Shown in pieces: positions 1 through 64,000 of a stretch of DNA of 64,000 bases. The stretch is taken from positions 1,178,001 to 1,242,000 of the forward strand of contig MU008164.1 in the NCBI GenBank assembly GCA_010909165.1, read 5' to 3'. Within the stretch, counting starts at the first letter, position 1. Every line of letters starts with the position of its first letter. Position numbers and translations under genes: made by a program. Source of the stretch: Anthoceros angustus. Its lineage: Eukaryota; Plantae; Anthocerotophyta. Below the pieces are notes generated by a model, which worked only from the letters and a program-made list of their open reading frames with translations, had not been told where the DNA came from and searched no databases.

Positions 1-483
1 GTTGAACACCTCCGACACCAGGCCCATGCCCGTCACCGACTGCAGAACCCCGTCGTGCGACGCCACCATCCCCGCCCCCTCCTGCCCCCGGTGCTGCAGC
101 GTGTGCAGCGCCAGGAAGCACAGCCTGCTGGCCTCCGGCTCCCCGAAGATCCCCACCACCCCGCATTCCTCCCGCACCCTGTCCTCCTCCTCCTCCTCCT
201 GCCCTTCCCCGCCCCCTCGTCCTCTCTGTATCCTTTCCACCATGGGGTTAGCCTCGGAATGGCCATCCCCCGCGACCCTCCTGCTCACCTGCCTCCTCCT
301 CCTCTCCTCCTGCCCAATTCTGAGAGCCACCTTCTGCCCCCACACCTTCCTCCCCCGCGCCCCCTCCCCGGCCGAGGCAAATGCCAACGCCGAGGCCGGC
401 GCCGGCGCCAGGACCCCTAGGTTGTCGGCATCCGCCAAACCCCTGCACGCGCATGGCTGCAGGACAGCCATCTGCGCAGCCAT
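1..483 (-). CDS. purF: Amidophosphoribosyltransferase (glutamine PRPP amidotransferase, plastid type), 5' part; runs off the window start
   Basis: Manual translation from ATG at 483 (gccgccATGG; upstream in-frame stop): MAAQMAVLQP...EEEEEDRVREECGVVGIFGEPEASRLCFLALHTLQHRGQEGAGMVASHDGVLQSVTGMGLVSEVFN. EECGVVG (catalytic N-terminal Cys, 163-165) and LQHRGQEGAG are ATase signatures, preceded by a transit/propeptide. Absent from the ORF track because there is no stop inside the window. Confidence 0.95.
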   Translation of the reverse strand, partial: MAAQMAVLQPCACRGLADADNLGVLAPAPASALAFASAGEGARGRKVWGQKVALRIGQEERRRRQVSRRVAGDGHSEANPMVERIQRGRGGGEGQEEEEEDRVREECGVVGIFGEPEASRLCFLALHTLQHRGQEGAGMVASHDGVLQSVTGMGLVSEVFN

Positions 484-2195
484 GGCGGCGCTCCTCACCC
501 GATGGCCACACCCACCAGCAGCTGTGGCACCAGCTCCACCAGTAGCTCCAGCTTCAGGAATTGCATCCTTTGCGTCCGCATTGCCCTCATCCAAGAGGCC
601 TAGGAGGAGGCGCGGCGGCGCCGCTCGTTGCAAAACTTACACTCCTATCACCACAGCAGCCACAGCCACTTGCCTTTGCCTTTCACATCGTAAAACAAGC
701 ACGTTACACACGTATGTATGTATATTTATGTGTATGTATATATATCTATATATAATTATAAGATCTATCAAGGTATATAATATATTGAAAGCAGTCTGCA
801 CATGGAAACCAGTGACCCTCTCTTGAGTGGGATTGACCCCTTATTGGTATGTATAGGGCTTTAAGCTTCTATTAAAATTTTAAATATTTAATTTTTTTTT
901 ATTTTGAATAAATTTTATTAAATACATAATCAAGTCAAAAATTTACAATCAAAATTTTAATAGATATTATTATATTTTTAATATATAATAAAACTATTAT
1001 ATATTATAAAATTTTTAAGATCTAGTGAGAAATTCACATGCAATATTCTATGCTGTACAAAAAAGGACAAAAAATGTAGACAATGTAAGAACATGTTTTC
1101 TATATGACCTCTGAGTGTTCATGAAAGTTCACTCTATGTCGGTTGTGGTACCGACCCATCCTTTAAGGTATGCCAAAGCGCACACCTCAATAGGGGTTAC
1201 CTCGAAATCCAATCACAGCCTTGTTTACGTTGTCACAGCCTAAATCCGGCTCAACCGATCGGGTATGAATGGCGACCTTGAGAATCATCGCAGGCCTCAT
1301 TGGCGAGCCCCATAAGGTCTTAAGTTTCTTGATCTGGCTATAGGAACGACCACTTGGATAAGCTTGATGGGCCACAACATTTTGGTTGTCCCCTTCATAA
1401 CAAGTATAGTGCATCAATGTGCAACTAATCTGAAGACTTAAGTGACTGGTCATTATCAACAGCAGAAGAGCGGCAATACCCTTTGAGCAATTGCTGCTTG
1501 TCATAACGACTTTTTGGACACATCGGCCGGCGGTCTGCCATGTTGAGCAAGGTGAAGCCACTCAGGACTCATTGGCTGAGTGGGTCATGAGGTATGTTTG
1601 ATCGGGTCCAACAGTTCTAGCCAAATCGGCCACAAAACCGGGCAAGTGATGGATTTGCAGCCGGGTCGTGTACTGAGAGAGCTTGAGTTTGTCCGCTTTG
1701 CTACCCTGATGTAGGGTGCATACTTTTTTTGGTAATCTCGTATGCGATCATGTGCTCGTAATAAAATTTCTTGTACCATACATGGAATCTATGTATTCCA
1801 ATATGATTTCCAAATTAAAACAAACAAGTCCACTCTCTATTCCCTTTGTATGCCATAACACATACCATATATAAAATATGATACCTATATAGTCGTCAAC
1901 CTCATCTCTTGGCCGGGAAATGAGCATATAAATCGAGGACACATCTAGTAATAGAAGGAAATATAAATAATACAATAGTAGTTACTAAATTTTTCACAAC
2001 AGAAGTATTATAAAAAAAAGGTTCCGTTTTTTTTTTCTTCCTCAAATTTTTGATGAAAGTCACGTGAAACAAATGGCAGTTTTTATGTCGAAGTTAAATT
2101 GTATCATTTTTTTTTCTCAATGTGTGTTTGTGATAGCTGTGTAAGTCTGTGGTTTGGAAAATCATATCAGCTCTTGAAACAAATGAAGTATTGAC

Positions 2196-3299
2196 ATGGA
2201 TTGGGACCGTAGTATGCAGTTGAAATTATTATGTTATTTTCTAGTAATGATTGTACAATATACTCAAGCAAAGAGGACTTTTGCATTGGTACCTGCACTG
2301 TATATTTTTGGTGATTCAACAGCAGATGTGGGTAATAATAATTATTTGGCCACCACTGCTAGAGTCAATTATTCACCTTATGGAGTAGATTTTACAAACC
2401 ACCAAGCAACAGGTAGATTTTCCAATGGCAAAATTATTGTTGACTATATCGCAGAGTTTCTTAGAATACATTATCCCCCGCCTGTGATGCAGCATAACTC
2501 GTTACAAAATATCATGAGACCTGGTCTAAATTATGCTTCTGGTAATGCTGGAATTATGAACAACACTGGAAGTGAATTTAGACAGGTTCTTTCACTTGGA
2601 CAACAACTTGATTTGTTTGAACAGGGATTGCCTGTTTTAAAAGAAGCTTTCTCAAATTCTGCTAGCGCAGTAAAGAAGCATTTCAAGTTATCTATATTTT
2701 ATGTGGCAATGGGATCAAATGATCTTTTTGCACTTTCCCGTAGAACAACAAATCAAGCTGAGATCAAAAAGAGTATCCATACAATTATCCTAAACTTTCA
2801 ACATTATATTAAGCTATTGCATTCTCATGGAGCTCGAAAATTTGTAGTTCCGCAAATCACCGCACTTGGTTGTGCTCCTGGTGTTATAGCAGAATTGAGC
2901 TCTACAATGACAACAAAAAATGGATGTGCAATTGAAATTAATCGAATGATATTTCAATACAATAAAGCTCTTGATACTATGTTTTACGACCTATTCGAAA
3001 ACAAGAAGTCAAAGTACAGATTGAAAGACAGCATGATTTTGCATCCATTATTTTTTAATAGAAGTCGTGCAATCTTTCAAAATCCCACACACCACGGTTT
3101 TGCGAGTAAAGGACCATGCATGATAAGCCCAACTTCATATTGCCATGAAACGAACACGATGGTTTTTTGGGATGACTATCACTTTACACAAAGGATGCAA
3201 CATAGGTTGGCAAATATCATCATATCTGGTAAAGTGTACAAAAAAAATAGACCACGTAGACCAAAAAATCTCCAAGAACTTATAAGAAATCACGCTTAG
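2196..3299 (+). CDS. GDSL esterase/lipase, single exon, with N-terminal signal peptide
   Basis: 367-aa ORF: PALYIFGDSTADVGNNNY (block I Ser), PYGVDF, TGRFSNGKIIVDYIAE, GLNYASGNAGI, MGSND, FWDDYHFT (block V DxxH). Confidence 0.93.
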   Translation: MDWDRSMQLKLLCYFLVMIVQYTQAKRTFALVPALYIFGDSTADVGNNNYLATTARVNYSPYGVDFTNHQATGRFSNGKIIVDYIAEFLRIHYPPPVMQHNSLQNIMRPGLNYASGNAGIMNNTGSEFRQVLSLGQQLDLFEQGLPVLKEAFSNSASAVKKHFKLSIFYVAMGSNDLFALSRRTTNQAEIKKSIHTIILNFQHYIKLLHSHGARKFVVPQITALGCAPGVIAELSSTMTTKNGCAIEINRMIFQYNKALDTMFYDLFENKKSKYRLKDSMILHPLFFNRSRAIFQNPTHHGFASKGPCMISPTSYCHETNTMVFWDDYHFTQRMQHRLANIIISGKVYKKNRPRRPKNLQELIRNHA

Positions 3300-3545
3300 C
3301 ATCTTGTGAAAAGAGATATGGTGACATAGTTGGGGTACGCATGTTTGCTTTCCAATGCAGATGTGTATCAATACATAGTATTTTTAAAGGATGAAATCAA
3401 TCCAAGCATGATATATTATGAGAGACATATGCAACAAGGATGTTGACACTAAGGAACACTTTGTTTTCCTCTGTGCCACCTATGAAGATATCGAGAATGC
3501 TTTTGTTTGCGCCACCTACGAAGATATCAGGAATGCTTTTACCAA
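3300..3545 (+). mobile_element. Non-LTR retrotransposon (LINE) 3' remnant, CCHC zinc-finger region
   Basis: ICNKDVDTKEHFVFLCATYEDI resembles the C-x2-C...EH..F.C..Y..IR motif at the end of LINE ORF2. Contains a short internal duplication of the CATYEDI segment. Confidence 0.55.
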
Positions 3546-4479
3546 CTTATTTACAACGGCTCGATCTTTTACTCCGAGGTTCCTTTTCTTTTTTCTGACA
3601 CCATTAATTTGTAGGTCAAATTCAGAATCACATTTAAACATCAATTCTTGTTTTGTAAATCTCCGACGTATCAATCCCATGACGGAAATTCCGTCCATAG
3701 TGACTCAGATAAACATCTCCTTCTATGAATGACCATTTGTAGTAAGCCTTTTCTAGGAAGCTGTTACCGAGGAAATGGAGCAGCTGCCATAATAATGATA
3801 CGGAAAGGTTACTAAGACCTCCTACAAGAGAAGCCCACAAATTGTAAACTATATATGGAAAAATACATGTTAGGCTTAGTCTTCAATTCCTTATACTTGG
3901 TAAATCCTTTATGCATATAGAGGGGCGGTCCTCGCCCATAGCTAGGAAGATCTATTTAGTACCTTTGTACATAGGGAGGCCCTCTTCCATAGCTTGGAAG
4001 GTGTCTTTCTTTTTGCATGATTGTTTGAAGAAGATAAAAAGTCTCCTCTCGTGATGATGATTATGAATATTGCTCTTGATTTTTACTTATTAAGAGATGA
4101 GATTGTTTTACTTACTATGCAAACTGAGATTATGGCTGACGGATATCTAGGAATGTGCCCTTGTTACTTTGACTACGCTGAATGTGTTTCTTCTTGCTTT
4201 CAATCACACTATGTAGCTTTTAGTTTGAGAGTCTATCTCGAAAGGTGTTTGAGAAGTTGACCTCCTTGTGTAATGTTATCCGAACATTCATATTATTTAC
4301 AACCAGGCTTACTAAACGTGATATCCCAATAATTTATCAATTTAAGCTAAACACGCTGCTGGAGAAAAACAAAAGTGCATGTAAGCAAACAATCAGAATT
4401 ATGTTCGTATTGTCAACGCTGTAGTTGCAAGTTTGGAGTAGGGTAAGGAAATTCAAGCCCAAATTTTGCAGGTTTGTTT

Positions 4480-5835
4480 GATAAATGCATTTGGCGATGT
4501 TCCAGCAGGTTTGTGTGATAGATACATTTTGGTAGACATTCCAACATGATGGATGCATAGAGGGTGTTCGATGAGAACCCTTAAGCTCCTACAGTCATCC
4601 CTGGGGTTGATTGATGAATCCCAGTCATCCCAGGGGTTGACAGATGAATCCCAGCACTTGCTGCAACACCCTAAACCCTCTTGCAACATGTACGTTTCGA
4701 GGAAGTTGGCACTACTGTGACAAATAAATGTGTGACGGACCAAGGAAGGCAGCTCCATTTTGAAATGCAGGAAGCAAAACTTGGATCTGAGGTGATGATG
4801 GGGACTTGCCTCATGAATATGTATGCAAGATGAGGGAGCCTGGATGATGCCGGGCTGCTTGGACAAAATTGCCAGAAGAGACTGGTGACCTGGAACGTGA
4901 TGCTTGCAGGATATGCTGAGCGTGGGCTAGGCGTAGAAGCCCTGTCAATTATGCAACTATGGCAACAAGAGGGCGTTCCATCAGCTGATCACATAACGTT
5001 TGTGCCATGGCTTCTGAAAGAATGAAAAAGCATCGGGTACATTGAGTTAGGGAAGGCAAGTACATGACCGGGTTCAGGAAATGGGGCTACAAGTTGAGGT
5101 GGTCCTTGCGAGCTGCCTGGTGGACATGTATGCAAAGTGGGGGAGCCTAGAGGATGCCCGTTGACGTCAGCCACAAGAGACGTTGTAACTTGGACAGCCA
5201 TGCTCTCGAGCGAGGAGCATGGGATAACCAAGAAGCGTTTTCTGTGTGTGCAAGCGTGCAGCAGAAGGGCATGGCCCCAGCTGATTGTGTGACATTTGTG
5301 TGCCTCCTCAGAGCATGTCCTAATATTGGAGCCTCGGACCAGGGGAAGCAGCTTCATGTGCAGACCTAGGAAAGAGTGCTTGAAAGCAGTTCATTTCTTG
5401 GGAGCTCTCTGTTGGATGTGTATGCAAAATGTGGTCAATTCCGTGATGCTCAACTTGTCTTCAACAAGCTGGTGCCAAAAACTGTGATGTTCTTGACTGC
5501 CATGCTCATGGGCTACGCCGAGCATGGACTGGCACAAGAAGCTCTCGATCTTTAAGCAAGCATACAGCAGGAAGGTAGTCACTCCCCCCTATCGTCATAT
5601 ATCATTCACATATCTTCAAAAGACATGTCTGCAAACCCTAAAGACCAGGAAGAATGACGGTGCTTGGAAAGAGCCTGGTTGGAGCTGGATCAAGCGTGAT
5701 GAGGAAGTGTGCACTTGTTGGGTGGGCGACATCCAGAACTCGAAACACAGTCAAATGTATGATATGTTAGCAAAGTTGACCTCTAACTCGAAACACAGTC
5801 AAATGTATGATGTGTTAGCGAAGTTGACCTCTAAG
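4480..5835 (+). pseudogene. PLS-class PPR (E/E+ subgroup) pseudogene
   Basis: Broken PPR motifs across frames (MYARxGSLDDA, WNVMLAGYAERG, DCVTFVCLLRAC, LLDVYAKCG) ending in KEPGWSWIKRDEEVCTCWVGD (E/E+ domain). Many stops and frameshifts. Confidence 0.85.
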
Positions 5836-6012
5836 AGTAAGGAGGCAGCATGCTCAATATCTTTATCCTCCTTGACCGAAGCGCACTCATGAGGCTTCCT
5901 AATTTACCTTCAAGAGTTTAACTAAAGTGCAATCATGAAACTTCATATTTTACCTTCAAAATTGAACCCCGCAGAGCATAACCAACATACAGCCTCTGAT
6001 GGCCTATGCAAT

Positions 6013-6416
6013 TGTTAGGAAAAGAGCTGAGCCTTTATAGAGAGGGAACACAACACTCCCATACAATATGGGTTATATGCACTAGGCACACTAGATACTA
6101 TCACACAAGCACACAAGAACACTTGCACACACCACATCCCACAAGTAGGTGGGCTTGGCTTTATATAGCCCTAGCCTTGGATCCTACTAGTCACTTACCT
6201 TGAATCCTATTGGTTACTTGACCTTGAGTCCTATTGGTCACTTGACCTTGAATCCTTCTTGTCATTTGACTTGCCCTTTACTTTTGGGCTTTCTAGAAGA
6301 TACTTTCTAGAAGATGCATGACTTTCAAGTTTGTTATTTTAGGACACTCTTCATAACCTGTTTTAGGGCACTCTTCATAACATATTTTGATATGTTGTAA
6401 TAAATCACTTCTAACA
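6013..6416 (-). repeat. Copia 3' LTR
   Basis: TGTTAG...CTAACA termini. Near-identical to 12471-12849. Adjacent purine tract GTTGAGTGGGAG (minus, 6417-6428) is a putative PPT. Confidence 0.92.
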
Positions 6417-7841
6417 CTCCCACTCAACATATCAAAATTATTCTCTTAGGCCTAGCATCTTGCTAAACCTAGCATGTTTGTCTAAAGTCAAGGCTTTGGT
6501 CAAAATATATGCCGGCATGTCTCCTATTGGACAATACTCTACCTCTTTTGACTTTACCTTCTCTCTTATAAAGTGATATTTCACTTCGATATGCTTGGTT
6601 CTAGCATGAAAAGTTGCATTCTTGGCTAAGAAGATGCAACCTTGATTGTCGTTGAAGATTGTTGTTGCTTCCTTCTGCTTGAATCCCATCTTATCTAGCA
6701 AGTTACGCAACCATATCGCCTCCATGACTGCAGAGCATGTTGCCATATATTCGCCTCAGAGGATAGAGCCACGATGGGTTGTCTCCTACTATTCCAAGAA
6801 ATGGCTCCCCATTCGGCATAAGCATATCCGATCGTAGACTTGCGACTATCAACATCTCACCCGATCAATCACAATATCCTACCACTCGGACTTCCTGCTG
6901 ATGCTCCTGTTGATACACCAAATTCCAATGCTTTGTACCACTCAAGTACCTCATTATCCTCTTCACGGCTTGAAACTGCTGTTGTCCAGAGTTAGCCATA
7001 AATTGACTTGCAACTCCCACTGCCTCTGCAATGTCAGGCCTTGTCCCTATAGATAAATAGGTGAGGCATCCAACAGCACACTGATAGAGAGTTTTATCTA
7101 CCTTCTCCTTCTCTTCTTCAGTTGTAGGACTCATCTCCTTTGAGAGCTTCTCATTAAGCACCATTGGTGTCTTCACAGGCTTGCACTCTTGCATTCCAAA
7201 GCGCTTCATGACATTCTCAACATATGTCCTTTGGCTCAAAGAGATCTTCTTGTTAGCCTTGTCTCTAATTACTTGTATCCCTAGAAAGTAATGAAGTTCA
7301 TCTAAATCCCTCATATCAAAACTATCATTAAGCTCTTCTTCGTATTGTCTAAGAGTTGCAAATCATTGCAAACAAGGATTAGATCATCCATATAGATAGC
7401 AATGATCATCATGGACTCTCCCACTCTCTTCACATAGATGTTCAAATCTCCATTGGTTTTCTTGAAACCTTTAGCTTGGAAGAACTTGTCAATCTTAACA
7501 TACCAGGTAAGTGCAGATTGCTTAAGACCATAGAGTACCTATAGCAATTTACATACCTCACTTTCCCGCCCTGGCACTTCATACCCTTCTGGTTGGTTCA
7601 TGTAGATCTCTTCTTCCAAATCTCCATTGAGAAACGCAGTTTGGACATCCATGTGATGTATCTCCATATCCATGATAGCTGCTATTGCTAAGAGTATACG
7701 AATGGATGTTATCTTAGCAACAGGGGAGAAAGTGTCGGTGTAGTCAATACACAGCACTTGTGTATACCCTTCCCACCTTGCCTTGTATCGCTCTATGCTC
7801 CCATCGTTGTGCTTGATCTTGGACACCCATTTGGATCCTAT

Positions 7842-9562
7842 AACAGCGTCTGTTTAGAAAGGGGTTTCTCCTGTCAAAAGGGGTTTTGGAAAAATCCCAA
7901 CCCTATTTCACGGAACCGAAGTTGCTTTGGTTTTGTTGGTTTTGTAGGTGTTCATCCATCGGTTCGGGCATTCTCGGCTCGGCACCACTTCTGTCGAGTC
8001 ATTTACACGCATTGGCGCCTTGTACTCGAGTTCATGGCGATTTAGTCGGTGTGATGAAGGCTAGTGACCTCATTGTTCCATAATTTCGTCATGTCCGTAG
8101 TTTACGCATTTTGTGTGGTTTTGTATGTTTTGTATACCGGGGGCCTAGGCGCATAAGTGCGCGTCTAAACAACGCTTATGCACAAACTTGTGCACGACCG
8201 TGCAAAAAGAACGCGAAAAATAATCTTCTAATGGGGACACATGTCCTTTTGGAGGTCGAGGATGTCTTGGAACTCCCAACAAAATAACAAGTAGTAGACA
8301 TCGGCGGAGGTTCACCTAGACCGCTCTCATATATCTATCCTATGCCCTAATGCGTGAAGAACACCCTATCCCTTTTATCCTTTACGGTGTTTAGTCTCTT
8401 TCGGTGACCTAGTCAGTTATCATCAAACATGTTAGGGGCCCGGTGGGTGAACAAGTGCATGTACCAGGGGCAAGGGGCCCGTGCGCGCACAAGTGCACGC
8501 ACAAGTGCATGTACCAGGGGCAAGGGGCCCGGTGGGTGAACAAGTGCACGCACAAGTGCACGCACAAGTGCATGTACCAGGGGCAAGGGGCCCGTGCGCG
8601 CACAAGTGCACGCACCCAAGGTCAAGAAGGGCCTAGGAGCATGAACCCATATGGTTCATGCCTCCTAGTGCATTCCCAGACGGTTCATCCAAAGAAAAAA
8701 AAAGAGCAAAAAGCCTAAAAAACCCTTAAAATCCCTAAAAAAATCACAAAAAAGTCTAGTTTTTTGAGGCAATTGCGCGCACAAGTGCGCGCACTTGCCC
8801 TAAAATTTTGACAATTTTTTGAATTGATTTGTATTTGTTTTGATATTTTTTTGTTTTAAAGGGTTCCTTTCGACGTTTTCAACCTTTTTTGTGCACCTCC
8901 CTAATGTGGATATGTTCTTATCTTTACTTAACCCTCATCTTTTTTCTAGTGGTTAAAACTTTGAACTAGTAGTGAGAACCTTTTGCAACTTTTGAATCTT
9001 GAGACGTTTGGCGTGGGCCCAGCTCCAAGTGCAGACCATGCCACTCTCATTCTCGCACTGCATGTGGATCAAGAACATTAGGTCAACGAAGATATTATTG
9101 TCCCAATGTCTAAGAAACAAAGTCCTGTAAAATTCTCAGAGCAAGAGTATAGTCTTAGGATTGAGTGGTATGAATGAAAGGTTGGTGCGCAAACAAGTTT
9201 GCGCACCGGAATTACAGCAAGCCCTAAAAACTCTAAACGTTTGTATACGTCCAACACCTGGCAATGATTGCCAGATGTTGGAAGCTTAGATGTAAGTGCG
9301 CGCATAAGTTTCTTGCGTGTCTAGTTTGAAAGAAAAGCCGAACGAGAATGAGACTTTAGGTTTTTGCCACGTACTTGCAATCTACAATCTCAAATAACGT
9401 GTATCAAAACAATTATTTAAAAGGTTGCGGGTGACATGTCTACAGAGAAATACCAAAAAGGCTGATTATAGTGCGGATTTTTTCAAGTGCAAAAAGGGGT
9501 CCGGCCACGTCCGTGTGCAAAAAGGGGTTTCAGGAGAAACCCCTTTCTAAATAGACGCTGTT
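7842..9562. mobile_element. Non-autonomous TIR DNA transposon (1.72 kb) inserted in the Copia pol gene
   Basis: 32-bp TIRs AACAGCGTCT(G/A)TTTAGAAAGGGGTTTCTCCTG with 1 mismatch. Flanked by a CTAT duplication (7838-7841, 9563-9566). Removing it restores the Copia sequence GRKCIGSKWV. No transposase inside. Confidence 0.9.
8440..8615. repeat. GC-rich GCACAAGT-based tandem repeat inside the TIR element
   Basis: Repeated gcacaagtgcac / gtaccaggggcaaggggccc units. Confidence 0.85.
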
Positions 9563-12452
9563 CTATGCACTTCCTTCCTTGGGGTAGAGAGTGATTTCCC
9601 AAGTCTTGTTCTTGATAAGTGAGTTATACTCACTATCCAGGGCTTTTTTCCACTCCTTCACCTTTGGCCCTTCCAAGGCTTCCTTCAAGCTTTGCGGCTC
9701 ATCAGCATCTACCAACATAGCCTCTTCGTCTTGCATTCATGGACTCCAAAATTTTCTGGGTTTCCATCGCCTTGATGATCTCCTGCGGTCGGGCTCCTCT
9801 TGGATTCTTCGATCTCGCTCCTCTTCATCATCCTCGATATCCGGGCTTCTCCACCTTCTATATCACCTTGTGGTAGAGGTTGCTCATGCTCGAGGTTGAG
9901 CATGCTCAAGAGTAGGTTGCTCAAGAACCAAGTCTTGTGCTTCTTCACGCTCCTTCAACTCCTTGATGACAACTTGCGTTGCTCCCACTCCTTTGTTAGG
10001 TTCCACAACCTCATGAAAAACAACATCCCTTTTGAAAATGATTTTCTTGGTTGTAGGGTCGTATAATCTATACCCGTTTACCTCATCAGAGTACCTAAGC
10101 ATGATGCCATTGGATGCCTTTAGGATCCCACTTGGTTCGGTTTTGCTTTGGAACATGAGCATAAACCTCAGAACCAAAGATCCTAAAATGACTCACGTTA
10201 GGTTTGACACCAGACCATGCCTCCTCCGGGGTCATTCCAGGTACAGCCTTGGTTGGAACTCTATTCAAAACATGAGTTGCTGTAGCAACAGCCTCTCCCC
10301 AAAAACGTACCTCCAACCCACTTTGATGGAGCATGCACTTGGCCGCCTCCACTAGGCTCCTTAGCTTGCGCTCCGCCACTCCATTTTGCTCCGGTGTGTG
10401 AGGAATTGTTAGTTGCCTCCGAATGCCATGCTCCTTGCAAAAGCTTTTGAATTGAGAAGAGATGTATTCTCCTCCATTGTCACTCCTAAGTGTCTTGAGG
10501 CATTCTCCACCAAGGTTTTCCACTCCTTGAATGTCTTGAACACTTCGGACTTCTCCTTCAAAAGGTATGTCCAACTCCTCCTTGTGAAGTCATCCACAAA
10601 CACTAGAATGTAGCGGGCTCCTCCATGGGTAGGGTTCTTCATTGGTCCACACATCGGTGTGTACAAGCTCCAACGCCTTTCGCTCGGCGCTCAATCCTTG
10701 GGAACTTGGTTGGTGAAGCTTTCCCATCATGCACCCTTGGCACAATCGCGCTCACCAATATCTTTCAAATCCAAGCCGGTCACCATTTGTTGATTCTTCA
10801 TCATCTTGATGTTGTCCACTCCAGTGTGCCCCAAGCGTTGATGCCACAAATCTATTGACCCAGTGCTCTTAGGCGAGCTTGACACAAATGTGCAAGCTTG
10901 TTGATCACCTACGGAAGCACACAACTTGTAGAGATTGCCTTCCAAACACCTCGAGCTATCACCTTGACATTAGGTGATTACGGTTGCTCGGGTTGGATCG
11001 ACATCCTCGAGTTGAACACAATCTCATTCCTGGTCGTGATTCTTGCTCGAAAGAAGATTCTTCGTGACCATGGCATGGTACATCCTTGATTGTACCTTTG
11101 GATGGTCCTCCAGGAGTTGAACTTTAATCACACCTCTTCCTTTGATCTCGTGTGACCTATTGTCTCCAAGCGCCACTTTATGCCCTACATTTCTTCATAG
11201 CTTGAGAACCAAGGCCGATTGTAGGTGAAGTGTTGAGATGCTCCAGAGTCGAGGTACAAACTCTCATCCTTCTTTGATGGGAGTTGTCGTACTCTTTCTA
11301 CGGTTGAGACAGCGAAAAGATGTTCTTCCTTCTCACTCACTTGATTGGCTTGTGACTCCTTTCCCTTCTTCTTCAAGTCAGCCAACCTTGTCCTACAATC
11401 CTTGGCATAGTGATTAGGCTTTTTGCAATAATGGCAAGTACCCCACACCTTTTTCTTCGCACCTTTCTCCTTCGATCCTTCTTCAGAGTTGGCTTGTGAA
11501 GTCTTCCCACGTGTTGTTCCCTTCTTTGAGAAGAGCACCGAGACTCCATTCTCTTCTTTCTTGAAGGAATTCTCTAGCTCCTCTTGTAGGAGCAACCCAA
11601 CCACCTCATCCAACATTGGTGGTTTGTCGCTTGGACGCATCACTACCATAGTTCTGAAGGCCAACACAAATTGCTTGTATGCGGATGGTAAGCTACTTAG
11701 CAACACCACGATAACCTTTCTTTCAGAAGGTTTGATGTCCGCCGCCCTCATTTGATCCACCAAGTTCTTCAACTTGTTGACGTGTTGTTGAATGGTTTCA
11801 CCCTCGACCATCTTGAAATTGGCAAATTGTTGCTCCAACATCCAGCATCTCATTCACCAAGCTCTTCTTCTTATACGTGTTGCAGAGGGTTATCCACGCC
11901 ACTTTTGATGTTGCACACTCACTCAATTGAGAGAGTATGGCATCGGACACATTGAGGAGAATCGTGGCCAACGCTCGTCCATCTTTCTCGGTGTCCGCTT
12001 CGGTGGGTGTTTCTCCGAGGCCATTGTCGACAAACTTCCATAATCCTCGGTTGATGAGAAGCATCTTCAGATTTAACTTCCACAATGTGAAGTTCGTGCC
12101 TCCAAACTTCTCCACTAGACGTGTCTCCATGCTTGTTGACGCCATGCCTAGTTTCCCTACAATTGATCTTGAAGACCAAAGCACCTCACTCACATGCACT
12201 ACAAAGTTTATTGCACACAACTTCTCACAAGCACAAGGCTAGGAACTATGCAGCAGGACGTGTCTCCATGCTTGTTGTCGCCATGCCTAGTTTCACGACA
12301 TTTGATCTTGAAGACCAAAGCACCTCACTCACATGCACTACAAAGTTTATTGCACACAACTTCTCACAAGCACAAGGCTAAGAACTATGCAATAGGTCTT
12401 GACTCAAGAACCTAGATAATAGTGCAATGAGGACTCTACAAGGCTCTTCAAC

Positions 12453-12466
12453 ATGGCTCTGAACCA
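12453..12466 (-). promoter_or_regulatory. Primer binding site (tRNA-iMet type, one-base variant)
   Basis: TGGTTCAGAGCCAT on minus just inside the 5' LTR, versus the canonical TGGTATCAGAGC. Confidence 0.7.
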
Positions 12467-12470
12467 CAAT

Positions 12471-12849
12471 TGGAAAAGAGCTGAGCCTTTATAGAGAGGG
12501 AACACAACACTCCCATACAATATGGGTTATATGCACTAGGCACACTAGATACTATCACACAAGCACACAAGAACACTTGCACACACCGCATCCCACGAGT
12601 AGGTGGGCTTGGCCTTATATAGTCATAGCCTTGAATCCTATTGGTTACTTGACCTTGAGTCCTATTGGTCACTTGACCTTGAATCCTTCTTGTCATTTGA
12701 CTTGCCCTTTACTTTTGGGCTTTCTAGAAGATACTTTCTAGAAGATGCATGACTTTCAAGTTTGTTATTTTTAGGACACTCTTCATAACCTATTTTTAGG
12801 GCACTCTTCATAACATATTTTGATATATTGTAATAAATCACTTCTAACA
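12471..12849 (-). repeat. Copia 5' LTR
   Basis: Second copy of the LTR, with a small deletion at its inner end and one fewer ~22-bp internal repeat unit. Confidence 0.9.
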
Positions 12850-13027
12850 GTATATTCATTTTCTACGAGACTTCAAGAACCCAAGGCTAGCATTGCTGTT
12901 CCTCTGCCTCCCCTTTGGAAGAACTTCCATCACATACGGAATACAAGGTCTCAGCTTTGTGGCACAGCACTAAGTGCACCTATTGGGACATCAACCGGTC
13001 GCATTACTTTCCGGGAAGCTGCCTGCC

Positions 13028-13081
13028 TGTCTTGCCTCCCTTTTTGCCCTTGGAGATCCGCTTGTTCTTCCTGACTGCCAT
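13028..13081 (-). pseudogene. RPS3A: 5' fragment of 40S ribosomal protein S3a (eS1)
   Basis: ATG at 13081 reads MAVRKNKRISKGKKGGK versus the conserved plant MAVGKNKRISKGKKGGK. Similarity ends after ~18 codons. Confidence 0.75.
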
Positions 13082-13874
13082 GCTGCCGAGCTTCGGGAAG
13101 GAAGCAGGCACTGATCGCGTAGCTCCAGGACGGAAACAGGCACTTCTCGGTACGAGGAAAGGTTAGCCGCAGCGCCGGCATCTATGTCCAGACTGTAGTA
13201 CTCCTCCCAGGGTTTCGGAAACACACCGAGCGTCGCGATAAGTAAAGATATGTAGTGTGAAATGACTTCTTCTGATTTAGCCTCACTGAGCTGCCCCTGC
13301 TCACATTGTATGCTTACGGTTTCAGCCGTTGCGTTCCTTGGGTATTCTGCGGGCCTGGATGTAGGGGCTCCTCGACCCATCTGCACATCCTGAGCAGACA
13401 TCTCCTCATCCACCCAACCTGGAATGTAGGACTTGTTTAACATGAGGACTTCCCGGGACTTCCTATGCCGGAAGTCAGAGCATTTCGTATGTTGTCCAAG
13501 CATATGGTCCAGAAAAAACTGCCGGCACACAATTTCCTGGTGCAACCTCTCACCTGCCAGACACTCTTTTGGATGAGCTCCCGCCCTGAATGAGAAAAAT
13601 GCGACAGGCAGCCCTGATCGGCAGAAGTATTCTGTCCCTGTTTGATTCCGTGTTTAGGGCATCGATCGACCCAAACCCAAACCCCTAAACCCCGAAGGAG
13701 ATGAAAATGAGGAAGTGAAAGCCTCTGTTTGCCATGCAGAGCAGGGCAGTAGCCTATCTCACCAATTGAGATCGTAACAGGAAGGAAAGATTCAAGACGA
13801 GGGGAGTCGCAATTTTGTACAATTCACAGGTTTCATTGAAGCTGGACTCCAGCAGCGGAAGGGAGAGCGGAGGC

Positions 13875-14121
13875 ATGGAAATAATCAGGGATAAGAAGCT
13901 GATGAGAGATTGGTCGCGGAAGCAGAAAGCGGCAGGCACGACCGTGGCATTGGTGCTTACTATGGGATTTCTGCATGAAGGTCATCTTTCTCTTGTGAGG
14001 GAGGCCAGGCTGCGCGCGGATGTTGTGGTGCGTTCTGTGTACGTGAATCCAAGCCAGTTTGTTTCGAGCAGACTTAGCTTCGTATTACAAAGACCTGGAA
14101 GGAGACATCAAAAAATTAAAG
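13875..14121 (+). pseudogene. panC: Pantoate-beta-alanine ligase (pantothenate synthetase) 5' fragment, frameshifted
   Basis: [62 protein letters not shown] with HxGH motif (PTMG changed to LTMG). After a frameshift: [17 protein letters not shown]. No downstream exons recognised. Confidence 0.85.
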
Positions 14122-14448
14122 GTCCTGCTCAGGTGATCTTACAGCCCAATGCCTTAGTCCTTGCCACGTTTAGTCCATCTCACGGATGCCTGGTTTGCCT
14201 GTCTGCGTGAGGTGTCTGCTTTCTCGGTTGTTTATTCATCCACTTTTTTGAATCTTCCAGCCATTGAATTTGGAAGCAGTGTTCAATCCGTAACATCTCT
14301 ATGTCCGAGCTGAATCGAGGAAATCGACCAATCGATCTTTATGCTGCTTCAAGCAGCAGCTGCTTGCTTTCGTGAATAGCTGGCGCGACTTCGAAGCTGG
14401 AATGCCGGCCTGCTGCTCAACAGGGGCATCTAAGACTGCTCCAAGGGC

Positions 14449-14700
14449 AGCCAGCACTCCTCCTGCTCACCCGGAGCAGCCAGCACTCCTCCTGGTCACC
14501 AGGACCAACCAGCAGTCCTCCTGCTCGCCAGGAGCAGCCAGCCCTCCTCCTCCTCACCAGGAGCAACTAGCAGTCCTCCTGCTCACCGGGAGCAGCCAGC
14601 AGTCCTCCTGCTCACCGGGAGCACCAGCAGTCCTCCTGCTCACCAGGAGCAGCCAGCACTCCTGCTCACCAAGAGCAGCCAGCTCTCCAGACTCACCAGC
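14449..14700. repeat. ~29-bp minisatellite (gcagccagcactcctcctgctcacccgga), about 9 degenerate units
   Basis: Direct reading of tandem units. Confidence 0.8.
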
Positions 14701-14759
14701 CCGCTCATTGCACGCATCTGCTATATTTCTCCTCCAAGAGCCACCCCACCAGAGCACGC

Positions 14760-15395
14760 TTGTTGGCCACAAGTCTGTGGCAGTCCACTACCAGTTACAA
14801 TTTGACACTGGACTGTTAACAGGTGGTCGTCGTTGGAGCTCCATGTTGAGCTTGTCCAGCCTTGAACGGACTGGACATTGGGAGATGCTGGCATTGTCGT
14901 GGACATGTTGCCAGCCAAAGCCCTAGAGACATGGACAGCCATGATCTTGCAGTAGGTTTGCAAGCCTTGTCATGTTTGTAAGGCTGCTCGAGGGATGAGC
15001 GAGCATCAGAGCCACACATGAAGGGACGCTGCTTCACTCTCACATTCGCGAAAGGGGGCTGGAAGCGGACCTGGTGCTTGGGAATGCTCTTGGAGACATG
15101 TATGCTGAATGTGGCAGCTTAGAAGCTGCCCGCACTGTCTTTGACCGGCATGCATAAATTTGCCATGACCAAACCGGATAGCGTGCACGACCTTCGTCAA
15201 CACTCTTAACGCCTCTAGTAGCACAGGAGCCGTCCGTTTGTCTAGAGACGAGGGTGAAGGCTTCGAAAGACTGCCGACAAAAAGCTACGCTCCGACGGTC
15301 GTGGAATGCTTGAGTGAGTGGCTACGGCCAGCATAATGAGTGCTCCCAGGCCGTACAATGGTTTTCAGCAAATGCAGCAGCAAGGCAGGCGAATC
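14760..15395 (+). pseudogene. Degenerate PPR fragments
   Basis: EADLVLGNALGDMYAECGSLEAARTVFDR (15062-15150) and SWNA..SGYGQHNE..QAVQWF.QMQQQG (15300-15390), interrupted by indels. Confidence 0.7.
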
Positions 15396-16396
15396 GGATA
15401 GAAGAATCCAGCGTTTTGAACAACCCGGAGCTTCCCCGCCGCAGTGCGCACAATACACTTTGCAAATCTTGCAAACAGACCTCTACTTCCATGGCGCCTC
15501 CCAGCTCCGCCTCCTCACAGAGCCTGGTCAGCTGCTCCATGGAGTGCCTGACGGCAGCCTGGGTTGCTCCTTGCGCAAGATTCCATGATCCATCAACTCG
15601 TGGCACTTCCCTTCCCGCGCAAGAAGCGCACAGATCGAGCTTGCTTGGTCACCACGTTTCCGCAATCACAAGCTGCCAGGACTTTCCATCTCCTTCCCTC
15701 GCGCTCAGGGTAGACTCGATCCGGGCTGGAGGCTTCGCGTTGTTGCAGATGCTGGTGATCATGAACTCGGCAACGGATCATGCCAGCAGCACAAATTCCG
15801 AGACTCGCGGATATGTACAGTTCCAGAACTTCCCGGTTGTTCCAATTATGCGTAGCTTTCAATTTAGGTGGAGCCCTAGAATGGCATGTATGTACAAGAA
15901 GAAGAAAAGTCTATTATTTTTTACTAACTCGGCACTTCCAATGAACTTCTTTTAATGTCACTTATTGAAAGGAGGATAGAAAAGTTTATTATAGTTCAAG
16001 TCTTAAGTCTTAAGATATATCAGTTACTATTATGCACATATTTCAACATCTGTTATATGGCTATCTATAGATATTTTCTTCGTAAGAATTTAAATAATAA
16101 CATAAAATGTATATAATATAAATATATAAAACTATATATATAAGTATCATATTCTGGATATAGAATTTGAAAAGTTGTGATGATGATAGATTCTAAATTA
16201 GGGTCCTAATTCTCTCCTATAAAAACCTGGTCCATGTCTCTTATTTGTAAAGACTTTTAGTCTAGAGCTATACTTCAAAACTTAATTTTTGTAGACTTGT
16301 TGTTTTGAGGTTATTTTTCTGCGATAAGTTCACATATTCTTCATCTCATATAGCTCAAACTATAGGTCTTTATTTTGCTTTTACAAAGCTCATATA

Positions 16397-17119
16397 ATGG
16401 ACATCATCTTGGTATTTGAACTTCTTATTGGAGTTTTAATGTTCATGTTGCCAATAGAACCAGTTCTCGCAGTAAGAGTACCAAGAGTATTAACAATACC
16501 CATTGACACACCCATCGGACCAAGAACACTAGCTAGCGCACCAATGCCAATAATAGTTACCACGCTGCCAACGTCACAATTTGACCTCAGACCACCACAA
16601 TTTGAGAAACTATCACTTTTAATTCCACCCTTGATACTATTATTGAACGGTATTGTTCTAGTAATGTGCACACTTTGTGGATGTAGACGTAATCACCAAC
16701 GTCTTGACCAAAACAATTTGGAAAAAATCATTCCATGCATATTATACAAGAAAGAAGACGGTGTAAATGAAGAATGTTCCATATGTTTAGAAACGTTTGA
16801 GAACACAGAAGAAGTGAGAAGATTATCAACTTGTTCTCATTTATTCCATCGTAAATGTATTGATACTTGGTTTGCAACATCAACGACTTGTCCCATTGAT
16901 AGAAGAAAAGTTGTAATAAGTACGGATACAGATACGGATACGGATACAGATACAGATACAGATATGGATATGGATATGGATATGGATATGGATACAGATA
17001 CGGATACGGATACGGATATCGATATCGATATCGATATCGATATGGGACATGGATATGGATATGGATATGGATACGGATATGAGATCATTATAGAGGAGGC
17101 ACTTTTAGAAAATAATTAA
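16397..17119 (+). CDS. ATL-like RING-H2 E3 ubiquitin ligase (hydrophobic N-terminus, TM segment, GLD-like motif, RING-H2), single exon
   Basis: RLDQNNLEKIIPCILY (GLD-like), then CSICLETFENTEEVRRLSTCSHLFHRKCIDTWFATSTTCPID. Low-complexity TD/MD/ID/GY tail. Confidence 0.88.
   Translation: MDIILVFELLIGVLMFMLPIEPVLAVRVPRVLTIPIDTPIGPRTLASAPMPIIVTTLPTSQFDLRPPQFEKLSLLIPPLILLLNGIVLVMCTLCGCRRNHQRLDQNNLEKIIPCILYKKEDGVNEECSICLETFENTEEVRRLSTCSHLFHRKCIDTWFATSTTCPIDRRKVVISTDTDTDTDTDTDTDMDMDMDMDMDTDTDTDTDIDIDIDIDMGHGYGYGYGYGYEIIIEEALLENN
16921..17080 (+). repeat. Hexanucleotide microsatellite (GATACG/GATACA/GATATG/GATATC/GGATAT) within the RING gene
   Basis: About 26 consecutive hexamer units read directly. 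Confidence 0.92.
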
Positions 17120-17291
17120 TCTAGCTATATATGCAGTTGTATAAGTTAAGATAGTTTAGTATCTATTTCTTCCTCTCTTTTCACTCCCTCTCTCCCGTGT
17201 GTTAGTATTTTGTTTAGAAAATTTGTATTTCAATTAAAGAAGAAACAAAACTGACCTTGTCAATACAACCACTCATGCTCTTCAGGGCACT

Positions 17292-17540
17292 CTAAATAAT
17301 GAGATTGAGAATGTGTGCAACACATCTAATGTGCATGAACTCCCCACTGTGCGGAACGGTTGCGGCCGCAACCGTTCCGCCATGTTTCACCAGAACAAGG
17401 ACACAACCGGCTAAACAAAGAATAAAGCATATTTTATGGAATATGCCTAGTTTTGCCGCCTGGCAAAACTCAATTTCCCTAGTGCAAAATCTCAGGCTCC
17501 TCGATTCTCGCAATCTGTGAATGCATTTAACGATCCTCAA
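17292..17540 (-). mobile_element. hAT transposase remnant
   Basis: GEFMHIRCVAHILNLII matches the hAT H.RC.AH.LNL (CxxH) motif. Confidence 0.65.
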
Positions 17541-18489
17541 CTGCCATGATTTGTAGCCGCAAAGTAGATATCCGTCCTAATTGTCAATAATCAATGCGGT
17601 CCGACAGCAGGCATCTATACATGATGTTGAGCGGGGCAATCTTTGCGGGTCTCCCTCCTCGAGCACACGGCGTTCTCAACAATTGCGTTTTCACTAGTCA
17701 CGAGCAATGGCAAGCGATCTCAATGCGAGAGGAGGAGTTTTTGATTTGGTGAGCAGCGGACTAGTGACCGATGAAGACATCGGCCATGTGTCCGAGTCGG
17801 ATATCGTGGACTTGGCGGCAGGCCGCAGCAGATGCTAGGCATGGGGTCCACTAGGCAATGTGTCAAATTCCCCGTGGTCGACATTCAAGGCGTTGCGGCA
17901 CCCAGGTAAACCCGGACGTCCGGTGAAAGGCGCTTCTGAAGCCACGACCGGACACGCATCGGTTGGATCAAACCGACTTCTTTGGGTGATACGTTGGGCC
18001 GCAAGTGATGGAGACCTTTACTTGTTTGATCCGGGATGGACTCCGGGCAGGCGGCGGACCGAGCAAATTGCGGCACATGTGGACCGGCATGTCCGAGCTC
18101 GACAACAGCGCCGGGCGGCCCGATATCCACCACCGACAGCGCAACCTCGGCCCACCTCGGCGGCTGCCGGCACTATATACCTGTGTCTGCTCAATCGCGG
18201 TGCCAAGAAATTGGCAAGGATGTTCGCTCGATCCAAATCCACGCGCAGCGGGTGGCTCTGGCGGAAGGTGACAAGGTGGCACCTACAACAAGTCCATGGT
18301 GTGCAAGAGTACCATCAACCTTGTGTCACACCACCGCACGAATGACAACAACGGATTACGGCGAGAGAGTGTTGGTGAGTCTCACAGCTGGTGAGAAGAT
18401 GCATGCGATCGTAGACTTGGTTTCGATTTGGCATTGGGTCATGGAGGACTGCCGAGGCGAGCAGGCGACCAAACGTACGTGATCCAATT

Positions 18490-21400
18490 GCCTTGTTTGG
18501 AGATGTCTTGGCACTAGATCACAATGAAGATTTGCGAAATCACGCCCCCTAATCCTAAGTCCGGGGTTGGAGTTGCAATCTCGCGATAGGGTTGTTTGCT
18601 CAACAAAGAACCGTCTTTGCAAGTTAAGCTGGATCATGTCTTGGCGAAGCATTGTCGGCGAAGCTTTCAGCGGACATGAAGAGACAATGTTGTACGAAAA
18701 GTGTTTAGCAAGGCGGGGAATGGCGGTGAAGTCACTTCGTTGTTCTTTTTCCATGACAAAGGGGCGAGCAGCATTTGCAAGACCTTATTGATGTTGTCGA
18801 AGACGAGGAAAGCAGTATGGTGACGGATGGGTGAACAAGCTGCCACATGGGAAGGTTTCAATTTGTGTAAGGGCATTCGCCGAGTTTTGTATTGGTGCAC
18901 TACGATATCGGAATGCGGGCCGGGTGCGAAGGGACTAGGTTTGCCGCCGAGGCGCTGGTAAAATTCAACTTCATACGGATGCAGTCATGTGGATGGATAT
19001 GTTTTCAAAAGAAATGTGGAAAGACTACCCAGAAGTGTTCAACCTAGGATACATTCACAAAAGAGGAGATTTACATTGAGTATGCTAGGCAGCGCTAGAG
19101 CAATTACCACTCATGTTTGTTATAGCTATTTTTGCAAGTCATGGATACGGCATTTCCGTCCGTCAAGATTCCAAGATGCAACCGATTCTCGATGTCTTGG
19201 CACTAGATCACAATGAAGATTTGCCGAAATCTGCTAATCCTAAGTCCGAGGGGTTGGAGTTGCAATCTCGCGATAGGGTTGTTTGCTCAACAAAGAACCG
19301 TCTTTGCAAGGGCTAAAATGGATCATGTCTTGGCGAACATTAGTGTCAGGCGAAGCTTTCATGAAGAGACAATGTTGTACGAAAAGTGTTTAGCAAGGGG
19401 AATGGCGGTGAAGTCACTTCGTTGTTCTTTTTTTCCATGACAAAGGGGCGAGCAGCATTTGCAAGACCTTATTGATGTTGTCGAAGACGAGGAAAGCAGT
19501 ATGGTGACGGATGGGTGAACAAGCGCCACATGGGAAGGTTTCAATTTGTGTAAGGGCATTCCGAGTTTTACAGTATTGGTGCACTACGATATCGGAATGC
19601 GGGCGGGTCAGAAGGGACTAGGTTTGCCGAGGCGCTGGTAAAATTCAACTTCATACGGATGCAGTCATGTGGATGGATATGTTTTCAAAAGAAATGTGGA
19701 AAGACTACCCAGAGAAGTGTTCAACCTCTAGGATACATTCACAAAAGAGGAGATTTACATTGAGTATGCTAGGCTAGAGCAATTACCACTCATGTTTGTT
19801 ATAGCTATTTTTGCAAGTCATGGATACGGCATTTCCGTCGTCAAGATTCCAAGATGCAACCGATTCTCGATTGTCTTGTTGTGAGAAGCTTAAAGCGAAA
19901 ATTAAAAGCAAAGCGAAAGCAAGGTCTGCGTATGAACCGCTCCCTTTTTAAGCACGGATGTCCGGTGATTGCTAGGTGTCCTTTTTCTAGTAGTTGTCGT
20001 GGAAAACCCTAGACCACATTCTTTAGGGTTCATTACAAAGGTTGATGTAGCCGCGCGACTCGGAGTTGTTCGGGGCTGCTATTGACGATGGCACTTATGC
20101 GGTATGTGCGGATAGACTTAGGGAACTCCTCAATTACCACCGGATCAACAATGATGGAGCGGGCGAAATGGCAAAGCATCGCGGCAAGTGTATGGCTCAA
20201 CCGACCAAGTACAGGGATTGCGATAGATGGTATGGACCAAAAGAAAACCGAGTTGCCTCATTTCCATGAGTGCCCAAAGATGTGGATAGTCTTTGCTCTC
20301 GTCTCATCCATGTGGTTGGAGTTTTGGTGTTTAACAAATACATGAGAACTTATGTTTACGAGCTATCCAAATCATGAAATGACCCTAACGGACAATTGCC
20401 GTAGTCCAGCATGTTATTAACGGATGGGAGGGCCAGTTGCCTCAAACTCTTTACTGCGGATGGACAATACAAATGCCGTAATAAGAACTAAGAAGTGTTG
20501 GCGTATTGCGCCATGTTAGTGGACCGAGGTATTTTCAAGAAGGTGAAACTAGGATTTCTAATTGTTGGCCATACCCATGATCGATTGATCAAATGTTTTC
20601 CGTTTTTACATTGTGCTAAATCGAAGGAGGCCTACACCTTGCGGAGCTAATCGGTTGCCTTGAGAGGGCTTATACTCGACACCAAAGATCTATCTTATGA
20701 AAGAGGTGCCCAACTTTAAGCAATATTTGTGGCACAGGGGTCCGTCTGCAACATTTACTCTCCATAATCACAGTTTCCAACATCGCTTTAAAATCACTCA
20801 TGAAGAGTTGCCTAGTCATGTGTTTGTAGCGGTCACGAGGTGCAAGCTTTTCCATCCCGCGCATTGGAGCCAGATGGTGGTGTTCAATTGCGGATGGAGT
20901 CCCGAGAGGAGATTATTGCGGCTCCACTCACTCGCAGTCGTAAAATCCAAGGGCCAAAGAGAACATGCGTGCGGCTGATAGGGCTATCGGGAGTGGAAGA
21001 CAACAGACGTTTAAGAACTTCCAAAGTCTTCAATGGTCATCGGCTACTTTGGTGGGATGGTTTTGGGAAGAGCGATTGGCCATAGCGGGTGTAGTAGCGT
21101 CTGGAGCTCTTCGTCCATTGGACACGACATGGAAATGGTATAACCGGAGGAGCATTCAAGAACCCGCAGTGGCTCTTCCGGATGAAGTGATAGTGGACGC
21201 TACACTTGCGAGGCATATTCGGACATGAGCGAGAGGTTTACAGGCCACAGAATGCAGAAGGGCGTGCAGCAACACAGGAGGATCGATTAAAGAGATCCGG
21301 TGGCATGATGATTGCGGTCGGTGGAGATGATCCGGACGGCCCTTTCTCGGCCGGGTAAGGTTGGATGTAGACCATGAAGTCACCGGACCGTAGCGCAAGT

Positions 21401-21580
21401 CCACCGGTGGCGCCGAAAACCCTAATGCATTGGAGGGTAGGTATTCGGAAGAGTGGGTGCCAACCAACCCTCCGGCCGTAGAAAAGGTCGACGCAGCACC
21501 CTTTGAAGAAACATGTGCAACCAATCAAGCTTTTGGAGACCACAATCATGGGTTATGATTTCGAGTTGACGAGGAACAAG
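18490..21580 (+). mobile_element. Decayed DUF7869-type (Sola-like DDD) transposase gene; C-terminus resumes at 48128
   Basis: Across frameshifts: HVCYSYFCKSWIRHFPSVKIPK, IAIDGMDQKKTELPHF (Asp ~20226), LPQTLY..MDN (~20463), RNKN, VDRGIFKKVKLGFLIVGHTHD.IDQMFS (~20567-20600), and C-terminal GYDFELTRNK. 18490-19200 and 19190-19880 are a direct duplication. Confidence 0.75.
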
Positions 21581-21894
21581 CACTACAAGAAAATGAGGGT
21601 TTTACAGCGGTTTTACAACGGTTTTACAACGGGTGTTACAACGGGTGTTACAACGCGCTTTACAACGCGGCGTTGTAAACCGAGAGCTTCATGGCGTTGT
21701 AAAATTGCGACATGGCGGTTCGGTGCCATGTCATTAAAGTGGTGATGTGGCGCCACATCACGCCACATCACCAAGTGATGACATGGCATGTTGTTGCCAC
21801 ATGGCCTTCATTGCCACATCATCGGTGATGACGTGGCATAATTTGATGACATGGCCCTCATTGCCACATCACCATGTGATGACGTGGTGCCATT

Positions 21895-23560
21895 TACAAA
21901 ACCATTTACAACATCCCAATTGCAAAAGCAATTACAACATCTAAGTTTGAGACGTCTCGGTGTGGGTACAACGCGCTTTACAACGACTGCTTTACAAAAC
22001 CATCTACAACATCCCAATTGCAAAAGCAATTACAACATCTAAGTTTGAGACGCCCTTGTGGGTACAACGCGCTTTACAACGACTTTTACAAAACCATCTA
22101 CAACATCCCAATTGCAAAAGCAATTACAACATCTAAGTTTGAGACGTCTGTGGGTACAACGCGCTTTACAACGACTGTTTACAAAACCATCTACAACATC
22201 CCAATTGCAAAAGCAATTACAACATCTAAGTTTGAGACGTCTGTGGGTACAACGCGCTTTACAACGACTGTTTACAAAACCATCTACAACATCCCAATTG
22301 CAAAAGCAATTACAACATCTAAGTTTGAGACGCCCTTGTGGGTACAACGCTTTACAACGACTGCTTTACAACATCCCAATTGCAAAAGCAATTACAACAT
22401 CTAAGTTTGAGACGTCTTGTGGGTACAACGCTTTACAACATCCCAATTGCAAAAGCAATTACAACATCTAAGTTTGAGACGCCCTTGTGGGTACAACGCT
22501 TTACAACGACTTTTACAACATCCCAATTGCAAAAGCAATTACAACATCTAAGTTTGAGACGTCTGTGGGTACAACGCGCTTTACAACGACTGCTTTACAA
22601 AACCATCTACAACATCCCAATTGCAAAAGCAATTACAACATCTAAGTTTGAGACGTCTGTGGGTACAACGCGCTTTACAACGACTGCTTTACAAAACCAT
22701 CTACAACATCCCAATTGCAAAAGCAATTACAACATCTAAGTTTGAGACGTCTGTGGGTACAACGCGCTTTACAACGACTGCTTTACAAAACCATCTACAA
22801 CATCCCAATTGCAAAAGCAATTACAACATCTAAGTTTGAGACGTCTGGTGTGGGTACAACGCTTTACAACGACTGCTTTACAAAACCATCTACAACATCC
22901 CAATTGCAAAAGCAATTACAACATCTAAGTTTGAGACGTCTCGATGTGGGTACAACACGCTTTACAACGACCTGTTTTACAAAACCATCTACAACATCCC
23001 AATTGCAAAAGCAATTACAACATCTAAGTTTGAGACGTCTGGGTACAACGCTTTACAACGACTGCTTTACAAAACCATCTACAACATCCCAATTGCAAAA
23101 GCAATTACAACATCTAAGTTTGAGACGTCTCTGTGGGTACAACGCGCTTTACAACGACCTGTCCCAATTGCAAAAGCAATTACAACATCTAAGTTTGAGA
23201 CGTCTCGGTGTGGGTACAACGCTTTACAACGACTGCTTTACAACATCCCAATTGCAAAAGCAATTACAACATCTAAGTTTGAGACGTCTCTGTGGGTACA
23301 ACGCTTTACAAAACCATCTACAACATCCCAATTGCAAAAGCAATTACAACATCTAAGTTTGAGACGCCCTGTGGGTACAACGCTTTACAACGACTGCTTT
23401 ACAAAACCATCTACAACATCCCAATTGCAAAAGCAATTACAACATCTAAGTTTGAGACGTCTCGATGTGGGTACAACGCACTTTACAACGACCTGTTTTA
23501 CAAAACCATCTACAACATCCCAATTGCAAAAGAAATTACAACATTTAAATTACAACGCCC
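21895..23560 (+). repeat. CACTA left subterminal tandem array, ~19 units of ~68-98 bp
   Basis: Near-invariant 47-bp core acaacatcccaattgcaaaagcaattacaacatctaagtttgagacg plus a variable linker. Confidence 0.95.
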
Positions 23561-23809
23561 TTTTAAGTAATATATATATATATGAAAAGACTTTTAAACA
23601 AAAATACATATTATTAATAACACAAATATCTATTTTCAGCTTCTTCAAATGGGGCATATTTACAACAAGTGTTTTACAACGTCCTTTGTTGTAAATTTTG
23701 TATGCTGCACCTTGTTGTGCATTAGTGGGACACACGAGAAATGGAATGCTACTACCAAATGCAAGCGATTCTAAACCCCAAAATGAACACAGATCCTCAC
23801 ACAAATCCA

Positions 23810-24265
23810 CACATTCAACTCACACAAACTCACAACGGCCCACACAAACTCGCACAAACCCACACGGGCTCTCACATAATCAGGCGCTCACAGGCTCTCA
23901 CGCTCATAGGCTCGCCCGCTCACAGGCTCACAAGCTCTCGCGCTCACAAGCTCACAAGCTCTCGTGCTCACAGCCTCACAAGCTCTCGCGCTCACAGCTC
24001 TCGCTCACGCCTCACAAGCTCACAAGCTATCGCTCTCGCCTCACAAGCTCACAGGCTCTCGCTCTCACAGTGCTCATAGGCTCTCACGCTCATAGGCTCT
24101 CACAGTGCTCATAGGCTCTCCCTCTCACAAGCTCAAGGCTCAATTTTCAAGGCTCACAGGCTCACAGGCTCACAAGCTCTCACAGTGCTCATAGGCTCTC
24201 ACAGCTCACAGGCTCACAGCTCTCGCTCACAGGCTCGCACACACTCTTGCAGGCTCGCATAGAAA

Positions 24266-24301
<36 letters not shown>

Positions 24302-24420
24302 TAAACACACAAACATAGAAGCCATTCCCCACACACACACTCACACACACAAACATGGGGCCATTCCCCACACACACACTCACAAACATTGGGGCCATTC
24401 CCCAGACACACACAAAGGGA
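23810..24420. repeat. GCTCACA-type low-complexity tract followed by (CA)n
   Basis: Direct reading. Confidence 0.9.
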
Positions 24421-25899
24421 CATTCCCACAAAAAGCCGATGTCGATATCAATTTCTAAGAGTTTCTAAGGAGCAACTAAAAGAAAGCACCAAACTAGAAT
24501 TCCTCGCTCCTTGATCTCTTCAAATTGGACTTGTTGAAGCCTCATTTCCTTCCTCTTCATGCTCTTCACCCTTGATGACTTGAGCTCTTTGGCGTAGTCC
24601 GGACCTAGCTTCACAAGGCGTTGAGCTTCAAGTTCTGTCGTCGATTCGATGAGAGGCCATGAGATTGAAAAACTTTTCCTGCATTTAGAGAGGGATACCT
24701 CAACCTCTTCAAATTCTTCCACCTCTTCCACGAGATGGAGTGGTTCAACTTCAACAAGTACTTCATCAGGGCTTCGTTCCACACCGGTGCTGACCACACT
24801 TGGGGAGGTTAAGGCTTCCCCACCCGAGGGGGCGGAGGCCACACCCGATTCTGCAAGAATCGAATATGTTACCAAGAAGCCAGGTGTTACAACAAACAGA
24901 CTTGAAAGATCTTCTATAAGAACTACAGAGGAGAAAGATCCTCACTTAACCCGGGCTTCAATCTAGGCACCAAATTGTCCAAAACCAGTCATTATCATCC
25001 ACTTGCTTGCGCTCCAATGCCGATACGGCTCCTATGGCAAATCCAAAAAGCGAGTTAAAATAGGACAATCAAAACTTGCAAAGACATCAAATCAAAATCT
25101 TACCATCCAAATCATCATCTTTGTAACCAGCATCCTTGAGGTCCCGCCACAATTGTTTGGCACCTATTCTGGGGTTGGAGCCAAACGCTCCGGATGAGGA
25201 AGATTGGCGGCCGTCAATATGTTTCAAGTTTTATTATCCAATTTCCGGCCTTCTTGCCACCTCTCTCTTGCTCCGTGGGGCGTCTACCAAAAGAGTTGGT
25301 AAAACCGATTTGTAAACTTCACAAACCCACCATTACCAAAGTGGGCATACGGTGGGCATCCGAGTTCAACTTCCTCAACATTGCTATGCGTTTTGTGCGA
25401 GACATCTCCATCCCGGCCTTGGCTTTTTCATTCTCCACAATGCGATCCCACTGGTCAGCCGAGATATCACGAGGCTTATACTTAGGTGGATGATTACCCT
25501 CAAGAAATTGTCTTGCGCATCTTGCAAGATTGTTCTTCCAATTGCGCAACATGGTGTTGAACATTTGGTCACACACATGAGCCATGCTCCAAATCCCACC
25601 AACATCTCTTGAATGGCTGCCTCCACAATTGCTTGTGTCTCTAGTTTCTCTCCCGGTTGCCAATCAATGGATCCATGAAGTGCCGCATTACCCACCTCAA
25701 CCGAAATTGGAGCACTTCATAACATGAATCTTCTTTAATCCAACGACACATGAGAAGGAAAACATCGAATATGCTTGTACATGCGTGCGAGCATGTGGCT
25801 GTAAGTGGCATGTATAGGCCACATGCTTGTCTGAGCACATGCATGTGGCTGTAAGTGGCATGTACATCCTTGTACAGGTTAGCCAAGCAGGCCACACAC

Positions 25900-26330
25900 C
25901 TGCATGTTTAGCTTGACAGACCAAACGAGAAACACACCTACCTGTTTAGGCTTGAGAGACCAAAGGAGAAACATGGGCAGTCAAGGCCACACACCTGCCA
26001 GTTTAGGCTTGCGAGACCAAAAGAGAAACATGGGCAGTCAAGGCGACACACCTGCCAATTTAGACTTGAGAGACCAAAAAAGAAACACGGGCAGTCAAGG
26101 CCGCACACCTCCCTGTTTAGGCTTGAGAGACCAAAAAGAAACATCGGATCAAGGCCACACACTGCATGTTTAGGCTTGAGACCAAAAAGAAACATCGGAT
26201 CAAGGCCACACACTTGTGGCTTTAGGCTTGAGACCAAAAGAGAAACATCGGCGATCAAGGCCACACACTGCATGTTTAGCTTGAGAGACCAAAAGAGAAA
26301 CATTGGGCGTCAAGGCCACACACCTACCTG
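25900..26330. repeat. ~50-58-bp tandem repeat (ggcttgagagaccaaaa...caaggccacacacctg), about 8 units
   Basis: Direct reading. Confidence 0.85.
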
Positions 26331-26859
26331 GACAAGCTTATGAAAGTAAAAGCAAGGAGTCAGTTTCAACTAAAACCAGTAAACACCTGATTCTAGATGA
26401 ATGTCCGACTGTGGAATGACGTGCGTGCATTTGGGCAGTCTCCCTTTAATTCGATTTCTCCTTGGCAATTGCGGCGGATCTCCGTCCTGCCATCTCCCCT
26501 CCTCCACAGCTGGATTTTCCACTTCTTCTGGCTGCTCCATCACTGGCTGCACTTCTTCAAACTGCTGAGAACCAACATTGACGGAAGGGTTAGGAGTAGG
26601 AGTGGCTGGAGGTGGCATGGGAGTACGGACAGCTGCTGGATTGAAGGTCTGGGTAAGTTTTGAGCTAGCAGTGTCACGGACAAGGGAGGAAGCAAGTTTG
26701 GCTGCCTTCTTCGCAGCTATCATCTTTCTCAAAAGGTCCTGCGTGTGCACATAAGTCACTGCTGGTGGCCCTTGTTCTCTCATCCGCGAAGACCTAAGAG
26801 GAGGTGGTGGCGACTTGAGACAGTCAGTTGGCTGCTTCTCCACAGAAGCGACAGCACCA

Positions 26860-27060
26860 GGAGGAGGCTGCTCCTCCTCCACGGCATCGGGAGGAGGCTG
26901 CTCCTCCTCCACGGCATCGGGAGGAGGCTGCTCCTCCTCCACGGCATCGGGAGGAGGCTGCTCCTCCTCCACGGCATCGGGAGGAGGCTGCTCCTCCTCC
27001 ACGGCATCGGGAGGAGGCTGCTTGTTCTCCACCGCATCGGGAGGAGGCGCTTGTTCTCTC
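26860..27060 (-). repeat. 30-bp coding repeat, PPPDAVEEEQ x ~7
   Basis: Seen in ORF 26370..27197 and in the DNA. Confidence 0.9.
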
Positions 27061-28049
27061 ATCACACACAAGTGAGAAAAGAAAAGCCATCGTTTAGAGC
27101 TCATTATCATCACCGACCCTAGAGCTTGAACTAGTTGAAGGCGGTGATTCAAACTGGGTGCGATGGTCGCGCTTCGGACAAAGCCGTTGATGCACAACTC
27201 ACATTTCGAGGGGTGACGGCATCGAGGCGGCCTCCTCCTTTGAGACGCCCTCCCGCTTCTTTGCCTTCACGGTGGCCCATTTTTTACGCACGCTAGGCTT
27301 GTCGACAAGCGGAAGCAGCTCCTTGGCTTGCGCTGTCTACTAAACCCAACCACCGAGCCGTTAGAGGCGGATCCTTCCACCACGGCATCCACTGCGTCCC
27401 CACCACTAATGTTGTGGCCAAAGTCTTGTTTCCTTATCGCGTTACGCATGACATTGCAAACCCAACCGTGACTTGCACGTGTAGTGCGCACCATCTACAT
27501 TGCAAGGTGGTTGGGGTTAGTAGAAAGGCGCTTAGCAACCTTTGCCCATGAAAGTGCGTGCCTAAAAAGCACCAAGCATAAGAGATTGGGGATGCACACA
27601 AACCTTCTTGATCCAAGGAATTCAATTTCGTAAGCCCTAATTGTGTTGTAGGTCGGTCGTGCGGTCACTAACTAAACACGAGCTTGTGTGTAGTCACTAA
27701 CTAAACACCATGTGCCGTTGTTAGAGCTTGTGTGCGAGCAATACACAACGTGTCTGATGCCGCGACCAAGATCTCGGCGTGAGAGAGGGAGGCGACTCAA
27801 CATGTGACGCCGCTAAGCAAAGTCGCAATCTCTCTCTCAAGCAATCCTTGGAAGCTGCCTGCAAAGCCAAGTCGACAATCTTAAGCAAACAAGGTGCGGG
27901 CCTTGTGTCTGGATGGACGTCAAATTCCCTCGTGCTTCTTCTTCCGCTTTACAAAGCCTTCCCGCACTTCTCATGGCCTTCCGCTTCTAAAATGTGCGAG
28001 GCATGGTTGGCTTCCGCTTCTCTCAAACACATAGACTCTCATCACACAC

Positions 28050-28345
28050 CCGATGGCGGGCCGCATGGCCCTCAATTACACTAGCTACACAAGCTCCCCA
28101 CTCGTCACACATCCCGATGGCAAGCCCGGCTCTCACACCCGATGGCGGGCCGCATGGCCCTCAATTACACTAGCTACACAAGCTCCCCACCTCACACACC
28201 CGATGGCGGGCCGCATGGCCTCAATTACACTAGCTACACAAGCTCCCCCACCTCACACACCCCGATGGCAAGCCGCATGGCCCTCAATTACACTAGCTGC
28301 ACAAGCTCCCCCACGTCACACACCCCGATGGCAAGCCCGGTTCTC
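28050..28345. repeat. ~62-bp tandem repeat x 4-5
   Basis: cccgatggcgggccgcatggccctcaattacactagctacacaagctcccc units. Confidence 0.85.
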
Positions 28346-31300
28346 ACACACCCCGAGGGCAATCGACATGCACAGGCTCTCAACACATACGTCTCAGTAT
28401 GTAAAGATCTACTTATACAAACATGAACCCGCCTTTATATCAGTATTTGTGTGCAAGCATGTTCCCACCTTGGACAAGATCTTGCATGCATTGCACCCGC
28501 CTCACCTGCCTTGTGCACCTGCGTCACCTACCTCGTGCACATGCAGGTGCTGGTGAGTTTGTGTGAGACGACTCTGGAAACTACTATTTGCAACGCGCTC
28601 CGTTGTTAAGTCGGAACGATTACCATTTACAACACACTCCGTTGTAAAATTAGAAACTATTACTATTTACAACGCTCCGTTGTTAAGTCGGAAGCGATTA
28701 CCATTTACAACACACTCCGTTGTAAAATTAGAAACTATTCCTATTTACAACGTTGAGTTCACTTTTACGTTCTAAAATCTCTAGTAGGCAAAAGTGGTAC
28801 ACATATGGAACGCACAAAAGGAAACTAAGAGACCCTCTCTTCTCATGGCCTTCCGCACTTCTCATGGCCTTCCGCTTCTCAAGAAAGGTCGGCCACGGGC
28901 GCTTAGGATCCATGTCATGCGCAAACCGATCCCCTACATTCTTGTGTACATACGTATCTACAGTTCACCTTAGTTCATGGTAGGCAAAGAAAGATGCTCA
29001 CCTCACGCTGGTGCCCAAGGTGGATCGAAATGGCTATGGAAATTTGTGCATGTTCACTGAGGGGGTGGTGCTTTTTTCTGAACATATGGTTGGAAAGAGG
29101 AGGTCATCACGGTAATTGTGGTGTTGAGAACATTGCGGTCAGATTTTCTTGTAATTAGAAATTCATAATAACAGAAAAAACGCCAAAAATGGGGCAAAAA
29201 GGCAGCCGGCCTTCTGGGGTTAAGCATGCTCGGCTCCACGGCCTGCAGCCTGCTGTGCAAAAGTTCTCGGCTTCTTCCGTGGCGAACACTTCCAGGGCTT
29301 AGTTGAGAAAACTAGATTGCTAACTAGCCGGTGGAGTGGAGCCAGTGGCCGGGCGCGTAACGACGAATCCCGCACGCCCCTCGAGAACCAAGTAATAAAC
29401 TTCGGGTGAGGTTTAGGCGCTGGGCCTGTCTGGTACACATACTCCGTGATGCTCTGGCACGTATTCACATCCCATCGTAACAATCCCTTCATAATCACCG
29501 CCGCAATGTGCGACTTTATGTACTTGTTCCAACTCGGACAACTCAATTTGGAGCGGGTAGACATTTCTACCATGGGACAATGCACATCAGCCATGTCATT
29601 GACCACCGTTGCAAACTCAAACACTTTTATCCTCCTTGATACTCCAGGTGGCAAATAGCTCGTCATCCCGATCAAACTCAATCGGACACAATATTGGAGG
29701 AGTGGAAGAGGTCCCCATGCCGCAACTCGCAATTACCCGGCGGTAATGTGGTGAAAGCATATGAGTGATGAGGTTTTGATGGTGACCCATGCAAGCCTAC
29801 AAATAAAGCTTTAATGCTTCTTTCCTTTTGAGGGAAACCATTGGCATGAAAATGGCATGATATGACAACGGAGTGCTTGAGCACGAGGCTGCTTAGCGTA
29901 GTGTGCTCCTCGGAGATATTTTGATGGCGGATAGAGGGATTGTATGGAGCGTAGCTATGTTGTCCCTTAGGTGCTTTCAAGGCTATTGCTTGGGACTCGT
30001 GCCCCTTTAATGTGTAAAAGATCCGGTGGGAATGAATAGAATAAGGGCTAATGGGGCAATGCTTCCTCGGCCATCCACTTGAGCCCGAGTCTTAAAACCT
30101 CGATTCGCCCCTCCTTAAACGGTGCTAAAGAATTTAAGTCTTCTTGGCACTCATCATCATGCCGATTGTTGATGTTGCCGATCGAAGCGGCTAGGCGGTA
30201 CCTAATGAGAGTTCAATCCTCGATCGCACACCGTAACGCATTTCGAGGTTCCGCATTAACACCGCCCACACCCACTCATCGCATAATCGCCGGAGTTGAA
30301 AGACCCACATATGGTTTCTTTGACGCCATGGAGTTTGAGAGTAAGGGGCTCCTTGGGGCTGTCACTTTGTTCCTGTTTCCAGTAGCGAACTCGTGCATAC
30401 ACTATAGTTCTATAGCTGATCCGTTCCCAAGTGCGACGGTTATGCGACTCAAAGTGAGTACACTTGAGCTGATTGTGTTGTCCGACCGATTGTGAACTCG
30501 GTTGTAAACTCCGATTGTGTTAAGCGACCCGGCCGTCAAGTGCGTTTTGAGTAGCGATGGCGGACAACTGGCGGCCGAGAACCATCCGGAGGTGATGGCG
30601 GACAACTGGCGGCCGAGAACCATCCGGAGGTGATGGCGGACAACTGGCGGCCGGCCGAGGACCTTCCGAGGTGGATCCCAGTCGGAGGAGATGCGTGATG
30701 AAGAGGAGGTGATGCACATGAATTGTGCAAACTTTGACCCTTGTGACAAGGGTTGTGTAACATTGCGTCCGCTTCCTAGCCTTCCTCGGAGAAAGAGAAG
30801 GGTCCCACCCTTCCGGATGGAACTCGTCCTTGTTTTTGGTCACATGCTTCCACGCTGCACGCCTTGCGTGTGCTATCATCACAGTTGGTACTACTCTCGA
30901 TCCGGGGTCTCCAAGGGCTTACTTTTGTGAAGAAAGCGGAACTGGATGACTCGACTTGACCGGGAGAAATCTGAGATCTTGTGCCCAACCTAATCATCTC
31001 CTTCTATCGTAAGTGTAAAAGTCGTGAGTGATCTTTCTTTGCATGATAAATGCTAACAAGGTAGATTTTTGTTTGGGGCTCAAGGTTTTAATCGGCATCA
31101 CGAATGGAGCACGAGCCACCTTACGCTTTTGTGAAGACTATGCTCCTGATAAGGACCAGGAGCCGGATCTGAGTGATAATGAACTCATCACAAATGTGGT
31201 TTCGTAGTCTACCCAAGTCATGCGAGGTTGGCAAAGACGATCGCCTATCGGTGATGTAAAAGTCGAGCTTTTGATATAAAGTTGCTCACACATTTCACAA

Positions 31301-32310
31301 TCTTGAGTCCCACGCAAATAAGGAAAGGCTTGCGCCCTTAAGTAAGCTAAGGCTATATCAATAGCATACTACGGTGCTTTACAGATGCTTTGCAATTGCC
31401 CAAAGCTGTAACGCTAGCTAGCGCTTTGGACCGATTGCACTTGTAAGAGGCCAAGCCGCCTTCCATTGTGCGTGAGGGCCTTCCATCGTGCGTGGCGAGG
31501 GCCTTCCATTGTGCGTGAGGGCCTTCTCATAGCAAGGGTCGGCACCATCCGCGCGATGCTAGATAGCTACAAGTCCGCTGCGGTCGGTGCTCTTTGCAAA
31601 GCGTTTTGAGTATTGTCGAGTTGCATGCAATTGCTCATGATTAGAATTGGCTGCTGAGTGCGTTGCAAATGTTGCTGCGAGTGCGTTGATAAGAGAGCGG
31701 TGATAAGAGAGCGTTGCAACCGATTTGCAACGCCTCGTGTTGTAAAGCGCTTTGGATTGACCGCCTAATAAGCACCGACTGTAAGAGGCCTTTCTCTTGT
31801 CCCAGCTACTAACCATCCACTACATAGCTAGAAGGGCCTTCCATCGTGCGTGGCGAGGGCCTTCTAGTAGCAAGGGTCAATAAAAAAGCCTGGTGCACAC
31901 TTAAAACTGACCATCCGGATGCTAGATAGCTACAAGTCCGTTGCAGTAGGTATGTGCTCTTTGTAAAGCGTTTTCAGAGTATCGCGTTATCGAAGTTGCA
32001 TGGAATTGCTCTAGATTAGAATTGGCTCTGATTTATGCCCGGATTTCTGCTCGATACGGAGGTTGGAGCGAGGGGCCAGCGAAGCACTTCATACTGAAAG
32101 GTAGCCTCTGCACTTTCCAACGTGCTCAGTGAAGGCAGGGCAAGTGTTGTCGAGCTTAAGCTAACCCACGATCATTGTTGAGGGTAGGTCCTTATGGATC
32201 GCGTTCGTAGATTTAAGCGCCCAAATATCCAATATATTTTTCAAAAATGTTGGTGCAAAGAGTGCAAGGCGAGTTCGTGAGCTAACCAAATCGTAAACAT
32301 TTGCGCAAGA

Positions 32311-33476
32311 ATGGACCTTACCTCCCACAATGAAGTCCCGGTGGAGAACCGCAAGGAGATGAAGAACGAGGAGAAGGAGGACGAGGAGGAGAAGAACAAC
32401 GAGGAGGAGAAGGAGGACGAGGAGGAGAAGGAGGAGGAGGAGGAGAGGAGAAGGAGGAGGAGGAGAAGAAATAGCGAACAAGGAGAACCACCCGTAGCCA
32501 CAACCGTGAGTTGCAATCCTTTTCTTCTATGCTAGGAAATAAACTAATGAAGTAATTATGGAGCCCTTTTCTTCTATGCTAGAAAATACAATAATAAAGC
32601 AATTATATAATATTATCTATAGAATAATTACGATGTGGCATACTAATTGTGGTAAGTATGTTTGTCTTGTTATATTAAAGGTAGTTTAATTATTCATATG
32701 TGTAATTATGGTTGTTTTTTTATAGTTGGAAGGAGTTTATTTTGTTTGCATGTTATAACAAGTACGAGCGTAGGAGTGGACACATGGCTTTGCGGTGTAG
32801 GAAAACCTTTGGATGGAAAGGACGGGACCGGACCCTTTATTGCACCTCCTTATCATCCAAAAGAGGGGAAGATCCAAAGTCTCATGATGCTATTGTTTTA
32901 TACAAGCATCTTTTGAAAGGCGTGTACCCTAGAGAATGGGGAATGTGGGAGAAGGGACCTATTCCTATTAACAAGTCATTTCTATATTGGGGCGAAGGTG
33001 GATAGTGAAGGAGGCAACAAACCCACCATGGGGTTGGGTTTATTTTCCATGGAGAAAATCGTAGTGAGAAAAGATAATGTGAATGGAGTTCCTTTGTTTG
33101 TGTTTGGGGTCCAAAGTATACAGGAGAATATAACAAGATAGTGAACTACAACAGTTACAGTTTCCAAGTATGCATTGACTTTCAATAGACTCCGTAAAGA
33201 TGTTAATGATGGCCCAATTGAGTACCTCGATGGGCATGTTGCATATGGGAATGTGGCGGGATATATGAATAGTAGTAGTGGAAATATCGCAATCAAGCAA
33301 AATTGCATTTGGGAAGAAAGGTCGGATGGGCATGAGCTACTAAGTGACGACCATCTTGATTGGATTTGCACTTGGGCGGTGAGGACCATTAATGCTGGGA
33401 AGAGTTGTTTGTTGATTACAATTGGTATAACCCGAACCATTTGAAGCCAAAAGGAAGGCCGTGCGGGAAGAGTACA
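32311..33476 (+). pseudogene. SET-domain protein (putative lysine methyltransferase) inside the CACTA element, frameshifted
   Basis: Across three 1-nt-type frameshifts: MGLGLFSMEKI (33028-), YLDGHVAYGNVAGYMNSS (~33223-33276), AVRTINAG(E)ELFVDY (33376-33419). These match the SET motifs GxGLFA, GNxARFINHS and AxRDIxxGEELxxDY. A Glu-rich putative first exon lies at 32311-32505. Confidence 0.68.
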
Positions 33477-33789
33477 TAGACACATTAAATTACGCAGATG
33501 GAGTGGAAGAAATTGAAGGCAAAGTTGATGCACGAGGATGTGGAATAGTTTTTGTTGTAGGATGTAGAAGAGTTGATGTTGAGGGTCTTGTACCTTGTGT
33601 ATATTGACTATATCGCAACAAAACAATTAGTATATCTTGTCGACTTGACTTCTTAACCTTTTAGTTTTGCATGTTGTTCAATATTTCCTTAATAATAGTG
33701 GTTATACTAAAGTTATTAAATTATAATATAATTTTTCTATATAGTACTACAATATTTTATATACTTATTTGATATTTATTTTGTGCGTG

Positions 33790-36700
33790 TGATTGAATAA
33801 TCGATTGAAGAGGAACAAGATTTTATTGAGGTTGATGATCATTTTGAGGTTGATGAAGAACATGTCAACATTCATCCCGACGAACAAGTGACCATAGAGT
33901 TGGTGGAGGCACTTGGTGGGGTTTCGCATCGCGAAATGACTAAAGAACAGTCGATTCCTTGCACGAGGAATTAAAGGCGATGCACACCGCAACTACGCCT
34001 CTATGGGTTGGAGCCGAGATAAGTTTATTGGCATTCATTTTATTGTTATTGAACATCCAAAGGAGGCATGGCTGGTCGGATGCATCTTTGAATTCAATTT
34101 TATCATTACTAGGCAAATTAGGCCTCCCGATTGGCAACAAGTTGCCAAAAGTAGGGCTGAAATTAAAAAGATGCTTAAGGGTTTGGCCTAACATATACAT
34201 CCATACATGCTTGTCAAGATGATTGTATGTTGTTCAGCGAGTTTTCAATTGCTATTCGCAAGATGTGTGGAAACATAGGTATCGAATTGACACGAAGAAC
34301 GAGCGTGTACCGTTAAGCTACTTGATATTTTCCATTGATTCCTAGATTGAAACAAAATGTTTAGATGTCCGGAGCTAGCAAGTATGATGTCATGGCACGC
34401 CACAAATAAGTCTAATGATGGGATTATGCGGGTCCCATCGATAGCTATTCATGAAGGTTAACTTTTAGTCATGCTATTTGGTGGTTGCGATATTGTTGTG
34501 GACGATGCATGATTATCCAAGATATATATTTTCAACCACTCATCGAAGAGTTGAAGGTACTGTGGGAGGAAGGTGTGGTCGTACAAGATGCTTCTATGGC
34601 TATTGGAAATGCTCAAAGACAATTTAAATTGAAGGCCTTATTGTTGTGGACGATGCATGATTATCCAGGATATTCTTTCACTTCTAAAATGCAAACAAAA
34701 GGGAAGCGGGCATGTCCGATATGTTGGGACAAATTAGAAGCAAGAAAGTCAATGTTCACAAACAAAATGACGTATGATAAGAATTTTAGAAAAATTTTAC
34801 CAGAGGAACACAAGTTTAGAGTGGAAGAGCGGGATTCATTCAATGGAAAGGCTGAGATGGAAATTATTCATCCAGACTATGCACCAACTCCGGAGGATAT
34901 TATGATCGAAAGCTTTAACCGGAAATATGCAAAAGACAATGGTGAAGACAGGCCCTGGGGTGTTACTAGCGACGAGCCTTCAATTTTCTGGGAGCTTCCA
35001 TGCTGGGAGGTATGTATGCATGCATATGGGGTCTTGCAAGTATTACCTTTTCAAGAATATTTTAATTATATTATTGGTAGCATCGGTAGGTAGACTAATA
35101 GCTATTCATGAAGGTTAACTTTTAGTCATGCTATTTGGTGGTTGCGAGATATTGTTGATCGACACTTATTTGATATCATGCACATTGGAAAGAATGTAAG
35201 TCAATGATTTTGGCACACATATGTGGGAATCAAGATTCCCTTGGTAGTCGAGAGATCTTGAGTATTCAAATACCAAACAAGATTGGTGGCCCCATGCGAG
35301 GCCATCGCTGTTGGAAGGAGACAAAGAGGCCAAAACATTGTAAATGGGGTGCAAGGTAGCAAAAACTGGCGAACCTGTGGGACGGACATTTATAACGACA
35401 CCACAGGTTCTTGGACATGGCAGCAAAAGAGGCGAATGTATGCTAATGCAGAGGAAAAATTGAGAACAAGGATTTGCAGCATACGTACTCCTGGTATGGG
35501 TCAAATTGAAGCGTTGTTTTCTAAAGGGAGAGAAGAGGGAATTTGTGGTTAAAGTCTCATGATCATCACCATCATTAACGGATTTGTGGCCAATTGTCTT
35601 GAAAGGATTAATACATCATGATGTTCACAAGGCTATATGTGATCTTGCCGAGCTATTCGTGGCTTTGTTCAAAAGAAATTGCGAAGGATGAAATTCCAGC
35701 TATGAAGGTGAAAAGTGTGGAGATCATGTGTGTGTTGGAGAGGAATTTCCAACGACTTTTCCGACAAGTCAAGTACATGTTGTTGTTCATCTTGTGCGGG
35801 AGGTTGAATTATGTGGACCAACTCGATATCGATGGATGTATTTCTTAGAAAGGCACATGAAAGTGTTAAAGGGACTTGTTCGACAGAAAGCCCGACCAGA
35901 AGGTAGCATGGCTTTAGGATACTTAGCACAAGAGATAATGTTTTATAGCTCAGAGTTCTTTGGAAATACACATGAAGAGGCACCAAGAGTGTGGAAATCA
36001 GAAGATGATGTCACCCAATGTGGGGTGTTATTGCAAGGGAATGGCAAAAATTATGACCTGAATGATGTGGAAATGCAAGATGAGGAAAGTGTTAGTGGAA
36101 AACTCAGCTGTACTCAAAAATGGCGAAAAGTGTATGACGGTATAGACGACGAGCAACGTCCTTTTGCGAATGGTTGATAGATGAAGTTATAGTAGCGAAG
36201 AAAGAAATGCGACAAACCTATGGGTTGGATGTGACGCAATTGTGCGAGGACCTCCTCAGCGATCATATAAAATGATGTGGGCATATGGAAATCATATAAG
36301 GACTATAGATGCGAGATAGGGAAAGAATACATGTGATAGCATTATAAAACATCTATATAGCCAAGCATGTGTTTCACATCGCGGGACACCGAACCTATTA
36401 TAGCGATTTTCCCTATCTTTGGAAAGGTGGAAAAGATTTTGGAGGTGGACTTAGGGCCGTCTAAAAAGTAAATGTGTTGAAGGTGAGATGGTTCAAGGCT
36501 CAATGGAACAAAGAGCACACACCATCAAAACAGATACATCTCGTATGTTCATGGTTAACGATGTCATGTTATCCAATGATAAGTTGGAGGATGAGCCATT
36601 TGTACTAGTATCGGAGAAAGTGGAGCAAGTCTTTTGTATGAGAATTCTAAAATGCATGGAAAATTGTGGTGGGTACAAGCGCGTGGAAGACGATAGTACA

Positions 36701-36810
36701 AGGTGAGGCTCAAGACGAGGATAACATGAGTCAAGATGATGAGGATGCGGATATCATAGGTGAGGATGATGAAGACAATGATAGCGTGAGCGATAATGAC
36801 CAATGAGTTA
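33790..36810 (+). pseudogene. CACTA TnpD transposase (Transposase_21 + DUF4218 + DUF4216), frameshifted
   Basis: PLWVGAEISLL...WSDASLNSILSLL..LP..NKLP, IHAC..DCMLF, DIYFQPLIEELKVLWEEGV, LLWTMHDYPGY..KGKRACPIC, LFDIMHIGKNV, KSHD, QVHVVVHLVREVELCGPTRYRWMYFLERHMKVLKGLVRQKARPEGSMA, FGKVEKILEVD, DEPFVLVSEKVEQVF. Confidence 0.93.
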
Positions 36811-37934
36811 CATAGTAGAGTTGGAGTAATAGACTTGTTATGTGGAAAGGAGAAGGCGGGGAAGGGAGATGATAGAGGGATAAGGAGTGGGGAGGCGATA
36901 GAGGGATAAGGAGTGGAGAGGGTGGGAGGATAGATAAGGAGTGGAGAGGGTGGGAGGATAGATAGGTAATTGATAGGTTGAAAAATATTTTAAAGCTTTT
37001 CTTATAAGTATAAAAAGTATCCCAAGTCTTAAATATTTCACTTATTTAATTATAATTATGGTGAGTACAAGCGTCGTGGAAGACGGGTTCGGTTTAAGGG
37101 TTTACGACACCAAAGCATGACCGATTGTTGCGATGACGTGGTTCTGCGCCAATTTCGATGATCGACCTCTTGGCTTCTTGGTAGCGATGATGACCGCACT
37201 AGAATTGGGCCACAAATCAATCTCTTTTCTTTGAGTGTGGTATCGATCTTGGCCGTTTGCCTCGGCGATCTGGAAAGAGTAAAGAAGACAAGACGTTGAT
37301 GATTTCTCCAGGACACCCCCTTTGTTCCGAGCGCACTCAAGCGAGCACTCAAGCGAGCGGTGTACTGGGCCGCCTTTGGCTTGTCCTGGAAAACCCAGAG
37401 CCTTCGACCATTGTTGAGGACACATAGTAAACAAGGTGAGGACATAGCCCCAGTCTGCTTGCTTCACAAGATGGTTGTGATACAAGTCTCCCGTTTCGTC
37501 GCCATGCGAACAAGTGGCGCCATCTGGCGGCTTGGGGTTCCGCCGATGTAGGGAAGTTGTCCCGCCTACTCAAATTGGCGCTAAGTACCTCGAGAGGAGT
37601 CGAATCCTCCTTCCGTGTTTTGGAGAATAAGTGACAAATTTTGGACACTCGGAGAGTGAGAACGACGCGCCACGCCACCGGATCATCTTATGGAGGAGGA
37701 ATGGGAGCACCATGGATGTGGTCTTGGCGAGTGGGGATAATCGCTTTCTTGATTCAAGAATCTCGTTCTGTCTCTCGGTTACATCCATCATATGCTATGA
37801 TGGACTATTGAACGACGACCCCTACGTTACATGGATCGTCTTAATTGGCAAGTGGGGATGATGTCTTGATTTCAAAGAACCTCGGTTTAGTCTTCACTAT
37901 GATGGACAACTAGTGGTGATTCCCTAACCTTTTT

Positions 37935-38097
37935 TGTAGTCTTGCTTGCTTTGTCAGGGATATGGTGACATGGAATGCCCTTATGGGTACAGCAAGGGCT
38001 CGGCGTGCCTGGAGAATGTAGTGGTGGGCACCTACCTGGTGGACATGTATGCAAAATTTGGTGAACTGGAAAATGCCTGCCAAGTTTTTGATAGTTG
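37935..38097 (+). pseudogene. PPR fragment
   Basis: RDMVTWNALMG; ENVVVGTYLVDMYAKFGELENACQVFDS. Confidence 0.75.
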
Positions 38098-38129
38098 AAC
38101 GACCCATGAAAGAGGACAGTCTAAGGGTG

Positions 38130-38720
38130 TTGCCCGATTTTGCAAATGGAATCGAATGTCATGCGCAGAAAGAGATCCTGCAATGGCTTGCCAGAATCTG
38201 TCAGGCAAAATTCACGAGCATTGAGAAGAGATTGCAACATGCTCCACACACCATCATTCACCATGCATGTCAACAACCTCCTCCTTTCCGAGCTTGGGCA
38301 ATAATGCTAACTGCCTCTAAACGCGTTGGTCGTAATCACGAAGCACTGGAAGAGAACTCAAGCTTGCGCCTTCCGCGTCTTCCACATCTCTCCATCGTTG
38401 AAAATGCCATTCCCCAGCTCTTCCGATCGGAAGGATTCCTTGCATGAACTTGGTGGTGCGTTCGCATTTTGAAGCGAGACAAACACATGTGTGTCACAAG
38501 CATCCAAGATGCTCGAATCGCATCCCATTCCGGTAGTACACGTTAGGATTCGATCCATTACCTTAGGGAAGTTCTCGTTGCCTCTCGAATGTGCTCAATG
38601 TTGGGTGGGTGCGTCGTGGCGGTGAAAGCTGCGGTGAAGTGCACTCAACGTGGTACGCTCAGCGAAGACCGTGAGCCACCCAACAAGGTATCTTTGTGAC
38701 GAATTATGTCAACTGCAGCC
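38130..38720 (-). pseudogene. Cytochrome P450 fragment, CYP86 clan (CYP704-like)
   Basis: Minus strand: PPNIEHI..NFPK, ELGNGIFNDGEMWK, LQDLFLRMTFDSICKIG (38133-38183). Stops and frameshifts; haem-binding half absent. Confidence 0.75.
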
Positions 38721-39600
38721 AATTCGCCAGCCCTTGGGACCGTGTATCCTTCTCGACAACCCATAGCTCGAAAGGAGATAGAGTACAAAGGCAACCAGCC
38801 GTGGATCCAAGTCAAGGCATCCATGGTTGCCGCCACTTGGAACACCACTCAATGTCTTGCCAATCACCGCAAGTTGCCGTGCAAGGAATTGATACCCCCA
38901 AACACGACGCATGCTCACTCGGTTGCAATTTGCCCATGGTGGCACTAAAAGACCTAAAATGCCATTGCCATACCTGGAATCCTTTCCTTCTCACGCATAA
39001 TTTTGGAGGCTCGCAAAGCGCACGAGTCACCAAGATGCTCCCTCCTTGGTGCACCACCGGACTTGGCTTGCCCCGTGGTGTGATGATCCGATCGATGTTG
39101 TTCTCTCCCAAACTCCCATTATGCGGTGATCACATCCCGCATACCTCGGAATATGTACGTGACCCCACAGAATTGGTTATATATTATGGGCGGCCATGCC
39201 ATATCCATCCCGCACCGCTTTGTCACCGGTACAAATGTCTTGAATAATGGATGACGATTGACGGGGTGGTGATGCCCGCAAGAAGACGAACGAGTCATCC
39301 ATGCTACGTGACCGGGTCTGCAGTGACATGATCGATTGATGAGCGGGCACGTATGGTTGATTGGTCGCCATAAAACAAAATACATATGCGGTCGAAATGG
39401 CGACATTGTACAATTTGCGTGAACGGCAATGAAATGCCCGACCTCGAGCTTTCGGTTTGCTCCACTTGGAAGGTGAGGCACCATGACCCACCATGACCCA
39501 TCATTCACAACAAGCGAGTTCAACTCCTCGGACAAGAGTGAAACATGGGAGACATGAGGTGAGCACTTTGTTCGCAACTCGATGGACAATTAGCAAGGTC
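38720..39600 (-). mobile_element. Highly degenerate Ty3/Gypsy integrase remnant
   Basis: GHF...CHC zinc-finger-like segment, GMDMAWP...TYIF..D..T.W (cf. GIDFVGP..YILVAVDY.TKW) and SPFEL. Confidence 0.4.
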
Positions 39601-39829
39601 AGTCGATCGTGGCCACCTCGCTTCCTCTGCCGTTTCCTTGCACTCATGCTATGTTTTTAGGAGAGCTTCATTCTGGCACATATGCTTCCAAATGTTTTCA
39701 CATGCATCACCTGGATCGAGTGCATGCATCATGTGGCGCCTGGGCACATGTAATCTATATGTGATGAAGCGACCATGTTACTCTTTTGCCTCAAAGCAAA
39801 AACTAACATAGTCGCTTGGCCACGTGGAT

Positions 39830-40335
39830 CATGACTATGTTGTAAAACACGGTCCATTGCAAAGCCCAATTGAATGCTTTGTCTTGGGAGGAGGTGGACT
39901 TGGCCTGATGGAAGCTGAGATCGGTAGAATACTCAAGCACTGGCAATGGCACTGGAAGCCCGACTGAGGCGTATACAACGTGCAAGATCGCTTTGCAATG
40001 GACTTTGTATATGAGACTACGTTGTGAATTTGGTGTAAAACGTGCAGAGGCCTGATCTCGGCCTTGTCATACATTTTACAACATACAAGTGCGCTTTGCA
40101 ATGGATCGTGTTGTAAATTAGACTATGTTGTAAAGTTGTGGGAGGCCTATCTTGGCCTCTCTTAAACGCTTTACAATGTACAGGGTTTTGCAATGGATCG
40201 TGTTGTAAATTAGATTAGGTTGTACGTATGTTGTAAAACATGAGAGAGGCCGATCTGGCCGTCTCAAACATTTTACAACATACAAGTGCGCTTTGCAATG
40301 GATCGTGTTGTAAAACACGGTCCATTGCAAAGCCC
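39830..40335. repeat. CACTA-type subterminal motif cluster (GTTGTAAA / TTTACAAC)
   Basis: Repeated gctttgcaatggatcgtgttgtaaa units carrying the same ACAAC motif as the element ends. Confidence 0.6.
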
Positions 40336-40339
40336 AATT

Positions 40340-43300
40340 GAATGCTTTGTCTTGGGAGGAGGTGACCGTCGGAGAGAAGGCGGGAGGAGGTGACCGATCG
40401 GACAGAGGTGTGTTTGGGTATAACTCTTCACTCCCACTTGTTGATCATTTTGGAAAGTGATGCTCCAACAACGGATCATCTCCAGTCCTTGTAGGATGGA
40501 GTCGGGTGAAAGCTGCAGATGCATTGCGTGCGCGCCCCCCTCCTCGCCGGTATATATTCGAGCGTGCGGTGAGAAACCAGTCCTCACCGTTATATTCCTC
40601 TTCTTCATCTTCACGCCTGCAATTGGAGAAGGGGTTGTGGAGCGTAACGATCGAGATGTCGCCTCCTCTAAGGATGCGAACCCCGCCACAAGAGACTCCC
40701 TAGGCCGCTGCGGCAAGCAAGGCGGCTAGGACAACCTCCTCTAAGGATGCGAACCCCGCCACAAGAGACTCCCTAGGCCGCTGCGGGAAGCTCGAGCCGA
40801 CCAAGAAACGGAGCGCCTCGCACAACGCGGCAGGCCGAGGACTAGGCGCGAGGCCATAATCGGGAGGACATGGGAGGTCCTCCATTGCGCGCTTAGCTTC
40901 CACAATTTCTCCCACGCGTGCCCCTCGCCACTGCGCAAGAGGGAGCTCGGGGCCTGCCTGGGCCCGAGGCTATGTCTGACGGAGGGAGGTGAGGCCCTCA
41001 CGGCCTCGAATTTCCCTCGAGGTAACCCCGATAAGGATGTGAAGATTGTGAGCCTAGGCCGCTGCGGCAATGCCAGCTCTCCTATCTCGTATCGATGCAA
41101 GCATACCGTCGGTCATGAAGCGGATCGAGTGCGTGAGTTACTGCCTCGGTCATGTTGTAAGCCGCTCTGATGAAGTGACACGGGTTTTGCTTCATCTCTG
41201 CTCCTACTCCCACTCGCTCTAAAGCTATCTAATTGCTTTGTGTCTTGACCGCAGGATCTGTCTTGAGGATTGAGGAGGATCTGTTCCTCCGAAGATGACA
41301 TGTGCGTGAGGACTCCGATGCTACGAAGGCCTCCAGTCCTCCGACTCGGAGAATCCAAAGGAAGAGTCCTCCAGGACGAGTCTGGTGGGATTAGGTAGCA
41401 GGCATGTAGGCTAGTTGGGGTTAGATAGGAAAGTTCCACTCTCCTAACCCCGGACCTCGAACATGCTTCTCGTGCGGCTCTTTTGAAAGAGCTTTCGTTA
41501 ATATATCTGCAGGGTTTTCTTGTGTAGGCACATACTCCGGTTGCTTGACTAACCTTCCGCTTGCGTTTGGGATCGTGTTTGAGCTCGAAGTGAGATCAAG
41601 ATTCGGAAGTGAGATGAGGAGTCAAAGTGTGAGCTCCTCTTCACTCGAAGGTCACCGGAGGATCCTTCAACCTTAGCTAAGGATCTAAATACTCCTATGT
41701 GTTTTTCGTGGAATCACCTCAATCGCCATTACACTAATGACATTTCGTCCGCATACAGTCCTTCAACCTCTTCCAGATCTGCGGTGACATTTCAACATTT
41801 CAACATGCCTCTACATTTCGGATGTTACGACTAACCATGCTTCGTGAAATCCCTCAGATTGGTTTTTCAGCAATTCGGCATACTATGTAGATTATCGCAA
41901 GTGAAGGCCTATCGAAACTCTATACCTATTGCGTCTATTAGAAATTAGCTCGGCGAGGCGCCATCTGGCGCCTGGATTGGCCATTTCATTAGGCCCGACT
42001 TTGTCGCTAATATGCAAGAACTCGCATATCATTGTATTACAAATCTTTATATGTAGCGCCAATCGTGATTGTCCTAGTGTATCTCCATTGGAATTGCGAA
42101 GGCGCAATCCAAAAGGAAGTACACTAGGATTCCTACCTAGATTCGCAGTTGCTATAAAATTTTCAACCGGTATACCCCCGGCCTAGGTTGAACTCACTAC
42201 TCCACCATGGAGTAGCGAGATTGTATACATGTCTGGCCAGCCCTTGATGAGTCGGCCAATTTTACCCCTAGTCTACCTAACATGCATATATAGCCCTACA
42301 TGCAATATCTAGAAAACGGAATTCCCATGGTTCAAGGAAGTTGCCTTCCTCGGCCCTCGAAATAGGTTTCTATCTACATGCTACTTTTCCCAAGGACCAA
42401 GGAACATCCTTCCGAAACCCCAAGACCAAGGACTAGGTTTCTATCTACATACCATTTTCCCAAGGACCAAGGAACATCCTTCCGAAACCCCAAGACCAAG
42501 GAACATCCTTCCGAAACCCCAAGACCAAGGACTAGGCGAGGCCATAATCGGGAGGACATGGGGAGGTCCTCCATTGCGGAGCTTCACAATTTCTCCCACG
42601 CGTGCCCCTCGCCACTGCGCAAGAGGAGCTCGGGGCCTCGACCTGGGCCCGAGGCTATGTCTGACGGAGGGAGGTGAGGCCCTCACGGCCTCGAATTTCC
42701 CTCGAGGTAACCCCGATAAGGATGTGAAGATTGTGAGCCTAGGCACGTGCAACAGCTCTCCTATCTCTATCGATGCAAGCATCTTGTGCGGTCATGAAGC
42801 GGATCGAGTCGTGTTCTGACCTGTTCCACGGTCATGTTGTAAGCCGCTCTGATGAAGTGACTGGGTTTTGCTTCATCTCTGCTCCTACTCCCACTCGCTC
42901 TAAAGCTATCTAATTGCTTTGTGTCTTGACGCAGGATCTGTCTTGAGGATTGAGGAGGATCTGTTCCTCCGAAGATGACATGTGCGGTGAGGACTCCGAT
43001 GCTGAGGCCTCCAGTCCTCCGACTCGGAGAATCCAAAAGGAAGAGTCCTCCAGACGGCCCGGAATGAGTGGGGATTAGGTAGCAGGCATGTAGGCTAGTT
43101 GGGGTTAGATAGGAAAGTTCCAGACTCTCCTAACCCCAGACCTCGAACATGCTTCTCGTGCAGCTCTTTTGAAAGAGCTTTCGTTAATATATCTGCAGGG
43201 TTTTCTTGTGTAGGCACATACTCCAGTTGCTTCAGCTAACCTTCTCGCTTGCGTTTGGGATGCCGTGTTTGAGCTCAGGAAGTGAGATCAAGATTCTGGA

Positions 43301-44635
43301 AGTGAGATGAGGAGTCAAAGTGTGAGCTCCTCTTCACTCGAAGGTCACCAGAGGATCCTTCAACCTTAGCGACTAAGGATCTAAATACTCCTATGTGTTT
43401 TTCGTGGAATCACCTCAATCGCCATTACACTAATGACATTTTCATATACAGTCCTTCAACCTCTTCCGGATCATGCGGTGACATTTCAACATTTCAACAT
43501 GCCTCTACATTTCGGATGTTACGACTAACCATGCTTCGTGAAATCCCTCTGTGGTGGTTTTTTCAATTCGGCATACTATGTAGATTATCGCAAGTGAAGG
43601 CCTATCGAAACTCTATACCTATTGCGTCTATTAGAAATTAGCTCGGCGAGGCGCCTTCTTGGCGCTGGATTGGCCATTTCATTAGGCGACTTTGTCGCTA
43701 ATATGCAAGAACTCGCATATCATTGTATTACAAATCTTTATATGTAGCGCCAATCGGTGATTGTCCTAGTGTATCTCCATTGGAATTGCGGCAATCCAAA
43801 AGGAAGTACACTAGATTCCTAGATTCGCAGTTGCTATAAAATTTTCAATGGTATACCCCCGGCCTAGGTTGAACTCACTACTCCACCATGGAGTAGCGAG
43901 ATTGTATACATGTCTGGCCCTTGATGAGTCGGCCAATTTTACCCCTGATCTACCTAACATGCATATATAGCCCTACATGCAATATCTAGAAAACGGAATT
44001 CCCATGGTTCAAGGAAGTTGCCTTCCTCGGCCCTCGAAATAGGTTTCTATCTACATGCTACTTTTCCCAAGGACCAAGGAACATCCTTCCGAAACCCCAA
44101 GACCAAGGACTAGGTTTCTATCTACATACCATTTTCCCAAGGACCAAGGAACATCCTTCCAAACCCCAAGACCAAGGACTCGAAATAGGCTTCTATCTAC
44201 TTGCTACTTTTCCCAAGGACCAAGGAACATCATTCAACCTCAAGACCAAGGACTTGAGTCTGCTTCCAAACCCCAAAGACCAAGGACTTGAATCCTACCT
44301 ATTTGAATAGATAGGACTACGGACTCGGTAGCGGACTTGAGCGGCCACCGCTTCTCGGTGTGACCACACCAAGTAACCGTCCTCCCATCACCACTTCCTA
44401 GGACTCCCCTCTTGTGCGTGGGAAACTAGGCGAGGTAAGAGGAGCTCTTGCTCGCCTAACATTCGTGCAAGGAGTCCGGTGAGGTCCTCGGGTTAAACAA
44501 CATGTTCAAGCCGACTTGTTGGATGAGAAGCTTGTTTCTTTGAATATGCGGTGGGTCATTGTGCTTCTCCTTCCAAGTCGAGCTCTCAAAGCCCGAGCAC
44601 AGGAGGTGTGCGGATTGGATATGGGAGTCGTGACA
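40340..44635. mobile_element. Large LTR-like repeat (Gypsy type) with an internal ~1.6-kb direct duplication
   Basis: Right end ...GTCGTGACA (44635). 40740-42370 recurs at 42530-44050. Short ccaagaccaaggaacatccttccgaaacc repeats. No long ORF. Left boundary approximate. Confidence 0.5.
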
Positions 44636-44639
44636 CTGT

Positions 44640-46850
44640 AACCATCGACGTTATGTGAGTAGGGAAAGCTTCGAGGCCGTTGGAGCTCTGTAAAATCTAG
44701 CGTAGATAGACTATTCTATTCCTCAGTCCATCTTATATGTCGTGCTAAAACTTTGTGCAGATAAGAAGGACATGGTTGTGGGATGACGCGTTCATGATCT
44801 CACTGTCAAACTTGGGTACGAGTCAATCACATACTTGGGGAACCATATCTTGCAGATGTATGTATCTGGAGGTAGGCTACAGGAGGGTGGGCAAACCAAA
44901 TCCCTTCATGTGGTTTTCAATAATCTCCGCACATGCTACACATGGGGAGCCTAATGAGGCGATACAACTTTACTATGCGATGTGTCGCTCGGTGTGAAGG
45001 CGGATGCCCACATCTTTGTAGCAGCCCTTCAAGCTTGTGCATTTCTTTGTGGACACGGAATCTAGCGTAAAAGTGCGCATGATATGTTGCATGACATTCC
45101 ACCGAACTTGTTTATTGCCAAGTCGGTGGACATGTACGCAAACCGTGGTGAATCGGAAGAGACACACACGGTTTTCGATAGGTTAGGCGTAAAGGATGTC
45201 GTGACATGGACGGCCCCGATAGTTGGGTATGCAAATCATGGGCTTGGCCAAGAGGCGCTTGTTCATGGACAAATGGAGAAGGAGGGCACGATTGTGGGCA
45301 ACCATGTTACCTTTGCTTGCCTTCCAAGGCTGTGCAACGCAAGTGCCTTACAGAGGGCGGTGCACTCCTGATTGTGGAGAGAGGACCTAGATAACACACT
45401 TGTGGGCACTTGCACGGTGGACATGTACGCAAACCGTGGTGAATCGGAAGAGACACACACGGTTTTCGATAGGTTAGGCGAGAAAGGATGTCGTGACATG
45501 GACGGCCCCGATAGTTGGGTATGCAAATCATGGGCTTGGCCAAGAGGCGCTTGTTCATGGACAAATGGAGAAGGAGGGCACGATTGTGGGCAACCATGTT
45601 ACCTTTGCTTGCCTTGAAGGCTGTGCAACGCAAGTGCCTTACAGGTGCACTCCTGATTGTGGAGAGAGGACTAGATAACACACTTGTGGGCACTTGCACG
45701 GTGGACATGTAGGCAAAGTGTGGCGAAGTAGAAGATGCGCATCAAGTTTTTGAATGCTTGAGCCCAAAGGATGTGGTGACTTGGAATGCCACGATTCTTT
45801 GGGTATGGATGAAAGGGCTTGGTCAAGAGGCGCTATTTTTGTATGGACGAATGCAACAGGAGGGCTGCTTGTGGCGATGAGGTTACTTTTGCTTGCCTTT
45901 TGAAGGCATGTGCAAGCATTGGTGCCTTCTGGAAGGCGGTGCACTCACACTTGTGCAAAGAGGACATTTGGATAACGACTTGTGGGCAACCATGTTACCT
46001 TTGCTTGCCTTCCAAGGCTGTGCAACGCAAGTGCCTTCTGGAAGGCGGTGCACTCACAGTTGTGGAGAGAGGACCTAGATAACACACTTGTGGGCACTTG
46101 CACGGTGGACATGTAGGCAAAGTGTGGCGAAGTAGAAGATGCGCATCAAGTTTTTGAATGCTTGAGCCCAAAGGATGTGGTGACTTGGAATGCCACGATT
46201 CTTTGGGTATGGATGAAAGGGCTTGGTCAAGAGGCGCTATTTTGTATGGACGAATGCAACAGGAGGGCTGCTTGTGGCGATGAGGTTACTTTTGCTTGCC
46301 TTTTGAAGGCATGTGCAAGCATTGGTGCCTTCTGAGAAGGCGGTGCACTCACACTTGTGCAAAGAGGACATTTGGATAACGACTTGTGGGCAACCATGTT
46401 ACCTTTGCTTGCCTTCCAAGGCTGTGCAACGCAAGTGCCTTCTGGAAGGCGGTGCACTCACAGTTGTGGAGAGAGGACCTAGATAACACACTTGTGGGCA
46501 CTTGCACGGTGGACATGTAGGCAAAGTGTGGCGAAGTAGAAGATGCGCATCAAGTTTTTGAATGCTTGAGCCCAAAGGATGTGGTGACTTGGAATGCCAC
46601 GATTCTTTGGGTATGGATGAAAGGGCTTGGTCAAGAGGCGCTATTTTTGTATGGACGAATGCAACAGGAGGGCTGCTTGTGGTGATGAGGTTACTTTTGC
46701 TTGCCTTTTGAAGGCATGTGCAAGCATTGGTGCCTTCTGTATGGACAAATGGAGAAGGAGGGCGATTGTGGGCACTTGCACGGTGGACATGTACGCAAAG
46801 AGGACATTTGGATAACGACTTGTGGGCGCTCGGTGGACTGTATGCCAAGA
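44640..46850 (+). pseudogene. PLS-class PPR pseudogene with internally re-duplicated motifs
   Basis: LKLCADKKDMVVG, VDMYANRGESEETHTVFDRLGVKDVVTWTAPIVGYANHGLGQEAL, DEVTFACLLKACASIG. Segments repeated 2-4 times with indels. Confidence 0.85.
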
Positions 46851-46859
46851 TGCATGCCT

Positions 46860-48124
46860 CGTTTTGTGACTTGGCTAGGAAAATTCTTACACCGACATTT
46901 TACAATGCTGGCACTATTTATAAATCGATAAATTTGTATAACATTTTACAATGTATTTGCAATGAACATGCGACATCGCAATTTCACTAATATATAGCCT
47001 CATAAATGACATAAATCAGAAAAGGTCTCTTCCACATATTTACAACGGCATTTGCGACAAGCATGCCACATCGCAATCTTACTAATATATAACCTCATAA
47101 ATTACATAAATAAGGAAAAGGCATGCCACATCGAATCTTACTAATATATAACCTCATAAATTACATAAATAAGGAAAAGGCATGCCACATCGAATCTTAC
47201 TAATATATAACCTCATAAATTACATAAATAAGGAAAAGGTCTCTTCCAAAATTTACAACGGCATTTATGACAAACATGCCACATCAGCAAATAATATATT
47301 TATTCATGGATATTGGCTGGCTTGTGCATTTTACAACCATAGTTACGACGCATGTGCCACGTCAAGAATATACAATAAAATGAATAATCCAATAATATAA
47401 CATAAATTGGAGAAACCATTTTACAATGATATTTGCAATGAGCTTGCCATGTCAGCAAATAATAAATTTATTTATAGATATTTATATAAAATGGTTTTCA
47501 TGCATTTTACAACCATAGCTACAATGCATGTGACACGTCAAGAATACAAAAAAAAAGATAATCCCATAACTAACATAAATCCAGAGAAACATATTTACAA
47601 CATCATTTGCAACGAACTTGCCACATCAGCAAATAATAAATCTATTCATAGATATTCCAATAAATGGTATTATTCCAAAAATCAAGTCTTGCACAATTTA
47701 CAACCACATCTACAACAAACATGGTTTACAACGTCTTTTACAAGTACCGTTTACAACATCCTTTATGCCACGTCATTATAAATTCAACAAAATGTAGTTT
47801 TATTAACAAATAACCCCCATAGTTTTCTAAATCAAAAGAGTTTATGCACAATTAACAACGTCATGTACAACGAGCAAGCCATGTCAACAAACCCCGTTGT
47901 AAAATTTGTGTCAACATGCCATGTCAACAAATCCCGTTGTAAAATTGTGTCAACATGCCATGTCAACAAACCCCGTTGTAAAATCCATGCCACATCATAT
48001 TAGTTAGGAACCCTTGTTGTAAATGTTCAAAAACTTACAACAGGCTTTGAGTCGTAGTAAGAGTGTTGTAGTTTCCTCTAACTAAACTTAGACCCATTTG
48101 TAAAGGTAGCCCCTCCTTGTAGTG
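46860..48124. repeat. CACTA right subterminal region
   Basis: AT-rich with TTTACAAC, GCCACATC and CCGTTGTAAA motifs; 59-bp x3 (47040-47250) and ~43-bp x3 (47880-47990) repeats. Confidence 0.75.
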
Positions 48125-51100
48125 AAGACTTTGAGCAAAGACACAATGGACATCTTTGAGGAGGAAGGTCTTGAGTTCTGAGCGAGCCAAGTGAGGAAGC
48201 TTTGCTTCCTCCTGTTGATGGTGAAGCAAGTGGTGACGAATTGATTCGAAGACTTGGACAACGTTGAATCTTGATGCATCCGTTGATTATTTGGTAGACT
48301 TCTTTGGAAGGTGTGGACTCGGTGAGGAGCGGATCTTAACCCACCAAGGATTAATTTCGAGGTTGGCCCGGAGAGTCTTGAGGTCGAGGGGCGGTGAATA
48401 CATAGTCGTGACATAGATGTTTAGGGTATATGTGGATGTGTGATCCGTGTTCATGTTTTGACATAGAGTTTTGATCTTGATGCATTGTGCCTTTTGCACG
48501 GATGTCGGTGCTAAAGCTCTTAGTCGTTCTAATTGTGGTGAGCATTCCGCTTGTTTACGGCCGTATTTGGGTTTTGTGATAGGGTGCGGGCTTGACGGTT
48601 GAGGTGCGGGCGGGCTTTCACTAGAGTTGGGGGCAGGAGGCGTAAACTGTACCTGCCATGTTATTTTGGCCCTTTGCCAAGTACTCGTGATTTACTCTCC
48701 AACAACGCCGCAACCAATTCTCCGTGTTTGCCTTCCAGTTTGAGCGGCACTGGAGGAAGAATCCATTCGGTGTCGTCGTCAATTTTCCGGTTGATATTCT
48801 TCTTTGAGGCGGGTGGCGAAAACAGCGCCTCCACTAGGCAGGTGTTAAGAGTGTTGTTGCAGACCAAAGCAGTGGATATGAGGACGGCGTGGCGGCTACG
48901 GTCCCCACCACGGGTCACAGTGCAGACATTGCGAGAGAAGAGGGCGGAGAGCCACTTTGAGGGAGGTCGTGGGCGTCCCTCCGAGGCATCATCGCGGTTG
49001 GGCCAACCCTTATTAGTGGCATCCGTTTGCCACTCCCAAAGCCTGCGTGGTTCCACGGGGAGGTGGGGATAAGGGTTTCTTTGAGGGAGCCCAGGAGGTG
49101 AGGACTATAGCAGGAGGAGGAGGCTGTGAGGCCCGTGACATTGCCATGATCTCACGATGGGTGGGAAGGAGGTGGCGGTGAGATGGAGCTGCGGAGGTTC
49201 GAGACCATATCGGCGTAAAGCACGAGCAGTGAGGAGTTGACGAAGGAGGAGCTAGGCGGAAGAGGCGGTGTGGGCAGCAAGAAGGCGTCGGAGGAGGCGC
49301 TTGTAGTGGCGTGAGCAGTGCCAAGGCATTGGCGGTATGGGGTTCGGATGTGGCCGGAGCCTCTGGTGAGTGAAGGCTTTGGTAGTAAGGTGTTTCAATT
49401 CATGCATCATCGGTTCTTTGGTGATTCTTGGTTTTGGTCTTTGTTGATGTTCTTTGCATCAGCCGGTTGATGTTCTTTGCATCTGTCGGTTGATATTCTT
49501 CTTTGCATCAGCCGGTTGATATTCTTGGTTTTGGTCTTTGATGTTCTTTGCATGGGTAGTAAGGTCTTCTTTGTGAGCCAATGCTATTCACTCTTCATGT
49601 ATGTAGGTGCCAACATATAGGCGGGGAGGTTCATGCAGTGGAGGAAGCAAGCCGATGAGGTCCCTCCTTTTTGGGAGCCACGAGCCACAGCTAGGATAGG
49701 CGGCTTGTTTTGGTGTGGTGGAGTGCTAGAGCACGGCCGTAGACTTGAAACTTGATCATAAGTGGTGGGCGTAAATTGTGGCTTTGTCTGGACAATGTGG
49801 TGCAAAGGTCACCGGATGTCCGGTGCCTTTGGCGACAAAAGAAAAGCTTGTCTTGGCTTGGGCGGATCCAACCTAGGTCCGACACCCTAGTCTATTAAAC
49901 ATGAGTATGGGTCACTTGACTAAATTCGAAAAGTGACGGTTGTCGTGCTCGGTTATATGGTGCCATGGCACTTTTCTTTTAATATATGTGAGCATTTTTG
50001 TATAGTTTGGAGCGGACATATAGTTGGGCATATGGCCCATGTGGGATATTGGTGTCTTATACCTCTAGTCTCCCACTATAGTACCAAATTAGATGTGTGC
50101 ATGCATGTTTGTGTGTCGGGTAGTTGACATGAAGACACATGTCCTTCTTGTTTTTATGGTGCCACAACCTTGCGATCGGTAAGGCGGGATGTCGGGCATA
50201 CTTGGACCAATGTGTACAAAAACCGTGTTAGCATATTGAGGTGGCATTGCGGTTTTCAACTTAGCACATTGGTCTGAAATTGTCATAAATGTCCAGTTCA
50301 AAGCGACAAAGCGGTTTTGCGAAAATGCCCTTAAAAAGCCTTAAAAGCGGGGTATTTTCCAACAGTCCAACCATGGACCTTTCTTAACGGGTTAAAAGAC
50401 ATCAAAAGGTAGAAAAGATGCTTTTGACAACTACGGAAATGGAAATAGTGGTTTTGCCCTTGGTTTTTGGAAAAGCACCAAATCCAGAGATTGGTTGCCA
50501 ATTTGTAGGTCGAATGTGACCAAATGGACATCTGACTCTAAAAAGAGGAGTGTGTCTCTACTTCTTAAGAGACCTTGTTACATGGTTATGTATGTAAGGC
50601 GCGGTGGCATGACGCATATATAGGCAGCGGACCTATATTGGAAAATACATAAAAATCGTAAATCAAGGAAAAGGGCGAATAGATGGTTGAACACATAAAC
50701 ATTATTATTTGTTCAAGGCCAAGGAAAGTAGGATTATAAATAGACCTAAAGTGCCTACCATCGAGCGAGGCACTTCATCGAGAACTCGGGGTTTTGCCTA
50801 TATGTGGGCACCCAGCCATGGATTCTTGGATTGTAGATGTTTGTCTGAATGGAAAGGCAGCTATACTTCGTCCCTACAGTTTGTCTCATTTCTCTCTTGT
50901 GACTTTTGGGAACCGCACTATCAAGTGGGAGCCTCAGGCAACCAACTTGATCTCACCACATCTACAATCCCTTCTGTTGCTTGGAGAACTGAGACGGCTG
51001 CATTGGAGGACATTGTGGCGCACTGGATCTTAATGAACTTTTGGATAACAAGTTGAATTTAGAAGAAAAAGGTGAAGATCTTATTGATCATTTCTCATAT

Positions 51101-52744
51101 ATGATGAAATGATTTTTGACCAAATAGCTCAGGATCAACTTGAAGGCTTCAAGATGCTAGGACATTCCTTCTTCCTCAACTCTAGGAGCTCCTACTAGAA
51201 ATGGCAGCCCATGTTATAATCGTTGTTGCAATTTTATGTTACACTTCCAAATTGCAACAAGCTATGTAGGCTTGGTATTAAGTTTGACACTACTCCCTTC
51301 TCTTTTTGTCACCATCTTAACACGAACCTAACTCTCTCCCTCATCACCTCACCCTCCTAAGTACACCCTCTCTCTCACAAGCATTGTTTAGGATCCCTTG
51401 AAGTTCAGAGCTTCCAGTCTCTCAACATCTCCTCCTCCTTTTATTGTTATAGTGAATCGTTTTTGCTGTTTGGTCATAAGATTCAAAAATGGAGATAAGA
51501 TGACAATCCTACTGCTTTCGTATTTATAAGAAAAGCCCAAAATAGGTCAAACCCCGCTATTCCAGAATGCAAAGTCTCTCTACCATTAACCGCTTCTCTT
51601 ACAAGTCTAGGTTTGTTTTCTGCCCTACGTAGTTTCATAGTTGAAGTTATCCTTGCAATCAAAGTACGCTTTATTATACAATTCTTTTTGTAAATTGTAT
51701 AATAATTAGATTGTCTCATGTACACTAAAGAAGTGGGACTCCTAAAAAGGACTATCGGCCTATAGTACTAGTACTGGGCACCTTGATAAAGATTTGGATG
51801 CAGTAGATTCAGCTGTAGAAATGGCTCCTTTTGATGACGGTTTGAATACCATGAAGAGTATGAGGAGTAGCCATGGGAGGCCATCGTGAGCTTCAACGTA
51901 AAAGGTTCGCTGCAATCATGTAGCACCGACCTTGAGTTGAGATAAGATTGGCACAAAAGTCATAACATAAGGTTAAAATTATCACTATTTTACCATAGTT
52001 GGAATGAACTGTTGGGAATGGCATTTGGTTTCGTTTAAATCGCAGTTCATCCTTGAATTAAACAATGCCACTGTCATGTTTGCTAGCTATTTGTCACATT
52101 AGATTCTATTGGTGCAACAGATCATGTAGTTTAGTTTTCCCGGTGACAAACAACAAGCTCACCAGAGAATGCAAACCATCAATCTTGTGATGTCATTTAT
52201 CACTGTTTCCCATTTTCATGACATAATAACCTACACTTTATGTCACTTGTAACCTTGTAACATGTAATGAGATATTATCTATTAGAAGTTTGTGTAGTTT
52301 AGAAGTTCACTATTGAGACCTTACAAGAGAAAAATTTACTAGCCATTTAGATTTTACAAGAGACAGGGTTGGCCAAGGCCTTATAAGAAAGGAAGTTCAT
52401 TAGCCTATTGAGCAGTACAAGTGACATGTTCGGTTGGGGCCTTCCGGCTGAGGCCAATTGAACATACACCAAATGGATACACATTTATAGAACGTCGTGA
52501 TTAAGCATCCTGCACTTAGATCGATACTTAGATGGGGTGCGTGAAGGAAGTGGATGCCCTTGGTGCAAGTAGCTTAGGCACACCATGGTACAAGTTGTTG
52601 TTAAATACCAAGTCCTACGACGGAAATATGTCCTTAGTGGACTTAAATAAAATTCTTCTTCTTAGAAGAAAAGAAGTTCATTTATGCTTTACAAATGTGA
52701 GGTTCGGCTAGGCCTTAGCCCCGAGTGAGCAAAAAGGCGAAAAT

Positions 52745-53025
52745 GAAGGCCCAAATGATAGCAGAAATGAAGGCGGAAATGAAGGCGGAAATGAAGGCGG
52801 AATTGATGAAAAGCGGTAATGTTGAAGGCGGAATTATGAAGGCGGAAATGAAGGCGGAAATGTTGAAGGCGAAACTGACGGCAGAAATGAAGGCAGACAT
52901 GATAGCGGAAATCAAGGCATAAATAAAGGCGGCAGTATATGCGGAAACACAGGCGGAAATGAAGGCGACAAGAAGGCGGAAATGAAGGCAGGAACGAAGG
53001 CGGCGATGAAGGCCGAAATGAAACG
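52745..53025 (+). repeat. 12-bp minisatellite GAAATGAAGGCG (EMKA)n at the AspRS fragment N-terminus
   Basis: Direct reading; ORFs 52725..52922 and 52982..53368. Confidence 0.9.
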
Positions 53026-53756
53026 GAGAAGCAGCTGGAGCAAACAGCTGGCGGCGGCGGCAGTCGAGGAAGATCCGCTTGCAGGGAACTTCGGGGTTGT
53101 GGCATTCGAGGCAAGGCAGTCGGAGGAGAGAGTGCTGGTCTCTGGGCGAGCGCAGAACGTGCGGGCACAGGGCGCCATCGCATTTCTCATTGTCCGGAAG
53201 CGGGAGTGTACGATGCAGTGTGTGCTGAGCAAGGGGGAGCACGCGAGCAACAAAATGCTGAAGTTCGTTGGGGGCATCAGCAAGGAAAGCTTAATCGTCG
53301 TCGTGGGCATTGTGTCTGTGCCAGGCACTGCCATAGCCGCGACCTCGCAGCAGGTATGGATGGTGTGAGGAGGTATGAAGTTTCGGATGCTCGCTGCCGG
53401 CGTGTGTTCGTTTTGCTTGTGCTGGCAGGTCGAGATTCAGGTCCGCAAAGTCTACTGCGTCATGAGGGTGGAACCGGTGCTTCCTTTCCACCTTGAGGAT
53501 GTAGCCCGGAGCGAGCGTGACATCGAGAAAGCAGCTGAGGTACGGTACCCGGACGAATGACATAGGTGCGTTAGGGAAGGAGAGGAAAGCCTAGCAATGT
53601 GGTATTTAAGTGATGGCTCATTCTTTTTTGCTCTCTTTGTCCAGGAGAACGTCCAGTTTGTTCGTGTTCTCAAGGACACGAGACTCAACTGTAGGGTTCT
53701 CGACTTGCGCACCCCTGCAAACCAGGAATTTCCAGAGTCAGTCTGAAGTTGCCACG
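52982..53756 (+). pseudogene. Cytosolic aspartyl-tRNA synthetase, exons 1-3 only (anticodon-binding OB fold), truncated
   Basis: EEDPLAGNFG...VLVSGRAQNVRAQGAIAFLIVR..TMQC...ISKESLIVVVGIV...SQQ|VEIQVRKVYC...LPFHLEDVARSERDIEKAAE|ENVQFVRVLKDTRLNCRVLDLRTPANQ. GT-AG introns at 53354-53428 and 53540-53644. Frameshifts in exon 3; catalytic domain absent. Confidence 0.9.
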
Positions 53757-54243
53757 GTAGGTGAGCGAGTCGTCCCCCTCTGCTATCAAATTTCGAAGTG
53801 GATGAAGGATGTTGATGTTAAGGATACTGACGATGATGCAATGTTTGATGGATGTGGCAGTATCTGAGACGGACTACTTTACGGCTCACCCTTGTTGAAG
53901 TCGTTCAGATGCTGAATGTATTTTTGCCTGAGGATTGTTTGAATCTTCCTTCACGTTCAGATTGTGCATGCCCTGGAATGTGTTCGTCTGATAAGGGTAT
54001 ACTTCTCTGAGTAGGAGGCAGATGTAGAGATCAGTACCTTGGGAGACCTGAGCACAGAAGTGGAGAGAAAATTGGGTCAGCTTGTCAAGAAAATGTAAGC
54101 CATCACACCCTTTTTTGGTATGGGTAGATGGCGTGCTAACAGCTTCCATTGTTATTCGCAGGTTCAAAACAGACTTCTACATTCTTTACATATATCCACC
54201 AGCTGCAGTGAGAATTAACGGCTTGGCTGTATTCGTTGTCACC

Positions 54244-55127
54244 ATGCCAGCTCCTGTTTCTCAAGAACCGAATGGAGATGTCACCATTCCAGTTCCTGTC
54301 TCTGAGGATCCGGACCTGCTTGCCCTGCTTACCGAGCCCGACTCACCTTCCCGGTGGATGGTCATGTCATCTTGGGGCAAAAAAAGACCTTGCCAAAGCC
54401 GAAGCAGAGTTGTGGAATCAGGCAAAGGGAGAGGTTTGGCAGTGATTGTGAGCATGGAAGAGGATCGACCTGAAGGAGCGGTAGACAGAGGGCGACTTGA
54501 AGCTCTGTTCAATATTTAACTTCGCTAATAAGCTGTAGACACAGATAATAAGCTCCCTACCCTAGCTAACGACGATTGCATTTTGTGTTGCATTTATGCT
54601 CATAGGGACATAGAAGATGATGGAAGGGAACACATTCTCGTAAGTAGAGCAGGAGCAGGCGGCGAGAAGCTACATGTTGTTGATGATATCTTTAAGCCTG
54701 TCACTAAATGCAGGTTTCTTGCAAACAAGCCAAAGGTTTTTGCGATCATTGCTTGTCGAGGCAGTGGCTGCCTTATCACAAGCCAGGAAGCGGAGGACTT
54801 TGAAGTTGAGAGTAGCAAAGTGGTGAGCATTAGAGCCGGAGAAGTTCGATTCCTGCTTTCTGTGAAGGATTGTCTCGTTTTTTCCTCAACTAGTCATGGA
54901 CAACAATCTTTCAGAAATAACGAGAAAGGCTCAAACTTGATCACAGCTTTGATGAAAGCCATCGTTCCGGGCTGTCGATGATGTGTACAGCATTTTGACA
55001 TCGGTGATTGACGAGGTCACGGGGGCAGAGGTTAAGCTCCCAAGCGAAGCAGGAACGCGCCCGAAGAACCCAGTGTCCCGAATTGTACTCCACTTTCACA
55101 AGAAAGCTTTACAGGTCTTTACCATAG
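54244..55127 (+). pseudogene. Caspase-like cysteine protease (peptidase C14, canonical caspase p20+p10 motif set), disrupted
   Basis: GRGLAVIVS..DRPEGAVDRGRLEALF; DDCILCCIYAH (His 54601-54603); CRFLANKPKVFAIIACRG (Cys 54754-54756); DCLVFSSTSHGQQSFRNNEKGSNLITAL; after frameshifts DVYSILTSVIDEV and QCPELYSTFTRKLY, stop 55125-55127. Three in-frame stops at ~54517-54531. Confidence 0.8.
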
Positions 55128-55559
55128 TTCACTTTCCTGGCTAGCCGAGGTTCGGTGTGGCCATGGTTCTTCATAAGTAACCAGCCTGTAATGGCTTGAA
55201 TCAGGTCTCAGGTATATATCGTCTTCAGCAAGACACTGTCGGCGTAGCAAACTACTTCTATTACTGTGTCGTTTCATTTGCCCTTTTCTGCTCATTTCCG
55301 TTCAGGCTCGCAAGCATTTGGCAGGAGAAACGTCTCAGCCTGTGTGTGTGGATGAACATGTAGGTGATATCCCATGGACGTTAAGGAGGAAACAACGAGC
55401 GAGTTGTAGAGCTGTAGCTGTAGCTGTAGCTTTTGGGTTTAAGAAGCAAGTCCAGATTTAAGCAGTGATTTCTCTGGTCGAAGGAGTTGTAGATGCTTTG
55501 CACGAGATGTGTGTTCTATCCTCCTCACCAGCCCAAGCTAGGACAAGATGTCCCGGCCT

Positions 55560-56200
55560 GGGACGTAGCTGGGGAAGATAGTTGGGTACCATTCGGTAGT
55601 GCCAGGGGTACTGGGTGACAGGACTTTACATGCGGAATTGGGACCCGCTAGATGAACAAGGAAGCCAGACGTGCATATCTGTGGACGATCATAAGGATTA
55701 TGCTGAAGTAGTGTGCGATCTACTTGTTGCGTTCATGTCTCAAACATGATCAAGGGTTTGATTGTTTTTCTTCGTTTCCTCGGACCTACTGTAAAACGGG
55801 ACTCCATTGTGGTGAAAATTTTGCATTGAAGTGGTTGAGGCTCATTCATGAGCAGTAGTTCGTTCTTTCCCGGAGACACCCACCACTTTTTTCAGCAGGT
55901 TGTCTGGGGTCTGTGTGGTTCCACAAGGGCTATTGACTTGGATCGTGTGGAAAATGGTTCTTGGCAGCAGTTCCCCTGCTAAAGCATGCACGACATACTG
56001 GAGCTGAGAAGCTTGCCATTGCCCATCATCCACGTATGCATATCGATCAGCAAGGCAAGTTGCACCTGCTGCCCCAGTTTTGAGCTTCTGAGGTAAGTAG
56101 CTCAGAACCGCTCAGCTCCTGCCGTGTCATGAGAGCATAGTACACTTCCTAACAGCCTCCCAGTACATTTGGTTTTGAGAGGACCTTGTGCTTGGAACCT
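55560..56200 (-). pseudogene. Possible degenerate PPR C-terminal remnant
   Basis: EVYYALMTRQ and TCLADRYAYV segments loosely resemble PPR L2/S2 motifs; weak. Confidence 0.3.
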
Positions 56201-56344
56201 GCGATGTATACCTGTCGCGCAATGTAAAATGCAGAAGGGAACTGCATTTGTGCAATGAATACCGTATATGAATACCTACGTGTTTCATGCTTCATGCCCA
56301 TTACCATGCGTCTGTTACCGGGAATTTAGACTTAAAGCCAGTCT

Positions 56345-57879
56345 GTGGCACCGTGCCTGCAGCATGGACCAAGGCCTCCGGAGTGCAGGGAGAGCTGGTT
56401 TACAAAGCCTGTCTTGTTCAGCAGCCGGAATCCTGCTCGGGTGGGTCCTAAGCGAGGGAGCGTGGTGCGTGAAGTAGACAATTTGTGCAAGGATGGAAAG
56501 ATTGATTGGGCGCTGGATGACTTGTTGTTCATGGATCAGCGGGGTGGTGTGCCTCCGGTGGCAGTGTACAGAAGCCTTTTGCAGGCGTGCATGAAGAGGA
56601 AGGAAATCGTGGAGGCGAAGCGGGTTGGTGCTCACTTTGCAATATCTTGGACTGGAGGCAGACAGGGCTTTGGGCGACTTCATTGTGACCACGCTTTGGC
56701 AATGCTGGACAATATAGAGAGGCTCTGGTCTGCTACCAGCAGATGCAGGAAGCAGGTGTCCAGCCCAACAACTACACCTTTGTCAGCTTACTCAAGATGT
56801 GTGGTAGGATGGAGGACCTAGAGATGGGCAAGCGAATTCATGCTGATGCTGTGAAGTAGGACTTTGAGTTTGATGTCTTTGTGCGCAATACTCTGGTTGG
56901 TATGTGCGCAAAACGTGGCAAGATCGTGGACGCAGAGGAGGTTTTTGACAGCTCGTCTAAGTGGGATGTGGTTTCATGGAATGCAATGCTTGTAGCAAAC
57001 GCTCAGCAGGAGCAGGGAGCAGAAAAGGCTTTGCGAATGTTTCATCAAATGCAGAAAGAGGGAGTTAAGGCAGATGCTTGGACCTTGTCAAGTGTTCTGC
57101 AAGCGTGTAGCACTCTCGCAGATGTGGAGAAGAGTGACAAGCACTGTGTGAAATCGAAGTCTCTGGGAACAAGGAAGGAGATTCATGTGGTAGCTGCTTC
57201 ACTATGCTATGGTTCAAACACCTACGTTGGTAGCAGCCTGGTTAGTATGTATGCAAAGTGTGGAAGCGTTGTGGATGCACAGCTGGTGTTTGATGGCTTG
57301 TCCAAGGGTGACGTACTGGCATGGAATGCGATTCTTGCAGCTTATGCCCAGCTTGGACAAGCCATGGTTGCTGATGGAATTAACAACAGTCTGTCCACAG
57401 CGACTAGTTTAATTTATGCTTATGGAAAATGTTGGAGCATGGTAGATGCACAACGTGTGTTTGACCTGCTTCCCCAGCCTGATGTGGTTTCATGGACTGC
57501 CATGATTGCTGGCTATTCCCGGCAAGGTGATTGTCAGAAGAGTATAGAATGTTACGATGCAATGTTTCAATCGTCAGCGTGACCGGGTAGGAATAATTGT
57601 GAGGAGAAAGACTGCACTGCCAGGCCCTGCCATGGAAATGACGAGCCAGAGTTCTGAGGTTCAATATCTACATGGATGCTGGAATGTGGGAACATGCACA
57701 TGAAACAGGAGTGGAAGGAACCTGGGCAGAGCTGGATCGAGCTTGAGCAGGAGGTCCACTCTTTTCTGGTCGGGGACCATAGGCATCAACAACAGGCAGT
57801 CGTATATAAAGTTCTGGAGACGCTCAAGTCAGAGCTGAAGAGGGCAGGGTATATACCTCATCCAGACTGCATACCGTAG
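56345..57879 (+). pseudogene. PLS-class PPR (E+ subgroup) gene, frameshifted/internally deleted
   Basis: VYRSLLQACMKRK, WDVVSWNAMLVANAQQ, VGSSLVSMYAKCGSVVDAQLVFD, PDVVSWTAMIAGYSRQG, then KEPGQSWIELEQEVHSFLVGDHRH...LKRAGYIP (E+). Split over three ORFs. Confidence 0.88.
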
Positions 57880-59570
57880 TTTGCTACTGACGTGGCCAAG
57901 GCAATATCTTTGCGAGCCTGCACGGAGAGATGTTTCCTCCTACATATTTCACTGAAGCTCCCTAGTTTCTTTGACCCCTCGCGTGTTCATAAGGAACAAA
58001 GACGGCACCAACGTGGCGCCCCGGTAATCTAACTCCCCTGAACGACACGACCCTGCATCCTTGACCTTTCTATACTCTTCTACTACAGAGCATGTTCAGC
58101 TGATTTATTCGTCCGTAACACATGCAGGGCATGCACACGCAACAAACACCACATATGTGGCCTGGTTATGAAGCTTCGTACAGTACTTGCAGGCGCAGTA
58201 TAACATCGACTTGATATGTCGATGCTCGGAGAGACATATATTGTCACCTAGGCAACCAGCACCAACCGATCCATCCAGGTAACGATCTGAGGATAGGGAC
58301 GGTTCGTAGAAATGCGCCTAATGGACACACATTTATAAGAACGTTATGATTAAGCATCCCGAGCTTAGATCGGTACTTAGATGGAGTGCCCAAAGGGAGT
58401 GGATGCCCTTGGTGCAAGTAGCTTAGGTACACCATGGTACAAGTTGTTAAGTACCAAGTCCCATGACGGAAATCCGTCCCTGGACTTAAAGTAAAATTTT
58501 CTTCTTCTTCATTTGGACTCTGAGCAATCCAACAAGGAACATCCTCCATTTGGCCTAAGCCATTTGGATTTTGACCAATCCAACAAGTAGCATCCTATCT
58601 TTCCTTCCTTGTAGACCAGAAAGTTCGAAACCTGTGGACAGTTTTCAAGCAAATCGGGGTAGAAGTTGTCTGGTCCAGATCCATTAGTGTCATTTGGGGA
58701 ATTAGCTGATATGAGAATGGGAAGGTGGAAGGGTTCAGGTGTGAAGGTTCCAGCAGCTGCCAGGTTTCTGATACCCCTCAGGATGATGAACTTACGAGAA
58801 ACTTGGGCAACGAGGAAGATACGGTGTCTCATAATTTCTTAAGTATTTTTGTATCATCTTTTCTCATGCGGAGCATATCTTTTAGTCCTTATAACACCTT
58901 TCAGGAATTATATTATAATTTTGGACAAATGAGTGCAAGGATACTAGTATATTTAGGGCTTGAAGATGGTCAATTGGGTGATGAAGCAAAAGCCCCAAGC
59001 TTAAATTATATACACCATCTAAAAGCTCAAGGGTTTCAAACAATAACTCTACATAATGAGTGTAAGACTTATAGGGAAAAGAAGACTTTATTATAAAAAA
59101 GAGATGGGAAAAACCCATCCACCCCAAAAACAAAGGGCATGCCAAAAACAAAGGGCACCATGCCAAAGGGCACCGTGCCAAAAGCAAAGGGCATCATGCC
59201 GAAGGGACTAGCCGCCACGATCATTCATTTCAAAACTACCAACCGCCCGAAGAACTTCGTGATCAGGAACGTGAAAAGCCCTACTTACCACCACTGTCGA
59301 AGAAGGTGCATCTCCCGCGCTCGCTGTCGTTTCAGTACACTGCTTTGGCCAATGCCATCTGCAGAGCGATGGAAACCCTCTACCGGAAGAAAGCAACAAT
59401 ACAAGAAAGTGTGAGACTTATAGTAATGTTAGGGATGTCAAAAAGGAATGCAATGGATGGGATAAACATGACCAAGTTGAACTACAAGAAAGTGTGAGAC
59501 TTATAGTAATGTAAGGGATGTCAAAAAAGAATGCAATGGATGGGATAAACATGACCAAGTTGAACTTTTT

Positions 59571-60360
59571 ATGATCACAAAAGATCCTTCCTCCCAATCA
59601 GCCTATCAAAAGGAAAGAGTGTTGATGAGGAGGAAATGGAAGCTCACATTTCAAATTTCAAAGGATGCACCTCAAGTTATTATTGTGAAGGCAAAAAAAG
59701 TGTCAATAAATATACCTTCAATATCAGCACCACCTTCGAACAGTGGAGTAGGAGATCATGTTTTAGACTTGCTTACATTGTTTGGGCCTCGGCTTAAGAA
59801 AGCTCGCACTTGGTCCCAAGATATCTATAGAAATAGGGAATGTTTGGCTCCTGATGTTATGGCATCATGGGTCTCAAATGTGGATCAATATTTTGAAGTG
59901 CTTAGCCGGGATGACAAATATAAAGTCCTTCTACATGCGACAACCCATCTTTTTAGAAGTTTTATGGCAATGAGGTTATTGTGCGAGAGGCAGCCTTTTT
60001 TGCCATGGTTGCCTTTCCTAGGGCAGGGAAAGACTACAATCGGTGAGATGGTGGGATTTCTACCTCAGAATAGGTTGGAACTCTCCCTTGTGGATAAAAA
60101 TATAATTTTAAAAGAATATATAACAAATAAATGGATAGACGAATTCGTACTTATAATAGAGAACTCCAAAGAGTATGACCTATGCTTATATCATGGTCTA
60201 TAGGTCCGACCTGATGGTCAGTGGTTGACTCAAGAAGATGGGATGAAGGTGGATCAAATCCTTCTACCTATTAAGCTTTCCTACAAGGAGCAATTTTTAA
60301 ACCTAGGGAACATACATATTCAGAGTTTTTGGACTACTTGAAATGTAATTAGCGACTTTT
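59571..60360 (+). other. AT-rich ORF of unknown function (210 aa plus read-through segment), probably TE-associated
   Basis: ORF 59571..60203; the same frame continues open after the stop (VRPDGQWLTQEDGMKVDQILLPIKL). No family recognised with confidence. Confidence 0.3.
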
Positions 60361-60611
60361 GACAGTCCTCAAAGATATAGAGAAAAGGATTGTTATAGGT
60401 TGAATGATCGATGAAGCTAATTCAGCACAAGGAGCATTTCCAGGCACCATGGAGGATCACGAGTGCCTAGTTGAGGGACTGTTGCACCCTTCATCGGCTC
60501 GCGCTTGTAGCCGGAAAGGCTTTCTTAGCTCCACGAATCATATGAGAGAGGTGAAAGTGGCCAACACGTTGATTGATACCGAAATTTGGTGCTCACCTAA
60601 CGGACGGCAAT

Positions 60612-61761
60612 TCAACGAAGAAGCCCAACAAGCACTAGCATGTTGTAGAGGAAATGGATGGCAAAGGATGCTGCTAAATTCTCTGTCCATAGGTATGCTG
60701 CGCCTAGCACCGAACCTACGATGAACAGGGCTGGAAAGCCCGACAGGTTGAAATGGGCCAAGGCAAAAATCAAGGAACTGCAAGCAACGGCAGTGGACCA
60801 CGGCATGTGGCTTGCCAAGCAGGAGAGCAGATAGCCCCGGAAAACGAATTCCTCCATGTAGGGCACAATTCCGAGGCACACAGCGTACGTCATGCCAGCA
60901 GTGAGTGCATCTCCACTGATCAGCTCCCCGAGTCCATGCAGCTCCTCTCGCATCTGCAATCAAGCCACCATTCTTTTCAGAAACCTCGGCTCTCCAGATC
61001 CCACATGGCTTTGCTTCCCGGGCTCCAGCGGGCTGACCTCGGCGGAAGGCAGCTGTTGCAGGAAGGTGGCGGAGGAGCCCACGGCCAGGAGCAGGACGCC
61101 GGTTCCCGCAAGCGCGGCGAGAGCCCAGTTCCTGCTTCCCCCGCCAGCGCCGAGGCTGAAGCGGAAGGGGTCGCGTGAGAGGCGGCAGTCCTTGAGGCTG
61201 TCGCGCACCAACCACACTGCGCCCGCCATCTCCGTCACCTGCAGCAGCAGCAGGGAAACCGCCTGCGCATTCCGAGGCAGCGGGTTGTGTGAGTTCAATT
61301 CAAAGCAAGACAGCCGGATTGCAGAGCCTGCCAAATGGAATCTGTGGATACCGTGGTGCGAGGATCCAGCGTCTCCCGTTGCAGCAGGTGCGCCACCACC
61401 GACAAGCCCTGAATGCTGAGAGGGAAATGCAGGACGCCGAAATAGGTCACCATGGTGGCTCCGACCAGCCCCTTCACACATCACCACCTGCTTAGCCGCG
61501 GCCATGGCGGGTTCCGGATGCGGATGCAAGCTACATCGCATTTGCAGGGACGGAGCTCACTAGGGCAGGAGGAGTGTTGTTCTCATCCCGGCCGGATGCC
61601 GGCGGTGGAGCTTCCTTGCTCCGGGACACGCACAGCTGCATCTTTTCGAGACATCGGGCTGTGCCACGGGAAGATCGGCTGCGGCTGCGGCTGCCCGCAG
61701 ACACCAGGCTCCAGCAGCCAGGGAAAGGCAGCACAGGCCACCTGCTCGCCACAGACGCCAT
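60612..61761 (-). CDS. CAAX amino-terminal protease family (CPBP/Abi, Rce1-like) protein, likely plastid-targeted, 4 exons
   Basis: Predicted exons 61761-61561, 61487-61352, 61262-61038, 60953-60612 (GT-AG). Last exon has PYMEEFVFRG, SSLIFALAH and AIHFLYN (EExxxR, FxxxH, HxxxN motifs). Exon 2 is 136 nt, i.e. one apparent frameshift. Confidence 0.85.
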
Positions 61762-62075
61762 AGCCACGACACTAGAAGCTTCCAGACGCCATAGCCATAA
61801 CAGAAGAAACTTTCAAGGAAGAAAAACATGAACGATATGGACATTCATTCCGTCCGCTGAACTTAGTGTTTCAGCCAAGGGCCGGATTGCCATACTGGTG
61901 TACATCCGACCAAGTGCCAGAGAAGCCTCCGCACTGTACGCAGTGCTTATTCAGTCTCATTCCAACCGCTGTTTCGGAGTCTCGTAGTATATAAACTAGT
62001 GCTGAGTCTGATGGTCTTTTCAGCGAGGAAACGAATGATCCTAATACGAAGTATAGCAAAGGAAAATTGATGCTG

Positions 62076-64000
62076 TCACAGATGCTTCGCCACCGCTTCT
62101 GCTGCAGCTCGGATCCAAGCGGCAGCAGCAACAGCTCCAGGGTCGGGGACGGTGGAGAGGACTTCAGGAGGGACGTAGCTCGAGCGCCCGGCCTGCGCCA
62201 TAGAAAGAGTATGTTAAATTCTCGAGGTGAAGAGAGGATGCCTCATTCTGGCGTTTCAAAGGGGGATATAGCTGCTTCACCTGGGCTTGCATGGTCTTGG
62301 TTGATTCGGCTCCAGCCTCGGCCGCACCCGCTGCTGCTAGAGCCGCTTTCACCGGGTCCTCACCTCGAGCCAATGCCTGTCATGGCAAGCACCATGCACA
62401 AGCTTCAGATGATGTTCAACGATTGCTGCAGCTTGACAAATCCTTGACAGGTTAACCAACCTCCTTCAGCTCGGCGGATGCGGGAATGAAAGCATCAAGC
62501 AGAGTTCGTTGGCCCGCGGTAGCCCCACCGTAAGTGATGACAGCTTTCACGGCCGTCTCAAACGCGGATGACCCTGCAGACACGAATACTTGTCAGGAGG
62601 GTTGCCTGACCTCAGGAAGCGTTTCTGCTTCCAACCCATGGACATTCATGAAACACGCTGTTCATACTCCAGGCAGGAAACGAGACTCGTTTCTTCGACG
62701 TGATGGGGGGACTTACATCTCTTAGCTGGAGGAGTGGACGCCGCAGCCTCCTTCAACCGCACGTATGCGGCCCGAAAGAAGATATCGTATCTGCGGCGAT
62801 GTATGAAGAAGCAGCAGTTCAAGACATGAGCAACACATTCAGGGACAAGGACGCGATGCACTTCACAGCCAAAAAGTGAAATGGGTTGGTCGGCAACTCA
62901 CAGCACTCCGCTTGTGCCACCGGCTACGCGTCTCACCGAAGCACCAATCTCATTGACGGTAGCGGCGTCATCGTTCAAAGGGTACCTGCAAAAGCAAACC
63001 TTTCACTTCGGTAACAGCCTCCTTCCTTTTGCTAAGGATGCAGTTTTGCTTGTAAAATCAGGATTCAGGTTTGGATCTCCTTTTGCCAAGGATGCAGTAC
63101 TTAGAGGCGGACTTAAACTCCTTACCGCTTTTTCATATCGTCGAGAATTGCCGTGGAAGCCTTCGCCATCTACGGTGTTAAAGCAGAATGAAGATAGGAT
63201 GTTGAGTATGAGGAATTCAACTCCAGGGAAGTCTTGTGAAATCAAAAGTTGGGAAAAAGTTCTTACTGTAATCCCACAATCTCCGTCACCAACTTTGCTA
63301 TCGTAATCGTTCAGAACCTTTGTGAGCTTAATGAGCGCCTCTGCAGCTGCACGGATGGCTTGTTCTAACAGGTAACCGTGTCTGCTGAGCTCCTGAGGTC
63401 TTTGTGGCACCTGTCCATACCATCATGGCGTGTGACTTTCAGGTACATTCGCGGAGACGAAAACAGACAGGTCTGCACAGTGGTGGCACGGTCCAGAGAT
63501 TACTCAAGAAAGTAGCATGATGACATACCACAACTGACTTGGAGGGGTCAGGGGCAAGCGGCACGGGCAATGTTGTTGGGGGTCGCGGCCCTGAAAGGAA
63601 AACACACAGCTATGACAGACAAGCCAAAGCTCAAGCGGGAACGGCAAGCCTATTCTTCAGTCTAGCTCATGACATGCCCAGGTGATGGTCTTGTCATTTC
63701 CAAGCGCATCCAACTTTCATGAGGGACCTCTGCGGATTTACATCAAAGAGGTTGACGTTCAACATACCATCAACGCCCACGGGCCAAGCAGGAGCCTTGG
63801 TAGGAGCATCGAGCCTCTGCAGAATGCAATCGTCCACCTTCAAAACTGAGAGGGAAAGTCCTGCTCGAGGTCGGGCCACAACACACAACAGTCAGTGGGA
63901 GCTTGAGCTACCGTTTCGCATGGACTGCAGCTAGCGAGCACCATAAAACTTGTAGACAGTGTCGGGGTCTGTAAATCCTTGCCTGCCATATCAAGAGACG
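62076..64000 (-). CDS. DAK: Dihydroxyacetone/triose kinase (DAK1-DAK2), 3' exons; gene continues beyond the window
   Basis: Exons: to 63983 (SLDMAG), 63860-63768 (LSLSVLKVDDCILQRLDAPTKAPAWPVGVD), 63590-63529, 63410-63267 (LNDYDSKVGDGDCGIT), 63169-63126, 62985-62902 (GGTSGVL), 62790-62717, 62573-62461 (YGGATAGQRTLLDA), 62376-62281 (AGAESTKTMQAQ), 62192-62076 (AGRSSYV..VPDPGA). Frame intact. Confidence 0.94.

Follow-up and report, generated by a model that had tools for sequence, protein, structure and literature searches.

Features of the locus

The 64-kb stretch of Anthoceros angustus DNA analysed here (64,000 nucleotides, hereafter the window) contains, on the forward strand between 54310 and 55124, a Peptidase_C14 domain of caspase type whose motifs follow one another in the correct order. 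This relic spans both the p20 and p10 parts, has no intron of its own, and was recognised by Pfam, PDB, tblastn, alignment and phylogeny. Reading positions 54244-55128 in the frame of the original prediction reproduced every motif listed there, stops included, and translation, Pfam, PDB and tblastn upheld both their order and their positions. From 5' to 3' on the + strand, these comprised RGLAV (54430-54444), DRPEG (54463-54477), AH(R) (54598-54606), KPKVF..ACRG (54727-54762) and the p10 motif SFRN (54907-54918); DDVYSILT and QCPELYSTFTRKLY come next, 3' of SFRN and each in another frame. Alignment located the first Arg of the S1 pocket at 54466-54468, the catalytic His at 54601-54603, the catalytic Cys, within IACRG, at 54754-54756, and the second S1 Arg at 54913-54915. 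The His-Cys dyad is present in caspase-type motifs, although the invariant Gly that follows the His is replaced by Arg. Both S1 Arg residues are kept, and the position of the pocket Gln is occupied by Ile in the window copy and by Asn in intact plant relatives; the two Arg counterparts and the Ile had all been foreseen from the sequence.

The 146-aa open piece at 54541-54978 matched Pfam Peptidase_C14 (E 2.4e-11) and, in PDB, caspase-8 best (E 4e-7), followed by caspase-6 and caspase-3. Searching the whole 64-kb window by tblastn with intact relatives returned a single caspase-like locus (54310-54975 plus 55056-55109, E down to 1.8e-21) and no second caspase-like copy elsewhere in the window. 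Given these Pfam, PDB and tblastn matches, the observation is real and the caspase likeness of the locus is far beyond chance. Its start lies further downstream than first proposed, however. Both tblastn and RNA contigs place the beginning of caspase-derived sequence near 54310, and the ATG at 54244, previously taken as the start, is the Met of a TMP motif derived from aspartyl-tRNA synthetase (AspRS).

The region upstream, from 53087 to ~54296, is recognisable on sequence comparison as a decayed partial duplicate of a cytosolic AspRS gene. The ORF at 52982-53368 encodes the OB-fold domain of cytosolic AspRS, and within it lies the first AspRS-like exon (exon A, 53087-53353, +), an OB-fold anticodon-binding domain matching Pfam tRNA_anti-codon (E 2.4e-6), human cytoplasmic AspRS (DARS) in PDB (E 2.8e-10), NCBIfam aspS_nondisc (E 3.9e-12) and, by tblastn, the AspRS of contig L006 (E 7.7e-7). 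Exon B (53429-53539, +) was identified by tblastn and by joints at 53349/53425 and 53537/53643 in the contig of the parental mRNA; its flanking GT..AG introns (53354-53428 and 53540-53644, +) are spliced in this ~91%-identical AspRS mRNA. Exon C (53645-53760, +), whose frame changes internally near 53722, was identified by tblastn and by a collinear match to positions 113-130 of aspS_nondisc (E 0.026). It is followed by an intron (53761-53860, +) that is removed, with a joint at 53758/53859, in RNA identical to the locus (0 differences). Exon D (53861-54096, +), supported by RNA and by tblastn (53976-54092, E 0.048; 54045-54092, E 0.025), holds ~97 nt (53916-54012) that are absent from the parental mRNA. 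A further AspRS-derived intron (54097-54161, +, GTAAG...AG; parental mRNA joint 54097/54167) precedes the last AspRS-derived stretch (54162-54296, +; TDFYIL..VR..TMP), which shares its reading frame with the caspase part. The latter was matched collinearly by tblastn at 54148-54267 (E 0.065), and its end at ~54296 was inferred from RNA depth. The AG at 54160-54161 had been read as the acceptor of a host-style spliced 5' UTR; it instead ends an AspRS-derived intron, and what is fused upstream is AspRS pseudogene sequence.

The tblastn comparison used natural AspRS ORFs against 52500-56500 and gave collinear matches at 53123-53725 (E 7.7e-7), 53976-54092, 54045-54092 and 54148-54267. These ORFs came from giant-virus contigs (Pfam tRNA-synt_2, E 7.5e-75); full-length eukaryote-type AspRS occurs on the giant-virus IMG/VR contigs L006 (2-1567), L009 (6356-7771) and L013 (4947-6482), which served as comparison sequences only. 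PDB, Pfam, NCBIfam and Atlas searches with single short later AspRS exons were blank, and the identity of these exons was settled by pairwise tblastn only. With the same natural ORFs, no counterpart was found at the locus for AspRS residues ~213-360, that is, the catalytic core expected before exon D, or for residues beyond 432. The AspRS fragment is therefore unable to act as an enzyme. Had a 3' remnant of AspRS followed the caspase part, the block would be an insertion into an AspRS exon; this was considered and rejected, as tblastn and shuffle tests returned nothing after 54267 or in 55090-55420.

To examine transcription, we compared public DNA and RNA runs of the same organism with 53000-57400 of the window. 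One RNA contig of 1465 nt was identical (0 differences) to 54308-54822, 54991-55211 and 55364-56092, and its joints were of the GT..AG type; the three matched pieces sum to exactly its length. This exact contig and its joints demonstrate that the locus is transcribed from the + strand and spliced. The first intron of this transcript (54823-54990, +, GTGAG..AG; RNA joint 54821/54990) removes the start of p10, including SFRN. The second occupies 55212-55363 (+), and the exon 3' of it (55364-56092) had no recognisable coding content. Exact-match RNA spliced at 53761-53860 indicates that the AspRS-like exons are transcribed too, and adjacent exact-match RNA contigs suggest a single continuous AspRS-caspase transcript. 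Contigs of one DNA run (X1) lacked single bases at several homopolymers (54626 and others) where RNA agreed with the window; given these gaps relative to both window and RNA, X1 is a noisier witness than RNA at this locus.

Relatives of both parts are expressed in the same plant. An abundant RNA contig ~91% alike to the AspRS part is spliced at the same introns, and this more abundant mRNA shows the working AspRS gene to be elsewhere. RNA depth over 54323-54616 reached 292 to 705 and came from contigs 90-95% alike to the window. Some of these paralogue contigs continue past 54506, translating to the family-like FETLAFDTDI, and others enter before 54550 from sequence unlike the window; they diverge from the window exactly where its copy has stops and a deletion. 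Since the paralogue contigs read on at this site, intact and well-expressed close paralogues are present in the same plant. Intact paralogues had been proposed as a check on the original prediction, and these contigs supply them as expressed RNA. The protein-homology search with window pieces, within its length limits, and the metagenome and genome scans returned neither same-genome paralogues nor the real AspRS gene.

A direct repeat of ~195 nt, 85% identical (52469-52663 and 58317-58506), encloses the AspRS-like, caspase-like and pentatricopeptide repeat (PPR) sequences; no TG..CA ends or other LTR hallmarks were found in it, and it is probably a dispersed short repeat. Upstream, a 12-nt tandem repeat, AAGGCGGAAATG, of ~23 copies (52734-53022, +) runs into the ORF with the AspRS-like OB fold and would encode a K-A-E-M repeat. 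Downstream lies a PPR gene (56345-57582, +; PPR_2 E 1.3e-25) whose coding sequence is distributed among several frames. At 56322 and 56643 the window disagrees, by indels of 1 nt, with DNA as well as RNA contigs, and the assembly itself may therefore carry small indel errors at this gene.

Decay and probable origin of the chimera

The window copy is a pseudogene, dead and unable to make a protease. Translation, alignment and RNA contigs delimited a diverged patch (54507-54549, +) with stops at 54517, 54526 and 54529 and a loss of ~20 codons. No frame is open across 54517-54545, and alignment with relatives showed that the missing codons fall between the LEALF and DDC motifs. Two further changes affect the C-terminal part. 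The first, a frame change with a TGA stop at 54979 (54964-54982, +), was seen in translation and lies in the spliced-out part, covered only by the noisy DNA contig; the second (55046-55061, +) was seen in translation and is reproduced by the RNA contig, which is identical over 54990-55209 with 0 gaps. No ATG-started ORF was found over the p20 part at the locus. The window copy keeps 21 of 31 conserved columns, the 10 changed ones including the Gly after the catalytic His. With four stops (54517, 54526, 54529 and 54979), two frame changes and ~20 codons lost, no open frame able to yield an active enzyme exists. Thus the clustered stops, short deletion and C-terminal frameshifts reported from the sequence are all real by frame and alignment checks. 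Editing of the stops in RNA was considered and rejected, since RNA and DNA are the same at these positions.

The arrangement of the two parts bears on how the locus arose. AspRS likeness ends between 54267 at the protein level and ~54296 by RNA depth, caspase-family likeness begins at ~54310, and the AspRS frame runs directly into the caspase frame, which places the junction within 54268-54310. The joined unit is transcribed but has no coding capacity, and its caspase part is a single intron-less, domain-sized block. We consider it probable, at roughly 85%, that the locus is a transcribed chimeric pseudogene in which a decayed AspRS duplicate was joined in frame to a caspase-domain block copied from a paralogue of the plant's own. 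The AspRS part retains introns and is therefore a partial duplicate made at the DNA level; the OB fold and, introns included, a few later exons survive in it, whereas the catalytic core and C-terminus are lost. Near 54300 it passes in frame into an intron-less copy, ~0.8 kb long, of an entire caspase-type protease domain, for which one of the plant's own expressed caspase-domain genes, perhaps by its last exon, would be the source. Ectopic repair or a transposon could have done the joining. The caspase part has decayed since then, and the composite is still transcribed from the + strand and spliced via AspRS-derived and cryptic sites. Chimeric and processed pseudogenes built of unrelated gene fragments likewise combine two fragments into one transcribed, spliced, non-coding unit; in this case, however, the AspRS part keeps its introns whereas the caspase part is an intron-less block.

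Chimeras of unrelated gene fragments with kept introns and internal losses are typical of transposon capture, and a Pack-type, CACTA or Helitron element could have joined both fragments, making the locus transposon cargo. The structure of the chimera fits such capture, a CACTA element is present at 32311-33476 of the window, and the ~195-nt direct repeat flanks 52664-58316. However, neither terminal inverted repeats nor a target-site duplication nor LTR hallmarks were found around the chimera, the span enclosed by the repeats also holds the PPR gene, and the 64-kb window contained no second copy. We therefore regard transposon cargo as an unlikely description of the locus.

It is highly improbable that the locus is an intact, functional caspase-like gene broken only through assembly errors, and this reading is largely refuted. 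The adjoining PPR gene, in which the assembly departs from DNA and RNA contigs by 1-nt indels (56322 and 56643), speaks in its favour. Yet the same-organism RNA contig is identical to the window both at the stop cluster and at the second frame change, so these two breaks are not errors of assembly, and the suggestion of mis-assembly in the original prediction does not hold. The closure of all frames, the absent codons and the replaced invariant residues also weigh against it, as does the removal of the start of p10 from the locus's own transcript.

Affiliation of the caspase-type domain

Of 1.84 billion representative proteins searched in full with HMMER, only 53 matched at E <= 1e-3. The best were unnamed read-assembly proteins and two transcripts of the hornwort Nothoceros aenigmaticus, followed by cricket, mite and mussel caspases. 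A profile of five plant-type members retrieved 17 close members and, directly after them, animal caspase-3/7-like proteins. We then inferred a quick IQ-TREE phylogeny of 80 domains, unrooted and lacking a metacaspase outgroup, in which each break of the window copy was entered as X and its frame left unmended. The window copy fell in a plant clade of 23 (SH-aLRT 99) that holds 13 moss-like and four Nothoceros members and Marchantia polymorpha PTQ31690.1/Mp6g00900/Mp6g00860; within this 80-row unrooted tree it grouped with these Marchantia, Nothoceros and moss-like members, apart from the animal caspases. Such a phylogeny including animal caspases had been named as a check, and its outcome, together with the stops, deletion and replaced residues, agrees with the earlier view that the locus is a pseudogenised representative of a caspase-type family of plants.

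Foreign DNA, whether an animal, bacterial or giant-virus contaminant or a recent insertion, is barely credible as the source. The closest non-plant relatives are indeed animal effector caspases. However, the fragment is fused to an AspRS duplicate that contains introns, a PPR gene lies downstream, same-organism DNA and RNA contigs tile the junctions, no viral genes were seen beside the locus, and the relatives on Marchantia chromosomes and in Nothoceros transcripts form their own clade.

In metacaspases (C14B) the Cys motif is of the DxCHSG type and the S1 pocket is acidic, accepting Arg/Lys, whereas caspases have a basic S1 pocket for Asp at P1, formed in caspase-1 by Arg179, Gln283 and Arg341. 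Plant metacaspases share the clan CD fold and the Pfam family with the window domain, but the latter has ACRG and basic pocket residues and not DxCHSG and an acidic pocket. A profile of intact relatives matched PDB chains of caspase-6, -8, -7 and -3 (E 1e-28 to 1e-22). The comparison of structures proposed earlier was made with an AlphaFold (AF2) model of an intact relative, P0003 (pLDDT 88), the broken window copy itself not being the modelled sequence; its best 50 Foldseek matches were all caspases (E 1e-20 to 1e-17), with caspase-6, -7, -3, -8 and -9 at TM ~0.7-0.8. No metacaspase occurred among the matches listed for the HMMER, profile, PDB-profile and fold searches. A divergent metacaspase, the kind of caspase homologue to be expected in a plant and one that the breadth of Pfam Peptidase_C14 across both subfamilies would accommodate, has next to no likelihood given the caspase-type Cys (ACRG) and His (AH(G)) motifs, both S1 Arg residues, the caspase matches of profile and model, and the lack of metacaspases among the homologues listed. 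The assignment to caspases rather than metacaspases in the original prediction was thus well founded, on its ACRG motif, on both S1 Arg and on the profile and fold matches listed, which were caspases only.

Animal effector and initiator caspases (MEROPS C14A; caspase-3, -6, -7 and -8) have in common with this domain the motif order R..G..D, His, KPK.F...ACRG, acidic linker, S.R and Q....L..KL, and the window copy shares both Arg residues of their S1 pocket. Identity to them, however, is only ~22-30%. The SHG and QACRG of animals correspond to AHG and NACRG in the plant family, in which no CARD/DED prodomain was seen; an abhydrolase partner and NB-ARC-LRR neighbours were seen instead. The window copy further departs from animal caspases in being broken, in having Ile at the Gln/Asn position and in replacing the Gly that follows His by Arg.

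A caspase-type family in bryophytes

Homology and phylogeny indicate that caspase-type domains form a real family, represented in mosses, liverworts and hornworts. Its members, from Marchantia, Nothoceros and unnamed Logan/JGI/ENA proteins, matched the window by tblastn at E 1e-14 to 1e-21, the linker before the domain aligning from ~54310. They are open reading frames, whereas the window copy is dead and fused to an AspRS fragment. Identity between the window copy and any database member is at most 38%, whereas its same-organism RNA paralogues are at least 90% alike.

The Marchantia members are 807 aa long and carry an alpha/beta-hydrolase domain N-terminal to the caspase domain. Several near-identical 807-aa proteins of this kind, with the caspase-type domain C-terminal, were seen in Marchantia (P0029 cluster: Mp6g00900, Mp6g00860 and MARPO_0052s0114), and NCBI names some of them 'protein SERAC1'. 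Elsewhere in the family, two of the best relatives are found near NB-ARC-LRR genes on two contigs, the caspase ORF lying upstream on the same strand. On both contigs (L001, 591-6739; L003, 139-5957) the order was a caspase-type ORF, a ~250-aa ORF and an NB-ARC-LRR ORF, all on the same strand, and the middle ORF of L003 showed weak thioesterase/hydrolase likeness. Either a single split gene or a tight cluster could account for these three ORFs. The occurrence of the domain at the ends of sensor or switch proteins, or beside them (hydrolase, NB-ARC-LRR), suggests a protease effector switched on by induced proximity, and the family would most likely act as such a proximity-activated effector in immunity or cell death. 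A further step, that bryophytes possess true Asp-directed caspases serving immune or death receptors, with abhydrolase and NLR-linked partners, as their executioner domain, land plants having ancestrally had or acquired caspases, is tentative and in our estimate somewhat short of even odds.

Our literature search found no description of caspase-type (C14A-like) proteins in plants, and a passage of a 2025 paper (PMC12521494) still states that plants lack caspases and have metacaspases only. The proposal that the family was unrecognised therefore stands as regards the literature found but not as regards databases, as UniProt already names the Marchantia members, by automatic annotation, 'Caspase family p20 domain-containing protein'.

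As a transcribed chimeric pseudogene, the locus itself is nothing out of the ordinary, but the gene family from which it was made is unusual. The window copy has no protease function; as a relic, it is evidence of expressed paralogues and of domain mobility, the caspase-type domain having moved about the genome as a single domain-sized block. Interest in the family rests on its intact members. As the clade has members in Marchantia polymorpha, a genetic model with routine knock-outs and protease assays, whether land plants have working caspases is directly testable. If bryophytes do have Asp-directed caspases, the textbook statement that plants lack caspases would be wrong.
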